Source: a phage. From it: a DNA stretch of 64,000 nucleotides. Both the position numbers and the translations under genes were made by a program. Every line of letters starts with the position of its first letter. The first letter of the stretch is position 1. Below are positions 1 to 64,000 of the stretch, piece after piece. The stretch is taken from sequence record PZ583743.1, one strand, 5' to 3'. The notes under the pieces are model-generated. The model saw only the letters and a program-made list of their open reading frames with translations, did no database searches and was not told where the DNA came from.

Positions 1-667
1 CGACCGAGACCTTTAATACGATTTTTCAGAATTGCTTTCTGAATCATTCGTTCAGTCCAGTCAGTTCCCGTACCAAATGTAATTGTTACAAAAGGAGTCT
101 GTCCGTTTGAACTAAAGAGAGTATTTAGTTCATATTCATAAGCTTGGAATGCATCATATACATCTTTTTCTGTTTTAGATTGAGCATAATTCAGTGCATC
201 AGCGATTTGCCATTTTTCTGCATCCTCGATATGTTTTGCATAGGTGCGTTTAACATAAGGAGAAAGTACTTTATCTACATTCGCAAAAGTCGTTCCGCCA
301 TATTGATGAGAAGCAACTTGTGCAGTAATTTGCGCCATAATTGCAGTAGCAACACCGATTGATTTAGGTGTTTCAATCTGCGCATTACCAAGCTTAAACC
401 CGTTCTCAAGCATTCCTTTTAAATCTACTAAACAGCAATTAGTAAATGGAAGAGCAGGGGAATAATCAATATCGTGGAAATGGATAATTCCGCTTTCATG
501 CGCTTTCATAATAAAAGACGGGACCATATTTTTGGCAATGTGTTTAGACACAATACCAGCCATAAGGTCCCGTTGAGTTGGAAAAACACGAGAATCTTTA
601 TTAGCATTCTCGTTTAAAAGGTCTTTATTAGTTTTATGAATCAATCCTTCAATTTCTTTTTCAATTG
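1..667 (-). CDS. nrdD: Anaerobic ribonucleotide reductase NrdD, N-terminal part (gene continues past the left edge)
   Basis: Reverse translation from ATG at 665-667 reads MTIEKEIEGLIHKTNKDLLNENANKDSRVFPTQRDLMAGIVSKH, which I recognise as the T4 NrdD N-terminus; start abuts the gene 49 stop. Confidence 0.85.
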
Positions 668-1141
668 TCATTTTAAACTCTTTCTAAGCTGCTTCTTAAA
701 TGAAGCTATTAATTGTGTTTTAGTGTCAGATTCATTATATTCAAATCCTCTTTGAAGCATCTCAGCCATCATTTCCTCTTTTCCTAAACGAGAAAATTCC
801 TTTGATTTATCTCCAACAAAGTTAGGGTGAATATTATTTTGGGTGTAATCGGATTTTAAATAAGTAAGTAAATTTTCTAACCATTCAAGATAATCAACAC
901 CTTGTCCCTTTAAGCCAGAACGATTAAATTTATGCTTCATTTGACCTTCTGCGGCATTGCATAGATTACAAAGCAATCCACGTACCTTTCCTGCTTTTGG
1001 TCCATTTAATTCATGGTCATGATCAAGATGATTAGCTTGAACATCAGGATTTAGTTCTCGTTGGCAAATTAAGCATTTACCGTTTTGCGCATCATAAAAT
1101 TTCTGTTTTTCTTCTTTATATAATTTGCCAGTCAATAACAT
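668..1141 (-). CDS. 49: Endonuclease VII (Holliday junction resolvase)
   Basis: 157 aa; MLLTGKLYKEEKQKFYDAQNGKCLICQRELNPDVQANHLDHDH with Cys-rich zinc motif, matching T4 gp49 as remembered. Confidence 0.9.
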   Translation of the reverse strand: MLLTGKLYKEEKQKFYDAQNGKCLICQRELNPDVQANHLDHDHELNGPKAGKVRGLLCNLCNAAEGQMKHKFNRSGLKGQGVDYLEWLENLLTYLKSDYTQNNIHPNFVGDKSKEFSRLGKEEMMAEMLQRGFEYNESDTKTQLIASFKKQLRKSLK

Positions 1142-1147
1142 AATAAA

Positions 1148-1172
1148 ACCCTTACCTTAAATAGATAAGGGT
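1148..1172. terminator. Intergenic hairpin (ACCCTTA / TAAGGGT stem) with T-rich flank, upstream of gene 49
   Basis: Inverted repeat read directly in the sequence. Confidence 0.3.
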
Positions 1173-1183
1173 ATTTATTATTT

Positions 1184-1360
1184 TTAAGTATTGTAAAACA
1201 TTCGATGCAATCGTTTATACTGTCGAATCATCTTTTTAGTAGGACGAGAATAGGTTCCTACGCAAGTGGTCATATGAGGGTCCGTAGAATGTCCTTTAAT
1301 AAAAAGTTTCCAAACCTTACCGCCATTTAACTTTTCAGTATAAACCAATTCGGTTTTCAT
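1184..1360 (-). CDS. Small hypothetical protein (58 aa), gene 49.x position
   Basis: ATG at 1358-1360, stop at 1184-1186; last 14 residues (IRQYKRLHRMFYNT) duplicate the tail of the next gene; below the ORF track's 60 aa cutoff. Confidence 0.35.
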   Translation of the reverse strand: MKTELVYTEKLNGGKVWKLFIKGHSTDPHMTTCVGTYSRPTKKMIRQYKRLHRMFYNT

Positions 1361-1396
1361 TAAAATGTCCTGTCAGAAAAAGAATTTTGAGTTTTT

Positions 1397-1900
1397 TCAA
1401 GTATTGTAAAACATTTGATGCAATCGCTTATATTGCCGAATCTTTTGGTCAGAAAAAGAAATTTGAGTTTCAAGCCATTCAATGTACTCTGCGGCAGCTT
1501 GCATCAGGTTACCTTCATAGCCATCGTTATTTTCTTGCGCAGCTAATTTAGCTAATGCGTATGAAATACGTTCACCTTGAAAAGCGGCTTTAGGCTTCTG
1601 AACATCTTGGCTAGTTCTCTCTACAACTTCTTCAATTTCGCCATTTTCAACGGATTCAGTATTCCACAAACACCAGTATGTAATTGGCTTATCATAGATG
1701 TTAATAATCTTTCCGTCGGAAAGTTCAATTTCAATAATTCCAGTATCAGGTTCTATATCATCTTCACATTCTTTTGCAAGTTCACGAACTTTAAAGACAG
1801 TACCTGCACTAAGTTCCGGCCAGTAATTACATAGCCCTGTATCAACACGATTAATTCTAAACCACTTATCTACTGTAATCATGTCCCATCTCCATATCAA
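1397..1900 (-). CDS. Hypothetical protein, 167 aa (occupies the T4 pin / 49.x position)
   Basis: Track ORF; synteny between gene 49 and nrdC; function not recognised from sequence. Confidence 0.55.
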   Translation of the reverse strand: MIWRWDMITVDKWFRINRVDTGLCNYWPELSAGTVFKVRELAKECEDDIEPDTGIIEIELSDGKIINIYDKPITYWCLWNTESVENGEIEEVVERTSQDVQKPKAAFQGERISYALAKLAAQENNDGYEGNLMQAAAEYIEWLETQISFSDQKIRQYKRLHQMFYNT

Positions 1901-2004
1901 TTAAGTCATTTATTGTAGGTTCATTATATACTGTTTCTTCATCAGTGTAAACCGGTTCTTCCGGCTCTGGCTCTACAGTTTCCCATCTAACCGCCCACCA
2001 AGGT

Positions 2005-2214
2005 TTAACCCCGAAGCTTATTAAGTTCTTCATAATCAATCCAGGATTCTAGTCCTGATGGCAAATCAGATTCAATTTCCCAAAGAAGTTCTTCAATTTT
2101 ATGAAGACGATCTAATTCTTCAGCTGGAATAGTAACCATTGATGGAGTTCTTGCTACATTAATATCGTAAATCATATTTACCCCAGTTTGACCATACAAT
2201 CGCCGTATTTCCAC
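2005..2214 (-). CDS. Hypothetical protein, 69 aa
   Basis: Track ORF in a head-to-tail minus-strand gene series. Confidence 0.45.
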   Translation of the reverse strand: MEIRRLYGQTGVNMIYDINVARTPSMVTIPAEELDRLHKIEELLWEIESDLPSGLESWIDYEELNKLRG

Positions 2215-2393
2215 TTAGAAATAGACTTTTCACCATTAGAATAATAAACTTCAAGTTTAGCACGATTATTTTTAATTTGAATAACCTTGGCTGTCATCAA
2301 AGTTCCATACCCATAATAAACTGCAACTTCATCACCTACACATACCGCGCTTCCGCGGTAATCATGAATATAGTCAGTTCCTTCGAGCATCAT
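2178..2393 (-). CDS. Hypothetical protein, 71 aa
   Basis: Track ORF; overlaps neighbours by a few codons. Confidence 0.45.
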   Translation of the reverse strand: MMLEGTDYIHDYRGSAVCVGDEVAVYYGYGTLMTAKVIQIKNNRAKLEVYYSNGEKSISKWKYGDCMVKLG

Positions 2394-2653
2394 TTAAAAT
2401 ATTCTCGCAGTTGGTCAAATCCACCAATATGACTTCCATCAGGAGCAAATACCTGGGGCATTGTCAAGCCGATTTGAGTATCACGACCTAGTTTAGTCAG
2501 AAGCTCAGCAATTTTCTCATCATCAAAAACACCTTTTTCCGGCATAATGTTGATAAATTCAAACGGCTGTTTCTTCACGGTCAAAAGACGTTTTGCATTA
2601 TCGCAATACACACATTTATGAATGTTGCTATCATAACCATATACTTTAAACAT
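2390..2653 (-). CDS. nrdC: Phage thioredoxin/glutaredoxin NrdC
   Basis: 87 aa; MFKVYGYDSNIHKCVYCDNAKRLL with CVYC redox motif, matching T4 NrdC as remembered. Confidence 0.9.
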   Translation of the reverse strand: MFKVYGYDSNIHKCVYCDNAKRLLTVKKQPFEFINIMPEKGVFDDEKIAELLTKLGRDTQIGLTMPQVFAPDGSHIGGFDQLREYFK

Positions 2654-2654
2654 A

Positions 2655-2897
2655 TTATTCCTTAATTCCTAGTACTTGTTTAAAAGTCTCGTCGTAATCA
2701 AGACTTTGGCCCGTTTGTTCTTTATGTTTGTATATAATATCACTTACTTCTGATAGCATATTTTTATATGAACGAGTTAAAGCAGATTTAAACACGCTGT
2801 ATCTATCAGGAAATTTACCATGTTCATTATAATAAGCTATTGCTAATTCACGGACTGCCTTTTCAGCAGCCTCCATATATTCTTTACGCTTGGTCAT
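2655..2897 (-). CDS. Hypothetical protein, 80 aa
   Basis: Track ORF, tightly packed downstream of nrdC. Confidence 0.55.
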
Positions 2898-2899
2898 TT

Positions 2900-3289
2900 T
2901 TAATCCAAAATATTATTAGGCATTGGTTGAACACTCACAAGTTCTTTAAAGAACTCAGTAGAGTCAGGCAATTTAACCATTTCCGGAGCATGCTTACTGA
3001 ATTTATGTTTACATTGACGGCATTTATATTCAAGCTCTGGTTTACGCCAGTTAATCAATTGAACTTGTTCAGTACCGCATTCAGGGCAATTAGGAACGTT
3101 TTTAGAAGCTCTTTCACGTCGTTCAACCATAGCCATAATAGCATCCCATGCTGGAGGTTTAAAATCTAAATCGTCGCAGCCGTGAATCTTTCCACGCATT
3201 TCCATATCATCTTCCTCACCAGCCATAATAATTTTAATTAAACTGGAATTACTTGAAGCTGCAATGTCTTCTAATAAACGCTTTTTCAT
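2900..3289 (-). CDS. Hypothetical protein with C-terminal zinc-ribbon (CPEC...CRQC)
   Basis: 129 aa; four Cys in CxxC...CxxC spacing. Confidence 0.55.
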
Positions 3290-4212
3290 TTCAATACCTC
3301 AATAGCATTACGTAAACCATTTGCTTTGGCGGTTAAAGCCTTAAGAACTTTAGTATGCTCTTCAATCTGTTTTTCAACTTCAATCAAACGGGCACTGAGA
3401 TATTCGCGTTCTTCTTTCATAGTATCATTTCCATGATTGGATTTTGGTGTAGGTTTAAATTCACTAGGGTCCTTTAATTTAATAACAAATTTAGTTTCAA
3501 ACAGCGAAAGACCATAATTCGTATTATCATCAAAGGATTTGACTACATCCATATCAGATAATAACACGCGTAAATTATAAGCCAAAGAACTAATAGTTTC
3601 ATTGTGTTTATTAGCTTCGCGTGGTTTCATATACGGAAGATTTTTATATATCTCGTGCGGAGCACAAATGATAATTGACAATTCAAATTGCCCATTCTGG
3701 GACGATGGAGTGAATTTAGCCGTAACCCAGTCTTTTACATTCACATTAATAGTACGGTTATCACCATGACAAAACAGTCTACGAGAATGCTTAAAAAGCA
3801 TATTCACGTTATTATTGAATTCGTGTGAAAATTCACTAGCAAATTTTTCTTTACTATCTTTAGAAAACCATTCTTCTAAATAAGTTCTTTTCACGTCGTT
3901 AATAATATTAAATGTAACAACACTAGCATTTGATACATTAGTCTCAATGTAGCTTGGATACATAAATTTTTTAACATTATTAACAGCTATCACAGAAGAT
4001 AGTAATCGGGAACGTTTGAACCACTCGAGCAAAGAACCAAGAGAATGTGAATACGCATTTTGTGTATCTTTACAAATATGGTTTTCCCATCCAATATAGT
4101 CTAAAAAATCACGAAGAATATTATTGATTACTGCTCTGTGTCCTATCTGATAATTACGATGTTTAGTAATAAGACTGTCAAAATAATCAATATAATGTTT
4201 ACGAGTTTTCAT
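3286..4212 (-). CDS. Hypothetical protein, 308 aa, first of four tandem ORFs with coiled-coil-like C-terminus
   Basis: ATG at 4210-4212; C-terminal ~40 aa heptad-like helix after a Pro-rich linker. Confidence 0.6.
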   Translation of the reverse strand: MKTRKHYIDYFDSLITKHRNYQIGHRAVINNILRDFLDYIGWENHICKDTQNAYSHSLGSLLEWFKRSRLLSSVIAVNNVKKFMYPSYIETNVSNASVVTFNIINDVKRTYLEEWFSKDSKEKFASEFSHEFNNNVNMLFKHSRRLFCHGDNRTINVNVKDWVTAKFTPSSQNGQFELSIIICAPHEIYKNLPYMKPREANKHNETISSLAYNLRVLLSDMDVVKSFDDNTNYGLSLFETKFVIKLKDPSEFKPTPKSNHGNDTMKEEREYLSARLIEVEKQIEEHTKVLKALTAKANGLRNAIEVLK

Positions 4213-4264
4213 GTTCTTCTCACTTGGTTAATGATTTATACTCCGAGCCATCCTTGGCTTTAAA

Positions 4265-5266
4265 TTACTTAATTAACTGTAAAGCTTGTTCCAGACGATC
4301 AAGACGATTAACAGATTCTTCCCAAATCCTTTTAGCCTGCTCATATTCTTTCTGCGCTTTATTAGAAATTTCTAGAACTTCTTTATAAGCTTTTTCTAGT
4401 GCAATAACTTCTGGACGAATTTCTATCGGTTCAGGTGAATCATCAAGACATTCCATTAGTTCCTCAAGGGTAGTTTCTTCTTTAGGAGTATTCACAATTT
4501 CATCACATTTTTGTTGGTAAATTTCTTTATCAGTAGGTGAATAAGCACATTTCACTTCACGAAGGCTAATTACGAGTTTATATCCTTCCCAACCGCATAT
4601 ATTCTTAAAAGGATATGTATGAATATTTTCTACTGTTTCCATACAAAGTAATGCGGTCTCTAATTGACGAGTTATAGTGCTAGCAATTGAGAAAAATTTA
4701 TTAATATTCTTTTGGTTAGTTTCTGGTGTAAAAAATCCATAATTCACAAAAATAGATACTTTATTTTTATCAAGTTCATATTCTTTTATGATAATCATAT
4801 CAGAAGCCAAAGGATGAATTTGACGATAATCGCCATAACATAATTTAGAAGCTGATTTTAGAATCTGTCCTTTGAAAAGTCTGAAATTACTAATCCAACG
4901 ACGAGTAAAAATATTCTCAGGGTCTTCTTTATTATTAAGATGATAAGAATTAACATCACCGAACCAATTATATCCTACTACATCTTTGGTTCGTTTAATT
5001 TCTTTCCCAAAATTACCAAGAATATCCCGATTAACCAAATATGAAAGAAGACGAGACTCTTTAAAGGTTTTCTTGATAACATCTTTATCTACACGGCTAG
5101 AAATTTTACGAATTTCATGAATAAATTTAGTAGAAGAAACAATACTTGCATCAACACTATTGAGCCATTGATTGATAATAGAAAGAACGCTATTTTGGCC
5201 AAACATCGGTATAGCTTTATCATCAATAACGCTATTGAATGATTTGATATATTCGTTACGAGTCAT
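4265..5266 (-). CDS. Hypothetical protein, ~333 aa, second tandem ORF with coiled-coil-like C-terminus
   Basis: Start moved to ATG at 5264-5266 (MTRNEYIKS), preceded by GAGGAG and an early-type promoter; track ORF starts 51 nt further upstream. Confidence 0.6.
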   Translation of the reverse strand: MTRNEYIKSFNSVIDDKAIPMFGQNSVLSIINQWLNSVDASIVSSTKFIHEIRKISSRVDKDVIKKTFKESRLLSYLVNRDILGNFGKEIKRTKDVVGYNWFGDVNSYHLNNKEDPENIFTRRWISNFRLFKGQILKSASKLCYGDYRQIHPLASDMIIIKEYELDKNKVSIFVNYGFFTPETNQKNINKFFSIASTITRQLETALLCMETVENIHTYPFKNICGWEGYKLVISLREVKCAYSPTDKEIYQQKCDEIVNTPKEETTLEELMECLDDSPEPIEIRPEVIALEKAYKEVLEISNKAQKEYEQAKRIWEESVNRLDRLEQALQLIK

Positions 5267-5294
5267 AATAATCTCCTCAGTAGAAAGTAAGAAC

Positions 5295-5324
5295 ATTATA
5301 CCACATCCTTGTGGCAAAGTAAAC
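5295..5324 (-). promoter_or_regulatory. Early-type promoter (GTTTAC, 18 nt spacer, TATAAT)
   Basis: Read on minus strand; -35 at 5319-5324, -10 at 5295-5300. Confidence 0.5.
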
Positions 5325-6352
5325 TAGTTCAGTGCATTTAGTGCATTGTTCAGTTTAGAACGTTGCTTTGTCAGATTTTGAACCCTTGACTGAGCTTGTT
5401 CTAACGTCTTTTCAGCTTCTAGCATTTCATTGGTCGCTTTAACGAGTTCATCATCTACTGCCTTAAGAGACTTTTCAATCGCATCAGCGTGCCATTTTTC
5501 TACAGGTTTAAAATTTGAATTTTCAGTAGGAAGAAAACTCACTTTATTAAGTTTACATGCATCTATGTTACTTGAACTGTACATCCAACATTTAGGATCG
5601 TTTGATAAGTAATTGGATAAATTTAAATTTAAGGTATCTTGCACTTCCTGCTTTTTCTCTTGAACAATTTCATCCTTTCTCAAAAATTCATATTTAAATG
5701 AAACGATCATATCAAGTTCATATGTTGTTGTATGTTCCCAATTTCGCTCAAAACGAGGTAAAATCTTAGATTGAACAGCAGCAACAACATCCATATACTT
5801 AAATGCTTCTGTCAGCTGTGATTTAAGACATTCACAAATTGAAAGAGAATTTTTAGTATTAGGCTTAAAGCTAATTCGTGCAGTTCTATTATTTTCTTTT
5901 AACGGTCTTACTTCCATCTGAAGAGTATAACCATCAAATTTCAGGTTCTTTAAGTTAATATCAGAGCCTTTTAATCGACTAGCAGTAGACAAAATTTGCT
6001 TTAATTGTTTACGGAATAGAGCAATAAATCTCCATTCAATACGATAATGATTTGGATTGAAAAATCCAGATGATAAATCGACCTTACTTTGACCAACGCC
6101 TTGAACAATCAAAGGATTTTTATAATCAATAGTTTTACAGAAATCGGTGAGCTGTTCACGAGCAGTCATTTGTGTAATATACCCTGCTTTACTAAAATTA
6201 CGCACCCATTCACTGCTATTCGTATACTTAAAGTGATGAATAACACGATTAACTTTATCAGGGTCTAAATTATTTTCACACAAAAATGTCATAACATCAC
6301 GAGTATAGCTGGCATTACGAACCATATCTTCAATTTGAGAACGAGTTTTCAT
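5324..6352 (-). CDS. Hypothetical protein, 342 aa, third tandem ORF with coiled-coil-like C-terminus
   Basis: ATG at 6350-6352; C-terminal heptad-like helix. Confidence 0.6.
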   Translation of the reverse strand: MKTRSQIEDMVRNASYTRDVMTFLCENNLDPDKVNRVIHHFKYTNSSEWVRNFSKAGYITQMTAREQLTDFCKTIDYKNPLIVQGVGQSKVDLSSGFFNPNHYRIEWRFIALFRKQLKQILSTASRLKGSDINLKNLKFDGYTLQMEVRPLKENNRTARISFKPNTKNSLSICECLKSQLTEAFKYMDVVAAVQSKILPRFERNWEHTTTYELDMIVSFKYEFLRKDEIVQEKKQEVQDTLNLNLSNYLSNDPKCWMYSSSNIDACKLNKVSFLPTENSNFKPVEKWHADAIEKSLKAVDDELVKATNEMLEAEKTLEQAQSRVQNLTKQRSKLNNALNALN

Positions 6353-6360
6353 GGTGTTCC

Positions 6361-7248
6361 TTAAGATTTAAGTAAATCAACGATTTTAATTAATTTTTCA
6401 CGCTCAGATTTAGCTTTACTACTCAATCCAGATAGTCTGAAAATTTCATCATCATATTGCTGAATAGAAATATTTAGCTCTTCAATCTGCTTATTAAAAT
6501 AAGCAATTTGTTCAGAATGTTTTTCATTACTGCGAACTGGTACAGGTTTTGTAGGTAATTTAGTTGAACTGGATTCATCTGGGCGATAAATTAAAATGCA
6601 ATTTGAACCAATCGGACATTTAGCACCAGACACATATTCTAATGTTCCGGCTTCTTTTAAAACTTCAAAAGCTAAACAGAGATGATGCCCCATATTAACA
6701 TAATCTGTAGAGCGAGCTCTGATGTAATAATCATCTCCACGAGTACTAAATTTAAAGCATTTAAGGTCTTCTGTATTATTGGTCTTAAAAATCATTTGTT
6801 TATCTAGACCTTTAGCTAATCGAGCGCCTAATGCTAATAATCGTCGTTGATTTTCCCACAAATCCGCAATCATTTGGTCAAATGATAATTTCGGCATTAG
6901 TCGACCATAAAGGTCATATCCTTTATTATAATTGCGAAGGATTTCACTCGCATTAATACGAGACAACGCTCCAATTTTATTAAGGGCTTTCATGATGCGA
7001 TTAGATAAACCCATTCCAGATCCGTTTGTTCGTTGCAAATGTTTATCTAATCCAAACCCAATATCAACTTTAAATTTATCTAAAATTTCAGCATGAACAT
7101 CTCTGTCAATAACATTCAAATCCAAAGTTGGGTTAAATCTATGAAAAAATTTATCTGGCTCTCCACGACGAAGTACAGTCCATTCATTTAATTTTTTATT
7201 AACTAAAGATTTAATTACTGCATTGACATTATTAATTACTACTGACAT
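6361..7248 (-). CDS. Hypothetical protein, ~295 aa, fourth tandem ORF with coiled-coil-like C-terminus
   Basis: Track start is TTG at 7261-7263; in-frame ATG at 7246-7248 with GAGGAAA upstream. Confidence 0.6.
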   Translation of the reverse strand: MSVVINNVNAVIKSLVNKKLNEWTVLRRGEPDKFFHRFNPTLDLNVIDRDVHAEILDKFKVDIGFGLDKHLQRTNGSGMGLSNRIMKALNKIGALSRINASEILRNYNKGYDLYGRLMPKLSFDQMIADLWENQRRLLALGARLAKGLDKQMIFKTNNTEDLKCFKFSTRGDDYYIRARSTDYVNMGHHLCLAFEVLKEAGTLEYVSGAKCPIGSNCILIYRPDESSSTKLPTKPVPVRSNEKHSEQIAYFNKQIEELNISIQQYDDEIFRLSGLSSKAKSEREKLIKIVDLLKS

Positions 7249-7259
7249 ATTTTCCTCAC

Positions 7260-7664
7260 TCAATTTTCAATTTTACTAAATATACAGAATAAGATGGAAC
7301 AGACTATATAAGCACCACACACAGATTGAACTAATACCATTCCAAAGAACCAAACAATATTATCAAACAATGTCTGTTTTACGTCGAAAGGACGTAAACT
7401 TACAGTAATATTATCACCTTTTTCTATTGAAGAATACATCTCTGGGGAAATATATTCACTAAATCTATAACCGTCTTTGAGTTCATATACAGCAATAAAC
7501 GATAAACTAGACCCCTTTCCTTGAGTTCCTGTAAAGGTATTAACTACAGTAACATCATAATCTTTATAATGCATATAATCATTAATAGCATAATAACCAT
7601 ATGCAATTATTATACATAAACAACATATCAATAAATTCAATCTTTTAATTATCAACTGTTTCAT
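7260..7664 (-). CDS. Hypothetical membrane protein, 134 aa
   Basis: Hydrophobic N- and C-terminal segments; ATG at 7662-7664. Confidence 0.55.
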   Translation of the reverse strand: MKQLIIKRLNLLICCLCIIIAYGYYAINDYMHYKDYDVTVVNTFTGTQGKGSSLSFIAVYELKDGYRFSEYISPEMYSSIEKGDNITVSLRPFDVKQTLFDNIVWFFGMVLVQSVCGAYIVCSILFCIFSKIEN

Positions 7665-7719
7665 AATAATCTCAATTAAAAGGGCTTAGAACCATTATAC
7701 CATCCTTGGTATAAAGCGG

Positions 7720-8247
7720 TTATGCGAGTACCGTCTTTAACCGTTCTTCAAACTTCCGAAGAGTATTTTGGCGTTCAGCTCTTTGCTTTTTGTAAGTTTC
7801 AATACGCTCTGAAATGAGAGTGTATCGTTCATTTACTGATTCTTTCATAAAATCAGGAATTTCACGAGAAGCTTTAATCTCATCAAATTTATCAATAACA
7901 GCTTGCTCTTCAGCAATTAAGTTATCATACATCAAAATATCTTTCTTGATGAACTCAATATCTTCTTGAGTTACACGAGATAATTTAGATGCTTTATCCT
8001 TTTTGTACTGTTCATTAGTATCACGAGACCAGTGTAATGTACGATTTTTATTCGTATTCTTGTAAATTTCTACAATACCAATCTCATCGATAATAACGAT
8101 CCAATTCCAACGGGATTTGTAAATTTGTCCTCCATCAACCGTGATTTCACCTCCAATTGAGATGTCATTAAAGAACTTGCTTTGTGCTTCAGATTTAAAT
8201 TTACCATCGTTGTAATTTACCAGGTTGAAAATATCTTTAGCGTTCAT
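7720..8247 (-). CDS. Hypothetical protein, 175 aa, C-terminal coiled-coil-like
   Basis: ATG at 8245-8247 preceded by GGAGGAACA; early promoter just upstream. Confidence 0.55.
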   Translation of the reverse strand: MNAKDIFNLVNYNDGKFKSEAQSKFFNDISIGGEITVDGGQIYKSRWNWIVIIDEIGIVEIYKNTNKNRTLHWSRDTNEQYKKDKASKLSRVTQEDIEFIKKDILMYDNLIAEEQAVIDKFDEIKASREIPDFMKESVNERYTLISERIETYKKQRAERQNTLRKFEERLKTVLA

Positions 8248-8275
8248 TTTGTGTTCCTCCGTAGTTGATAGTTGT

Positions 8276-8305
8276 ATAGTACCACAGAGGAACAGTCTTG
8301 TAAAC
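8276..8305 (-). promoter_or_regulatory. Early-type promoter (GTTTAC, 18 nt, TACTAT)
   Basis: -35 at 8300-8305, -10 at 8276-8281 on minus strand. Confidence 0.5.
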
Positions 8306-8307
8306 CA

Positions 8308-8622
8308 CTAAAAGAAACTTCTTTCACAATTTTTTCCACTGAACCATGCGCTCACTGCTTTCTTAGTCTCAGGAGCAGTGTTATCCATAAACCATTCAAA
8401 GGCAGCCTTTTTATGATTCTGGAGGGCTTCTCGGGCTTTAATCTGCTCACGGTCTATTAACACTAACATATGAGCCTTTCTTGTCACCATGGGCTTCTTA
8501 TGATTTTTTGAATACTCCCAGTCATTTGTCCATCGCATTGTCGTTGCGAACTTAAATACTGCTTCTTTAATTTTAGTTTCGTAAATTTCACGAGCCTTTG
8601 AGTATAACATCATTACCTCCAT
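8308..8622 (-). CDS. Hypothetical protein, ~101-104 aa
   Basis: Track ORF; likely start at the second ATG pair (8611-8613) which has GGAGGT upstream. Confidence 0.5.
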   Translation of the reverse strand: MEVMMLYSKAREIYETKIKEAVFKFATTMRWTNDWEYSKNHKKPMVTRKAHMLVLIDREQIKAREALQNHKKAAFEWFMDNTAPETKKAVSAWFSGKNCERSFF

Positions 8623-8711
8623 TCACCAGTTTAATTCTAGTTATCTTTTTAATGGCAGTCCATATAATCTATTTCTGAACTGCCTTTTTGTCATAGAAGT
8701 CCTCTTATGAA

Positions 8712-9680
8712 TTATTTCAGAAGAGTAACCTCAGCAATTTCTTCCCAACCGTTTTTGTCGGTCATAATAAAGTCAGCAAGATAAAGAGCAGTACGCAGTG
8801 AAACATTGCGTAAACGATTAACATTAACTTTCATCCATGATAATGCTTTATAAGTTTCTTCATCAGAAAGACCGCGCTTTTGCATCATGTCAGTTGAAAG
8901 AATAACATCTTCAACCCTGACCATAATTTCTTCATTAGTGTGAACACCCAAATCCAAATAAACCGAGCGGGACACTAATGCTTGTAAATGTGGAGCAAGT
9001 TTAGTACCACGGTCTAATTCGCGGTCAATGTCAACGTTTGTGATAAAAACAATCGTTCCTTTAAATTCAAACTCACGCTCAATGCCTTTTTCTTCTAAGT
9101 AAGAAGATGCGGTGCTCCAGCAGACTTTACGGGTCTCTCCAGTGTCCAGAGCAGCTTTCAGAAGATTAAGAATGTCCATATCAGAGAAAACATCCACATC
9201 ATCAATCAAAAGGACAGAATTCTCTTCACGATTATTCCAAAGCTGTTCATAAAGACCGATACCAGAGATTTTACCATTAATGCTTTTATATTCAATGTAT
9301 CCATTATCATTTGCTTTATTCAAAGCTTTATCTAAAGAATACGTTTTACCAATACCCGCCGCACCAGAGATAATTAATGAACGAATATTTCCGTTAATAA
9401 TACCATTCGTCATCATTCCCATAACATTAAATCTTTTATTAATGCGGGTTTTCATATCTTCATATGATTCTTTAACTTCTTCAACTTTTACACCATCATA
9501 TGAAATGTCTGATTTGTAAACCCAAACACCGCGACGCTTACCGTCAATTTCAACAAAAACTTTACCATCTCCTTGTGCATCTACCGGAGCATTATCTGGG
9601 AACCATTCACCTAAGAGCTCAAAAGTTCCAGAGATTTCTTTACCGAAGTAGATACCCTTATTGATAGTTACAGTTTTCAT
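8712..9680 (-). CDS. P-loop NTPase (Walker A GAAGIGKT, Walker B LLIDDVD)
   Basis: Track start is TTG at 9690-9692; in-frame ATG at 9678-9680 (MKTVTINKG) with GGAG upstream. Confidence 0.65.
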   Translation of the reverse strand: MKTVTINKGIYFGKEISGTFELLGEWFPDNAPVDAQGDGKVFVEIDGKRRGVWVYKSDISYDGVKVEEVKESYEDMKTRINKRFNVMGMMTNGIINGNIRSLIISGAAGIGKTYSLDKALNKANDNGYIEYKSINGKISGIGLYEQLWNNREENSVLLIDDVDVFSDMDILNLLKAALDTGETRKVCWSTASSYLEEKGIEREFEFKGTIVFITNVDIDRELDRGTKLAPHLQALVSRSVYLDLGVHTNEEIMVRVEDVILSTDMMQKRGLSDEETYKALSWMKVNVNRLRNVSLRTALYLADFIMTDKNGWEEIAEVTLLK

Positions 9681-9716
9681 TTTATTCTCCAATTTTACAT
9701 TTGTTTTGATAGGGTA

Positions 9717-9746
9717 ATAGTATCACACTACTACCCTGCTGTAAAC
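9717..9746 (-). promoter_or_regulatory. Early-type promoter (GTTTAC, 18 nt, TACTAT)
   Basis: -35 at 9741-9746, -10 at 9717-9722; upstream of the ATPase gene. Confidence 0.5.
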
Positions 9747-9749
9747 AAT

Positions 9750-10013
9750 TTATTTTAATGTTTGCCAAATTTTTACTGCTTCGCGACGAGATACTTCTAC
9801 GGCGCCAAGTTCTATAGCTTTTTGGCGTCGCCGAGCGTGTAAGTCATAATGTTTAATGCGTTTATCTTGAAACCAAGAACGTTTCATTCCTATTGCTTCT
9901 GCCATTTCATGAAGCTCTTCAATATCTCCATCAGTGAACATATGACAATTTTTAGTTGGATGACCGCGAAGTTTCCATCCATGATTCATTAAAACATCTA
10001 CGTAAACTGTCAT
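9750..10013 (-). CDS. Hypothetical protein, 87 aa (HYDL...RR motif; possibly a DUF4031-like small domain)
   Basis: Track ORF; family assignment is from memory of the motif only. Confidence 0.5.
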   Translation of the reverse strand: MTVYVDVLMNHGWKLRGHPTKNCHMFTDGDIEELHEMAEAIGMKRSWFQDKRIKHYDLHARRRQKAIELGAVEVSRREAVKIWQTLK

Positions 10014-10159
10014 TGATTCTTCTCCAAATAAGTTTCGATAATTTTCTGAGCGAGATAAACTGCATTATCTTCAGTTGCATCTTCTAAGAAACTTTCAAAA
10101 CACTCTGAAATTTCTTCTGTGTCAATCAACTTTTTTACTTCAATTGGTGTAATTTTCAT
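10010..10159 (-). CDS. Small hypothetical protein (~49 aa)
   Basis: Track ORF 10010..10228 extends through an early promoter; first ATG downstream of the promoter is at 10157-10159 (MKITPIEVKK). Confidence 0.35.
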   Translation of the reverse strand: MKITPIEVKKLIDTEEISECFESFLEDATEDNAVYLAQKIIETYLEKNQ

Positions 10160-10196
10160 TTTGTTTTTCCGTTTAAGTGTTTGTTTTGATAGTTGT

Positions 10197-10226
10197 ATAG
10201 TACCATAAAGCTTTATGCTTGTAAAC
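10197..10226 (-). promoter_or_regulatory. Early-type promoter (GTTTAC, 18 nt, TACTAT)
   Basis: -35 at 10221-10226, -10 at 10197-10202. Confidence 0.5.
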
Positions 10227-10244
10227 AATTTTGTGAAAAATTTT

Positions 10245-10276
10245 TGAAATAAAAAAGGGAGCCCGAAGGCTCCCTA
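10245..10276 (-). terminator. Rho-independent terminator
   Basis: Hairpin GGGAGCC-CGAA-GGCTCCC followed by a T-run on the minus strand. Confidence 0.6.
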
Positions 10277-11290
10277 TCATTTATAATAACTTCGGTGGTT
10301 TTCAAGATAAACCCTCTCAAGGAAGTCATCCCAAAAACCCATGTCTACTTTTTGCTGCATACCGTTCTTAGAAGCTTCAGTAGATGCTGCTTCTACTTGA
10401 TCGACCACATCTTCCAAAAACTCTTGAACCGTTTTAAATGGATGTTTACCCAACTTCACGTCGAGAATAAATGGAGCATCTTGGAGTGGATAAACCAAGT
10501 CACCAGTTTTGTAAATTTCCAATAGTTGGAGTCCACCACGGCAAGCATGACTCAGAGCTTTCCAGTCAATACCTTCATTGGCTTCGGCCTTACGAGCACG
10601 TTCACCGTATTCAGCATCTAATTTGTTCAGTGACTGCTTAAGCTCAATAAGAGAAAGCGTTGTCTGATATTTACGACCCAACACTGTGTAGAACGTCTGT
10701 GGGCCTGTTTTCTCATGATTATGGAATACCCATTCGCAGAATTCGTTCTCTGGAAGACGATGCTTAATATCTTCAACTTTAGTACGACGTTGCTTAATGG
10801 AACCGTCTTCTTGATAATCAACCCACTGGTCAGGGATTTGATTAACTACTTTCAATACATCACGCAATGCAGCCAAACGAGAACCCTTAACACCATATTT
10901 AGAAGCTTGCTTGCGGACATATCCTAAATAGGATTTCATGTTAGTCGTATAAAAACGAGAACGATTGTCTTGAATAAACTTCCATACATCAGGCAAATCA
11001 GATTTAACCACTAGCTCAGGTGGAGTGTGAAGCATATCCAATGCTACAGTTTCACCATCTGCCGCTAATTTAAAGAAATATTTAAGACTGTATAGTTCAT
11101 GGTCAATATCATCTTTAGTGTTTTTAGATGATGTGTTGTTAGTGTTTTTACTCATATGCTCTTTAACATTTCCGATAAGAATATCACGAGCAAGAGGAAC
11201 AAAGATTTCTTTAAAATCTACATCAGATTCTGGAGTAGAAGTTCCATAAAGATGACTACCAAAATAGCTTTTCATTACTGTTTTCATCAT
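10277..11290 (-). CDS. Pol-beta-superfamily nucleotidyltransferase-like protein, 337 aa
   Basis: N-terminal FGSHLYGTSTPESDVDF fits the G[SG]-x(9-13)-D-x-D minimal nucleotidyltransferase signature; rest of protein unassigned. Confidence 0.6.
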   Translation of the reverse strand: MMKTVMKSYFGSHLYGTSTPESDVDFKEIFVPLARDILIGNVKEHMSKNTNNTSSKNTKDDIDHELYSLKYFFKLAADGETVALDMLHTPPELVVKSDLPDVWKFIQDNRSRFYTTNMKSYLGYVRKQASKYGVKGSRLAALRDVLKVVNQIPDQWVDYQEDGSIKQRRTKVEDIKHRLPENEFCEWVFHNHEKTGPQTFYTVLGRKYQTTLSLIELKQSLNKLDAEYGERARKAEANEGIDWKALSHACRGGLQLLEIYKTGDLVYPLQDAPFILDVKLGKHPFKTVQEFLEDVVDQVEAASTEASKNGMQQKVDMGFWDDFLERVYLENHRSYYK

Positions 11291-11760
11291 TCAGCCTTAT
11301 ATTCAATAACAGGACATACTTTAGCTTTACGGGCTTTTAAAAATTCGACGATAATAGATTTCTTGGGTTGAATAGGAGGTAAACCTTTATACGCCCTATC
11401 AATATTTTCTACATGTAAAGCATAATCCTTTTTCCATTTATAATCTTTATATTTTTCATGCAGTTGTGCAGGAATAACAAATGAACCAATAATAAGTAAA
11501 ACAAGCAAAATGGCAAGTATAAATGCTGATGGAATAAGAGTCCATAAACTACCAAAAATAAGCCATTTCTGCATGATTTCTGCGCAGATAATAGTTAGAC
11601 CTGCGAGTATAGTACATCCGAAAAAAGAAACGAAAAATGTAGGAATAACAATAGACCAAAAATATGCACACAGTGTCTTAGGTCGTTTCCATTCGTCGTT
11701 AAACATTTTAAATAATTTATAATGCCAAGAGTTTTCATTAATAACCATAATTATAATCAT
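11287..11760 (-). CDS. Hypothetical membrane protein, 157 aa
   Basis: Multiple hydrophobic segments in the translation. Confidence 0.5.
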   Translation of the reverse strand: MIIIMVINENSWHYKLFKMFNDEWKRPKTLCAYFWSIVIPTFFVSFFGCTILAGLTIICAEIMQKWLIFGSLWTLIPSAFILAILLVLLIIGSFVIPAQLHEKYKDYKWKKDYALHVENIDRAYKGLPPIQPKKSIIVEFLKARKAKVCPVIEYKAE

Positions 11761-12278
11761 CCTTTCATTGAAGGTGTAACGTATGTTAAATACTTAATCA
11801 TAGCCTCAGCTTCTGATTTTGACAATGAAATTTCTTCACCGTTTTGGCGAATAGAAACAAAATCTGGATGACGGTCACCGCTAGCCTTTAAAACACACAT
11901 GTAAGTATCAACTTCGCCTTCAATATTTGAAATGATTGAAGCAGTTCCACATGAATGTGGTTGTTGATAAACTAATACAGCTTTTCTTCCGCCGTTTGAC
12001 TGTTCATAAACTTTTAACACATCAAACAAATCACTTCTTTTATCAATAGCTAAGATGTTGTTTTCATCTTCAATGTTAAATCCTTCGGATACTTCATAAA
12101 GTGTCACCCATAAATCACCTATATCAATAGTAGCATTTTCCTTTCCATGACTTTCAAGAGCGTGACAAATTTTCTTGATTTCGTCATAACTCATTTTAAT
12201 AATATCATCTCCTTGAATAAGGAAGATGTCATTTTTAAATTCAACGCGAATTAAACCGCTTCCACTTGAAATAAACAT
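11757..12278 (-). CDS. Hypothetical protein, 173 aa (paralogue of the next gene)
   Basis: ATG at 12276-12278; shares GFNIE motif and C-terminal YLxxVxPxM tail with the 12285..12827 product. Confidence 0.55.
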   Translation of the reverse strand: MFISSGSGLIRVEFKNDIFLIQGDDIIKMSYDEIKKICHALESHGKENATIDIGDLWVTLYEVSEGFNIEDENNILAIDKRSDLFDVLKVYEQSNGGRKAVLVYQQPHSCGTASIISNIEGEVDTYMCVLKASGDRHPDFVSIRQNGEEISLSKSEAEAMIKYLTYVTPSMKG

Positions 12279-12284
12279 ATTTCC

Positions 12285-12827
12285 TCACTTTGAAACCATA
12301 GTTGGAATGACAGAATCAAGATAAGTCTTTAGCGCAATAGCTTCGTCTTTGGTAAATGTGACAATATGTGATCGAAAATCATCAATTTGACGAATAGTTA
12401 AGACATCTCCCTCTTCATAACATTTTGATACATTTAAAAGAGTTTCATCATTCTGATCGCACTGATCGCAAGCGTTAGTAATAATAGCATTGCAATTTTT
12501 GAGCCATTTTAAACTATGTTTTCTTTCATTAGAATAATAAAAATATTTAATCTTAGCTATAAAATTATCCCAATTATTAATTGATAAACATATTGACTCG
12601 CTTTCAATATTAAATCCTGGGCATAAAGAATAAAAATGAATTTTATGCTCATCATTAATGCTTACAATTTTATCAGTGTAAGGTTTTTCAATTTGGGTTA
12701 AATGAATAATTTCGCTAGGCGTAAAATATAGCATATCGTCTTCTTGCGTCAAACGATACATATTATTCACTTTTTCTATAGCCAATTCACCAAAAAGTGA
12801 ACTAACTTCTAGTACTAATCGTTTCAT
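12285..12827 (-). CDS. Hypothetical protein, ~180 aa (paralogue of the previous gene)
   Basis: Track start is GTG at 12849-12851; in-frame ATG at 12825-12827 (MKRLVLEV). Confidence 0.55.
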   Translation of the reverse strand: MKRLVLEVSSLFGELAIEKVNNMYRLTQEDDMLYFTPSEIIHLTQIEKPYTDKIVSINDEHKIHFYSLCPGFNIESESICLSINNWDNFIAKIKYFYYSNERKHSLKWLKNCNAIITNACDQCDQNDETLLNVSKCYEEGDVLTIRQIDDFRSHIVTFTKDEAIALKTYLDSVIPTMVSK

Positions 12828-12986
12828 ATTGATTCTCTTCGACTCACTCACAATTACATACTCCTTTGAATAATATCAATAATGTTGTTCACTAGATTAT
12901 AAGTAAACATTGGGTAATTATATTGAATCATCACATACACAACAAACAAAATTTTCATTCTCTTCTCCTTGGCAGTTGACAAGATT

Positions 12987-13016
12987 ACTATACCATAACC
13001 TTGCCAACTTGTAAAC
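12987..13016 (-). promoter_or_regulatory. Early-type promoter (GTTTAC, 18 nt, TATAGT)
   Basis: -35 at 13011-13016, -10 at 12987-12992. Confidence 0.45.
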
Positions 13017-13181
13017 CATTAAATGACGTTTTCAATAAAATTCTGAAGCTTTGTGTGAGCATCAACCATGATTTTCATTTCTTCCTTTGCGAAAGCTGTA
13101 CCTCTTTCACGAGAAGAATACTCATAGTCAGAAACTGCATTAGCGTATTCTTCAATTAGCTTCATTAAAAACATCTGCTTT

Positions 13182-13376
13182 TCAGTTTTCATTATTCCAC
13201 CTAATCATTTCAAGATATTGAACTAACTTAGCTTTGGATTTATCCAAATCCTTTTTAGCTGCTGCTATACCTTCGTATGAATATCCTTCACAATGCTCAA
13301 CTGCTAATTGATATGAATCTATTTCAACATCACGTGCTAATTTAATGATTTTTTCAAACTGTTCGTGTGTCAGCAT
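13182..13376 (-). CDS. Hypothetical protein, 64 aa
   Basis: Track ORF. Confidence 0.45.
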   Translation of the reverse strand: MLTHEQFEKIIKLARDVEIDSYQLAVEHCEGYSYEGIAAAKKDLDKSKAKLVQYLEMIRWNNEN

Positions 13377-13378
13377 AC

Positions 13379-13567
13379 TTAAACTCTCGTATTGTGATCG
13401 ATAATTTCATCAAGAAACATATCTAAAGCTTCTACAGCATTATCAACTTTAGCTTCAAATTCTTCAATACCTGATACTGATAAGGCAAAGTTAATGCGTT
13501 CCTCATCTGCTTTGCGAATTAAAGCTACCAATTCTTTAATTTTATCTGCTTGTTTGATACTAATCAT
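13379..13567 (-). CDS. Hypothetical protein, ~62 aa
   Basis: In-frame ATG at 13565-13567 (MISIKQADK) forms a TAATG overlap with the upstream stop. Confidence 0.45.
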   Translation of the reverse strand: MISIKQADKIKELVALIRKADEERINFALSVSGIEEFEAKVDNAVEALDMFLDEIIDHNTRV

Positions 13568-13755
13568 TATTCCACCACATATGAAAGAGAGAATATTGCA
13601 CACGCCATATGAGTTGCAGCTTCATCACACATATCATAACGTTTCTTAAGAAGTTCTTCAAGTTCTTCACTGGTAACTTCATCCATGTCGACGAAAAAAT
13701 CACCATTAATGATGACGTATATATTTCCTTCTTGATTAAGTGCTTCAATTTTCAT
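13567..13755 (-). CDS. Hypothetical acidic protein, ~62 aa
   Basis: ATG at 13753-13755 (MKIEALNQ) with GAGGAG upstream; the longer track ORF runs into the promoter. Confidence 0.45.
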
Positions 13756-13783
13756 GATGTTCTCCTCTTTATCCGATGGTTGT

Positions 13784-13813
13784 ATAGTATCACAGCTCAA
13801 ATAGAAAGTAAAC
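13784..13813 (-). promoter_or_regulatory. Early-type promoter (GTTTAC, 18 nt, TACTAT)
   Basis: -35 at 13808-13813, -10 at 13784-13789. Confidence 0.5.
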
Positions 13814-13823
13814 CGGTAAAATG

Positions 13824-13848
13824 AAAAAAGTCTCCCGAAGGAGACTAA
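13824..13848 (-). terminator. Rho-independent terminator
   Basis: Hairpin AGTCTCC-CGAA-GGAGACT followed by a T-run on the minus strand. Confidence 0.55.
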
Positions 13849-13850
13849 TG

Positions 13851-14237
13851 TTATTCGAGGGAAAGAAGATATTTACTTTGATAAAACATTCCAGTAATAT
13901 CATCTATCGTACTTTGAATGGCTGGAGGCATTTCTTTGTAAATGCTGTTAGATTGGTCTAGTATACGATCAATCATTTTAATTGTGTCGGTAGGAAGTTT
14001 ACTAGCATCTGGAATTGAAGGTGTGTATTTTCTACCAGAATACCCCAAATACTGCTCACCAAATTTATCAATCAAATCTGGCAACTCAGAGAAAATAAAA
14101 TCGTATGCCTTGTGTCTAGCATAACTTTTAGTTTCAAAATGCGCAGAATGAAAATAAGCTTGTGCAGCCATTAATAAACCTAAGTATTCATCTGCCTTTG
14201 AAGGTTTTCCACTTTGTGAAAAGTCGCTGAATTTCAT
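13851..14237 (-). CDS. Hypothetical protein, 128 aa (rI.-1 position)
   Basis: Immediately downstream of rI; synteny only. Confidence 0.6.
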
Positions 14238-14527
14238 TCAGTCTCCAATTTAATGTTCATAATTCTAGCGTATGATTGTGCCATCTCCGCGCCTCGTTCT
14301 ATACATTCAAAATCGGAAGAGCACGGGTCATTTTTATAGGTCGTTCGCATAAAACTATAGAACTGTTCAGATGATTCTACGCTTTTATTTTCAAAAAGCA
14401 TATAAACATGTCTAATACCAGATTCCATAAATTTATCAAAATGAGGATCGACATTCGCTTCAATTGGTGGAGATAAAGCAAACGCTAATCCTAGCATGGC
14501 AAATAATGCCGTTGCTTTTAAGGCCAT
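14234..14527 (-). CDS. rI: Lysis-inhibition regulator RI
   Basis: 97 aa; MALKATALFAMLGLAFALSPPIEANVDPHFDKFMESGIRHVYMLFENK matches T4 RI as remembered, with N-terminal signal/anchor. Confidence 0.9.
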   Translation of the reverse strand: MALKATALFAMLGLAFALSPPIEANVDPHFDKFMESGIRHVYMLFENKSVESSEQFYSFMRTTYKNDPCSSDFECIERGAEMAQSYARIMNIKLETE

Positions 14528-14539
14528 AAAGGCCTCCTA

Positions 14540-14752
14540 TCATTTTTGTCCTGTATTTACTTTATGCCGATGCACGGCCTTAACTTTATCAAGGTATTTT
14601 TCAAAATTTCGCAATCTAGTATAGTCTGCCGGAGATTGGTTGAGTGATACTTCTCGACGCAAAGCTGAAATGATATTTCCAACTTCCCTACGAATTTCAT
14701 CTAATTGAAGAACAGTAAGATTGCGAAGTTGCTTTTCAGTTAATTGTAGCAT
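14540..14752 (-). CDS. Hypothetical protein, 70 aa (rI.1 position)
   Basis: Track ORF; late-type TATAAATA just upstream. Confidence 0.55.
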
Positions 14753-14776
14753 ATATACCCCTTTAGTTAGATAAAC

Positions 14777-14784
14777 CTATTTAT
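14777..14784 (-). promoter_or_regulatory. Late-promoter core TATAAATA
   Basis: Exact TATAAATA on the minus strand upstream of the rI.1/rI genes. Confidence 0.5.
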
Positions 14785-14794
14785 AACTTTTGCA

Positions 14795-15376
14795 CTAACC
14801 GAGCTTTTTAGTTAATTCATTCCAATGTTTTCTACACAAAGAAACATAAATTTCATCACCAATACAGATTTGATTACCTTCTTTAACTGGCGTTCCATCT
14901 TCCATTAATCGAGCTGTCATAATCGCTTTTTTACCGCAATGACAAACTGCCTTTAGTTCAATAAGTTTATCTGCAATCGCCAAAAGTTCTTTAGAACCTT
15001 CAAATAATTTTCCAGCGAAATCAGTCCTTAGACCATAAGCCATAACAGGAACATTATATGTATCGACAATTCGGCTTAATTGATGTACCTGTTCAGTTTT
15101 TAAAAACTGAGCTTCATCTACAAATACGCAATGAATATCTTTTTGTGCTTCAGCCCATTTATAGAACTCAAAAATATCCATATCATCTGTAATAATATTC
15201 GCTTCCTGCTTAATTCCAATGCGAGAAACGACTTCACAGACAGAATCGCGAGTATCAATAGCAGGCTTAAGAACTAATACACCCATTCCGCGTTCTTTAT
15301 AATTATGCGCAGCAGTCAAAAGAGAAGCAGATTTTCCAGCATTCATTGCTGCATAAGTAAAAATTAAACTCGCCAT
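14795..15376 (-). CDS. tk: Thymidine kinase
   Basis: 193 aa; P-loop AMNAGKS and overall match to T4 Tk as remembered; ATG at 15374-15376. Confidence 0.92.
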   Translation of the reverse strand: MASLIFTYAAMNAGKSASLLTAAHNYKERGMGVLVLKPAIDTRDSVCEVVSRIGIKQEANIITDDMDIFEFYKWAEAQKDIHCVFVDEAQFLKTEQVHQLSRIVDTYNVPVMAYGLRTDFAGKLFEGSKELLAIADKLIELKAVCHCGKKAIMTARLMEDGTPVKEGNQICIGDEIYVSLCRKHWNELTKKLG

Positions 15377-15385
15377 ATCACCTTC

Positions 15386-15571
15386 TTAAAGCGTATTCAC
15401 ATAAGCTATTAATTCGTTTTCTTTCTTATCAAACCGGTCAGCAAATTCTTCTTGCTGTTCGGGAGATAGCGGGCCGTATTCATCATAAAAGGTGTTTACT
15501 TCTGTATGCTCATCTAGAAGTTCATGGATAAGCTCAAACAATTTATCTTTTTGTTCTTTGCTCAGACTCAT
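15386..15571 (-). CDS. Hypothetical acidic protein, 61 aa (tk.1 position)
   Basis: Track ORF. Confidence 0.5.
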   Translation of the reverse strand: MSLSKEQKDKLFELIHELLDEHTEVNTFYDEYGPLSPEQQEEFADRFDKKENELIAYVNTL

Positions 15572-15737
15572 ATATCAATTTCCAGAAGTTTTAAAATAAT
15601 TCGTTTTTGCTTAAATATTTCCATAGTTAAATGATCAGTATCTTTTTGACCAATTCCAATGGCAAAACCTTTATTAACAGCGAGTTCAATTAAATTATCA
15701 AGTTCACGTAACACTTCATATTGTAACTCAAAACTAT

Positions 15738-15944
15738 TCATTTTGGTTTACCTTCTTTAACGAAATCAGGATAAGGATAAAATCCTGAATAAAATCCTTC
15801 GCCTTTATGATTGATGCATCCTTTATTAGAGCAATAGCACCAATAATCGAAATCACAAGCCATTTCATCATTGCATAAAGCAAAAACAACTGGCCATTTA
15901 CACTTTTCACAATGGGCATTTTTAAGAATACTAGTTTGGCTCAT
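15738..15944 (-). CDS. Cys-rich small protein (~68 aa)
   Basis: Multiple Cys/His; start chosen at the ATG overlapping the upstream stop. Confidence 0.45.
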   Translation of the reverse strand: MSQTSILKNAHCEKCKWPVVFALCNDEMACDFDYWCYCSNKGCINHKGEGFYSGFYPYPDFVKEGKPK

Positions 15945-16153
15945 AACCATGTAACCTTTAAGCAATATTCTTCTACATGTTGTTTATGACCTTTCTTATC
16001 AATAAAGGTATATTCAACGAATGTTCCAATATAGTCTTTATCTACATCATGTGGACTATTAATTGGGCATTTAGTACGGCAAATGCGTTCCCATTGTCGA
16101 ATAATTTCCGCTTTGTTTTTAGGATCAAACGGATGCGGGTAATGCACTTTCAT
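15941..16153 (-). CDS. Hypothetical protein, 70 aa
   Basis: Track ORF. Confidence 0.45.
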   Translation of the reverse strand: MKVHYPHPFDPKNKAEIIRQWERICRTKCPINSPHDVDKDYIGTFVEYTFIDKKGHKQHVEEYCLKVTWL

Positions 16154-16604
16154 AATCCACCACTATTAAATCAATATCAGGAGTAAACATGTCGATTAAT
16201 TTAGAAACCTTATCCCAATCGCCGCCAGCAATACCACAACCTATGCGTGGAATATAAATTACTGGTTTAAACAAAAGGGTCTCTGCCTGTAGATTTAATT
16301 CTATCATGCAGTTTACTAAAGCACCATAATCAAGATTAGGACCCGGTTCGTATTGTGTATACAGGTTATAGCATATACCAAATCCTGTAGGATTATGTTT
16401 AAAAACAATAGACATATCGCCTAATTTATCACGAGAACCGTACTCGGTAGTGGTTTTATCTATTTCTAAAATTTTAGGATAGGCCCTTGCTAATTGACCC
16501 GCTACACCTGAACCCATAGTATGAAAACAATTGCACCCGTGCGCAATAATATTACCTTGAAGAAATAGGGCGACAATATCGCCCTTGATATATTTTACAA
16601 TCAT
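16125..16604 (-). CDS. Macro-domain-like protein (putative ADP-ribose binding/hydrolase)
   Basis: 159 aa; KGDIVAL...NxxGxxxGSGVAGQLARAYP...IPRIGCGIAGGDWD resembles macro-domain signature motifs (by eye). Confidence 0.6.
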   Translation of the reverse strand: MIVKYIKGDIVALFLQGNIIAHGCNCFHTMGSGVAGQLARAYPKILEIDKTTTEYGSRDKLGDMSIVFKHNPTGFGICYNLYTQYEPGPNLDYGALVNCMIELNLQAETLLFKPVIYIPRIGCGIAGGDWDKVSKLIDMFTPDIDLIVVDYESALPASV

Positions 16605-16942
16605 CTAGTACTCAATCCTCGATTATAAGAATCTACCAAACGGTCAACCATTGAATGACAAGCGGCTTTATCTTTCTCCTCCGCAACTGAACATTCTAAG
16701 GTATTCCACTTTTTAGCATATCGTTTTAATAAAGTATCATTTTTGTATCTGCTTGATTTATCTCTTTCTCCGTCTTTATATGCATATATTAATTTCTGCG
16801 CAAATTCAGCTTGGCATGCTTTATTTTTCCCACAATAATCCGCGGCAGTACGGTTTACATACTCTCTAATTTCAGTGTATGATGTATTTGCTAACGCAGA
16901 AAATGAAATTAATCCTACACATAAAACCAAAATTTTAGTCAT
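16601..16942 (-). CDS. Secreted/periplasmic hypothetical protein, 113 aa
   Basis: N-terminal signal peptide MTKILVLCVGLISFSALA. Confidence 0.5.
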   Translation of the reverse strand: MTKILVLCVGLISFSALANTSYTEIREYVNRTAADYCGKNKACQAEFAQKLIYAYKDGERDKSSRYKNDTLLKRYAKKWNTLECSVAEEKDKAACHSMVDRLVDSYNRGLSTR

Positions 16943-17480
16943 TTACTATTTCCAACAGTTTATTATTTTTAAGGTAGTTAGCCTTTTCTAGGACTTCAGA
17001 AGCATATTTAGAACCTGCTTTAACATTCCATCCCGAATTATAAGAGGATATTGCCTTTCTTATATCGCCCTTATGTATATTTAACCAATAAGAAAGTTCA
17101 ATGTACGCCCAGGAAGCTGAATTGGACCGTTTATTCAACATTCTTTTTATTTCAGCATCGGTCATATTATAACCAAGTTCCTTAACTCTTGCTCGCATTG
17201 TCGGCAAATAATTTTGGAACATTCCATAGGCATGATGCTTTGGTTTAGATTTTAAATTAACTCCGGCAGAGCTTTCTTGCCATAAAATAGCAGCCATTAT
17301 ATGACCTAATCCGCTCTTGTGGATATTTTTATGTGTTTTATATTTTCCATCCTTGGAAAATTGTTCCCCGAATTGATACGCGTAACGCATGTTATCGAGT
17401 TGGACATTACTGAAAGTATGCTCGGAGCTATGTGCCATCATTGAAATGGCCAATAGACCAGCGAGTAGTGCTTTTCTCAT
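16935..17480 (-). CDS. Secreted lytic-transglycosylase-like protein
   Basis: 181 aa; signal peptide plus WQESS...AYGMFQ...YNSG motifs typical of SLT domains. Confidence 0.55.
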   Translation of the reverse strand: MRKALLAGLLAISMMAHSSEHTFSNVQLDNMRYAYQFGEQFSKDGKYKTHKNIHKSGLGHIMAAILWQESSAGVNLKSKPKHHAYGMFQNYLPTMRARVKELGYNMTDAEIKRMLNKRSNSASWAYIELSYWLNIHKGDIRKAISSYNSGWNVKAGSKYASEVLEKANYLKNNKLLEIVND

Positions 17481-17487
17481 GCTTACC

Positions 17488-17949
17488 TCATTGAGTTTTA
17501 ATTACTGCTTTAGAAGCCTTTCCTGGTAAACGACGACTATTGATAATTGCCATCCTGCACTGAAGTGACGGGTCTTTGAACTTCGCATTAGGTTTACAAA
17601 CTGTAAATCCAAGCCAAAGATTTCCATCTGTGATTTCTAAACGCCCAGGACGATATTCAACCCCATCAATAAAATCCTCATCAATGTCAGGGCGTGGAGG
17701 CATACTCAGGAATTCATTAACTTCTAAAACATGGTCTTTTATTTTATGGAATAATTCAAAAACATATGTCTCATCAATCTCCCGTTGAATTGCACGATCA
17801 AGAAGATGTTGAGAATATTTTAGATGAAACGATGAGACTCCTGCTGCTTTTGATGCCTCACGAATCTCATTGTTAATTTGACGAAACTCCGACTCAAAGT
17901 GACGACGGAGTTTATTTCGACGGATAAAAACTTCTGTGTTGATAGTCAT
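17488..17949 (-). CDS. regB: Endoribonuclease RegB
   Basis: 153 aa; MTINTEVFIRRNKLRRHFESEFRQINNEIREASK matches T4 RegB as remembered. Confidence 0.9.
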   Translation of the reverse strand: MTINTEVFIRRNKLRRHFESEFRQINNEIREASKAAGVSSFHLKYSQHLLDRAIQREIDETYVFELFHKIKDHVLEVNEFLSMPPRPDIDEDFIDGVEYRPGRLEITDGNLWLGFTVCKPNAKFKDPSLQCRMAIINSRRLPGKASKAVIKTQ

Positions 17950-17976
17950 GTTATTCTCCTCTTAACTGATAGAAAA

Positions 17977-18006
17977 ATTATACCACAGTCAAGAGAAAAA
18001 GTAAAC
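17977..18006 (-). promoter_or_regulatory. Early-type promoter (GTTTAC, 18 nt, TATAAT) for regB
   Basis: -35 at 18001-18006, -10 at 17977-17982. Confidence 0.55.
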
Positions 18007-18009
18007 AAG

Positions 18010-18288
18010 TTATTCTTTAAATCTAATCAATTTATTCATAGACTTTGAAACTTCTGCACGAACCTCATGTAGGTTTTTGAGCTGTTCAAGACGCTGCTCA
18101 TAGTAAGCAATTTCATCTTCTTCGAGACAGTCCTGTGAATCTTCTTTAAGATAACGTGCATAGTCCTGGAAAGCGTTACGAACTACTTCCTGGAAGTCAT
18201 CAAGACTTTGAATTTTCTTAGGAGCAACAGATACACGACGAGGGGCAGTATAATACTCATAACCAAACCCTGCGCTTAATTGAGCCAT
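18010..18288 (-). CDS. Hypothetical protein, ~92 aa (vs-region)
   Basis: Start at the ATG forming a TAATG overlap ([13 protein letters not shown]). Confidence 0.45.
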
Positions 18289-18554
18289 TAATATTTTTCC
18301 TCTGGTTGGAACACAGCACGACAAGCCCACATACTGGCTTCTTTGAGTTTCGTTTTAGCAATAGTTAACTGATCGAGACTTTTAGCATAATTCTTCGCGA
18401 ATTCACAGTCTTCACAATTATCTAACGCTTCCCAAAATTCATCATATAAAGCATCAAAGATAAGTCCTAAACGAACTTCAGCGTCTTTGATAGCATTCAC
18501 TTTACTGATTTTATCGTCAGTATGTGGCTTATAACCTTTAATGTCTTCAATCAT
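18288..18554 (-). CDS. Hypothetical protein, 88 aa (vs-region)
   Basis: Track ORF. Confidence 0.45.
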
Positions 18555-18768
18555 ATTTTACTTCCTCACCTGTTCCCAAATCATATTCAACTAAACAAAT
18601 AGGCTCATGAATGCCATATCCTTGAACAGAAATTTCTGTCGTAGGATAAATTCCATTAATATCACCCATGTTCCACGCTTCGTTAAATTGCTGTTCGCCT
18701 GAATTACTAAACCATTCGGCGAAAGCATTTAGCACATCTTCAGAACCTTCAATAATTATCTTTGCCAT
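18547..18768 (-). CDS. Hypothetical acidic protein, 73 aa (vs-region)
   Basis: ATG at 18766-18768 overlapping the upstream stop (TAATG). Confidence 0.45.
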   Translation of the reverse strand: MAKIIIEGSEDVLNAFAEWFSNSGEQQFNEAWNMGDINGIYPTTEISVQGYGIHEPICLVEYDLGTGEEVKYD

Positions 18769-19130
18769 TACAAACTCTCAGTAAAGGTACGAGCGATAAC
18801 GTCGCGCTGCTGTTCCGGAGTCAGAGAGTTAAAGCGAACTGCATAACCGGATACACGGATGGTCAGCTGCGGATATTTTTCCGGATGCTTAACTGCATCT
18901 TCCAGAGTTTCACGACGCAGAACGTTAACGTTCAGGTGTTGACCACCTTCAATTTTAACTGTAGGCTGTTGCTCAATTTCAATTTCACGGGCATGCAAAC
19001 CATAGAAAATTTCTGGGTCTACAAAAGAGTCCTCTTTAAAGGTTTTAGAGACAATAATTCGTGCTTGAATACCATCTTCAAAATAAATAGTACCTTTATG
19101 TGTGCCTTCAAGAATTTGATATGCTTTCAT
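18768..19130 (-). CDS. Autonomous glycyl-radical cofactor (GrcA/YfiD-like; T4 Y06I-type)
   Basis: 120 aa; C-terminal [17 protein letters not shown] glycyl-radical motif. Confidence 0.8.
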
Positions 19131-19136
19131 ATAACC

Positions 19137-19466
19137 TCAATTAGAAAATAAATTTATCCAAGATTGTTCTTTAATTAAAAATGGCTCAGAATCATATGCC
19201 ATTAAACTTTGGGTGATTAGTCCTTTAAAAGGTCCATCAATAAATTCCATGGTAAAATATGGAATTTTATTCATTAATCTTGCATTAGGAGCAGTGCACA
19301 AAACTCTGCATCCTTTGAATACGCCTTTTTGTAATTTGTATTGCTTAGGATAAAATTCGCTCAAGACGTTGTTATTTGCCAAAATTTCAAAATGATTCAC
19401 CAATTTATTTTTAATAGTTTTTGGCGAAAAATAAAGATATTCGAAAAGTTGCGTATCTGTCATCAT
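19137..19466 (-). CDS. Hypothetical protein, ~109 aa
   Basis: Start at ATG 19464-19466 overlapping the upstream TGA (ATGA). Confidence 0.45.
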   Translation of the reverse strand: MMTDTQLFEYLYFSPKTIKNKLVNHFEILANNNVLSEFYPKQYKLQKGVFKGCRVLCTAPNARLMNKIPYFTMEFIDGPFKGLITQSLMAYDSEPFLIKEQSWINLFSN

Positions 19467-20050
19467 TGCATCCCAATTACGAAAAACTGCGGACGAGTAA
19501 TACCGCCAATGCAGCATTTACTATTGCAGCAGTAATGTACAGTGTCAATATGGACGCTATAAATTTTATCCATATCAGGAGATTTAACAGGCTCATCGAT
19601 TATATACAAAATCCGCGAAAGCGATAAACCTCTGAACTTGCTTCCTTTATTACCGATAAAACTACGGACAGAATCGGTAAATAAGCGGAATCGAATATCA
19701 TCGCTAGAATAACGCGAAAATTCTTTTTTAATGTGGCCCGCAGAAATTTTAGCGTAAGCTGAAGTATTAGAAAGAACAATAACTGTTCCACCGTCATACA
19801 ACCAATTAGCGGCAAAATTAGTTACTGCAGTTGATTTACCGGATTGACGTCCACCATCTAGTCGAAGTGTGCAATACTGTTTGAGTAAGTCTTCAAATGG
19901 TGGGATATAATCGTTTTTACAAATTTCTTCTACTCTAGCATCAGAATGGTGTGTAAAAGCATTCATCAGGGATAGATAAGGACCAGTTAAAAATGTTCTC
20001 ATTTTGTTATCTCTAAATTTGGGCCATTCCATGGCGCATGAATTGTCCAT
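19463..20050 (-). CDS. P-loop NTPase-like hypothetical protein (start uncertain)
   Basis: Walker A-like GGRQSGKST; the annotated N-terminus lies inside a repeated intergenic element, so the true start may be further downstream. Confidence 0.5.
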   Translation of the reverse strand: MDNSCAMEWPKFRDNKMRTFLTGPYLSLMNAFTHHSDARVEEICKNDYIPPFEDLLKQYCTLRLDGGRQSGKSTAVTNFAANWLYDGGTVIVLSNTSAYAKISAGHIKKEFSRYSSDDIRFRLFTDSVRSFIGNKGSKFRGLSLSRILYIIDEPVKSPDMDKIYSVHIDTVHYCCNSKCCIGGITRPQFFVIGMQ

Positions 20051-20242
20051 TTCTGTGTTTACCCATTACCGCGCTTGGGCTCGACCTTATTACAGGTTGG
20101 CGGGAATCCCTCATAGAATCATGAGGTCCAGGTTGTTCCCATGTTATTTGAATGTAAATATTTTTGCCTTAATACTTATACCAGTGTGGCTTCATTAAAA
20201 TTTTTTCATCGAGTCATTTTACCTCTCCAAGTAATTATGAAT

Positions 20243-20272
20243 ATACTATCACAATTTTAGGAGAAAGTAAAC
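20243..20272 (-). promoter_or_regulatory. Early-type promoter (GTTTAC, 18 nt, TAGTAT)
   Basis: -35 at 20267-20272, -10 at 20243-20248. Confidence 0.45.
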
Positions 20273-20274
20273 TG

Positions 20275-20577
20275 TTATTTACCTTTAATTACTTTAGCTG
20301 CTTCGATAGCCGCTTGCTGAAGGTCATCCATAGACATACCGAATTTAGAAGCAAAGTTATCAATTTTCTTTTCGACAGCATTCAAAGGCTTGGCCTGTTT
20401 ACCTTCATTAGCGCCAGGAAGAGCGAGAATACGCTCTTTGTCAATATAAAGGCTTACAAGTTTCTTACGGTCTTTATCGGACAAATCGTGAAATGAATGG
20501 GCCTTTTTATTTATAGCGGCTTCTAATTTACCTGCACTCACTCGCGCTTCAGTAATAAATTCTTGATATGTTTTCAT
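20275..20577 (-). CDS. ipII: Internal protein II
   Basis: 100 aa; capsid-targeting leader MKTYQEFITEA; size matches T4 IPII. Confidence 0.85.
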   Translation of the reverse strand: MKTYQEFITEARVSAGKLEAAINKKAHSFHDLSDKDRKKLVSLYIDKERILALPGANEGKQAKPLNAVEKKIDNFASKFGMSMDDLQQAAIEAAKVIKGK

Positions 20578-20685
20578 GTGTTTCCTTTAAATGTAAATAG
20601 TTTTATTCTTTAAGTTTGGGACAATTCATGCGTGCGAATTGTCCGTTTCTATATTTATCTATTACCGGGTTCGAACTCGGCTTTA

Positions 20686-21267
20686 TTAAGAATTACCACG
20701 GGCTGCATTAGCAACAGCGTAAGCGTACTGAACATTAGCGTCCTTAAACGTACCTTTAGAGGTATCTATTTCTGCCTTAAAGCCGCCTTTAGCCATAACA
20801 TCAGCAAATTCTTTACGGAAGGCCATTGCATCAAGACCTTTCCATGATGATTTATGCTTGGCGAATTCAAGACCAGCGTAGTTGACAGCCTTAGCTAATT
20901 TATTATCAATAACCCATTTACCAGCTTTAGGCACAAACACCGGGCCTTTCTGTTTAGAGAATAGTTTTAAATTCCAGCGACGAAGGTCACCGTCAGCTTT
21001 AACAAAAGCTGCATCCAAGTTACTAGCAACAACATCTTGAATATGGCCAAATTTAAGCCCATCAACTTCAATATTTAGATCGGTACGCCAGCGAAGTCCT
21101 TCCCAAGCGAAAGCTTTAAAGTCGGAAGCTTTTGTAGCTAAGTATCGTTCAATAGGAGCAGTTTTAGGGTCAAAGCCGTTTCCACCACGATAGTTCCACT
21201 CATCTTTATTAATGCCTTGAGCTTTTCCTGTAAAGGCTTCGGCGATAAATTCTTTATATGTTTTCAT
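20686..21267 (-). CDS. ipIII: Internal protein III
   Basis: 193 aa; leader MKTYKEFIAEA; matches T4 IPIII as remembered. Confidence 0.85.
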   Translation of the reverse strand: MKTYKEFIAEAFTGKAQGINKDEWNYRGGNGFDPKTAPIERYLATKASDFKAFAWEGLRWRTDLNIEVDGLKFGHIQDVVASNLDAAFVKADGDLRRWNLKLFSKQKGPVFVPKAGKWVIDNKLAKAVNYAGLEFAKHKSSWKGLDAMAFRKEFADVMAKGGFKAEIDTSKGTFKDANVQYAYAVANAARGNS

Positions 21268-21297
21268 TTTTGTTTCCTTGTTTGTTTTGATAGAGTA

Positions 21298-21327
21298 ATT
21301 ATACCATATTAATACTTAAGCGTAAAC
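21298..21327 (-). promoter_or_regulatory. Early-type promoter (GTTTAC, 18 nt, TATAAT) upstream of ipIII
   Basis: -35 at 21322-21327, -10 at 21298-21303. Confidence 0.5.
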
Positions 21328-21330
21328 CGT

Positions 21331-21590
21331 TTAAGCTTTACCGCCAGAAATAATTCCGAAGTTGTTAAAATCGTATCCAATATCGTCAACATCTACTTTA
21401 GGGCTTGCTGCAACATAAGCAATTTCACTATGTTTTGCATGGTGTTGATTTCTTTACCATCGCCACCTAAGAAAAAATACCCATTACGTTTTAATGAGCC
21501 AAAGTCTTCCGCATCACCAATGAAAGCTTTAACTTTAAATTTAGGACCTTTGGCATCTGCTTCAGCGATAAATTCTTGATACATTTTCAT
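21331..21590 (-). pseudogene. Internal-protein-like gene, apparently frameshifted
   Basis: 65-aa ORF 21393..21590 carries leader MKMYQEFIAEA; a second frame stays open ~23 further codons to a stop at 21331-21333. Confidence 0.4.
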
Positions 21591-21596
21591 TTTTCC

Positions 21597-22010
21597 TTAG
21601 TAAATTGATTTACCATAGTATTTGTACCAAGTAGGACGTTGAGCAATTTTTTCATCTAAGCGTGCTTGACTTATCGCAATGGACGCTTCGGACGGGACAT
21701 AATTATTACGAAATTCGGCAGGGATGTCGGAAATATCCTGGACAGTCGCGTCCTTGATTTTGAAACCACGTTTCAAGCATTCAGCGATTAGCTCGATTTG
21801 ACGTAAACGTAAAAATTCGAGTTTGTCGTAAAAGAATGTTACGTGACCTGTGCCTAAGATAAATGTTGGAGAGATTTTAAAATCCTTTACACGTTTACCG
21901 TTTTGAACATGTTTACGGACTGCACCAAATACGCGTGGTAATTCACGATACTCTGCCATAAGATGTTGGTCGGTCAGTTCAGAAACAAGTGTTAAATTGA
22001 TACGAGTCAT
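21597..22010 (-). CDS. denV: Endonuclease V (pyrimidine-dimer DNA glycosylase)
   Basis: [35 protein letters not shown] matches T4 DenV as remembered; start at ATG 22008-22010 after GGAGG. Confidence 0.9.
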
Positions 22011-22037
22011 AATTTCCTCCAAGTAGTTGATGAATGT

Positions 22038-22067
22038 ATAGTATCAAAGTCCTTGGAGGAAGTAAAC
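22038..22067 (-). promoter_or_regulatory. Early-type promoter (GTTTAC, 18 nt, TACTAT) for denV
   Basis: -35 at 22062-22067, -10 at 22038-22043. Confidence 0.5.
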
Positions 22068-22068
22068 A

Positions 22069-22871
<803 letters not shown>

Positions 22872-23327
22872 TTAAAAGAGGCTGTTCATTATTCGGTAAA
22901 GTGAAGGGCCCATCACATATTGCCACTGGGTATGAGGAATAAGAGCAAAAGCATCCATCTCTGGAATCATAACGCCATCTTTATTTTCAAAATAAGACTC
23001 GCAATGGCAATTTCTAAACATCTCATGCTCTACTGGAATCGTATAATAAAATAACTGTAAGTCTTTATTACTAGAATATTTAAATACACCTAGGTCTTCT
23101 AGAAGGTCTGGATTATAATTGCTAAAGCCAGTCTCTTCTAAACATTCTCTTCGTGCTGCATCTAGCGCGCTTAAATCAGAATTTTCTACACGGCCCTTTG
23201 GAATATCCCAGCGATGGGCCATCATTCCAGGCTTACGAGAACCGGTAACCCGACCCATAAATAAATCTTTATCTTCTGTCATAAAGATAATACCAGCTGA
23301 TAATGTTTTCATTTTAATTTCCTGCAT
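22872..23327 (-). CDS. nudE: Nudix hydrolase NudE
   Basis: 151 aa; Nudix box (RRECLEETGF); position directly after e. Confidence 0.8.
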   Translation of the reverse strand: MQEIKMKTLSAGIIFMTEDKDLFMGRVTGSRKPGMMAHRWDIPKGRVENSDLSALDAARRECLEETGFSNYNPDLLEDLGVFKYSSNKDLQLFYYTIPVEHEMFRNCHCESYFENKDGVMIPEMDAFALIPHTQWQYVMGPSLYRIMNSLF

Positions 23328-23797
23328 TCAGTGATAAAGTTATTTAAATTTTGAGTATATTTCTTTTCATCAAAAATCTTTTGTTGTCTGCGTAGCCGCC
23401 ATGGCATTTCAATGAACGTGTACCATATCCCAGATAATATTGCTGCTGTAAAAATATTAACAAGTATGGTTAAAAGAATCCAATCTCCTATTCTGTCCAT
23501 TGGATTTTTTATAAAAAAGTAAAATACGAATGATGTCACAGGAAGACTAATAATATACCACAGAATCATAATTTTATCTGTGAACCAATCAGCGTTCGTT
23601 AACTTAGCGCGACCATTATGAATACACACGAATTTATCATCTGTTATAATAGATGGCTTAGCTGCTTGATATCCCATTCTAAACTCCCTAATCAACAAAT
23701 TTTTCATATCTTCGGAACAACCATTCCAGTCAACTCTATCAACTGAAATGCCATCATCCCCATCATCTAAATCATACCAGCGAGTTTTTAAAATCAT
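23309..23797 (-). CDS. Hypothetical membrane protein, 162 aa
   Basis: Hydrophobic helices in the C-terminal half. Confidence 0.5.
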   Translation of the reverse strand: MILKTRWYDLDDGDDGISVDRVDWNGCSEDMKNLLIREFRMGYQAAKPSIITDDKFVCIHNGRAKLTNADWFTDKIMILWYIISLPVTSFVFYFFIKNPMDRIGDWILLTILVNIFTAAILSGIWYTFIEMPWRLRRQQKIFDEKKYTQNLNNFITECRKLK

Positions 23798-24156
23798 TTA
23801 ATTTTCCTACAATCACTCACAAACTCTTCCATTGATTCTTTTTCAATATAAGACATGTAGCTATTATATTCTTTTAATTGTATTTTGTAATCTTTTTTTC
23901 TTTGCCAATTTATTTTAAAATTATCATAATGAAAATATAACATGGTACCAAAGAATGAAAATAATGAAATAATTTTAGTATAGTGAAGTTCACTCCAAAC
24001 TTCTATTATATTTACTGTGCCGTCAATGTTTAAAATAAGACAGTCAATTAACAATCCAAAAAGACTACCCGCAAGAGCTGCAGCCAACGCCACAGCAAAA
24101 ATTAAAAATGACTCAGGAAGCGAATATTTGACTTTATTTAGTTTTGGCTTTTGCAT
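23794..24156 (-). CDS. Hypothetical membrane protein, 120 aa
   Basis: Two predicted transmembrane segments by eye. Confidence 0.5.
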   Translation of the reverse strand: MQKPKLNKVKYSLPESFLIFAVALAAALAGSLFGLLIDCLILNIDGTVNIIEVWSELHYTKIISLFSFFGTMLYFHYDNFKINWQRKKDYKIQLKEYNSYMSYIEKESMEEFVSDCRKIK

Positions 24157-24551
24157 CGTGATTCCTTAACAAATTTCATAATTTCATCAAATTCATATGC
24201 AGCAAGTTTAAGCTGGTGTTCCTTTTTAATCTTTTTGCACTGTGCTTTCCAATCACGTACGCGTTTACGATAATGTCTTCCTTGATACCAGTATCCTACC
24301 CAATTTACAGGTACTAATAAAAATGGAACTATCATTGGAAGAATTAGTGTTGACGCAAATATTATATTAGATTCAATATTAGTCATAACATCTATAACTA
24401 TTCCAACCCCCAGTAGAATTACAAATGATACAGCTATTACAGGACCTATTAATACATCAGTAGAAATTAGCTGGCGCTTTAATTCATACTTTAAGGGTTT
24501 ACTTGGAAGATACATTGATGGCTTTGACATATTCTCTACATTCCTTAACAA
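24138..24551 (-). CDS. Hypothetical membrane protein, 137 aa
   Basis: Two predicted transmembrane segments by eye. Confidence 0.5.
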   Translation of the reverse strand: MLRNVENMSKPSMYLPSKPLKYELKRQLISTDVLIGPVIAVSFVILLGVGIVIDVMTNIESNIIFASTLILPMIVPFLLVPVNWVGYWYQGRHYRKRVRDWKAQCKKIKKEHQLKLAAYEFDEIMKFVKESRCKSQN

Positions 24552-25107
24552 ATTTTTCTAGTAATAAATCACTTTCAAAATTAGGATTTTCCACTAATTT
24601 ATCAAAAAGATCATCAACAATATTCAAGATATTTCTTTTACTAAGAATACGTTTATTTTCATGCTTCGTTTCAGAATCAACTATAAGAGTAAAGAAATAT
24701 TTCTTTCCCTGAAATTTTACTGTAGTATCAATATAGAATAAATTTGACTTTTGTAAGTTACGTTTAAACCATGCGTCACTTAAACTATAAACACCGAGAT
24801 AATCAAAATCGTCGTTTAAATAACAAACTGTCCATTCAGGAGAAATGAAATCAGTAAATTCAACATCAAAATCGCATGTCAATGAATAAATTGATTCAAT
24901 ACTGTTAATAAGTATTCCAGGACGTATTAAAGACTTTTTACCTCTGGAAAATCTTCCAGAAAGACTTTCATCAGTTTCATACGAAGAGCCCCAATAGTAA
25001 TTACGTCCTTCTGCCATACGTTTAAGAGCATTTAGTAATTGGTCTGGAACATCAACTTGTCTTTGAAACTCTTCAAACATTGAATTGAAATCATTTTGCA
25101 TTCTCAT
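24499..25107 (-). CDS. Hypothetical protein, 202 aa
   Basis: Track ORF. Confidence 0.5.
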   Translation of the reverse strand: MRMQNDFNSMFEEFQRQVDVPDQLLNALKRMAEGRNYYWGSSYETDESLSGRFSRGKKSLIRPGILINSIESIYSLTCDFDVEFTDFISPEWTVCYLNDDFDYLGVYSLSDAWFKRNLQKSNLFYIDTTVKFQGKKYFFTLIVDSETKHENKRILSKRNILNIVDDLFDKLVENPNFESDLLLEKFVKECREYVKAINVSSK

Positions 25108-25148
25108 TCCTATTTACTCCAAGTAATAGGGGCCGAAGCCCCTTATCA

Positions 25149-25742
25149 TTATTTCAGAGAATTAATGTATTCCTGAACATCGGCAGAGGTGGTTTCAACC
25201 CCAGAAATATTGCCGTTAAAGGTTTCAACTCGAGCAAGGGTATCTTCAATATCAACCTTAGTCAGTGCTGCAATTTCAACTACATCATCGGCAGTACTAA
25301 TTCCAAGGGCATTTGCCGCACGAGTTTCACGAATATATTCCAATTTAACTGCAAGTTCTTGGCGAGCATCATCTAACTCAACTACTTTCTTGGCGATTTC
25401 AATTCGCATTTCAGCATAACCATCAGCTTTAGTAGTCAGTTGTTCAGCTGTTCGACGATATAGTAAACCGAGTTTAGCATGCATTGTTACATCTTGACCT
25501 TCGGAAAGAAGCTTGCGAATTTCACGCTCTTTTGATTCGGCTTGCTTATTCTTTTCGACAATAAGTTCACGAATACGCTTTTCTTCATTAATAGATTTAA
25601 CGGAAGCAGTTTTTAGATCTTTAATCTTATCAAGTAGTTTTGCTGCTGCAGCAGTATACTGTTCTTCAACAGATAGATTTTTAGCCATAGCAGAACCAAG
25701 TTTAGTGCGAATAAACTCAACAATTTTCTTCAGTGTGTTCAT
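25149..25742 (-). CDS. Coiled-coil protein, 197 aa (possibly PspA/IM30-like)
   Basis: Long heptad-rich helices; PspA resemblance is a weak impression only. Confidence 0.55.
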
Positions 25743-25769
25743 AGTATTTCCTTAGGTTGATACAATTAG

Positions 25770-25799
25770 ATAATATCACGTTTTTAATAGATTGTAAAC
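25770..25799 (-). promoter_or_regulatory. Early-type promoter (GTTTAC, 18 nt, TATTAT)
   Basis: -35 at 25794-25799, -10 at 25770-25775. Confidence 0.45.
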
Positions 25800-26135
25800 T
25801 TATTCTTCGTCTAGCTCATCGATAAAGACGTCGATGGCCTTGATAACGGCATCATTGATAGCCAATAAAGTAAAATCATCGTCAGTGCCTTTAGAAGATT
25901 CTAAAGCATTGATATATGCTTGGTTAGCAAGTTCCCAAGCCTTTTTAAAATAAGGAGCTTCATCATCAGGACAAATATCCCGCACGCCTTCAAAGATACG
26001 TTTGGCATAATCTAACACCCACTGTACAGGCATGTTTTGAGAACGTTCGTTAAACTCTTTAAAGTCCTTAGATTCAAAAAGCTCTTCAGGATAATAATTT
26101 CGATTACAAAAAGCTTTACTAAAGTTGCGTTTCAT
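25800..26135 (-). CDS. Hypothetical acidic protein, 111 aa
   Basis: Track ORF. Confidence 0.5.
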   Translation of the reverse strand: MKRNFSKAFCNRNYYPEELFESKDFKEFNERSQNMPVQWVLDYAKRIFEGVRDICPDDEAPYFKKAWELANQAYINALESSKGTDDDFTLLAINDAVIKAIDVFIDELDEE

Positions 26136-26190
26136 AATGTTCTCCTCAAATTATAGGCTCATAATATCTCAATCATGAGCCTATGTAAAC

Positions 26191-26466
26191 TTATTTCATA
26201 TTATTAAAATATTCTTCTGCGATTTCGTCGTTATCATGGTAAACTTTAGAAGACAGTTTAACATAACCTTCAGCAGTGAACATGTTAATCACAACCTTTA
26301 CAGTATACCACTGACCATCTTCATTACCCATTACTGCGTAAGTTTCAAACATCGGATGATCAGGACCGATAACTTTAATATCATTCACTGTACGACCGAA
26401 ATCTTCTGAAACGCATTTCATAAAGAAGTTGAACAGTTCGCCGTAATTATCCATTTCATTCTCCAA
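26191..26466 (-). CDS. Hypothetical protein, 91 aa
   Basis: Track ORF with early promoter upstream. Confidence 0.5.
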   Translation of the reverse strand: MENEMDNYGELFNFFMKCVSEDFGRTVNDIKVIGPDHPMFETYAVMGNEDGQWYTVKVVINMFTAEGYVKLSSKVYHDNDEIAEEYFNNMK

Positions 26467-26498
26467 GTTGTTTTTCTGTATCAGTAGTTGATAGTTGT

Positions 26499-26528
26499 AT
26501 AGTACAACGGAAGAACAGGGATGTAAAC
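26499..26528 (-). promoter_or_regulatory. Early-type promoter (GTTTAC, 18 nt, TACTAT)
   Basis: -35 at 26523-26528, -10 at 26499-26504. Confidence 0.5.
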
Positions 26529-26660
26529 AGTTTTGTGAAAAATTTTTTAAAAAGTTTTAGGGAATTCTAGGGCAGGGAGGGGCAATTAAAGGATAGGATA
26601 ATATATTATAAAGGGTAGAAACTAAATGATGCCTAGAGAGGTCCAGAAAGGCCTAGATAC

Positions 26661-26686
26661 CAAAAAGCCCTATCATTTAGATAGGG
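26661..26686 (-). terminator. Rho-independent terminator
   Basis: Hairpin CCCTATC-ATTTAG-ATAGGG followed by a T-run on the minus strand. Confidence 0.5.
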
Positions 26687-26694
26687 ATTTAAAA

Positions 26695-27258
26695 TTATTT
26701 ATCTAGTTTAGTTATTATAGCTTCTGCGGCAGCTTTTAGCTTAGATGCGGTGTTAATACGATTTTTAATTTCAGTATACGCATCGCCAAGAACATCAAGG
26801 CTATCAGAATAAACACTTACACTATTGCGTTCGCTATTTGAAATAGAACCTTTAGTTTTACGATCAAAATCGGTGTACACGTCTTGAAGATCACGGGCTG
26901 CCTTCTTTGCATCATCCAATGCATCAAGAGCTTTATTCAAAGCATTAACGTATTTTTTAGTGTCGAACATATTCTTAGAAATTTTAACAGGTGCACGTTC
27001 AGGAGTAGCTAAGGCAGATTTAGGAACCTGAGCGCCTGATGCTAATTTCTTAGAAATTTTGAAAAATGTTTTATTGAATTTATTTTCTTGACTCATCGTA
27101 AAAGAACTATTATCGATGTTATACATTTCAATAGCTTTAGCTTTCCACTTAAGAAAATCGCCCCGGTCTTTTGGGTCCAAGTGGAAGAATACTTTAGTAA
27201 GATCTGCTTCAGATGGTAATTTTGCTGCTTCGGTTAAAAATTCGGCATAAGTTTTCAT
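26695..27258 (-). CDS. Internal-protein-like protein, 187 aa
   Basis: Leader MKTYAEFLTEA; no T4 counterpart recognised. Confidence 0.6.
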   Translation of the reverse strand: MKTYAEFLTEAAKLPSEADLTKVFFHLDPKDRGDFLKWKAKAIEMYNIDNSSFTMSQENKFNKTFFKISKKLASGAQVPKSALATPERAPVKISKNMFDTKKYVNALNKALDALDDAKKAARDLQDVYTDFDRKTKGSISNSERNSVSVYSDSLDVLGDAYTEIKNRINTASKLKAAAEAIITKLDK

Positions 27259-27344
27259 TTAAAATCCTTGAAATAATTTATTGGTTATTAATTATTTATC
27301 ACGTTGTTATCATCCATGTTAGCATTCTCTGAGTGATTCAAACT

Positions 27345-27470
27345 AAAAAGCCCCAACCTTTCGGTCGGGGCTAAGCCTTGCGGCAACCTTGTCGGGGTTC
27401 CACCTGCTAAGGCAAGTGTTTGTACGAAACGCCGGGATTCGAACCCGGTTATTAAGTAGTTGACGCTACT
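27345..27470 (-). ncRNA. Putative structured stable RNA (tRNA-like arm, terminator at 3' end)
   Basis: Contains CCGGGTTCGAATCCCGG T-arm-like hairpin and ends in GCCCCGACC-GAAA-GGTTGGGGC plus T-run. Confidence 0.35.
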
Positions 27471-27479
27471 CAATATTTT

Positions 27480-27680
27480 TAAAAGGCCATATCTCGACCA
27501 TATCCGAACGTTCCGTCAAAAACGCTACTCGGCTTACGGCAAAGATATTTCCTCGAATCGATAATTCGGTGCGCCGTTTCTGCTGTGATAGTAAAGAATC
27601 AGAACACAGTAAAACTGTGGGAGAAACTATACTCCAGGGAACATCAGTCCGACGACTTACCGGTAGCGACCCGGTTTCTT
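27480..27680 (-). ncRNA. Possible second stable RNA
   Basis: About 200 nt with no credible ORF between the 116-aa gene and the first RNA; placement by analogy to T4 species C/D RNAs. Confidence 0.2.
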
Positions 27681-28029
27681 AGTATTCTTTTAAAGCATCA
27701 ACCTGTCCACGACGTTTACGCCATAAATCAATTACTTCATACGCAGATTCAGCATTTCGAATTGGACGGCATTTATATAAAGACTTGTGATTTTGATATT
27801 GTGTAGATAATGGAATTTTATCTAAAAGGTCTTTACGTTCAAAGTATTCGTAACCATCTAAACCAAATGAACGATTTTTGAGAAATTGCCAATGACCGTA
27901 TTCGTTTTCGACATAAACATAATCTGCATGCTGATAAAGTAAATTAATTACACGTTCAGAAATAACAGTGTCATTGTGATTAAAATAGAATGTTAAATCA
28001 TGAACTACTAAATAAACATTACCTTTCAT
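27679..28029 (-). CDS. Hypothetical protein, 116 aa
   Basis: Track ORF directly downstream of the tRNA cluster. Confidence 0.5.
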   Translation of the reverse strand: MKGNVYLVVHDLTFYFNHNDTVISERVINLLYQHADYVYVENEYGHWQFLKNRSFGLDGYEYFERKDLLDKIPLSTQYQNHKSLYKCRPIRNAESAYEVIDLWRKRRGQVDALKEY

Positions 28030-28045
28030 ATTTTCCTCACTTAAT

Positions 28046-28121
28046 TGGTCGAGGCAGTAGGGATCGAACCTACGACCTAGGACTTAGAAGGTCCTTGCTC
28101 TTCCTTCTGAGCTATGCCTCG
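28046..28121 (-). tRNA. tRNA-Arg (anticodon UCU), CCA encoded
   Basis: Folds by eye: acceptor CGAGGCA/TGCCTCG, loop CTTCTAA, T-arm GTAGG-TTCGATC-CCTAC. Confidence 0.85.
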
Positions 28122-28125
28122 GATT

Positions 28126-28200
28126 TGGCGGACGTGATAGGATTCGAACCTATAACCAATCGCTTAACAGGCGATCGCTCTGCCATTGAGCTACACATCC
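28126..28200 (-). tRNA. tRNA-Asn (anticodon GUU), CCA encoded
   Basis: Acceptor GGATGTG/CACGTCC, loop CTGTTAA, T-arm ATAGG-TTCGAAT-CCTAT. Confidence 0.8.
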
Positions 28201-28204
28201 AAAT

Positions 28205-28291
28205 TGGTGGGGAGTGGTGGAGTCGAACCACCCGAGTCGCAATGACAATGGATTTACAGTCCACACCGCTACCTCTACGGGATAACTCCCC
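28205..28291 (-). tRNA. tRNA-Tyr (anticodon GUA), class II long variable arm, CCA encoded
   Basis: 87 nt; loop CTGTAAA identical to E. coli tRNA-Tyr; T-arm GGTGG-TTCGACT-CCACC. Confidence 0.8.
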
Positions 28292-28300
28292 AAATTAATT

Positions 28301-28375
28301 TGGTGGCCCTGGGTGGAATTGAACCACCATCTGGCGATTATGAGTCGCTTGCTTGAACCTTCCAGCTACAGGGCC
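28301..28375 (-). tRNA. tRNA with CAU anticodon (Ile2-lysidine type or Met), CCA encoded
   Basis: Acceptor GGCCCTG/CAGGGCC, loop CTCATAA; sits at the T4 tRNA-Ile position. Confidence 0.8.
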
Positions 28376-28376
28376 T

Positions 28377-28452
28377 TGGTGCTGATTGACGGAATCGAAC
28401 CGCCGACCTTCTCATTACAAGTGAGTTGCTCTACCTACTGAGCTAAATCAGC
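28377..28452 (-). tRNA. tRNA-Thr (anticodon UGU), CCA encoded
   Basis: Acceptor GCTGATT/AATCAGC, loop CTTGTAA. Confidence 0.85.
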
Positions 28453-28457
28453 AAAAC

Positions 28458-28547
28458 TGGCGGAGGCGATAGGATTTGAACCTATGAGTCGCCGGAGCGA
28501 CTGCCGGTTTTCAAGACCGGTGCATTAAACCACTCTGCCACGCCTCC
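28458..28547 (-). tRNA. tRNA-Ser (anticodon UGA), long variable arm, CCA encoded
   Basis: 90 nt; loop CTTGAAA; T-arm ATAGG-TTCAAAT-CCTAT. Confidence 0.85.
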
Positions 28548-28549
28548 AG

Positions 28550-28623
28550 TCTCCATACAAGGATTTGAACCTTGGACCTCCTGATCCCAAATCAGGCGCT
28601 CTACCAAACTGAGCTACACGGAG
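28550..28623 (-). tRNA. tRNA-Pro (anticodon UGG), CCA not encoded
   Basis: Acceptor CTCCGTG/TATGGAG, loop TTTGGGA; 3' end abuts tRNA-Ser (dimeric precursor arrangement). Confidence 0.8.
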
Positions 28624-28633
28624 TAAATTAAAT

Positions 28634-28707
<74 letters not shown>

Positions 28708-28712
28708 AAATT

Positions 28713-28799
28713 TGGTGCGAGAAGTGGGACTCGAACCCACAAGGAAATCATTCCGCAGCATTTTAAGTGCTGTGCCTTTACCAATTTGACCATTCTCGC
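28713..28799 (-). tRNA. tRNA-Leu (anticodon UAA), long variable arm, CCA encoded
   Basis: 87 nt; acceptor GCGAGAA/TTCTCGC, loop CTTAAAA. Confidence 0.85.
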
Positions 28800-28800
28800 G

Positions 28801-28873
28801 CTGGGAATAAAGGACTCGAACCTTTGCATCCTGGAATCAAAATCCAGTGCCTTACCAACTTGGCTAATTCCCA
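28801..28873 (-). tRNA. tRNA-Gln (anticodon UUG), CCA not encoded
   Basis: Acceptor TGGGAAT/ATTCCCA, loop TTTTGAT; 3' end one nt from tRNA-Leu (dimeric precursor arrangement). Confidence 0.8.
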
Positions 28874-28942
28874 ATTATTAACAAAGGCTCTCAAACAAGA
28901 ACCCTTGATGATAGAGGGTATTAATCAGTGCGATATGAGTTA

Positions 28943-28968
28943 ATAATAACAAATAATTCTTAAAGCAT
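28943..28968 (-). promoter_or_regulatory. Candidate MotA-type middle promoter upstream of the tRNA cluster
   Basis: Minus-strand ATGCTTTA box, 12 nt spacer, then TATTAT. Confidence 0.3.
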
Positions 28969-28970
28969 AT

Positions 28971-29258
28971 TTACCATTTATGATAATACATATTTACGAT
29001 GCATTCAAGACCCAAAGGATTCTTGAAAATATCATATTCAAGAGGACCTTTTTCCGTTTCAATAAAGAAATCAAAATTTACTGTATTAAATTTACGGTCT
29101 TCCTTCACTAATTTAACTTGAGAAGATGAACGATCAATGTAAACCTTTTCAACTTCAAAACATGTTAAAATGCCATAATCATCAATCAAGGCTTTAGCTG
29201 CTTCTTGATCATATTTATATCCATTTTCAATGGATGATACTTTCGCATAAAGAATCAT
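28971..29258 (-). CDS. Hypothetical protein, 95 aa
   Basis: Track ORF. Confidence 0.5.
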   Translation of the reverse strand: MILYAKVSSIENGYKYDQEAAKALIDDYGILTCFEVEKVYIDRSSSQVKLVKEDRKFNTVNFDFFIETEKGPLEYDIFKNPLGLECIVNMYYHKW

Positions 29259-29260
29259 TA

Positions 29261-29665
29261 TTAACCTTTATCAACAATAGTATGTGTATGGGCATTTACG
29301 ATTTGCCACCAGTCAAAACTATCGCCAAATCGTTTTGATTTATTGTCTTCAATAATTTGGCGTAATTCATCTTCTGTTTCAGCATACGCAATCAAATCAT
29401 CATATCCACCGCAAGGATAGTAATTATCGCCTGCGAACAAAAGAAAATTTACTTTAGATGGGTCTACATAATAATGCTCTTTAGGATATTTAGTTCCTTT
29501 CCAATCAGTTACTTCAACATAACGATAAGAAAATCCATTTTTACTTTCAACCCAACTCCACGCTTCAAAAGGAGTATTAAAAACTCTATCAGGTATTAAA
29601 TTACCTTCAAAATGAGAAGGATTTGCATAATCCCCAGCATAAACATAATATTCGTTAATATTCAT
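29261..29665 (-). CDS. Hypothetical protein, 134 aa
   Basis: Track ORF. Confidence 0.5.
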   Translation of the reverse strand: MNINEYYVYAGDYANPSHFEGNLIPDRVFNTPFEAWSWVESKNGFSYRYVEVTDWKGTKYPKEHYYVDPSKVNFLLFAGDNYYPCGGYDDLIAYAETEDELRQIIEDNKSKRFGDSFDWWQIVNAHTHTIVDKG

Positions 29666-29851
29666 TTATTCACCTTTAGAAATTTTATCCATAACAATAG
29701 CGATTAAACCAATTAAAAATGCTACTACAAGTGAAAAAACATTTTCTGCTGTAGTCAATAATCCACATATAAATCCAACAAACATTGAAAAACTAAAAGC
29801 AGAAGCAGAAATTGCAATAGCAACATTTCGAATTAATTCACAACGTTTCAT
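29666..29851 (-). CDS. Small membrane protein, 61 aa
   Basis: Two hydrophobic helices; early promoter upstream. Confidence 0.45.
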   Translation of the reverse strand: MKRCELIRNVAIAISASAFSFSMFVGFICGLLTTAENVFSLVVAFLIGLIAIVMDKISKGE

Positions 29852-29879
29852 TTTATTCTCCTCAGTAGTTGATAGGGTA

Positions 29880-29909
29880 ATAGTATCACAACTAAAACCC
29901 TATGTAAAC
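29880..29909 (-). promoter_or_regulatory. Early-type promoter (GTTTAC, 18 nt, TACTAT)
   Basis: -35 at 29904-29909, -10 at 29880-29885. Confidence 0.5.
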
Positions 29910-29927
29910 AACTTTGTGAAATATTTA

Positions 29928-30215
29928 TTACAAAAGATTTTTAGCAATAATCTTGAGATGTGCCGCAGAAATGTGTTTAGCTTTAAACAACGCAGTTTCT
30001 TCAGCAGGAGAGATAATGATTGTAGCACCATCCTTTTTAGCAGACCACCCATCACCTAGGTAAACAGTACCTTTGATTTCTTCGCCATCAACCAAACTAA
30101 TCATTGGTTTACCTTCTCGTCCTTTATTTGCTTTAATAACTTCAGAAGTAAGAGTAGCTTCAGTAATAGTAGAAACCGGGGTAGTTGTAGAAGTAAATTC
30201 TTTGAAAGTTTTCAT
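29928..30215 (-). CDS. ipI: Internal protein I
   Basis: 95 aa; C-terminal ...KHISAAHLKIIAKNLL and core MIKANKGREGKPMISLVDGEEIKG match T4 IPI as remembered; leader region diverged. Confidence 0.85.
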   Translation of the reverse strand: MKTFKEFTSTTTPVSTITEATLTSEVIKANKGREGKPMISLVDGEEIKGTVYLGDGWSAKKDGATIIISPAEETALFKAKHISAAHLKIIAKNLL

Positions 30216-30245
30216 TTTATTTTCCTAATTAATTTTGATGAGATA

Positions 30246-30275
30246 ATAGTATCACTACCTCATCAACGTGTAAAC
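30246..30275 (-). promoter_or_regulatory. Early-type promoter (GTTTAC, 18 nt, TACTAT) for ipI
   Basis: -35 at 30270-30275, -10 at 30246-30251. Confidence 0.5.
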
Positions 30276-30287
30276 AACTTTGTGAAA

Positions 30288-30984
<697 letters not shown>

Positions 30985-30985
<1 letters not shown>

Positions 30986-31698
30986 TATAGTACCTTTAGT
31001 GTATTTTTAATTTTAGAAAAAAGTTCTTCAAGAGAACCATCATTTGTAATTACTAAATCACCATCACGAATTGGCAATCCAGCTTCTGTAATATGAGTAT
31101 CATTGGATTTTTGACCAGGACGAACTACATGAATTACTGTAGCACCCATCGCCCTAGCCGCATCCATTTCATGATCTTGACGAGTATCAGGAACGATATA
31201 ATAATCATAACCTGAATTAAATTTATCAAGATAATCTAAAGCAAATAATTTTACCCAATACATGCGGTCGAAGTTATTAACAATCAAATCCGTACCTAGG
31301 GCTTGCATCAGACGACGGACTGACCATTGATCTTCAATATTATTTATAACGTCAGCAATCTTGTTAAATGCTACGAAATTAACTGCGTCATCAAAAACAA
31401 ACACACCTTTAATTGGGCTTTTACTATTAAGATAGCAAAATGCTTGTTCCATAATCGTAATTACTTCTAATTTAGTCAGATTTAAATTAGTCTCACGATC
31501 ATAGTCAATTCCTTCAAACTCTTTACGAGTTAAGCAAGGATAGTCAGTGTTTGCTGCAAATACACCCCATGCATAAGCCAATGCATCCTTAATAGGACCA
31601 GCAAGTTGATATTTAACTGCAGAATAATTATTCATAATAAAATCTGCAGTAGTATCTTTTCCACTACGCTTTACACCACTTAAAAAGATTAGTTTCAT
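30985..31698 (-). CDS. 1: Deoxynucleoside monophosphate kinase
   Basis: 237 aa; P-loop GVKRSGKDT at N-terminus. Confidence 0.9.
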
Positions 31699-31747
31699 AT
31701 GTTTCTCCTCAAATTTAGTTAAGATTATAACACATGAAACTGAAGCA

Positions 31748-32278
31748 TTAAACTTCTGCTATAATTTTGCCATCTTTTTCTACTTGAAAATACGTATAAG
31801 GAATCGTTGCTGTACATACTAAAGCTGGGTCTGAATCTTCCGTGTAGCTAAATTCTACTTCAGACAGGTCAGAAACCCAAGGCTTATAAAAATTTATTGA
31901 CATCACGATTTCAGTTTTACTGTTATCTAAAATGTAAAGCGTAATGTATTCAGGACCTGTTTTTTGGGCAGTATTTTCGCCTGTAAGATAGTTACTAGTT
32001 CCTAGCATCCATTCATACATTCCTATCCACGACTTAAGCTCTTCATCAACTATAAATCTCACAATGAGTGGGTCGTACTCAAATGTAACTCCTGGACGCT
32101 GTGCTCGGCCTAGTCCAAACGGCCCAGTCACGGTATCAGTAACAGGTATCCTAATTCCCGGAATAGGAACTGACTGAGCATTTAAAGTAAAAGCAGATGT
32201 AGTATTACTATGTGGTATTGATACTACAAAGTTAGTTGTATTTGCTTGGTTAAAAATTTGTTGTAGTGCTTGCGACAT
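31748..32278 (-). CDS. 3: Tail completion / sheath stabiliser protein gp3
   Basis: Start at ATG 32276-32278 (MSQALQQIF) after GAGGA gives 176 aa, the T4 gp3 length; synteny with genes 1 and 2. Confidence 0.7.
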   Translation of the reverse strand: MSQALQQIFNQANTTNFVVSIPHSNTTSAFTLNAQSVPIPGIRIPVTDTVTGPFGLGRAQRPGVTFEYDPLIVRFIVDEELKSWIGMYEWMLGTSNYLTGENTAQKTGPEYITLYILDNSKTEIVMSINFYKPWVSDLSEVEFSYTEDSDPALVCTATIPYTYFQVEKDGKIIAEV

Positions 32279-32384
32279 ATATTCCTCATAATGCTTTATA
32301 AATGTTGGTGGTATAATGGGTCTAAGTCCCTTCCATTCAATTCCAATTAGAACAAACAATAGAAAAGAATGGAAGATAATAGAA

Positions 32385-33044
32385 TTAATTTATTAGACTT
32401 CTTAAACGAGCAGAAGTCATAAATGGAAATTTTTCTAAAGTTGGCTTTCGCCAATATCTTGGATGACAAGTTGATTTAAAATCAAGAACAATTTTCTTTG
32501 CTTCATCAATAGTGCTAACTCCAAAGTTATCTAACATTATTTTCTTTTCTTTTTCCCACCGTTTATTAGCTAAAGCAGATTGAAGCTTTTTGTTTTTAAA
32601 TGTATCATTTTTTCTAGAATGAGTTGTGCCTTGTGTCGGACTCCATCCTCTTCCTAAAATAAATCCCTCAGGAATTATATCTCCATCATGCAATTTTATA
32701 CATCTTTTACCATTATTATAATATTTTCGTCCAGTTTGTGTATTTGAAATATTATTTGCATGTTTTCTTTTTAACCAACCATAAACTTTATTATTTCTCC
32801 TAACATATTTAGTTGAAACCGTCATTTTTATGGCCGCATAAGATAATTTTAAAGAATTTGGGTGTATTTTTACTAATAGTTGATGTGCAACATAATGCTC
32901 TTCTGGAGTTAAATCAACCAAGTTAGAAGCATCATTACTACCGCCTAAACATTTCGGAATAATATGATGTCTTTCTTTATATCCAGTAAGGGCTCTATTG
33001 CGAGCCCTATCAATTAGTGAATTATAAATTTTTTCATAATTCAT
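32385..33044 (-). mobile_element. Freestanding HNH homing-endonuclease-like gene inserted between genes 2 and 3
   Basis: Start at ATG 33042-33044 (MNYEKIYN), overlapping the gene 2 TGA; HNH motif ERHHIIPKCLGGSNDASNLVDLTPEEHYVAH; basic C-terminal region. Confidence 0.8.
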
Positions 33045-33868
33045 CGTACATTGCTCCAAACTTTGTTTGCAGAGAAACGTTTTCCTTTGGAGTAGAAGCT
33101 TTGGAGTGGCATTAACACAACGTTCGCCCAGTCTTTCGGGGCGATTTCAACAAGGCTACCCATAATATTACCGGGTATATATGCCTTAATCATTTGGTCT
33201 GCACCCCTAAATCCTTTCACTTGACTCCAATCAATTTTTAATTTCGTTTTATTAGTAATAGTAGGTGTATTTGAATATTGCTTTAAAAGCTCTTCTAGAA
33301 ATTGCTGACGAGCTTTAGGTGGAATATAGTGCAAGTTCAATCCGTACATTAAATTATGTTTACCTAAACCAAGGTAAATTATCAAAGGAAATTTATCCCA
33401 ATAAGGAAGAGTTTCTTTGTGTTTAGCGTCGTAAGCAAAAGCATATATTCGTCCCGGCTGCGGGCGAACAACTTTATGTCCTTTTACCTGTTTAATAGTT
33501 TCAGCAAACCACTTTCTGGTTTTATTATTAATTGCTGCGCCTTCATTACGAATTTTATCACGCAATGTTTGTCTGAATGAATTTATCATAAGCAGTTGTC
33601 TTTCTTGCTTATTGAGTTTATTCATTGGTTTTGATTCAAGCTTTTGAATCTTTTCAGCTGTTTTAATTCCTGAAGCATATTTTGACATTGCCGAAGTAAA
33701 CGTAGAATATTTAATTCCTTTTTCTTCAGCAAATTGCTTTCCTGTCATTCCTTTTGCTTTGGCCTTTTTGTATTCAAGACCTATCTGAATCCATTTCTTT
33801 TCGTTTAATGATTGCTTAACCTTTGGAACTTGGGGAGTGCTTTCATTAATTATTTGAAAAATAGCCAT
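33041..33868 (-). CDS. 2: DNA-end protector protein gp2
   Basis: 275 aa; position between genes 4 and 3; TAATG overlap with gene 4. Confidence 0.8.
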
Positions 33869-34320
33869 TATGCCCCCTTAAAGCCAAGAGCTCGTAATCC
33901 ATCTTCTGTTAAAATTCTAAATTTTATTCCACGCTTTTCAGCTAAAGCTTGAGCTGCTTTCCATTTGTCAGTATTAACTGAATATGTATAAATTTCATTC
34001 ATAAATCTTTTCTTCGCTGCAGTTGTTAGATGTGCTGGTTTAATTGGTGGTTGTGTTTCTTTTTTAGGCTTTATTTCAATAAAAAATTCTTGTCCAGAAG
34101 AATCTTTCATCCAAATATCCATGAAGTATCTACGTTTTTTCCCTTCTGCATTACAAAAATAAGGAATTACTGCTGTTTCACTACCCCATGCAATAATTTC
34201 TGGATTTTTATCTAACCATTCAAAAAAGAATTTTTCCCAATTTGATCTATACGTAATTTTTTTAGGGTCACCTCTATATTTTGATATATTTTTAGGAACC
34301 CATTTTCCAGAATATGCCAT
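33868..34320 (-). CDS. 4: Head completion protein gp4
   Basis: 150 aa, the T4 gp4 length; divergent from gene 53. Confidence 0.8.
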
Positions 34321-34331
34321 TGGATTCTCCT

Positions 34332-34354
34332 TATAAATAGATAATATATTTATA
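34332..34354. promoter_or_regulatory. Divergent late-promoter cores (TATAAATA on both strands) between genes 4 and 53
   Basis: Plus-strand TATAAATA at 34332-34339 (gene 53); minus-strand TATAAATA at 34347-34354 (gene 4). Confidence 0.6.
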
Positions 34355-34367
34355 AACAGGAGGGCCC

Positions 34368-34958
34368 ATGCTCTTTACATTTTTTGATCCGATTGAATAT
34401 GCGGCCAAAACGGTGAATAAAAACGCGCCGACTATTCCTATGACAGATATTTTTAGAAACTATAAAGACTATTTTAAACGCGCTCTTGCGGGATACCGCT
34501 TACGTACTTATTATATTAAAGGTTCACCACGCCCGGAAGAATTAGCAAATGCTATATATGGAAATCCACAGTTGTATTGGGTTTTATTGATGTGTAATGA
34601 TAATTACGATCCGTATTATGGATGGATTACTTCGCAGGAAGCTGCTTATCAAGCATCTATACAAAAATACAAAAATGTAGGTGGAGACCAAATAGTATAT
34701 CATGTTAATGAGAACGGTGAAAAATTTTATAATTTAATATCATACGATGATAATCCATATGTTTGGTATGACAAAGGCGATAAAGCTAGAAAATATCCTC
34801 AATATGAAGGAGCACTTGCTGCTGTTGATACGTATGAAGCTGCTGTTCTTGAAAATGAAAAACTTCGTCAAATAAAAATAATAGCAAAATCAGACATTAA
34901 TTCATTTATGAACGACCTTATACGTATAATGGAGAAATCTTATGGAAATGATAAGTAA
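34368..34958 (+). CDS. 53: Baseplate wedge protein gp53
   Basis: 196 aa; synteny immediately before gene 5. Confidence 0.85.
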   Translation: MLFTFFDPIEYAAKTVNKNAPTIPMTDIFRNYKDYFKRALAGYRLRTYYIKGSPRPEELANAIYGNPQLYWVLLMCNDNYDPYYGWITSQEAAYQASIQKYKNVGGDQIVYHVNENGEKFYNLISYDDNPYVWYDKGDKARKYPQYEGALAAVDTYEAAVLENEKLRQIKIIAKSDINSFMNDLIRIMEKSYGNDK

Positions 34959-36669
34959 TAACCTCAACTGGTTTGTTGGTGTTGTTGAAGATAGAATGGA
35001 CCCATTAAAATTAGGTCGTGTTCGTGTTCGTGTGGTTGGTCTGCATCCACCCCAAAGAGCACAAGGCGATGTAATGGGTATTCCAACCGATAAATTGCCA
35101 TGGATGTCAGTTATTCAACCTATAACTTCTGCAGCAATGTCTGGAATTGGAGGTTCTGTTACAGGGCCAGTAGAAGGAACTAGAGTTTATGGTCATTTTT
35201 TAGACAAATGGAAAACTAACGGAATTGTCCTTGGCACGTATGGTGGGATAGTTCGCGAAAAACCTAATAGACTTGAAGGATTTTCTGACCCAACTGGACA
35301 GTATCCTAGACGTCTAGGAAATGATACTAACGTATTAAACCAAGGCGGAGAAGTAGGATATGATTCGTCTTCTAATATTATCCAAGATAGCAATCTAGAC
35401 ACTGCGATAAATCCTGATGATAGACCGCTATCAGAGATTCCAACTGATGATAATCCAAATATGTCAATGGCTGAAATGCTTCGCCGTGATGAAGGATTAA
35501 GACTAAAAGTTTATTGGGATACCGAAGGATATCCGACAATTGGTATTGGTCATCTTATCATGAAGCAGCCAGTTCGTGATATGACCCAAATTAATAAAGT
35601 TTTATCAAAACAAGTTGGTCGTGAAATTACCGGAAATCCAGGTTCTATTACAATGGAAGAAGCGGTAACTTTATTTGAACGCGATTTGGCTGATATGCAA
35701 CGTGACATTAAATCACATTCTAAAGTTGGCCCAGTTTGGAAAGCAGTTAATCGTTCTCGTCAAATGGCGTTAGAAAATATGGCATTCCAAATGGGTGTTG
35801 GCGGTGTAGCTAAATTTAACACAATGTTAACTGCTATGTTAGCCGGAGATTGGGAAAAAGCATATAAAGCCGGTCGTGATTCATTGTGGTATCAACAAAC
35901 AAAAGGCCGTGCATCCCGTGTTACCATGATTATTCTTACAGGGAATTTGGAATCATACGGTATTGAAGTTAAAACACCAGCTAGGTCTTTGTCAGCAATG
36001 GCTGCTACCGTAGCAAAGTCTTCTGATCCAGCTGACCCTCCTATTCCGAATGATTCGAGAATTTTATTCAAAGAACCTGTTTCTTCATATAAAGGTGAAT
36101 ATCCGTATGTTCACACAATGGAAACTGAAAGCGGTCATATTCAGGAATTTGATGATACCCCTGGGCAAGAGCGATACAGATTAGTTCATCCGACTGGAAC
36201 GTATGAGGAAGTATCACCATCAGGAAGAAGAACGAGAAAAACTGTTGATAATTTGTATGATATAACAAATGCTGACGGTAATTTTTTGGTAGCCGGCGAT
36301 AAAAAGACTAACGTCGGTGGATCAGAAATTTACTACAACATGGATAATCGTCTTCACCAAATAGATGGAAGCAACACAATATTTGTCCGTGGCGATGAAA
36401 CTAAGACAGTTGAAGGTAATGGAACTATCCTAGTTAAAGGTAATGTTACTATTGTAGTTGAAGGTAATGCTGATATTACAGTTAAAGGGGATGCTACCAC
36501 TTTAGTTGAAGGAAATCAAACTAATACAGTAAATGGAAATCTTTCTTGGAAAGTTGCTGGGACAGTTGATTGGGACGTTGGTGGTGATTGGACAGAAAAA
36601 ATGGCATCTATGAGTTCTATTTCATCTGGTCAATACACAATTGATGGATCGAGGATTGACATTGGCTAA
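34942..36669 (+). CDS. 5: Baseplate hub / tail lysozyme gp5
   Basis: 575 aa; internal lysozyme domain (MAEMLRRDEGLRLKVYWDTEGYPTIGIGHLI) paralogous to gene e; C-terminal VxGxxxxx beta-helix repeats. Confidence 0.95.
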   Translation: MEMISNNLNWFVGVVEDRMDPLKLGRVRVRVVGLHPPQRAQGDVMGIPTDKLPWMSVIQPITSAAMSGIGGSVTGPVEGTRVYGHFLDKWKTNGIVLGTYGGIVREKPNRLEGFSDPTGQYPRRLGNDTNVLNQGGEVGYDSSSNIIQDSNLDTAINPDDRPLSEIPTDDNPNMSMAEMLRRDEGLRLKVYWDTEGYPTIGIGHLIMKQPVRDMTQINKVLSKQVGREITGNPGSITMEEAVTLFERDLADMQRDIKSHSKVGPVWKAVNRSRQMALENMAFQMGVGGVAKFNTMLTAMLAGDWEKAYKAGRDSLWYQQTKGRASRVTMIILTGNLESYGIEVKTPARSLSAMAATVAKSSDPADPPIPNDSRILFKEPVSSYKGEYPYVHTMETESGHIQEFDDTPGQERYRLVHPTGTYEEVSPSGRRTRKTVDNLYDITNADGNFLVAGDKKTNVGGSEIYYNMDNRLHQIDGSNTIFVRGDETKTVEGNGTILVKGNVTIVVEGNADITVKGDATTLVEGNQTNTVNGNLSWKVAGTVDWDVGGDWTEKMASMSSISSGQYTIDGSRIDIG

Positions 36670-36703
36670 TATACTTCCAATGAGCGCTGATTTAGGAGAA
36701 TCC

Positions 36704-37198
36704 ATGGAAGGTTCTTCTATCGACGTCACCTTTACCGCTCAATTAGAAACAGGTGAAACGTTAGTATCTATAAATATAACTAGTTACGAAGAAACTCCTG
36801 GGGTTTTAGTAGAAGAAAATCGTTTATATGGAACGTATGAATCTGTGTTTGGATTTGGAAATGACGCACTAAAATATCGTTTAGATAATGAATTTAAAAC
36901 TGCTGCTTCATGGGAAGACCTTCCAACTGATTCTAATACTCAGTTATATTTATGGAAAGCTCCTCAAAACCTCCAGAAGACATTCACTTACGAAGTAACA
37001 TTAATATATGACTACCAAGAACAAAGTGAATCTGGAGGTTCTGGTAGTAATTCTAGGTCATCTTCTGATACTACTGAACCAACGGATCCTCCTGCTCCAA
37101 CAAGAAAAACTCTTGTTAAAAATTACACAAAAACTATAGTTGGAAATTGGAGTCGTTGGGCTAATAAATTAAGAAGCTACGTATATGAGAGGCAATAA
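36704..37198 (+). CDS. Hypothetical protein gp5.1-like (~164 aa)
   Basis: Start chosen at ATG 36704 after AGGAGAA; track ORF begins with TTG inside gene 5. Confidence 0.5.
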
Positions 37199-37491
37199 TG
37201 TCAGGATTAAGTTATGATAAGTGTGTTACTGCTGGCCATGAAGCATGGCCTCCAACGGTTGTGAATGCTACACAAAGTAAAGTATTCACTGGAGGAATTG
37301 CTGTTCTCGTAGCAGGTGATCCAATTACAGAACATACAGAAATTAAAAAGCCATATGAAACACATGGCGGAGTGACACAACCTAGAACTTCTAAGGTATA
37401 TGTCACTGGAAAGAAAGCTGTTCAAATGGCTGATCCAATATCATGCGGTGATACTGTGGCTCAGGCATCATCTAAAGTATTCATTAAATAG
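37198..37491 (+). CDS. 5.4: PAAR-repeat baseplate spike tip protein gp5.4
   Basis: 97 aa, the T4 gp5.4 length; position after gene 5. Confidence 0.85.
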
Positions 37492-37499
37492 GATTCAAA

Positions 37500-39482
37500 A
37501 TGGCAAATACCCCTGTAAATTATCAATTAACAAGAACAGCAAATGCTATTCCCGAGATATTCGTCGGGGGTACATTTGCTGAAATAAAACAAAACCTCAT
37601 TGAATGGCTTAATGGTCAAAATGAATTTTTGGATTATGATTTTGAAGGCTCAAGATTAAACGTTCTGTGTGACCTTTTAGCTTATAATACATTATATATT
37701 CAGCAGTTTGGTAATGCTGCCGTATATGAAAGCTTTATGCGTACTGCTAACTTACGTAGTTCAGTAGTTCAAGCGGCACAAGATAATGGATATTTACCTA
37801 CTTCAAAATCAGCTGCTCAAACTGAAATTATGCTAACTTGCACAGACGCATTGAATAGAAATTACATTACTATTCCTCGTGGTACTCGCTTTTTAGCATA
37901 TGCAAAAGATACTTCCGTTAATCCTTATAACTTTGTATCTACTGAAGATGTTATTGCTATTCGCGATAAAAATAACCAATATTTTCCGCGTTTAAAATTA
38001 GCCCAAGGACGTATAGTAAGAACTGAAATCATTTATGATAAATTAACACCTATTATCATTTATGACAAAAATATAGATAGAAACCAAGTTAAACTATATG
38101 TTGATGGAGCAGAATGGATTAACTGGACAAGAAAGTCAATGGTTCATGCTGGTTCTACATCAACAATTTACTACATGCGTGAAACTATTGATGGAAATAC
38201 TGAATTTTATTTTGGTGAAGGTGAGATTTCCGTTAATGCGGCAGAAGGAGCATTGACCGCTAATTATATTGGAGGTCTTAAACCTACCCAGAACTCTACG
38301 ATTGTTATTGAGTACATCAGTACTAACGGTGCAGATGCGAATGGCGCAGTCGGATTTTCATATGCAGATACATTAACAAATATAACTGTCATCAATATTA
38401 ATGAAAATCCAAACGACGACCCAGATTTCGTTGGAGCAGACGGCGGTGGTGACCCAGAAGATATTGAGCGTATTCGCGAATTGGGTACTATTAAACGCGA
38501 AACCCAACAACGCTGCGTAACTGCGACTGATTATGATACATTCGTTTCAGAGAGATTTGGTTCTATTATTCAAGCAGTTCAAACTTTCACTGATTCTACA
38601 AAACCCGGTTATGCATTTATTGCTGCTAAACCTAAATCAGGTCTGTATTTAACTACTGTACAGCGTGAAGATATTAAAAATTATCTCAAAGACTATAATT
38701 TAGCTCCTATTACACCATCAATTATTTCTCCTAATTACCTTTTTATTAAGACTAATTTAAAAGTCACATATGCTTTAAATAAGCTGCAAGAATCCGAACA
38801 GTGGCTCGAAGGTCAAATAATTGATAAAATTGATCGTTATTATACCGAAGATGTAGAAATTTTTAACTCATCTTTCGCTAAATCTAAGATGTTGACATAT
38901 GTAGATGATGCAGATCATTCTATCATTGGCTCATCAGCGACAATTCAAATTGTTCGTGAAGTACAAAACTTCTATAAAACGCCTGAAGCAGGTATTAAAT
39001 ACAATAATCAAATAAAAGACCGTTCTATGGAATCTAATACGTTTTCATTTAATTCTGGACGAAAGGTTGTAAATCCTGATACTGGTTTAGAAGAAGATGT
39101 ATTATATGACGTTCGTATAGTATCAACAGACCGAGATTCTAAAGGAATTGGTAAAGTTATTATTGGTCCATTTGCTTCGGGTGATGTTACAGAAAATAAA
39201 AACATTCGTCCATATACAGGCAACGATTTTAATAAATTAGCAAATTCTAGTGGACGCGACAAATACTATGTTATCGGTGAAATAAATTATCCAGCTGATA
39301 TGATTTATTGGAATATCGCTAAAATTAATTTAACATCCGATAAATTTGAGGTTCAGACTATTGAGCTATATTCTGATCCAATAGACGATGTTATTTTCAC
39401 ACGCGATGGTTCACTGATTGTATTTGAAAATGATTTACGTCCACAATACTTAACTATCGATTTGGAGCCTATATCACAATGA
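37500..39482 (+). CDS. 6: Baseplate wedge protein gp6
   Basis: 660 aa, matching T4 gp6 length and order. Confidence 0.85.
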   Translation: MANTPVNYQLTRTANAIPEIFVGGTFAEIKQNLIEWLNGQNEFLDYDFEGSRLNVLCDLLAYNTLYIQQFGNAAVYESFMRTANLRSSVVQAAQDNGYLPTSKSAAQTEIMLTCTDALNRNYITIPRGTRFLAYAKDTSVNPYNFVSTEDVIAIRDKNNQYFPRLKLAQGRIVRTEIIYDKLTPIIIYDKNIDRNQVKLYVDGAEWINWTRKSMVHAGSTSTIYYMRETIDGNTEFYFGEGEISVNAAEGALTANYIGGLKPTQNSTIVIEYISTNGADANGAVGFSYADTLTNITVININENPNDDPDFVGADGGGDPEDIERIRELGTIKRETQQRCVTATDYDTFVSERFGSIIQAVQTFTDSTKPGYAFIAAKPKSGLYLTTVQREDIKNYLKDYNLAPITPSIISPNYLFIKTNLKVTYALNKLQESEQWLEGQIIDKIDRYYTEDVEIFNSSFAKSKMLTYVDDADHSIIGSSATIQIVREVQNFYKTPEAGIKYNNQIKDRSMESNTFSFNSGRKVVNPDTGLEEDVLYDVRIVSTDRDSKGIGKVIIGPFASGDVTENKNIRPYTGNDFNKLANSSGRDKYYVIGEINYPADMIYWNIAKINLTSDKFEVQTIELYSDPIDDVIFTRDGSLIVFENDLRPQYLTIDLEPISQ

Positions 39483-42400
39483 CAGTAAAAGCACCTTCAG
39501 TCACTAGTCTCAGAATTTCCAAGTTATCCGCAAATCAGGTGCAAGTACGCTGGGATGACGTTGGTGCTAATTTCTACTATTTTGTAGAAATCGCTGAGAC
39601 AAAAACAAACTCGGGGGAAAATCTCCCGAGCAATCAATACAGATGGATTAACTTAGGATATACTGCAAATAACAGCTTCTTTTTTGATAATGCTGACCCA
39701 TTGACATCATACGTTATTAGAGTAGCTACAGCTGCACAGGATTTTGAGCAGTCTGATTGGATTTATACCGAAGAGTTTGAAACTTTTGCTACAAACGCTT
39801 ATACATTTCAAAACATGATTGAAATGCAATTAGCTAATAAATTCATTCAGGAAAAATTTACTCTTAATAATTCTGACTATGTTAATTTTAATAATGACAC
39901 TATAATGGCTGCATTGATGAATGAATCATTCCAATTCAGCCCATCATATGCTGATGTTTCATCAATAAGTAATTTTATTATTGGTGAAAATGAGTATCAT
40001 GAAATACAAGGTTCTATTCAGCAAGTATGTAAGGATATTAATCGAGTTTATTTGATGGAATCAGAAGGGATTCTATATCTTTTTGAGCGTTATCAACCTG
40101 TAGTTAAAGTATCCAATGATAAAGGTCAAACCTGGAAAGCTGTAAAGCTCTTCAATGACCGTGTAGGATATCCTTTATCTAAGACTGTATATTACCAATC
40201 TGCGAGCACAACATACGTTCTAGGATACGACAAGATTTTCTATGGCCGCAAATCTACTGATGTTAGATGGTCAGCTGATGATGTCAGATTTAGTTCGCAG
40301 GATATAACATTCGCTAAACTTGGTGATCAACTTCATTTGGGATTTGATGTTGAAATCTTTGGTACTTATGCTACATTACCTGCAAATGTGTATCGTATAG
40401 CTGAAGCTATTACTTGCACCGATGATTACATTTACGTTGTCGCCAGAGACAAAGTTAGATACATAAAAACGAGTAATGCACCTATAGATTCTGATCCATT
40501 ATCTCCAACATATTCGGAAAGACTTTTTGAACCTGATACAATGACTATAACCGGAAATCCTAAAGCAGTATGCTATAAAATGGATTCTATCGGTGATAAA
40601 GTTTTTGCTCTTATTATTGGTGAAGTTGAAACATTAAATGCTAATCCTAGAACATCAAAAATAATTGATTCTGATGATAAAGGAATATACGTTTTAAATC
40701 ATGATACAAAAACGTGGAAAAGAGTTTTTGGCAACACTGAAGAAGAAAGAAGACGTATTCAACCTGGATATGCGAATATGTCAACTGATGGTAAATTAGT
40801 TTCTCTGTCTTCGAGTAATTTTAAATTTTTAAGTGATAACATTGTTAATGACCCTGAAACTGCAGCGAAATATCAGTTAATCGGTGCTGTTAAATATGAA
40901 TTTCCTCGCGAATGGTTAGCTGATAAGCATTATCATATGATGGCATTTATAGCAGATGAAAAATCTGATTGGGAAACTTTTACGCCTCAACCGATGAAAT
41001 ATTATGCAGAACCATTCTTTAACTGGTCTAAAAAATCTAACACACGTTGTTGGATAAACAACTCTGACAGAGCTGTAGTAGTTTATGCTGATTTAAAATA
41101 CACTAAAGTTATAGAAAATATTCCGGAAACATCGCCAGATAGATTAGTTCATGAATACTGGGATGATGGTGATTGCACGATAGTAATGCCAAATGTTAAA
41201 TTCACGGGATTTAAAAAATATGCGTCTGGGATGCTTTTTTATAAATCTTCTGGTGAAATAATTTCTTACTATGATTTTAACTATCGAGTGAGAGACACGG
41301 TTGAAATAATTTGGAAGCCAACTGGAATATTTTTAAAAGCATTTTTACAAAACCAAGAGCGTGAAACTCCTTGGTCACCAGAAGAAGAGCATGGATTAGC
41401 TGACCCTGATTTAAGACCATTGATTGGCACAATGATGCCTGATTCTTATTTACTACAAGATTCGAATTTTGAGGCATTTTGCGAAGCATATATTCAATAT
41501 CTTTCTGATGGATATGGAACTCAGTATAACAATTTACGAAATTTAATTCGTAACAAATATCCACGAGAAGAGCATGCATGGGAATATTTGTGGTCAGAGA
41601 TATATAAAAGAAACATTTATTTAAATGCTGACAAACGTGATGCTGTTGCAAGATTTTTTGAATCACGTAGCTATGATTTTTATTCTACTAAAGGAATTGA
41701 AGCATCATACAAATTTCTTTTTAAAGTTCTTTATAATGAAGAAGTTGAAATTGAAATTGAATCTGGGGCTGGTACTGAATATGATATAATCATTCAATCT
41801 GATTCTTTGACTGAAGACTTAGTAGGACAAACGATTTATACAGCTACAGGAAGATGTAATGTTACTTATATAGAAAGAAGTTATTCTAACGGTAAATTGC
41901 AATGGACTGTAACTATTCATAATCTTTTGGGAAGATTAATTGCCGGTCAAGAAGTTAAAGCAGAAAGACTCCCTAGTTTTGAAGGCGAAATTATTCGCGG
42001 GGTTAAAGGAAAGGATTTGCTTCAAAATAATATAGACTATATTAATAGAAGTCGATCATATTATGTAATGAAAATTAAATCCAATTTACCTTCTTCCCGC
42101 TGGAAATCTGACGTTATTCGTTTTGTTCATCCAGTAGGATTTGGATTTATAGCAATTACTCTTTTAACAATGTTTATTAATGTCGGTTTAACTCTTAAAC
42201 ATACAGAGACTATAATTAATAAATACAAAAACTACAAGTGGGATTCTGGATTGCCTACTGAATATGCTGATAGAGTAGCTAAATTAACTCCAACTGGTGA
42301 AATTGAACATGATTCAGTAACAGGAGAAGCAATTTATGAACCTGGCCCAATGGCTGGTGTAAAATATCCTCTTCCTAATGACTATAATGCTGAAAATAAT

Positions 42401-42577
42401 AATTCAATATTTCAAGGTCAATTGCCTTCTGAACGACGCAAGTTAATGAGTCCTCTATTTGACGCATCTGGAACAACATTTGCACAGTTTAGGGATTTAG
42501 TTAATAAACGTCTAAAAGATAATATAGGAAATCCAAGAGACCCTGAAAATCCAACACAGGTTAAAATAGATGAATGA
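39479..42577 (+). CDS. 7: Baseplate wedge protein gp7
   Basis: 1032 aa, matching T4 gp7 length and order. Confidence 0.85.
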   Translation: MTVKAPSVTSLRISKLSANQVQVRWDDVGANFYYFVEIAETKTNSGENLPSNQYRWINLGYTANNSFFFDNADPLTSYVIRVATAAQDFEQSDWIYTEEFETFATNAYTFQNMIEMQLANKFIQEKFTLNNSDYVNFNNDTIMAALMNESFQFSPSYADVSSISNFIIGENEYHEIQGSIQQVCKDINRVYLMESEGILYLFERYQPVVKVSNDKGQTWKAVKLFNDRVGYPLSKTVYYQSASTTYVLGYDKIFYGRKSTDVRWSADDVRFSSQDITFAKLGDQLHLGFDVEIFGTYATLPANVYRIAEAITCTDDYIYVVARDKVRYIKTSNAPIDSDPLSPTYSERLFEPDTMTITGNPKAVCYKMDSIGDKVFALIIGEVETLNANPRTSKIIDSDDKGIYVLNHDTKTWKRVFGNTEEERRRIQPGYANMSTDGKLVSLSSSNFKFLSDNIVNDPETAAKYQLIGAVKYEFPREWLADKHYHMMAFIADEKSDWETFTPQPMKYYAEPFFNWSKKSNTRCWINNSDRAVVVYADLKYTKVIENIPETSPDRLVHEYWDDGDCTIVMPNVKFTGFKKYASGMLFYKSSGEIISYYDFNYRVRDTVEIIWKPTGIFLKAFLQNQERETPWSPEEEHGLADPDLRPLIGTMMPDSYLLQDSNFEAFCEAYIQYLSDGYGTQYNNLRNLIRNKYPREEHAWEYLWSEIYKRNIYLNADKRDAVARFFESRSYDFYSTKGIEASYKFLFKVLYNEEVEIEIESGAGTEYDIIIQSDSLTEDLVGQTIYTATGRCNVTYIERSYSNGKLQWTVTIHNLLGRLIAGQEVKAERLPSFEGEIIRGVKGKDLLQNNIDYINRSRSYYVMKIKSNLPSSRWKSDVIRFVHPVGFGFIAITLLTMFINVGLTLKHTETIINKYKNYKWDSGLPTEYADRVAKLTPTGEIEHDSVTGEAIYEPGPMAGVKYPLPNDYNAENNNSIFQGQLPSERRKLMSPLFDASGTTFAQFRDLVNKRLKDNIGNPRDPENPTQVKIDE

Positions 42578-43574
42578 TTCAAGTGTTATCTATCGTGCGA
42601 TAGTTACTTCAAAATTTAGAACAGAAAAAATGTTGAATTTTTATAATTCAATTGGAAGTGGTCCGGATAAAAACACTATCTTTATTACATTTGGAAGATC
42701 AGAACCGTGGTCATCAAACGAAAATGAGGTGGGATTTGCCCCACCTTATCCCACTGATTCTGTGTTAGGTGTAACTGACATGTGGACTCATATGATGGGA
42801 ACCGTAAAGGTTCTTCCATCTATGCTTGATGCAGTTATTCCTCGTAGAGATTGGGGAGATACTAGATATCCGGATCCATACACATTTAGAATTAACGATA
42901 TTGTAGTGTGTAACTCAGCTCCTTACAATGCTACCGAATCAGGTGCAGGTTGGTTAGTATATCGTTGTTTAGATGTTCCTGATACAGGAGTGTGCTCAAT
43001 TGAGTCTTTAACTAATAAGGATGAATGCCTTAAGCTAGGTGGAAAATGGACTCCTTCTGTTAGGTCAATGACTCCTCCTGAAGGTCGAGGAGACGCGGAA
43101 GGAACAATCGAACCTGGAGACGGGTATGTATGGGAATATCTTTTTGAGATTCCGCCTGATGTATCTATAAACAGATGCACAAATGAATATATCGTCGTTC
43201 CTTGGCCCGAGGAATTAAAAGAAGACCCGACTAGATGGGGGTATGAAGACAACCTCACTTGGCAGCAAGATGATTTTGGATTAATTTACCGGGTTAAGGC
43301 AAATACTATTCGTTTTAAAGCATACTTAGATTCAGTTTATTTTCCTGAAGCTGCATTGCCAGGAAATAAAGGATTTAGACAAATATCGATAATCACAAAT
43401 CCTCTTGAAGCTAAAGTTCATCCAAATGACCCAAACGTTAAAGCTGAAAAGGATTACTATGATCCGGAAGATTTAATGAGGCATTCGGGCGAAATGATTT
43501 ATATGGAAAATAGGCCACCTATTATTATGGCAATGGATCAAACAGAAGAAATCAATATTCTGTTTACATTTTAA
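42570..43574 (+). CDS. 8: Baseplate wedge protein gp8
   Basis: 334 aa, matching T4 gp8 length and order. Confidence 0.85.
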   Translation: MNDSSVIYRAIVTSKFRTEKMLNFYNSIGSGPDKNTIFITFGRSEPWSSNENEVGFAPPYPTDSVLGVTDMWTHMMGTVKVLPSMLDAVIPRRDWGDTRYPDPYTFRINDIVVCNSAPYNATESGAGWLVYRCLDVPDTGVCSIESLTNKDECLKLGGKWTPSVRSMTPPEGRGDAEGTIEPGDGYVWEYLFEIPPDVSINRCTNEYIVVPWPEELKEDPTRWGYEDNLTWQQDDFGLIYRVKANTIRFKAYLDSVYFPEAALPGNKGFRQISIITNPLEAKVHPNDPNVKAEKDYYDPEDLMRHSGEMIYMENRPPIIMAMDQTEEINILFTF

Positions 43575-43576
43575 AT

Positions 43577-43604
43577 TAAGGGAGCCATGGGCTCCCTTTT
43601 TCTT
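43577..43604 (+). terminator. Rho-independent terminator after gene 8
   Basis: Hairpin GGGAGCC-ATG-GGCTCCC followed by a T-run. Confidence 0.6.
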
Positions 43605-43612
43605 TATAAATA
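43605..43612 (+). promoter_or_regulatory. Late-promoter core TATAAATA for gene 9
   Basis: Exact TATAAATA about 25 nt upstream of the gene 9 ATG. Confidence 0.6.
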
Positions 43613-43636
43613 CTATAAACTCATAAGGAAACCGCT

Positions 43637-44503
43637 ATGTTCATTCAAGAACCAAAGAAATTGATTGATACCGGCGAAATTGGTAACGCTTCTACTGGTG
43701 ATATCTTATTCGACGGTGGTAATAAAATTAATAGTGATTTTAACGCAATTTATAACGCGTTTGGCGATCAGCGTAAAATGGCAGTAGCAAATGGCACTGG
43801 TGCTAACGGCCAAATTATCCATGCTACTGGATATTATCAAAAGCATTCTATCGCAGAGTACGCAACTCCGGTGAAAGTTGGTACTAGACATGATATTGAT
43901 ACCTCTACTGTTGGTGTTAAAGTTATCATTGAAAGAGGCGAACTTGGCGACTGCGTTGAATTTATTAACTCAAATGGATCAATATCAGTTACTAATCCTT
44001 TAACGATTCAAGCTATTGATTCAATTAAAGGCGTTTCAGGTAATTTGGTAGTAACTAGCCCATATAGTAAAGTTACTTTACGTTGTATTTCATCTGATAA
44101 TTCTACGTCAGTTTGGAATTATTCTATTGAAAGTATGTTTGGCCAAAAGGAATCACCGGCCGAAGGTACATGGAATATTTCTACGTCTGGATCAGTTGAC
44201 ATTCCGCTATTTCATCGTACTGAATATAACATGGCTAAATTGTTAGTTACATGCCAATCAGTAGATGGAAGAAAAATTAAAACAGCAGAAATAAATATTC
44301 TTGTAGATACTGTTAATTCAGAGGTCATTTCTTCTGAATATGCTGTCATGCGAGTTGGGAATGAAACCGAAGAAGACGAAATCGCTAATATTGCATTTAG
44401 TATTAAAACAAATTATGTAACAGCGACTATAAGTTCTTCAACTGTCGGTATGAGAGCAGCAGTTAAAGTTATCGCTACGCAGAAAATCGGGGTGGCTCAA
44501 TAA
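43637..44503 (+). CDS. 9: Baseplate protein gp9 (long-tail-fibre socket)
   Basis: 288 aa, matching T4 gp9 length and order. Confidence 0.85.
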   Translation: MFIQEPKKLIDTGEIGNASTGDILFDGGNKINSDFNAIYNAFGDQRKMAVANGTGANGQIIHATGYYQKHSIAEYATPVKVGTRHDIDTSTVGVKVIIERGELGDCVEFINSNGSISVTNPLTIQAIDSIKGVSGNLVVTSPYSKVTLRCISSDNSTSVWNYSIESMFGQKESPAEGTWNISTSGSVDIPLFHRTEYNMAKLLVTCQSVDGRKIKTAEINILVDTVNSEVISSEYAVMRVGNETEEDEIANIAFSIKTNYVTATISSSTVGMRAAVKVIATQKIGVAQ

Positions 44504-46308
44504 TGAAACAAAATATTAATATCGGTAATGTTGTTGATGATGGTACCGGTGACTACCTGCGTAAAGGTGGTATAAAAATAAATGAAAACTTTGATGAACT
44601 TTATTATGAACTTGGCGATGGAGATGTTCCATATTCAGCCGGTGCCTGGAAAACTTATAATGCTTCATCTGGACAAACACTAACGGCAGAATGGGGAAAA
44701 TCATACGCTATTAATACCTCTTCTGGAAGAGTAACTTTACAACTTCCTAAAGGAACTGTTAATGATTATAATAAAGTAATTAGAGCTAGGGATGTATTTG
44801 CAACATGGAACATCAATCCAGTTACTTTAGTAGCTGCTTCTGGAGATACAATTAAAGGGTCGTCATCATCGGTTGAAATTAATACTCAATTTAGTGATTT
44901 AGAGCTCGTTTATTGCGCTCCAGGACGTTGGGAATATGTCAAAAACAAACAAATTGACAAAATTGTTAGTTCAGATATTAGTAATGTAGCTCGCAAAGAA
45001 TTTTTAGTTGAAGTTCAAGGACAAACTGACTTTTTAGATGTTTTCAATGGAACTAGTTATAATGTCAATAACATCAGAGTAAAACATCGTGGTAACGAAT
45101 TATATTACGGCGATGTATTTAGTGAAAACAGTGACTTTGGCTCTCCAGGGGAAAATGAAGGAGAACTAATTCCTCTCGATGGATTTAATATTAGGCTAAG
45201 ACAGCCATGTAATATTGGTGACACCGTTCAAATTGAAACATTTATGGATGGTGTATCACAATGGAGAAGTTCATATACTAGACGCCAAATAAAAGTACTA
45301 GATTCAAAACTAACATCAAAGACTTCTTTAGAAGGAAGCATTTATGTTACTGATTTATCGGCGATGAAATCAATTCCATTTTCTGCATTTGGATTAATTC
45401 CTGGTGAACCTATTAATCCTAATTCTCTTGAAGTTCGTTTTAATGGAATTTTACAGCAACAAGCTGGAACAGCTGGATATCCTCTGTTTTTGTGTGAAGG
45501 CGCTAGTTCAGATACACAAGAAGGTTGTATATCTCTTGGTGGTGAATGGAAAGAATCAAACACAGATTATTCTATAGAATATGAAGATGGAAAACCTACC
45601 AGTCTTTTATTTGATAGAAAATTTGAATCAGGTGATATAATCGTTATAACGTGGTTCAATAATGATTTAGGAACTCTTTTAGAAAAAGATGACATCATTG
45701 AATTGACTGATGACCGTTATGTTAGTAAAGGATCATCTACCGAAGTTACTGGTGATGTAGCCTTAACGGATTTTGATAAAATCGGTTGGCCAAATGTTGA
45801 AAAAGTTGATTCTTATACTAGAACGTATAATTCAATATCATCTATTTTCGATAGCATTTATCCTGTAGGTTCAATTTATGAAAATGCTATAAATCCAAAT
45901 AATCCGGCGACTTATATGGGATTTGGTTCATGGAAATTATTTGGTAAAGGACGGGTTTTAGTAGGATGGAATGATGATGTTACGGATCCAAACTTTGCTT
46001 TAAACAATAATGATTTAGATTCTAGCGGAAATCCTTCACATACTGCCGGTGGTACAGTTGGAACAACATCAGTAACGCTTGAAAACGCAAATCTTCCTGC
46101 AACTAAAACCGACGAAAGAGTTTTAATTGAAGATGAAAATGGATCGGTTATTATTGGAGGTTGCCAATATGACCCAGATGAAACTGGTCCTATATATACA
46201 AAATATCGTGAAGACTACGCAACAACAAACTCTTCACATACTCCTCCTGCTAATATTAGTAATATTCAACCGTCTATTACTGTATACCGTTGGATAAGGA
46301 TTGCATAA
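44503..46308 (+). CDS. 10: Baseplate wedge protein gp10
   Basis: 601 aa; order as in T4. Confidence 0.85.
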
Positions 46309-46967
46309 TGAGTTTACTTAATAATAAAGCGGGAGTTATTTCCCGCTTAGCAGATTTTCTTGGTTTTAGAACTAAGAAAAATGATATTTCGGTTATGAAT
46401 AATCAGCCAGTAGGTGCTGTAACAATTTCACAAATAGCAAAAGGTTTTTATGACCCAAATGTAGAATCTGCTATCAATGATGTTAGAAATATGGCAGAGC
46501 AACAGGTTGGAGCTGTATTAGTTAATATAAGCGGCGTATCTCCTACTGGTGTGCAGCAAACAGACTATTGGTCATTTGAAGGAACTGTTACTGATACTTC
46601 AGCCAAACCAGGTGACCCAGTTATTGTTAACATGTTTGGTATTCCAGTTAAAGCTAATAACGGAATGACTTCAATCGAATTTACCAGTGCCGTTAGAACA
46701 GCTCTACAGGAAATGGTTGCAAAATTTATTGCAATTGATTCATTTGAAGACCATCCTACAATAGGAAATAAAATACAAGTTAAGTATTTAGATAACCAGG
46801 AACATATCTTAGAACAATACTCTGATAAAGGAATTACTTTCAAACAAGAAATAATTTCTCCTTCTAAACCTGGATACGGAACTTGGCAATTATTAGGTGC
46901 GCAAACTGTTACGCTAGATAGTCACACACAACCTACGGTATTTTATTATTTTGAGAGAATAGCATGA
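46308..46967 (+). CDS. 11: Baseplate wedge protein gp11
   Basis: Start at ATG 46308 ([15 protein letters not shown] overlap) gives 219 aa, the T4 gp11 length. Confidence 0.85.
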
Positions 46968-48514
46968 GTAACAATACATATCAGCACGTATCAAATGAAT
47001 CAAAATATGTTAAATTCGATCCAGTAGGATCGAATTTTCCTGACACTGTCACGACAGTGCAGTCTGCATTATCAAAAATAAGTAATATCGGCGTAAATGG
47101 TATTCCTGATGCAACTATGGAAGTTAAAGGAATAGCAATGATTGCGTCAGAGCAAGAGGTTTTAGATGGAACTAATAATTCTAAAATCGTTACACCAGCT
47201 ACATTAGCAACAAGATTATTGTATCCAAATGCTACTGAAACTAAGTATGGTTTAACGCGCTATTCAACAAATGAAGAAACATTAGAAGGCTCAGATAATA
47301 ATTCATCAATAACGCCGCAAAAACTGAAATACCATACTGACGATGTGTTCCAAAATAGATATTCGTCTGAGTCATCAAACGGGGTTATTAAAATATCATC
47401 TACACCTGCAGCTTTAGCTGGAGTTGATGATACTACGGCAATGACTCCATTAAAAACACAAAAACTTGCAATAAAATTAATTTCACAAATAGCTCCTTCC
47501 GAAGATACTGCATCAGAATCTGTGAGAGGTGTAGTTCAATTATCTACTGTTGCGCAAACTCGTCAAGGAACTCTCCGCGAAGGATATGCAATTTCTCCGT
47601 ATACCTTTATGAATTCTGTTGCAACACAAGAATATAAGGGTGTTATACGTTTAGGAACACAATCGGAAATTAACAGTAATTTGGGAGATGTTGCAGTAAC
47701 GGGTGAAACACTAAATGGTCGAGGAGCTACTGGTTCTATGCGTGGAGTAGTTAAATTAACGACGCAAGCCGGTATTGCCCCTGAAGGTGATAGCTCTGGT
47801 GCATTAGCATGGAACGCAGATGTAATTAATACTCGTGGTGGACAAACTATTAATGGTTCTTTAAATTTAGACCATCTTACAGCAAACGGAATTTGGTCGC
47901 GTGGTGGAATGTGGAAAAATGGCGATCAGCCAGTTGCCACTGAAAGATATGCGTCCGAAAGAATTCCAGTTGGGACTATTATGATGTTTGCAGGTGATTC
48001 AGCACCTCCTGGTTGGCTTATGTGCCATGGTGGAACCGTGTCAGGTGACCAATTTCCTGATTATAGAAACGTAGTTGGAGGAAGATTTGGTGGGGATTGG
48101 AATAATCCAGGGATTCCTGATATGCGAGGTCTTTTCGTCAGAGGAGCCGGCACAGGCGGTCATATTTTAAATCAACGTGGACAAGATGGCTATGGAAAGG
48201 ATAGACTGGGCGTAGGATGTGACGGAATGCATGTTGGTGGTGTTCAGGCACAACAAATGTCATACCATAAACATGCTGGTGGTTGGGGTGAATATAACAG
48301 AAGTGAAGGCCCATTTGGCGCGTCAGTTTATCAAGGATATCTTGGAACTAGAAAATATTCCGACTGGGATAATGCTTCATACTTCACTAATGATGGATTT
48401 GAATTAGGTGGACCGAGAGATGCTCATGGTACACTTAATCGTGAAGGATTAATTGGTTATGAAACTAGACCATGGAATATATCATTAAACTATATTATTA
48501 AAGTTCATTACTAA
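46964..48514 (+). CDS. 12: Short tail fibre gp12
   Basis: 516 aa; order as in T4. Confidence 0.85.
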
Positions 48515-48523
48515 GGATTACAA

Positions 48524-49981
48524 ATGATTGAATTAAAAGAGTTACCTTTTGTTGATAGCGTTCCTGACGAAGGTCAGGAACGCATTTCATGGATTAAAAA
48601 TGGTGAAGAAATATTAGGAGCTAGTACTAAGTATGGAAATGATGGATCAATGAATAGACCAATTGTTTCCGTGTTTAAAAACGTCGAAGTTCTTGATGAA
48701 AATGTGGGAATTCTTAAAACTGCCATTGAAACATCACAGAAAGATATTAAAACAATTCAAGGAGTTTTAGACGTATCAGGAGATATAGAAGCGCTATCGC
48801 AGATCAGTGTTAATAAAAATGACATATCAAATTTAAAGACACTTACTAGTGAACACACTGATATATTAACTGGAACTAATAATACAGTTGACAAAATTAT
48901 TGCTGATATAGGTCCATTTAATGATGAAGAAAACTCTGTTTATAGAACAATTAGAAATGATTTACTGTGGATTAAACAGGAATTAGGACAATATTCTGGC
49001 CAAGACATTAATGGTCTTCCTGTTGTTGGTAATGCTAGCACAGGAATGAAACACAGAATAATAACAAATAGCACATTATTATCTTCACAAGGCATTCGTT
49101 TAAGCGAATTAGAAAATAAATTTACTGAATCTGACGTAGGATCATTAACTGTTGAAGTTGGTAAATTACGTGATGAACTTGGTAATAAACCGGTAGATTT
49201 TGGACCAAATATTTATAATAGATTAAACGCTATAGATGATAAACAAACTTTAATAAATTCTGATATAGCAGAAATTAAATCTTCTATTGGATACCCAGAA
49301 AATGTTTCTATAATAACAGAAATTAATAATAACAAAAGTAGCATTGAAGCTATTAATAATGAATTAAATCAGAGTGAAGGTGTTAAACAGCGCTTAACGG
49401 CTATTGAAACTTCTATCGGTTCAGATGATATTCCTTCTAGTATTAAAGGAAAAATTAAAAATCACACAACTTCTATTGAGTCTTTAAACGGAATTGTTGG
49501 TGAAAACACTTCGTCTGGTTTAAGAGCGAATGTTTCGTGGTTAAATCAAATTGTTGGAACTGACTCCAGTGGAGGACAACCGTCTCCTTCTGGATCTCTA
49601 TTAAATAAAGTTTCAGTGCTTGAAGGAGAAGTTTCAGTTTTAAACAATAATGTTCAAAATATACAAGTTGAAATAGGAAATAATAGAACAGGAATTAAAG
49701 GTCAAGTTATTGAACTTACTTCACTTATAAATGGAAATAATCCTGACGGATCAACTGTTGAAGAACGAGGATTAACTAATTCTGTAAAAACGAATGAAAC
49801 CAACATTGCGGCAGTCACACATGAAGTAAATACAGCTAAAGACAATATATCCTCTTTACAGAGCAGCGTTCAAGCTCTACAAGAAGCAGGTTATATTCCT
49901 GAAGCTCCAAAAGATGGCCAAGCTTACGTTCGTAAAGACGGCGAATGGGTACTACTTTCTACCTTTTTATCACCAGCATAA
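48524..49981 (+). CDS. wac: Fibritin (whisker) Wac
   Basis: 485 aa coiled-coil with C-terminal foldon [27 protein letters not shown]. Confidence 0.9.
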
Positions 49982-49984
49982 CAT

Positions 49985-50011
49985 GGGGCCGCAAGGCCCC
50001 AAAGGATTTTT
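49985..50011 (+). terminator. Hairpin after wac (GGGGCC-GCAA-GGCCCC)
   Basis: GC-rich stem-loop followed by a short T-run. Confidence 0.45.
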
Positions 50012-50013
50012 AA

Positions 50014-51715
<1,702 letters not shown>

Positions 51716-51756
51716 TAAATATTATAAACTAATTAAAGCCCAGATTAGGAGAAATC

Positions 51757-54894
<3,138 letters not shown>

Positions 54895-54925
54895 ATATAT
54901 TAAAGCATATTAAAGAGGATTAAAA

Positions 54926-56905
54926 ATGACTTTATTATCTCCGGGCATTGAGCTCAAAGAAACTACGGTTCAAAGCACCGTGGTTAATAACTCTACTGGT
55001 ACAGCAGCTTTGGCCGGTAAATTCCAGTGGGGTCCTGCTTTTCAGATCAAACAGGTTACAAATGAAGTAGATTTAGTTAATACTTTTGGTCAACCTACAG
55101 CTGAAACTGCTGACTATTTTATGTCTGCAATGAATTTCTTACAATATGGAAATGATTTGCGAGTTGTGCGTGCTGTCGATAGAGATACCGCTAAAAACTC
55201 ATCTCCGATTGCTGGTAATATTGAATACACTATTTCTACTCCAGGTAGTAACTACGCGGTTGGAGATAAAATCACAGTTAAGTATGTTTCAGAAGACATT
55301 GAAACGGAAGGTAAAATTACCGAAGTAGATGCTGATGGAAAAATTAAGAAAATTAGTATTCCTACCGCAAAAATTATCGCTAAAGCGAAAGAAGTCGGTG
55401 AATATCCAGCATTAGGTTCTAACTGGACCGCGGAAATTTCTTCGTCTTCATCTGGTTTAGCTGCAGTAATAACTCTTGGAAAAATTATTACTGATTCCGG
55501 TATTTTATTAGCTGAGATTGAAAATGCTGAAGCTGCTATGACAGCGGTTGACTTTCAGGCAAATCTCGAAAAATATGGAATTCCAGGAGTAGTAGCTCTT
55601 TATCCGGGCGAGTTGGGCGATAAAATCGAAATTGAAATCGTATCTAAAGCTGACTACGCAAAAGGTGCTTCTGCATTACTTCCAATTTATCCAGGTGGCG
55701 GAACACGCGCATCTACTGCCAAGGCAGTTTTTGGATATGGACCACAAACTGATTCGCAATACGCTATTATAGTTCGTCGTAATGATGCTATTGTTCAAAG
55801 TATTGTTCTTTCAACAAAGCGTGGTGAAAAAGATATTTACGATAGTAACATCTACATTGATGACTTTTTCGCAAAAGGCGGTTCAGAATATATTTTCGCA
55901 ACTGCACAAAACTGGCCAGAAGGATTCTCTGGAATTTTAACTCTGTCTGGTGGATTATCATCAAATGCTGAAGTAACAGCAGGAGATTTAATGGAAGCCT
56001 GGGACTTCTTTGCTGACCGTGAATCTGTTGACGTTCAGTTGTTTATTGCGGGTTCTTGTGCCGGTGAATCTTTAGAAACAGCATCTACTGTCCAAAAACA
56101 CGTCGTTTCAATTGGGGATGCTCGCCAGGATTGCTTAGTATTGTGCTCACCACCGCGCGAAACTGTAGTTGGAATTCCTGTAACTCGCGCTGTTGATAAC
56201 TTAGTCAATTGGAGAACCGCAACAGGTTCATACACTGATAATAACTTTAATATCAGTTCAACCTACGCAGCAATTGATGGTAACTACAAATATCAGTATG
56301 ACAAATATAATGATGTAAATCGTTGGGTTCCATTAGCAGCTGATATTGCCGGTTTATGTGCAAGAACCGATAACGTTTCTCAGACTTGGATGTCTCCAGC
56401 TGGTTATAATCGCGGCCAGATTCTTAACGTTATTAAACTTGCTATTGAAACTCGCCAAGCTCAGCGCGACCGTTTATATCAAGAAGCTATCAACCCAGTA
56501 ACTGGTACAGGTGGTGATGGTTACGTATTGTATGGTGATAAAACAGCTACTTCTGTTCCTTCTCCATTTGATCGTATTAACGTTCGTCGTCTGTTTAATA
56601 TGTTGAAAACGAATATCGGACGTAGTTCAAAATATCGTTTGTTCGAATTAAACAACGCGTTTACTCGTTCATCATTCCGCACAGAAACTGCCCAATACTT
56701 ACAGGGAATTAAAGCTCTCGGTGGAATTTATGAATATCGTGTAGTTTGCGATACAACAAATAACACTCCGTCAGTAATTGATAGAAATGAGTTTGTTGCA
56801 ACATTCTACATCCAACCGGCCAGAAGCATTAACTACATTACCTTGAACTTCGTAGCAACTGCTACTGGTGCAGATTTCGATGAGTTAACTGGTCTTGCAG
56901 GTTAA
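54926..56905 (+). CDS. 18: Tail sheath protein gp18
   Basis: 659 aa, matching T4 gp18 length and order. Confidence 0.92.
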   Translation: MTLLSPGIELKETTVQSTVVNNSTGTAALAGKFQWGPAFQIKQVTNEVDLVNTFGQPTAETADYFMSAMNFLQYGNDLRVVRAVDRDTAKNSSPIAGNIEYTISTPGSNYAVGDKITVKYVSEDIETEGKITEVDADGKIKKISIPTAKIIAKAKEVGEYPALGSNWTAEISSSSSGLAAVITLGKIITDSGILLAEIENAEAAMTAVDFQANLEKYGIPGVVALYPGELGDKIEIEIVSKADYAKGASALLPIYPGGGTRASTAKAVFGYGPQTDSQYAIIVRRNDAIVQSIVLSTKRGEKDIYDSNIYIDDFFAKGGSEYIFATAQNWPEGFSGILTLSGGLSSNAEVTAGDLMEAWDFFADRESVDVQLFIAGSCAGESLETASTVQKHVVSIGDARQDCLVLCSPPRETVVGIPVTRAVDNLVNWRTATGSYTDNNFNISSTYAAIDGNYKYQYDKYNDVNRWVPLAADIAGLCARTDNVSQTWMSPAGYNRGQILNVIKLAIETRQAQRDRLYQEAINPVTGTGGDGYVLYGDKTATSVPSPFDRINVRRLFNMLKTNIGRSSKYRLFELNNAFTRSSFRTETAQYLQGIKALGGIYEYRVVCDTTNNTPSVIDRNEFVATFYIQPARSINYITLNFVATATGADFDELTGLAG

Positions 56906-56940
56906 TACGGTGCATTCTAAAGGCCTGTTTCGGCAGGCCA

Positions 56941-57007
56941 TATAAATACACTATATCCTTAATTCTTTAATTCTATATGCCCTAGGTTAAACATAGGGAT
57001 ATAAATA
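56941..57007 (+). promoter_or_regulatory. Two late-promoter cores (TATAAATA) upstream of gene 19
   Basis: Exact TATAAATA at 56941-56948 and 57000-57007. Confidence 0.6.
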
Positions 57008-57021
57008 CTACAGAGGCTAAT

Positions 57022-57513
57022 ATGTTTGTAGATGATGTAACACGAGCGTTTGAATCTGGTGATTTTGCTCGACCTAACTTATTCCAAGTAGAAATTTCTT
57101 ATCTTGGACAAAATTTCACGTTTCAATGTAAAGCCACTGCTTTACCAGCTGGTATTGTAGAAAAAATTCCAGTCGGATTTATGAACCGTAAAATTAACGT
57201 AGCAGGCGATCGTACATTCGATGACTGGACTATTACAGTAATGAATGATGAGGCGCATGATGCACGCCAGAAGTTTGTTGACTGGCAAAGCATTGCTGCT
57301 GGGCAAGGAAACGAAATTACTGGTGGAAAACCAGCAGAGTATAAAAAGAGCGCTATTGTACGCCAATATGCTCGTGACGCTAAAACTGTAACAAAAGAAG
57401 TCGAAATTAAAGGCCTGTGGCCTACTAACGTGGGTGAACTTCAGTTAGATTGGGATTCAAACAATGAAATCCAAACATTTGAAGTAACTCTCGCTCTCGA
57501 TTATTGGGAATAA
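57022..57513 (+). CDS. 19: Tail tube protein gp19
   Basis: 163 aa, matching T4 gp19 length and order. Confidence 0.9.
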   Translation: MFVDDVTRAFESGDFARPNLFQVEISYLGQNFTFQCKATALPAGIVEKIPVGFMNRKINVAGDRTFDDWTITVMNDEAHDARQKFVDWQSIAAGQGNEITGGKPAEYKKSAIVRQYARDAKTVTKEVEIKGLWPTNVGELQLDWDSNNEIQTFEVTLALDYWE

Positions 57514-57545
57514 AATGAATGGGGAGAAATCCCCATCCTGCTTAA

Positions 57546-59170
<1,625 letters not shown>

Positions 59171-59171
<1 letters not shown>

Positions 59172-59419
59172 TGGAAGGTTTAATTGAAGCTATTAAATCA
59201 AACGACCTCGTAGCCGCTCGTAAATTATTTGCTGAAGCCATGGCTGCAAGAACGATTGATTTAATTAAAGAAGAAAAAATCGCTATCGCTCGTAATTTCT
59301 TAATCGAAGGTGAAGAACCTGAAGACAAGGATGATGACGAAGACGAAGATGGTGATGATAAAGACGACAAAAAAGACAAAGACTCTGACGAAGATGACGA
59401 AGACGAGGATGATGAATAA
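59171..59419 (+). CDS. 67: Prohead core protein gp67
   Basis: 82 aa with highly acidic Asp/Glu-rich C-terminus. Confidence 0.8.
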
Positions 59420-59844
59420 TGCTTCTGATCCCTGAAACTCATGAATTAGTTCTCGAGAATGTCGAAGCACTTATTCCTGAAGCACAGGGTCGCTTTGACG
59501 AATTGTCTTCTGCTTTAAATAAAGACGATATAAATACAATTGTCGAGAATATGCTTGATGATGAAACTGATTTAGCAGTTGCATTAGCTTCTATTAATGA
59601 AAATATGCCGTTAAATGAATTCATTGTTAAGCACGTTTCAGCTCGTGGTGAAATTACACGTACTAAAGACCGCAAAACACGCGAACGTAATGCATTTCAA
59701 ACCACTGGGCTGTCTAAAGCAAAACGTAGACAAATTGCTCGCAAAGCTACCAAAACGAAGATTGCCAATCCAGCAGGTCAATCTCGTGCTCAGCGTAAGC
59801 GTAAAAAAGCTCTTAAACGCCGTAAAGCATTAGGATTAAGCTAA
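59419..59844 (+). CDS. 68: Prohead core protein gp68
   Basis: 141 aa, basic C-terminus; order as in T4. Confidence 0.8.
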
Positions 59845-60497
59845 TGAATGAACCCCAATTACTAATTGAAACTTGGGGTCAACCTGGCGAAATTATTGAT
59901 GGTGTGCCAATGCTTGAATCCCACGATGGAAAAGACTTAGGTTTAAAACCGGGTTTATACATCGAAGGAATATTCATGCAAGCAGAAGTCGTCAATAGAA
60001 ATAAACGTCTTTATCCAAAACGCATATTAGAAAAAGCGGTAAAAGACTATATTAATGAGCAAGTTTTAACTAAACAAGCTCTCGGAGAATTAAATCATCC
60101 TCCACGCGCTAATGTTGACCCGATGCAAGCCGCTATCATTATAGAAGATATGTGGTGGAAAGGAAATGACGTATACGGACGAGCTCGTGTTATTGAAGGT
60201 GACCACGGTCCTGGAGATAAATTAGCAGCTAATATTCGTGCCGGATGGATTCCAGGAGTTTCTTCTCGTGGATTAGGTTCATTGACTGACACAAATAAAG
60301 GTTATCGTATCGTAAACGAAGGATTCAAATTAACTGTAGGTGTTGATGCAGTATGGGGTCCAAGTGCTCCAGATGCATGGGTAACTCCTAAGGAAATTAC
60401 CGAATCACAGACGGCGGAAGCCGATACAAGTGCCGATGACGCCTATATGGCTCTCGCAGAGGCCATGAAAAAAAGCGTTATAAATATTATTATCTAA
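59844..60497 (+). CDS. 21: Prohead core protease gp21
   Basis: 217 aa; [20 protein letters not shown] matches T4 gp21 as remembered. Confidence 0.9.
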   Translation: MNEPQLLIETWGQPGEIIDGVPMLESHDGKDLGLKPGLYIEGIFMQAEVVNRNKRLYPKRILEKAVKDYINEQVLTKQALGELNHPPRANVDPMQAAIIIEDMWWKGNDVYGRARVIEGDHGPGDKLAANIRAGWIPGVSSRGLGSLTDTNKGYRIVNEGFKLTVGVDAVWGPSAPDAWVTPKEITESQTAEADTSADDAYMALAEAMKKSVINIII

Positions 60498-60513
60498 ACA
60501 ACAGGACTACAAA

Positions 60514-61323
60514 ATGCTTAAAGAACAACTGATTGCTGAAGCGCAAAAAATTGATGCTTCCGTTGCTCTTGATAGTATTTTCGAATCAGTTAATATTTCT
60601 CCGGAAGCAAAAGAAACTTTCGGCACTGTATTCGAAGCTACCGTCAAGCAGCACGCCGTTAAATTAGCTGAATCTCATATCGCTAAAATTGCTGAAAAAG
60701 CAGAAGAAGAAGTAGAAAAAAATAAAGAAGAAGCAGAAGAAAAAGCTGAGAAGAAAATTGCTGAGCAAGCTTCTAAATTCATTGACCATCTTGCGAAAGA
60801 ATGGCTCGCTGAAAATAAATTAGCAGTTGATAAAGGCATCAAAGCCGAACTGTTTGAATCCATGCTTGGTGGATTAAAAGAGCTCTTTGTTGAACACAAC
60901 GTTGTTGTTCCAGAAGAATCAGTTGATGTTGTGGCTGAAATGGAAGAAGAGCTGCAAGAACATAAAGAAGAATCAGCTCGTCTGTTCGAAGAACTCAATA
61001 AGCGTGACGCATATATCAATTATGTGCAGCGTGAAGTGGCATTGAGCGAAAGTACTAAAGATCTGACTGAGTCTCAAAAAGAAAAAGTCTCTGCTCTGGT
61101 CGAAGGTATGGATTATTCAGATGAATTCTCAAATAAATTGAGTGCCATCGTAGAAATGGTGAAGAAGTCTAATAAAGATGAAAGCACTATTACTGAGGGT
61201 ATAAATACTCCTGATACTGAAGCAGCCGGACTAAATTTCGTCACTGAAGCTGTAGAAGATAAAGCTGCACCTGGTGCAGAAGATATTGTAAGTGTATATG
61301 CGAAAGTCGCATCTCGTTTCTAA
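60514..61323 (+). CDS. 22: Prohead scaffold protein gp22
   Basis: 269 aa, Glu/Lys-rich helical protein; order as in T4. Confidence 0.85.
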   Translation: MLKEQLIAEAQKIDASVALDSIFESVNISPEAKETFGTVFEATVKQHAVKLAESHIAKIAEKAEEEVEKNKEEAEEKAEKKIAEQASKFIDHLAKEWLAENKLAVDKGIKAELFESMLGGLKELFVEHNVVVPEESVDVVAEMEEELQEHKEESARLFEELNKRDAYINYVQREVALSESTKDLTESQKEKVSALVEGMDYSDEFSNKLSAIVEMVKKSNKDESTITEGINTPDTEAAGLNFVTEAVEDKAAPGAEDIVSVYAKVASRF

Positions 61324-61341
61324 TTTTAAAGGTTAACACAA

Positions 61342-62907
61342 ATGACTATCAAAACTAAAGCTGAACTTTTGAACAAATGGAAGCCATTACTGGAAGGTGA
61401 AGGTTTACCGGAAATTGCTAATAGCAAACAAGCGATTATCGCTAAAATCTTTGAAAACCAGGAAAAAGATTTCCAGACAGCTCCAGAGTACAAAGACGAA
61501 AAAATCGCCCAAGCGTTCGGTTCTTTCTTAACAGAAGCTGAAATCGGTGGTGACCATGGTTACAATGCTACTAACATCGCTGCTGGTCAGACTTCTGGCG
61601 CAGTAACTCAGATTGGCCCAGCTGTTATGGGTATGGTACGTCGTGCTATTCCTAACCTGATTGCTTTCGATATTTGCGGTGTTCAGCCGATGAACAGCCC
61701 GACTGGTCAGGTATTCGCACTGCGTGCTGTATATGGTAAAGACCCAATCGCTTCAGGTGCTAAAGAAGCATTCCACCCAATGTATGGTCCAGATGCAATG
61801 TTCTCTGGTCAGGGTGCTGCTAAGAAATTCGCTGCTTTGAAAGCAAGTGATACTCTTGAAGTTGGAACTATTTACACCCACTTCTTCCAGGACACTGGTA
61901 CTGTGTATCTGCAAGCTACAGAAGCTAAACAAATTGATTCCACTGCATCTGACGTAGCTAAATTAGATGCTGAAATTAAGAAACAAATGGAAGCTGGTGT
62001 ACTGGTAGAAATCGCTGAAGGTATGGCTACTTCTATCGCTGAACTTCAGGAAGGTTTCAACGGTTCTACCGATAACCCATGGAATGAAATGGGCTTCCGT
62101 ATCGATAAACAAGTTATCGAAGCTAAATCTCGTCAGCTGAAAGCTGCTTACTCTATCGAATTAGCACAAGACCTCCGCGCTGTTCACGGTATGGATGCTG
62201 ATGCTGAACTGTCTGGTATTCTGGCTACCGAAATCATGCTGGAAATCAACCGTGAAGTTGTTGATTGGATTAACTACTCAGCTCAGGTTGGTAAATCTGG
62301 TATGACCCTGACTCCAGGTTCTAAAGCTGGTGTATTTGACTTCCAGGATCCGATTGATATTCGTGGTGCTCGCTGGGCGGGTGAATCCTTTAAAGCTCTG
62401 TTGTTCCAGATTGACAAAGAAGCAGTTGAAATTGCTCGTCAGACCGGTCGTGGTGAAGGTAACTTCATTATCGCTTCCCGTAACGTAGTTAACGTTCTGG
62501 CTTCAGTTGATACTGGCATTTCTTATGCTGCACAGGGTCTGGCTACCGGCTTTAACACTGATACTACCAAGTCAGTATTTGCTGGTGTTCTGGGTGGTAA
62601 ATACCGTGTATATATCGACCAGTATGCTAAACAGGATTATTTCACTGTAGGTTATAAAGGTCCGAACGAAATGGATGCTGGTATTTACTATGCTCCATAT
62701 GTAGCTCTGACTCCGCTGCGTGGTTCCGATCCGAAGAACTTCCAACCAGTAATGGGATTCAAAACTCGTTACGGTATCGGTATCAACCCATTTGCAGAAT
62801 CCGCTGCTCAGGCTCCGGCTTCTCGCATCCAGAGCGGTATGCCTTCTATTCTGAATAGCCTTGGTAAAAACGCTTACTTCCGCCGTGTATATGTTAAAGG
62901 TATCTAA
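61342..62907 (+). CDS. 23: Major capsid protein gp23
   Basis: 521 aa, the T4 gp23 length; order as in T4. Confidence 0.95.
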   Translation: MTIKTKAELLNKWKPLLEGEGLPEIANSKQAIIAKIFENQEKDFQTAPEYKDEKIAQAFGSFLTEAEIGGDHGYNATNIAAGQTSGAVTQIGPAVMGMVRRAIPNLIAFDICGVQPMNSPTGQVFALRAVYGKDPIASGAKEAFHPMYGPDAMFSGQGAAKKFAALKASDTLEVGTIYTHFFQDTGTVYLQATEAKQIDSTASDVAKLDAEIKKQMEAGVLVEIAEGMATSIAELQEGFNGSTDNPWNEMGFRIDKQVIEAKSRQLKAAYSIELAQDLRAVHGMDADAELSGILATEIMLEINREVVDWINYSAQVGKSGMTLTPGSKAGVFDFQDPIDIRGARWAGESFKALLFQIDKEAVEIARQTGRGEGNFIIASRNVVNVLASVDTGISYAAQGLATGFNTDTTKSVFAGVLGGKYRVYIDQYAKQDYFTVGYKGPNEMDAGIYYAPYVALTPLRGSDPKNFQPVMGFKTRYGIGINPFAESAAQAPASRIQSGMPSILNSLGKNAYFRRVYVKGI

Positions 62908-62919
62908 TCTTTGACGATT

Positions 62920-62950
62920 TAAGGGACCTTCGGGTCCCTTTAGTTGTTTT
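62920..62950 (+). terminator. Rho-independent terminator after gene 23
   Basis: Hairpin GGGACC-TTCG-GGTCCC followed by a T-run. Confidence 0.65.
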
Positions 62951-62955
62951 TATGG

Positions 62956-62963
62956 TATAAATA
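62956..62963 (+). promoter_or_regulatory. Late-promoter core TATAAATA for gene 24
   Basis: Exact TATAAATA about 28 nt upstream of the gene 24 ATG. Confidence 0.6.
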
Positions 62964-62990
62964 AATCATATAAACCAAAAGGAAAGCGCA

Positions 62991-64000
62991 ATGGCTAAAA
63001 TCAACGAACTTCTGCGCGAATCAACCACAACGAATAGCAACTCAATCGGTCGCCCAAATCTCGTTGCTTTGACTCGCGCTACCACTAAATTAATATATTC
63101 TGACATTGTAGCAACGCAAAGAACTAATCAACCTGTTGCTGCTTTTTATGGTATCAAATACCTTAATCCAGATAACGAATTTACTTTTAAAACTGGTGCT
63201 ACTTACGCTGGCGAAGCTGGATATGTAGACCGAGAACAAATCACAGAATTAACAGAAGAGTCTAAATTAACTCTCAATAAAGGCGATTTATTCAAATATA
63301 ATAATATCGTTTATAAAGTATTAGAAGATACACCATTTGCTACCATTAAAGAAAGCGATTTAGAATTAGCTCTTCAGATTGCAATTGTTCTTTTAAAGGT
63401 TCGTCTATTTTCTGATGCAGCATCAACAAGCAAATTTGAAAGTTCTGATAGCGAAATTGCGGATGCTAGATTCCAGATTAATAAATGGCAAACCGCAGTT
63501 AAATCTCGTAAACTTAAAACTGGCATCACAGTTGAATTAGCACAAGATTTAGAAGCAAATGGATTCGATGCTCCTAATTTCTTGGAAGATTTGCTTGCAA
63601 CTGAAATGGCGGATGAAATCAATAAAGATATTCTACAGTCTTTGATTACAGTATCAAAACGCTATAAAGTTACAGGAATTACTGATACCGGATTCATTGA
63701 TTTGAGTTATGCATCTGCACCTGAAGCTGGTCGTTCATTATACCGAATGGTATGTGAAATGGTTTCGCATATCCAAAAAGAATCAACTTATACTGCAACG
63801 TTCTGTGTTGCTTCAGCTCGTGCCGCTGCGATTCTTGCTGCATCAGGTTGGTTAAAACATAAACCAGAAGATGACAAATATCTTTCACAAAATGCCTACG
63901 GGTTCTTAGCTAATGGTTTACCGCTTTATTGCGATACTAACAGCCCATTAGATTATGTAATCGTTGGTGTAGTAGAAAATATCGGTGAAAAAGAAATTGT
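62991..64000 (+). CDS. 24: Capsid vertex protein gp24, N-terminal part (continues past the right edge)
   Basis: Translation from ATG 62991 reads MAKINELLRESTTTNSNSIGRPNLVALTRATTK..., a gp23 paralogue; not in the ORF track because it is incomplete. Confidence 0.85.
   Translation, partial: MAKINELLRESTTTNSNSIGRPNLVALTRATTKLIYSDIVATQRTNQPVAAFYGIKYLNPDNEFTFKTGATYAGEAGYVDREQITELTEESKLTLNKGDLFKYNNIVYKVLEDTPFATIKESDLELALQIAIVLLKVRLFSDAASTSKFESSDSEIADARFQINKWQTAVKSRKLKTGITVELAQDLEANGFDAPNFLEDLLATEMADEINKDILQSLITVSKRYKVTGITDTGFIDLSYASAPEAGRSLYRMVCEMVSHIQKESTYTATFCVASARAAAILAASGWLKHKPEDDKYLSQNAYGFLANGLPLYCDTNSPLDYVIVGVVENIGEKEI

Follow-up and report, generated by a model that had tools for sequence, protein, structure and literature searches.

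Results

The locus

The 64,000-nucleotide stretch analyzed here, PZ583743.1 (the window), comes from a T4-like phage of the genus Tequatrovirus, and its segment 27300..27700 is 100% identical to Shigella phage CT01. A cluster of ten tRNA genes occupies 28873..28046 on the minus strand. Beyond the cluster and one further open reading frame lies an interval bounded by the stop codon of that frame (27679) and the start of the next gene (27258). The features of the region are listed below in the direction of transcription, with the helices of each RNA placed under it and the single sizeable reading frame of the interval placed before the next gene.

28029..27679, minus strand: 116-aa ORF (phrog_3355, no assigned function), between the tRNA cluster and rnaD
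27568..27683 (or from 27680), minus strand: rnaD (species 2 RNA), about 113-116 nt, assigned by homology to phage T4T
27659..27675, minus strand: rnaD hairpin H1, ACCGG-GUCGCUA-CCGGU, whose closing pair varies among A-U, G-U and G-C
27590..27634, minus strand: rnaD hypervariable apical hairpin, window-type allele, containing CACAGUUUUACUGUG
27562..27567, minus strand: spacer GAAUUA between rnaD and rnaC
27423..27561, minus strand: rnaC (species 1 RNA), 139 nt, a predicted tRNA-like four-way junction, assigned by homology to T4T
27425..27560, minus strand: rnaC terminal stem P1, CGAUUCG (27560..27554) pairing with CGUUUCG (27431..27425)
27484..27553, minus strand: rnaC P2, a 70-nt hairpin in the D-arm position, with apical 6-nt loop UUGACG at 27519..27514
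27450..27475, minus strand: rnaC P3, a 10-bp hairpin in the anticodon-arm position, with 6-nt loop CGUCAA at 27465..27460
27432..27448, minus strand: rnaC P4, a T-arm-like hairpin, CCGGG-UUCGAAU-CCCGG
27373..27422, minus strand: 3' trailer, 50 nt, hairpin CACUUGC-CUUA-GCAGGUG plus two small hairpins
27344..27372, minus strand: intrinsic terminator, stem-loop 27372..27349 followed by a U tract to 27344
27288..27473, minus strand: 61-aa ORF with a TTG start inside P3, the only sizeable ORF in the interval
27258..26695, minus strand: 187-aa ORF (phrog_2280, no assigned function), the next gene after the RNA interval

An earlier note, made from the sequence alone, had placed two candidate structured RNAs at 27345-27680, downstream of the tRNA cluster and past the 116-aa ORF. 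The gene coordinates bear out that placement. The ends need a small correction, since the two RNAs and the terminator together occupy 27683..27344; the 5' end of rnaD falls 3 nt past 27680 and so reaches the stop codon of the 116-aa ORF. Two smaller points in the same note are found as described: a tRNA T-arm-like hairpin on the minus strand, which is CCGGGTTCGAATCCCGG at 27448..27432, and a strong minus-strand terminator at the end of the interval, which is the stem-loop at 27372..27349. The CT01 record, identical to the window here, carries no annotation of any kind across the interval.

Orthologs of T4 rnaD and rnaC

A BLAST search against 50,697 phage records matched the stretch in 810 of them. 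The match to T4T (HM137666), at 91.5% identity, covers two features annotated as misc_RNA, rnaD (119 nt) and then rnaC (139 nt), which in that genome follow directly after tRNA-Arg. In pairwise alignment, rnaC of the window agrees with its T4T counterpart at 138 of 139 positions over the full length, and the trailer plus terminator differ from T4 by one mismatch. For rnaD the alignment to T4 is identical over the 5' 46 nt and the 3' 22 nt, while the central hairpin is different. The ends given here are those of the T4 annotation transferred by homology, which leaves the 5' end of rnaD defined to within 3 nt on either side. One of the two template oligonucleotides of a published RNAC probe (PMC9697503) is identical to window positions 27561..27504.

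With high confidence, then, this homology identifies the interval as the Tequatrovirus orthologs of T4 rnaD (species 2) and rnaC (species 1), in line with the suggestion in the earlier note that two stable structured RNAs here match T4 species C and D. As in T4, rnaC lies at the distal end of the tRNA cluster, before a conserved trailer and terminator, and it shares with T4 the order rnaD, rnaC, trailer, terminator. The window differs from the T4 locus in that the 116-aa ORF separates tRNA-Arg from rnaD and rnaC, and in that there is no segB gene. Its rnaD has the same helices as that of T4, but the central hairpin, about 45 nt, is an unalignable allele.

Both genes are thus already known from T4, and finding them in the window is a rediscovery; what is added here is an architecture supported by covariation, a co-varying loop-loop contact, and documentation of a gap in annotation. 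Rfam 15 has no family for either RNA and returns no match at gathering scores, which is why the covariance-model search that the note had recommended finds nothing. Even with E up to 10, the only Rfam match over 27344..27683 is one of 17 bits to tRNA-Sec. Public records place "hypothetical proteins" atop the RNAs, and at least one (PG7) labels part of rnaC as tRNA-Met.

A covariance model for rnaC, R1, was built from the alignment of the rnaC family. It finds exactly one match in the window, at 27423..27562, with 158 bits and E = 5e-38; three marginal matches to the model are ordinary tRNAs. No homolog occurs in 5,426 complete E. coli genomes, which would have pointed to a host origin. In IMG/VR, all that came up with the word GAGTAGCGTTTTTGACG and with the pattern AACGTTCGGATNNGGTNGAG were contigs of T4-like phages and a small number of chance matches, and a loose search for the loop-loop pattern returned 120 chance loci, none of which is matched by the rnaC covariance model. 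In a metagenome scan only 9 of 67 loci proved to be real rnaC, all of the T4 type. Yersinia phage MHG19, whose rnaC loops are described below, has no close relative in the phage collection.

The fold of rnaC

Twenty-three distinct homologs of rnaC were assembled from at least seven genera, counting Tequatrovirus, Mosigvirus, Karamvirus, Moonvirus, Gelderlandvirus, Kanagawavirus and unclassified Tevenvirinae. The 139-nt RNA folds with -50.2 kcal/mol (z = -4.56), an energy equaled by 0 of 200 shuffled sequences. RNA folding had been proposed in the earlier note as a check on the interval; beside the result for rnaC, it gives z = -4.31 for trailer plus terminator and z = -0.87 for rnaD.

RNAalifold, run on the first 19 homologs, returns the same fold as the minimum free energy structure of the single sequence. 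This consensus has 46 pairs, 18 of them with compensatory changes. An independent count over the same 19 homologs finds 98.4% of alignment cells paired, against 39-47% when the pairing partners are slid, and the scores for pairing, for compensation and for covariation were each reached by 0 of 500 shuffles. When the alignment is extended to 23 sequences and the loop-loop helix described below is included, 33 pairs are 98.2% paired and 17 show compensatory changes. Covariation thus supports a cloverleaf-like four-way junction composed of P1, P2, P3 and a T arm.

P1, the terminal stem, adjoins P4 with no intervening nucleotide, so the model has it stacking directly on the T arm in the manner of an acceptor stem. 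About half of the homologs have G-C in place of its A4-U135 pair, and MHG19 has C-G and U.G in place of its two U.U mismatches. P2 occurs in a second sequence type, unrelated to the first, in eight phages (EnC15, fGh-Ecl04, Melville, Kosakonia 305, Ursula, PEi20, NM4.3 and MHG19). The two types have the same architecture, with lower stems of 3+6+6+5 bp, a 4-nt bulge, a 4-bp apex and a 6-nt loop. P3 shows compensatory changes in nine of its ten pairs and keeps its 10 bp and 6-nt loop in all 23 homologs. In P4, the middle pair of the stem varies among G-C, U-A and A-U, and the loop variants UUCGAAU, UUCAAAU, UUCAAGU and UUCGAGU all fall within the T-loop consensus of tRNA. The corresponding DNA pattern, GGTTCRANTCC, occurs nine times in the window, where 0.09 would be expected; these are eight of the ten predicted tRNAs and the rnaC site.

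One lineage departs from this pattern. Phages of the CIP9 type have UGCAUGC as the P4 loop, which lacks the T-loop motif, and recognition of a T loop therefore cannot be universally required. A GG located three pairs into P2 is invariant except in this same lineage, which has CG. Such joint loss is what a D-loop/T-loop-type elbow contact would predict, although it amounts to a single coincidence.

Evidence for a contact between two loops of rnaC

The loop sequences UUGACG, at the apex of P2, and CGUCAA, in P3, are exact complements, and both are invariant in the first 19 homologs. All six pairs between them can form in 23 of 23 homologs. Seven of the eight phages with the unrelated P2 sequence keep both UUGACG and CGUCAA. 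The eighth, MHG19, has UUAGCG and CGCUAA instead, with two adjacent pairs changed on both sides. Because the loops are complementary and co-vary, there is good evidence for a predicted six-base contact between P2 and P3, with the reservation that the co-change comes from the MHG19 lineage only, a single evolutionary event, and that an inverted repeat in DNA would be preserved equally well.

The contact could be made within one molecule or between two, as a reciprocal dimer. An intramolecular contact could form since the two paths that would join the loops are about equal in length: by our estimate P3 (10 bp), the contact itself (6) and the apex of P2 (4-6) add up to 20-22 bp, against 19-20 for the lower part of P2. 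Closure within one molecule would be feasible with a kink at the conserved bulge of P2. Kissing-loop complexes of this kind are familiar from ColE1 RNA I/RNA II and from the HIV-1 dimerization site. The rnaC loops likewise are two of 6 nt with full Watson-Crick complementarity, with the difference that here both lie in one molecule.

Comparison with tRNA and other known RNAs

Several features of rnaC are shared with tRNA (RF00005). It has a four-way junction in which a 7-pair terminal stem sits on a 5-bp stem with the T loop UUCGAAU, an arrangement that has both the acceptor stem stacked on a T arm and the UUCRANU loop of tRNA. Its gene is found in tRNA clusters, with tRNA-like spacers. In one of the weak, marginal matches of R1 to an ordinary tRNA, the acceptor, D, anticodon and T arms align with P1, P2, P3 and P4, respectively. 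It differs from tRNA in having a 70-nt hairpin where the D arm would be and in encoding no CCA. Where tRNA has an anticodon arm of 5 bp with a loop of 7 nt, rnaC has P3, with its 10 bp and 6-nt loop, and decoding is therefore not possible. Neither ARAGORN nor Rfam, the latter with E up to 10, calls a tRNA at 27344..27683.

Two more specialized classes were considered and rejected. As a tRNA-Sec (RF01852), rnaC scores 17 bits against a cut-off of 47, and the 8-bp acceptor that this assignment would use, ACGGAACG with CGUUUCGU, is broken in 9 of 19 homologs and scores below all 500 shuffles. No tmRNA is reported by ARAGORN, and none is matched in Rfam. In phage PG7, ARAGORN reports a 95-nt "tRNA-Met" that relies on the same ACGGAACG/CGUUUCGU pairing, a pairing contradicted by covariation.

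Several RNAs are known that resemble tRNA, do not decode, and are processed by tRNA enzymes, including the tRNA-like domain of tmRNA, the YrlA Y RNAs, the tRNA-like RNAs of gammaherpesvirus 68, and mascRNA. Like these, rnaC has an acceptor/T-arm module without decoding, and by analogy its maturation by RNase P might be expected. It matches none of the Rfam families among them by sequence or covariance model with E up to 10. To our knowledge, none of those families has two arms locked together through their loops.

The fold of rnaD

Eighteen homologs of rnaD were aligned. All have identical 5' 46 nt and 3' 22 nt flanking a center of about 45 nt, and rnaD has no tRNA features. Its minimum free energy is no better than that of shuffled sequence (the z of -0.87 given above), so the structure rests on covariation instead. 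The consensus contains 23 pairs, 97.6% paired and with compensatory changes at 5, and its covariation score was exceeded by 0 of 500 shuffles. On this evidence rnaD is modeled as a small hairpin followed by a long, irregular one whose tip is hypervariable.

The small hairpin, H1, is replaced by a hairpin UCCAUGA-GACG-UCAUGGA in Moon-like (L017) and CIP9-like (L021) loci. A long-range helix joins GUCGUCG to CGGCG(C)AC, with a compensatory change from G-C to C-G in the Moon-like and CIP9-like homologs, which are diverged rnaD-like genes. A helix of 4 bp shows an exchange of U-A for A-U, and A-U to G-C exchanges occur at the base of the variable hairpin. The center itself falls into three allele classes that cannot be aligned with one another (T4/RB69, IME08 and window types), each of which folds as a hairpin. 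The window-type allele is common to CT01, APTC-EC-2A and an IMG/VR locus (L035).

A hammerhead ribozyme was considered for rnaD on the strength of a CUGAUG...GAAAC resemblance and rejected: the core reads CUGAUGU or CUGAAGU rather than CUGANGA, only two helices flank the loop where a three-helix junction would be needed, and Rfam gives no match with E up to 10. The same CUGA/GAAA loop, viewed as a hammerhead-like or k-turn-like motif, is lost in the Moon-like and CIP9-like homologs and likewise draws no support from Rfam.

Transcription and processing

The terminator consists of the hairpin AGCCCCGACC-GAAA-GGTTGGGGCT followed by TTTTT, with a 10-bp stem containing seven G-C pairs, and has the form of an intrinsic (Rho-independent) terminator. 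It is the only strong one and sits after the trailer, which by the T4 annotation lies outside mature rnaC. No T4 late-promoter motif occurs between the tRNA cluster and rnaD; the nearest, TATAAATA, lies upstream of tRNA-Gln, at minus-strand positions 29212..29219. Two candidates for a nearer promoter are not supported. A weak sigma-70-like match at 27709..27681, which would give rnaD its own promoter inside the 116-aa ORF, is one of 7 such matches where shuffled sequences have 8.3. A MotA-box-like TGCTTTA at 27697..27691 has no -10 element at the right distance, and RB69 does not carry it.

These observations are consistent with one transcript that would run through the tRNA cluster, the 116-aa ORF, rnaD, rnaC, the trailer and the terminator, with the two RNAs as its tail. 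The tRNA-processing machinery would then cut rnaD and rnaC out of it. RNase P probably cleaves at the 5' end of rnaC, since the 7-bp P1 on a 5-bp T arm makes up an acceptor/T minihelix, the minimal substrate of that enzyme. Exonucleases would trim the 3' ends of both RNAs to the base of their terminal helices; such trimming agrees with the ends annotated in T4, which for both RNAs lie 1-2 nt beyond a helix. Trailer and terminator would be removed from the mature RNAs in the process.

Modularity among T4-like phages

The arrangement seen in the window is one of several. In Karamvirus, Moonvirus and Gelderlandvirus, the neighbors of rnaC are tRNA-Trp and tRNA-Gly, within the tRNA cluster; an AAUUA-type spacer, as in the window, precedes it and CAAA follows, and there is neither trailer nor terminator. 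In the first two of these genera the spacer comes after the tRNA-Trp CCA. By position and by its tRNA-like spacers in three genera, rnaC behaves like a tRNA gene. In phages of the IME08 type it is precisely absent, leaving rnaD joined directly to the trailer. In one IMG/VR locus (L032) it is replaced by a 507-nt insert that carries a late-promoter motif and an ORF. Loss and replacement of rnaC, together with the differing contexts, identify rnaC and rnaD as independent, dispensable accessory modules.

Possible functions

The species 1 RNA of T4 was reportedly sequenced by Paddock and Abelson in the mid-1970s. In vitro, RNase III cleaves this RNA, and T4 remains viable when the tRNA region is deleted. 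Both rnaC and rnaD were sequenced in the 1970s and occur in hundreds of T4-like phages, which places them among the oldest orphan RNAs of molecular biology. According to a 2010 review, the biological roles of the T4 species C and D RNAs were unknown (PMC3014915). An omics study from 2022 describes RNAC and RNAD as discrete late RNAs, validated by northern blot, with function unknown (PMC9697503), and a 2025 paper still describes the function of rnaC and rnaD as unknown and treats the locus as regulatory (PMC12685909). In that last paper, the T4-like phage BW1 was adapted to E. coli ECOR34, and the only mutation shared by three lines was in rnaD (PMC12685909). Coordinate mapping places this SNP, with some uncertainty, in the hypervariable hairpin. 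Separately, a nanopore study found that a signal at position 55 is lost from host tRNAs after T4 infection (bioRxiv 10.1101/2024.07.23.604651).

The reading we favor, and hold tentatively, is that rnaC may be a shape-based mimic of tRNA, binding a host or phage protein that recognizes tRNA. It is favored because no long conserved single strand is left in rnaC and because tRNA features that a protein can read are kept. We rank it above, in descending order, a cis-acting element, a base-pairing regulator and inert debris. A rather doubtful proposal goes beyond mimicry: loop-locked rnaC would be a decoy or sponge for a reader of the T arm or elbow, and the rnaD hairpin would be a host-specific determinant. 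The acceptor/T-arm face would be kept for such a reader, and possibly a D-loop/T-loop-like elbow as well. Candidate partners may include TruB, TrmA, a tRNA-directed defense nuclease or a processing enzyme, and the hypervariable hairpin of rnaD would be under diversifying selection. For this proposal, the rnaD SNP of the lines adapted to ECOR34 and the loss of the position-55 signal are leads only. The covariation-backed structural model provides experimental handles of a kind previously missing: a T arm with the terminal stem stacked on it, a pair of complementary loops that co-vary, and the hypervariable tip of rnaD.

An unlikely alternative is that rnaC and rnaD act in cis and not in trans, as elements of processing, stability or termination that shield the tRNA-cluster transcript at its 3' end or determine how neighboring genes are expressed. 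In Tequatrovirus the RNAs do come last in the operon, immediately before the terminator, rnaD plus trailer form the 3' end in IME08-type phages, and the 2025 authors regard the locus as regulatory (PMC12685909). Where rnaC sits in mid-cluster, however, in Karamvirus, Moonvirus and Gelderlandvirus, it is far from any 3' end and equally conserved, and in T4 the mature RNAs accumulate as discrete species (PMC9697503).

Base-pairing sRNAs of the Hfq or ProQ type, directed at host or phage mRNAs with the variable hairpin of rnaD or the loops of rnaC as seed, make an improbable explanation. Hypervariability of the apical domain of rnaD between phages is what such a regulator might show, as is the convergent rnaD SNP in three lines adapting to ECOR34 (PMC12685909). 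Once its loops are paired, though, rnaC offers no conserved single strand, and the invariant parts of rnaD are mostly within helices. Moreover, the mature RNAs lack the terminator U tail, the usual handle for Hfq, since the terminator lies beyond the trailer.

That rnaC is a decayed tRNA gene and rnaD spacer debris, both persisting as stable but inert by-products of the processing of the tRNA cluster, seems to us poorly credible, even though the tRNA topology of rnaC and its location among tRNAs invite the idea. Both RNAs are dispensable and absent from some relatives, and 50 years have passed without a function being found (PMC3014915, PMC9697503, PMC12685909). A pseudogene, however, would not undergo many compensatory changes over at least seven genera and still have 98% of its pairs. 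Nor would it hold two complementary 6-nt loops invariant, or preserve one P2 architecture in two versions whose sequences are unrelated. Between T4 and the window, rnaC is identical at all but one position while neighboring sequence cannot be aligned.

Least probable by far is a protein-coding interval in which the 61-aa or another small ORF is the gene and RNA structure is incidental: a 61-codon minus-strand ORF exists and many GenBank records annotate a "hypothetical protein" over the stretch, but that ORF begins with TTG in P3 and runs through the terminator, in T4 its frame is only 45 codons long, in PG7 and KM16 the frame lacks a start codon and is interrupted by stops, substitutions are compensatory in helices and not codon-patterned, and in other genera the same sequence is flanked by tRNAs. 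This lack of conservation in T4, PG7 and KM16 agrees with the view taken from the sequence alone that the interval holds no credible ORF, and the overlap of 27288..27473 with the terminator, also noted then, is confirmed by a reading frame that crosses it.

Some of the BLAST matches to the stretch appear to carry an "insertion" of about 560 bp. This is an extra internal-protein-like gene that follows the terminator and lies outside the RNAs.

The trailer and loci without rnaC

The features of the window that flank the two small stable RNAs, rnaD and rnaC, are as follows.

28046..28873, minus strand: tRNA cluster of 10 genes
27679..28029, minus strand: 116-aa ORF, phrog_3355 (annotated function unknown)
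27373..27422, minus strand: trailer of 50 nt between rnaC and the terminator
26695..27258, minus strand: gene after the terminator, labelled IP-like; its sole family match is phrog_2280 (annotated function unknown)

The trailer is as well conserved as rnaC. With the terminator included, it shows one mismatch to T4 and a fold of three small hairpins. There are two trailer haplotypes, and an alternative long-range pairing is preserved in both, as GCCUU/AAGGC in one and GCCUAG/CUAGGU in the other. The trailer also occurs where rnaC does not. In phage IME08 of the genus Dhakavirus (1497..1700 of its locus), rnaC is exactly missing, and rnaD is joined straight to the trailer and terminator. The same fusion is seen in five IMG/VR loci (L033, L034, L035, L036 and L037); at the junction in loci of this type, rnaD sequence ending in GGCGCACCGA is followed directly by trailer sequence beginning with ACACUUGCC. 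A further locus, L032 (IMG/VR UViG 2706795408), has in place of rnaC, between rnaD and the trailer, a 507-nt insert bearing the motif TATAAATA together with a roughly 130-aa ORF whose N-terminus is MLTYAEFL.

Flanking genes

The gene beyond the terminator varies among phages, as judged from the window and the equivalent position in loci L007, L011, L016 and L032, while the N-termini are alike: MKTYAEFL in the window, and MKTYAQFL, MKSY.., MKTYNEFL or MLTYAEFL in other phages. T4 internal proteins carry a capsid-targeting sequence that this N-terminus resembles, and for that reason the label "IP-like", given to the window gene in the earlier note, is plausible.

On the other side, the 116-aa ORF, for which no Pfam match was found, is an insertion that separates tRNA-Arg from rnaD in the window, its stop codon adjoining the conserved rnaD start. 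It is present in RB69, APTC-EC-2A and several IMG/VR phages, and missing from T4 and from IMG/VR loci L015 and L026. The tRNA cluster upstream comprises Gln, Leu, Gly, Pro, Ser, Thr, a CAT-anticodon tRNA (where T4 encodes tRNA-Ile), Tyr, Asn and Arg, ten genes compared to the eight annotated in T4T (HM137666). It has no segB homing-endonuclease gene between tRNA subclusters.

Variant and unannotated RNAs

Two departures from the rnaC consensus fall in a single lineage, the Enterobacter phage CIP9 type (L010, L021, L023). The T loop reads UGCAUGC, which includes the self-complementary GCAUGC, rather than UUCRANU, and the first internal loop of the P2 hairpin has CG where all other homologues have GG. 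The tRNA clusters of six CIP9-like, Moon-like, NM4.3 and MHG19 loci (L010, L017, L021, L023, L158, L159) carry, upstream of rnaC, conserved and unannotated non-tRNA elements, for which no Rfam family matched. Among them are the following.

Diverged rnaD-like RNA
Element of about 155 nt, closing helix CCAGAGAG with CUCUCUGG
Element of about 85 nt, closing helix AAGUAG with CUACUU

In a sample of 60 public records from the BLAST ranking for rnaC, the RNA is annotated in 4, and in about 14 its interval is assigned to hypothetical proteins. GenBank, and likewise ARAGORN, give Enterobacter phage PG7 a 95-nt tRNA-Met at 1554..1648 of its locus, where the 3' two-thirds of rnaC lies; this assignment depends on pairing rejected by covariation.

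Follow-up and report, generated by a model that had tools for sequence, protein, structure and literature searches.

The window analysed here is a stretch of 64,000 nucleotides of phage DNA (sequence record PZ583743.1), in which a 219-codon open reading frame (ORF) lies between gene 2 and gene 3. This ORF, termed the HEG (homing endonuclease gene) below, is listed in Table 1 with the other features of the locus. The genes for gp4 and gp1 are found farther out, beyond those for gp2 and gp3, and gp3 matches the Pfam Phage_T4_gp19 family (E 1.5e-12). The limits of the HEG, taken from the ORF listing and the raw sequence, are an ATG at 33044-33042 and a TAA at 32387-32385. A longer version of the ORF would begin at a TTG at 33059; the conserved Mob N-terminus MNY..IY..L favours the ATG. 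The first-pass annotation had described a 219-aa ORF with an HNH motif and a start codon overlapping the gene 2 stop, and all three points hold: the ORF is present, on the minus strand (which had been left unstated), the motif KERHHIIPKCLGGSNDASNLVDLTPEEHYVAHQ is found as quoted, and positions 33044-33041 read ATGA on that strand.

Table 1. Features of the gene 4-2-3 region, in coordinates of the window.
Feature	Position	Strand	Remarks
Gene 3 (tail tube terminator / sheath stabiliser)	31748..32278	-	176 aa
Spacer between genes 2 and 3, now between HEG and gene 3	32279-32384	-	106 nt; unchanged relative to T4
Mob-type HNH HEG, free-standing	32385..33044	-	219 aa + stop
HEG stop codon, TAA	32385..32387	-	Read from the sequence
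Lineage-specific C-terminal half, residues ~104-219	32388..32735	-	Presumed DNA-binding module
HNH catalytic core, residues 24-54 (ERHHIIPKCLGG..N41..H50..H54)	32883..32975	-	Beta-beta-alpha fold in the predicted model
RNA hairpin within the HEG, AGGGCUC-GCAAUA-GAGCCCU	32989..33008	-	7 bp, -13 kcal/mol
ATGA overlap of HEG start codon and new gene 2 stop, TGA	33041..33044	-	Read from the sequence
Cluster B, recoded 3' tail of gene 2	33041..33061	-	GTTTGGAGCAATGTACGATGA (VWSNVR-stop); in T4 GTCTGGTCAAATATCTAA (VWSNI-stop)
GGAG, Shine-Dalgarno-like	33054..33057	-	9 nt upstream of the HEG ATG; read from the sequence
Gene 2 block coding KGKRFSANK, between clusters A and B	33062..33088	-	Identical in both allele types
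Cluster A, gene 2 patch	33089..33106	-	CTCCAAAGCTTCTACTCC (LQSFYS); in T4 CTTCAGCAGTTCGTTTCA (LQQFVS)
Gene 2 (DNA end protector)	33041..33868	-	275 aa here, 274 aa in T4; 3' end altered
Late-promoter consensus TATAAATA, upstream of gene 4	34347..34354	-	From a consensus scan

In T4 (NC_000866), an ORF-free spacer of 106 nt parts gene 2 (76061-76885) from gene 3 (75424-75954), which bears out the first-pass statement that the two genes are adjacent there, at a junction without an insert. The HEG is flanked by the ORFs of genes 2 and 3 and lies outside any intron or intein; an Rfam search of positions 31600-34450 at E<=1 matched no family, group I introns included, and no paralogue of the HEG was found within the window.

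The encoded protein and its relatives

In the homology search against Mob families that the first-pass annotation had proposed, BLASTP matches the HEG protein to T4 MobE (62% identity over 63 aa of the N-terminal domain, E 1e-26), MobB (45% over 126 aa, E 8e-30), MobD (53% over 75 aa, E 1e-22) and MobC (34% over 134 aa, E 1.5e-17), as well as to a MobA fragment (45%). The protein also matches PHROG 655, "homing endonuclease" (E 9e-59), and a BFVD fold search places T4 MobB and MobC among the top matches. The AF2 model has a pLDDT of 86.6.

Residues H26, H27, N41, H50 and H54 are unchanged across an alignment of 23 orthologues, and the loss of HNH residues that would speak against an endonuclease is thus not seen. 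A profile of the family aligns the HNH residues to those of McrA (6ghc), a group II intron maturase (6me0), Cas8-HNH and IscB; these enzymes are reached by the family profile only, as a phmmer search of the PDB with the single HEG protein gives zero matches. The Pfam scores lie below the curated gathering thresholds (HNH, PF01844, 16.5 bits against a cut-off of 21.4; HNH_5, PF14279, 17.8 against 27.5), and such sub-threshold HNH matches occur in 21 of the 23 orthologues, yet the motif is still clear in the alignment. A GIY-YIG domain was sought in Pfam, PHROGs and NCBIfam without a match. Of the "mob/seg-type" assignment made earlier, the Mob (HNH) part therefore stands, while the Seg (GIY-YIG) part does not. 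By its sequence, the HEG protein is a Mob-family HNH endonuclease, for which nuclease activity and homing are predicted.

Homing enzymes of this kind combine a catalytic domain with a variable C-terminal module (PMC2988022). In the AF2 model, the C-terminal half of the HEG protein comprises a beta-hairpin region, a disordered linker (residues 137-146) and four helices. BLASTP finds no similarity to the T4 Mobs past about residue 128, and in the alignment conservation of this half is limited to the orthologues that share the insertion site. It is presumed to bind DNA. The half is basic, as had been claimed (pI 10.1, with 25 K+R against 11 D+E), and so, to the same degree, is the N-terminal one (pI 9.95). 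A similar design, an HNH domain with an extended DNA-binding region, is found in I-HmuI, the intron-encoded nicking HNH enzyme of Bacillus phage SPO1 (PMC2988022). The HEG is not intron-encoded and so falls outside the I-HmuI type; I-HmuI gave no sequence match in the PDB searches and no match in the fold search.

MobE is the closest T4 paralogue in the catalytic domain, but it is only 141 aa long and its C-terminal part is unrelated to that of the HEG protein. The gene for MobE sits between nrdA and nrdB, so that insertion site and presumed target both differ from those of the HEG. Nicking and mobility have been demonstrated experimentally for MobE, whereas for the HEG they are predicted. MobB, MobC and MobD have the N-terminal HNH domain in common with the HEG protein, and all begin MNY..IY..L; their C-terminal halves and insertion sites are unrelated to those of the HEG, and their genes lack its internal hairpin.

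The gene itself is of a known kind, and its interpretation as an HEG is correct: it has been annotated before, in RB32 and about 30 other T4-like phages. The RB32 gene, ORF146c (ABI94970.1), corresponds to the HEG in both sequence and position and differs from the present copy at 5 nt, one of which changes an amino acid. Copies identical to ORF146c are carried by RB33, HY03, fPS-2, vB_EcoM_112, CAM-21 and others. Nucleotide identity over the ORF is 98.8-100%, and the HEG is 99-100% identical to ORF146c and to about 30 other Tequatrovirus copies. The RB32 annotation describes ORF146c as a putative "site-specific intron-like DNA endonuclease", "similar to mobB" and not conserved from the T4 position, and the orthologue in VR7 is annotated as ORF161c. 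Among the papers searched, none was found that deals with the gene, whether as ORF146c, as VR7ORF161c or under related terms.

The junction, the end of gene 2 and the internal hairpin

The HEG cassette measures about 659 nt and is inserted at the stop codon of gene 2. Full-length orthologues occupy the same site in VR7 (ORF161c), VR25 (gp162) and members of Moonvirus, Roskildevirus, Winklervirus and Dhakavirus, and they resemble the HEG in their overlapping start, their conserved hairpin and their patchy occurrence within each genus. The overlap takes the form ATGA, TTGA or TAATG in these other genera. In Gaprivervirus, where the copies start with TTG, the insertion is perfectly clean: the cassette directly follows the last sense codon of gene 2 and directly precedes its stop codon. 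By analogy with this clean junction, the TAA of the HEG would be the former stop codon of gene 2.

In the window, the end of gene 2 is itself altered. The Shine-Dalgarno-like GGAG arose when TCA, a Ser codon of gene 2, was recoded as AGC; in Gaprivervirus such recoding is unneeded, because the native gene 2 tail already holds GGAG. When the left flank (1279 nt) is compared with T4, 20 of the 52 mismatches fall within the last ~80 nt, whereas the side towards gene 3 shows no excess of mismatches relative to T4. This final ~80-nt part of gene 2 is likely to be a target or co-conversion zone.

The two clusters of substitutions in this zone are distributed differently. Cluster B is confined to HEG-bearing records, and every alignment of an HEG-free record ends just short of it. 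Cluster A occurs in all HEG-bearing copies but also in about 15 HEG-free phages, vB_SsoM_113 among them, and both of its variants are found in other genera. It was therefore rejected as a strictly HEG-linked mark, and may be an ordinary polymorphism of gene 2 instead of a mark of immunity or co-conversion. The KGKRFSANK block between the clusters is a candidate binding site for the HEG protein, after the model proposed for MobE (PMC2790892).

The mobE gene also offers a precedent for expression. It has been established that mobE is promoterless, overlaps the upstream stop codon (UAAUGA) with its AUG and contains an internal terminator, and that its product nicks in a strand-specific manner, with immunity arising from polymorphism (PMC2790892; PMC2988022). 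The HEG is similar in its start codon, which likewise overlaps an upstream stop, and in the conserved coding block of its neighbour gene with polymorphic positions on either side. Like mobE, it may also lack a promoter of its own: in the consensus scan, TATAAATA does not recur from the promoter of gene 4 down to the HEG, and the gene 4 site is the sole one upstream on the strand. Matches to a sigma-70-like consensus are no more frequent than in shuffled sequences. The ATGA overlap is real, but the earlier statement that the HEG is co-translated with the late operon should be narrowed to co-transcription with possible translational coupling.

A further likeness concerns the RNA hairpin, which begins 36 nt past the first base of the AUG in the HEG and at +33 in T4 mobE, where the stem-loop is a functional terminator (PMC2790892). 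The HEG hairpin is conserved in all orthologues with compensatory changes (92.9% of cells paired, a value reached in 6 of 500 shuffles). Its U-tract is weak (3 U in 8) and weaker than that of mobE, and a simple terminator scan does not flag it. By position, it is the counterpart of the mobE internal terminator and may have the same role.

A second structure, a hairpin sequestering the ribosome-binding site in which clusters A and B would pair and bury the GGAG (fold z = -4.6), was considered and rejected as indistinguishable from chance. When the upstream 60 nt were dinucleotide-shuffled, 18% of the shuffles still left the Shine-Dalgarno sequence at least 0.99 paired, and the energy of the real fold was unremarkable, being equalled or bettered in 69% of them. 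T4-type alleles fold about as well as the HEG-type upstream region, and the strong z value is due to hairpins inside the HEG ORF.

Distribution, alternative readings and proposed spread

The comparison of junctions in related genomes, another check proposed at the outset, shows that T4 and most relatives lack the HEG, which marks it as an insertion. According to INPHARED BLAST, from which the population counts are taken, a full HEG is present in 37 of 504 junction-matching Tequatrovirus records and a deletion remnant in one, while the others have an empty site. The gene is therefore far from universal among close relatives, being absent from T4 and from about 92% of Tequatrovirus records. In Gaprivervirus, 7 of about 32 phages carry it and about 25 are free of it. 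A scan of IMG/VR with gp2 yielded three close relatives only and was not used for counts, because that collection is dereplicated. Same-site orthologues occur in at least six genera of Tevenvirinae (Tequatrovirus, Moonvirus, Roskildevirus, Gaprivervirus, Winklervirus and Dhakavirus), and HEG-bearing genomes are otherwise about 98-99% identical to HEG-free T4-like genomes.

Such patchiness could also arise by repeated loss. The HEG would then be the relic of an ancient Mob-type insertion, inherited vertically, immobile, and perhaps inactive or kept for some other benefit. Amino acid identity between genera is 51-65% for the HEG and 69-73% for gp2 (65% and 73% between Tequatrovirus and Moonvirus, 51% and 69% between Tequatrovirus and Roskildevirus), and this roughly parallel divergence of gene and flanks is also compatible with a gene long resident by vertical descent and repeatedly lost. 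A few decayed copies are found as well, with a 486-nt in-frame deletion in CT01, a frameshift in FL23 and FL44, and loss of the stop codon in Manna. However, dN/dS between close orthologues is 0.06-0.13 over the whole length, which denotes strong purifying selection; together with the invariant catalytic residues, this means that the HEG protein is still under selection.

Evidence from closely related pairs also weighs against a relic. The flanks of the HEG in VR7 are 98% identical to those of HEG-free VR26, and yet the VR7 HEG is separated from its Gaprivervirus counterparts in VR25 and TH55 by a dS of 0.55. When compared with near-identical HEG-free relatives, gene 2 has a diverged patch adjoining the HEG both in the window and in VR7; in VR7 the pattern looks like lateral acquisition with co-conversion. 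Similarly, HEG-free AUBRB02 is nearer to the window in its flanks (98.7% identity) than many HEG-bearing records are (97.3-98.6%). With these observations, the relic explanation appears unlikely.

Terminase-associated HNH proteins exist in some other phages. An HNH protein encoded beside gene 2 might accordingly be no selfish element but an accessory of DNA packaging or DNA-end biology, acting with the terminase or with gp2 and gp4 (head completion, TnsA-like nuclease fold). The HEG always adjoins gene 2, with a translational overlap, across six genera, and neighbouring gp4 has a Pfam match to TnsA-like endonucleases (E 1.7e-21). Nevertheless, T4 and the large HEG-free majority of Tequatrovirus package DNA normally, and the disrupted copies described above are natural ones from isolated phages. 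The catalytic domain is, moreover, a close paralogue of those of the mobile MobE, MobB and MobD, and its combination with a variable C-terminal module is the layout of a homing enzyme (PMC2988022). A role in packaging is thus highly improbable.

The best explanation identifies the ORF with RB32 ORF146c, a free-standing member of the T4 Mob (HNH) family of HEGs that is presumed to spread by homing; a probability of roughly 0.8 is assigned to this reading. As a passenger without a promoter, the HEG would be transcribed late on the gene 4-2-3 transcript, by analogy with MobE and MobA. It would be translated weakly through coupling to the termination of gene 2, with help from the GGAG in the recoded tail, and the conserved internal hairpin may limit its transcript. 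In a mixed infection, the C-terminal module would bind the conserved 3' end of gene 2 in an HEG-less phage, and the enzyme would nick or cut nearby. Recombinational repair from the HEG-bearing genome would then transfer the cassette, along with neighbouring gene 2 sequence, to the recipient. The donor itself would be immune, its site being changed by the insertion and by the substitutions that cluster in the final ~80 nt of gene 2.

The same cut could be looked upon chiefly as a weapon between phages, which damages gene 2 of HEG-less co-infecting relatives and so excludes their late markers, with spread of the gene being secondary. Seg and Mob enzymes have been documented to exclude markers locally (PMC2988022), and the gene proposed as target is a late one, both essential and conserved. 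Mechanistically, however, this is the same event as homing, so that the two differ in emphasis and not as separate mechanisms, and sequence data do not separate them. That exclusion is the chief role is considered improbable.

Free-standing HNH homing endonucleases are scattered through T-even genomes, where they bring about localised gene conversion and the exclusion of markers when phages co-infect. The HEG is a further example of them, with little import beyond correct annotation. The analysis fixes precisely where it is inserted and where its candidate target, the final ~80 nt of gene 2, lies. Pairs of HEG-bearing and HEG-free phages with flanks about 98% identical (VR7 and VR26; this phage or RB32 and AUBRB02 or T4) offer a handy system for an uncharacterised Mob enzyme. 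In addition, with the conserved hairpin, what was observed of the mobE "internal terminator" may hold for a second Mob lineage.

A broader and more tentative proposal, which is rather doubtful at present, is that the HEG lineage and mobE form a Mob subgroup with a conserved internal attenuator hairpin. The HEG lineage would have persisted at the gene 2 stop through the radiation of at least six Tevenvirinae genera by repeated within-genus homing, and its enzyme would read a conserved block of gene 2 coding for 11 residues. The synonymous and near-synonymous substitutions clustered on either side of that block (clusters A and B) would serve as cleavage-immunity alleles. If the clusters do act in this way, the approximately 15 HEG-free phages that carry cluster A would be naturally resistant empty sites, and would point to an ongoing arms race.

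A Mob-type gene between genes 2 and 3

The homing endonuclease gene (HEG) lies between genes 2 and 3, on the minus strand of the window, the strand being an addition to the earlier observation. The ORF listing and the translation, which includes the motif KERHHIIPKCLGGSNDASNLVDLTPEEHYVAHQ, bear out the first-pass annotation of a 219-aa HNH ORF at this place. Its ATG had been said to overlap the gene 2 stop, and minus-strand positions 33044-33041 read ATGA, so that the HEG start codon overlaps the TGA of gene 2. As the first-pass annotation had it, gene 2 adjoins gene 3 in T4, where a spacer of identical length (106 nt) separates them with no ORF between. The C-terminal half of the protein is basic, as claimed, and both halves are (pI 9.95 and 10.14).

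Features of the gene 4 to gene 1 region in the window
Feature	Coordinates	Strand	Remarks
Late-promoter consensus TATAAATA (T4)	34354-34347	-	just upstream of gene 4
gp4, head completion protein	34320..33868	-	upstream of gp2
gp2, DNA end protector	33868..33041	-	275 aa; directly upstream of HEG
Cluster A	33089-33106		gene 2 3′ end
Cluster B	33041-33061		gene 2 3′ end
HNH ORF (HEG)	33044..32385	-	219 codons + stop; ATG at 33044, TAA 32387-32385
AU-rich predicted hairpin (AUUAUGAAAAAAUUUAUAAUU, ~11 bp)	33015-33040	-	spans HEG codons 2-9
Internal hairpin (AGGGCUC-GCAAUA-GAGCCCU)	33008-32989	-	begins 36 nt after first AUG base; -13 kcal/mol
Spacer, 106 nt	32279-32384		between HEG and gp3
TTATAAAGC	around 32291-32299		~20 nt upstream of gene 3 ATG
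gp3	32278..31748	-	Pfam Phage_T4_gp19, E 1.5e-12
gp1, dNMP kinase	31698..30985	-	Pfam DNMK, E 5e-104

Pfam HNH matches to the HEG protein are sub-threshold; against PHROG 655 (‘homing endonuclease’) the protein reaches E 9e-59. BLASTP against the T4 proteins of NC_000866 finds MobE (62% over 63 aa, 1e-26), MobD (53% over 75 aa), MobB (45% over 126 aa, 8e-30), MobC (34% over 134 aa) and a MobA fragment (45%), all sharing the start MNY..IY..L and none aligning past about HEG residue 128. These matches and PHROG 655 support the Mob half of the proposed mob/seg-type assignment. A database search returns 2933 relatives, about 24 of them full-length (46-99%), while the rest match the N-terminal 45-60% only. 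H26, H27, N41, H50 and H54 are invariant in 23 of 23 full-length sequences, across which the C-terminal half is likewise conserved, and the family profile aligns the HNH motif to McrA (6ghc), a group II intron maturase (6me0), Cas8-HNH and IscB. The AlphaFold model (pLDDT 86.6) predicts an N-terminal helix, a beta-beta-alpha core, two helices and a beta-hairpin, followed by a disordered linker (137-146) and four C-terminal helices. PDB searches are uninformative; BFVD matches are phage HNH homing endonucleases, T4 MobB and MobC among them. The catalytic domain is that of a Mob family member with an intact HNH motif.

The gene is already known: its GenBank annotation as a putative, mobB-like endonuclease dates from 2006. 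The RB32 record lists it as ORF146c, a putative ‘site-specific intron-like DNA endonuclease’ that is ‘similar to mobB’ and ‘not conserved from T4 position’. ‘Homing endonuclease’ is its annotation in dozens of records. Two ‘mob-like HNH’ genes were counted in RB32 in a 2010 review (PMC2993671), and no discussion specific to ORF146c was found in the literature searched. HEG belongs to a well-characterised kind.

Neighbouring genes have features of their own. gp4 matches Pfam Tn7_TnsA-like_N (TnsA-like endonuclease N-terminal, E 1.7e-21) and therefore shares the restriction-endonuclease-like fold; the name ‘head completion nuclease’ is already used in some records. Gene 1 encodes 237 aa versus 241 aa in T4 (714 versus 726 nt), a difference seen in the T4 alignment as 13 mismatches or gaps concentrated in a single 60-nt bin, and gene 1 of RB32 and vB_SsoM_113 is of T4 length. 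In distant T4-like phages the gene 53/4/2 neighbourhood holds other N-terminal HNH domains of Mob-like type (46-56% identity across residues 1-107) at differing positions, upstream of gp4 (loci L013/L014, ~1340-1670 in their own numbering) or between gp4 and gp2 (L019, a 235-kb contig, 1845-2174). Mob-type genes may thus have landed repeatedly in this neighbourhood.

Distribution, insertion site and decay

A 2.7-kb query that spans genes 3 through 4 hits 666 phage records, the closest being Tequatrovirus DCP2, CJY920 and SF2-1 (99.0% identity). Only 37 align over its full length; the remainder mostly cover 75%, the query without the 660-nt ORF. With a junction-centred query (504 records matched), HEG is full in 37, four RefSeq/GenBank duplicates included, is a remnant in Shigella phage CT01 and is missing from the others. 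Carriers include RB32, RB33, HY03, fPS-2, vB_EcoM_112 and CAM-21. The suspected insertion relative to T4 and most of its relatives is borne out, the T4 site being empty.

Orthologues of full length (51-65% amino acid identity) occupy the interval between gene 2 and gene 3, their starts overlapping the stop codon of gene 2, in Moonvirus (NM4.3), Roskildevirus (Cronus), Gaprivervirus (TH55, VR7, VR25), Winklervirus (X20), Dhakavirus (dhabil) and the unclassified Citrobacter phage Ursula. Gaprivervirus is itself patchy, with 7 carriers versus ~25 HEG-free phages. Its junctions are cleaner than those of Tequatrovirus: the empty site reads ...AATTCA|TAATCTATT and the occupied one ...AATTCA|CTTTGAATTAT...AAA|TAATCTATT, placing the cassette exactly between the last sense codon of gene 2 and its stop codon. 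The former gene 2 TAA is now the HEG stop, and gene 2 has gained one codon and a TGA overlapping the HEG TTG start.

In Tequatrovirus, junctions of the window, RB32, CT01 and one empty-site phage were aligned, followed by eleven alleles. The downstream flank (TAATTCTATT...) is invariant from the stop codon on, and the gene 2 3′ end carries two clusters of differences. Cluster B is found strictly with HEG: the T4-type GTC TGG TCA AAT ATC TAA (VWSNI*) becomes GTT TGG AGC AAT GTA CGA TGA (VWSNVR*), which places a new GGAG 9 nt before the HEG ATG. Cluster A, ~30 nt upstream, changes LQQFVS to LQSFYS (9 of 18 nt), and the KGKRFSANK-coding block between the clusters is the same in both allele types. 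Of 52 T4 mismatches in the 1279-nt gene 4-gene 2 flank, 20 fall in its last ~80 nt, and the gene 3 side has no excess of them.

Every HEG-bearing copy has the insert-type cluster A. It also occurs with a T4-type gene 2 tail in ~15 HEG-free Tequatrovirus phages, such as vB_SsoM_113, SG1 and the laboratory-evolved T4_ev151. These alleles (loci L060, L062 and ~13 others) might have arisen through loss of HEG or by recombination, or they might confer resistance. At the protein level, LQSF. and LQQF. both occur in other genera as well.

Several copies have decayed. In CT01 (L002, 2186-2359), 486 nt are deleted in frame from the 5′ border of the internal hairpin onward; the 57-aa ORF that is left lacks the HNH motif. 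FL23 and FL44 (L061, 1197-1855) share a 1-nt deletion that shifts the frame to a stop at codon 64. Salmonella phage Manna (PP987310.1; L063, 1197-2492) has lost the HEG stop codon (equivalent to window 32385-32400). There, a T4-type gene 2 tail (...AGTCAAATATCTAATTC, 1 nt shorter) replaces the final HEG codons, and the open frame continues over the 106-nt spacer to join gene 3 in frame; a single 431-aa ORF is annotated in the record, and no gene 3. Recombination with an empty allele could have left this end, or it could reflect an error in sequencing. That disrupted copies occur naturally, and that T4 and most relatives lack HEG, argues against its protein being a packaging or DNA-end accessory.

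Expression signals and the internal hairpin

A minus-strand scan finds no further TATAAATA between the gene 4 promoter and HEG, and sigma-70-like matches do not exceed their frequency in shuffles. A first RNA fold, in which clusters A and B paired and buried the GGAG, is unsupported by controls. The strong fold signal comes from the hairpin within the HEG ORF, which recurs in 10 of 10 orthologues examined, at +32 to +37, with compensatory changes in Gaprivervirus (U-A to C-G) and dhabil (G-C to U-A). Its alignment has 92.9% of cells paired versus 12-57% with partners slid, and the observed pairing is reached in 6 of 500 shuffles. The tract of U that follows is weak (3 U in 8). The corresponding hairpin of T4 mobE, at +33, is stronger; most other Mob-like genes, including mobB, mobC, mobD and ~75 metagenomic relatives, have none there.

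The AU-rich second hairpin adds to the low folding energy (z = -4.6) and is not conserved in the orthologue alignment. The gene 3 spacer has no exact TATAAATA; its TTATAAAGC, invariant in the compared alleles apart from a varying base directly before it (T, G or A), might serve gene 3 as a variant late promoter. Such a promoter would matter if the internal hairpin of HEG terminates transcription.

Homing as the proposed mechanism

The gene mobE, between nrdA and nrdB, offers an analogy. It is promoterless, its stem-loop is a functional internal terminator limiting mobE transcripts, and MobE nicks T2 nrdB strand-specifically (Wilson and Edgell, PMC2790892). On the same authors' proposal, a conserved stretch of coding sequence is recognised by its DNA-binding module and the polymorphic sequence beside it is the substrate of the HNH domain, an arrangement that renders the donor immune (PMC2790892). 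A review notes that the AUG of mobE overlaps the stop of nrdA, which points to coupled translation (PMC2988022). HEG appears to mirror these features, its hairpin being a putative terminator with a weak U-tract.

The comparisons establish the cassette structure and site, the patchy distribution, the decayed copies, the asymmetric flank divergence and the conserved internal hairpin. On the proposed mechanism, HEG would be co-transcribed late with genes 4-2-3 and translated by coupling at a low level, with the hairpin attenuating its transcript. The enzyme would bind the conserved gene 2 3′ block and nick or cleave HEG-less genomes; repair would copy the cassette and co-convert the gene 2 tail, and the insertion together with the gene 2 substitutions would confer immunity. 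A role as a competition weapon would be mechanistically the same event as homing.

HEG might instead be a vertically inherited relic that is no longer mobile, as its divergence parallels that of the flanks. However, close orthologues have dN/dS of 0.06-0.13, which shows purifying selection on HEG, and VR7 contrasts with its HEG-free relative VR26: their flanks are 98% identical, while the VR7 HEG stands at dS 0.55 from the VR25 and TH55 copies, and a ~45-nt diverged patch of VR7 gene 2 adjoins HEG (LQAFYSKGKKFSAQKVW versus LQQFMSKGKRFSSQKVW). Both points argue against a relic; the VR7 pattern is the trace expected of lateral acquisition with co-conversion.

The first-pass interpretation is supported wherever testable. 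The exact stop-codon insertion, the six-genus distribution and the mobE-like internal hairpin appear not to have been written up so far in the literature searched, and each is incremental. Together, the patchiness of the orthologues, the VR7 case, dN/dS and decay fit a homing-gene cycle of invasion, maintenance, decay and loss.
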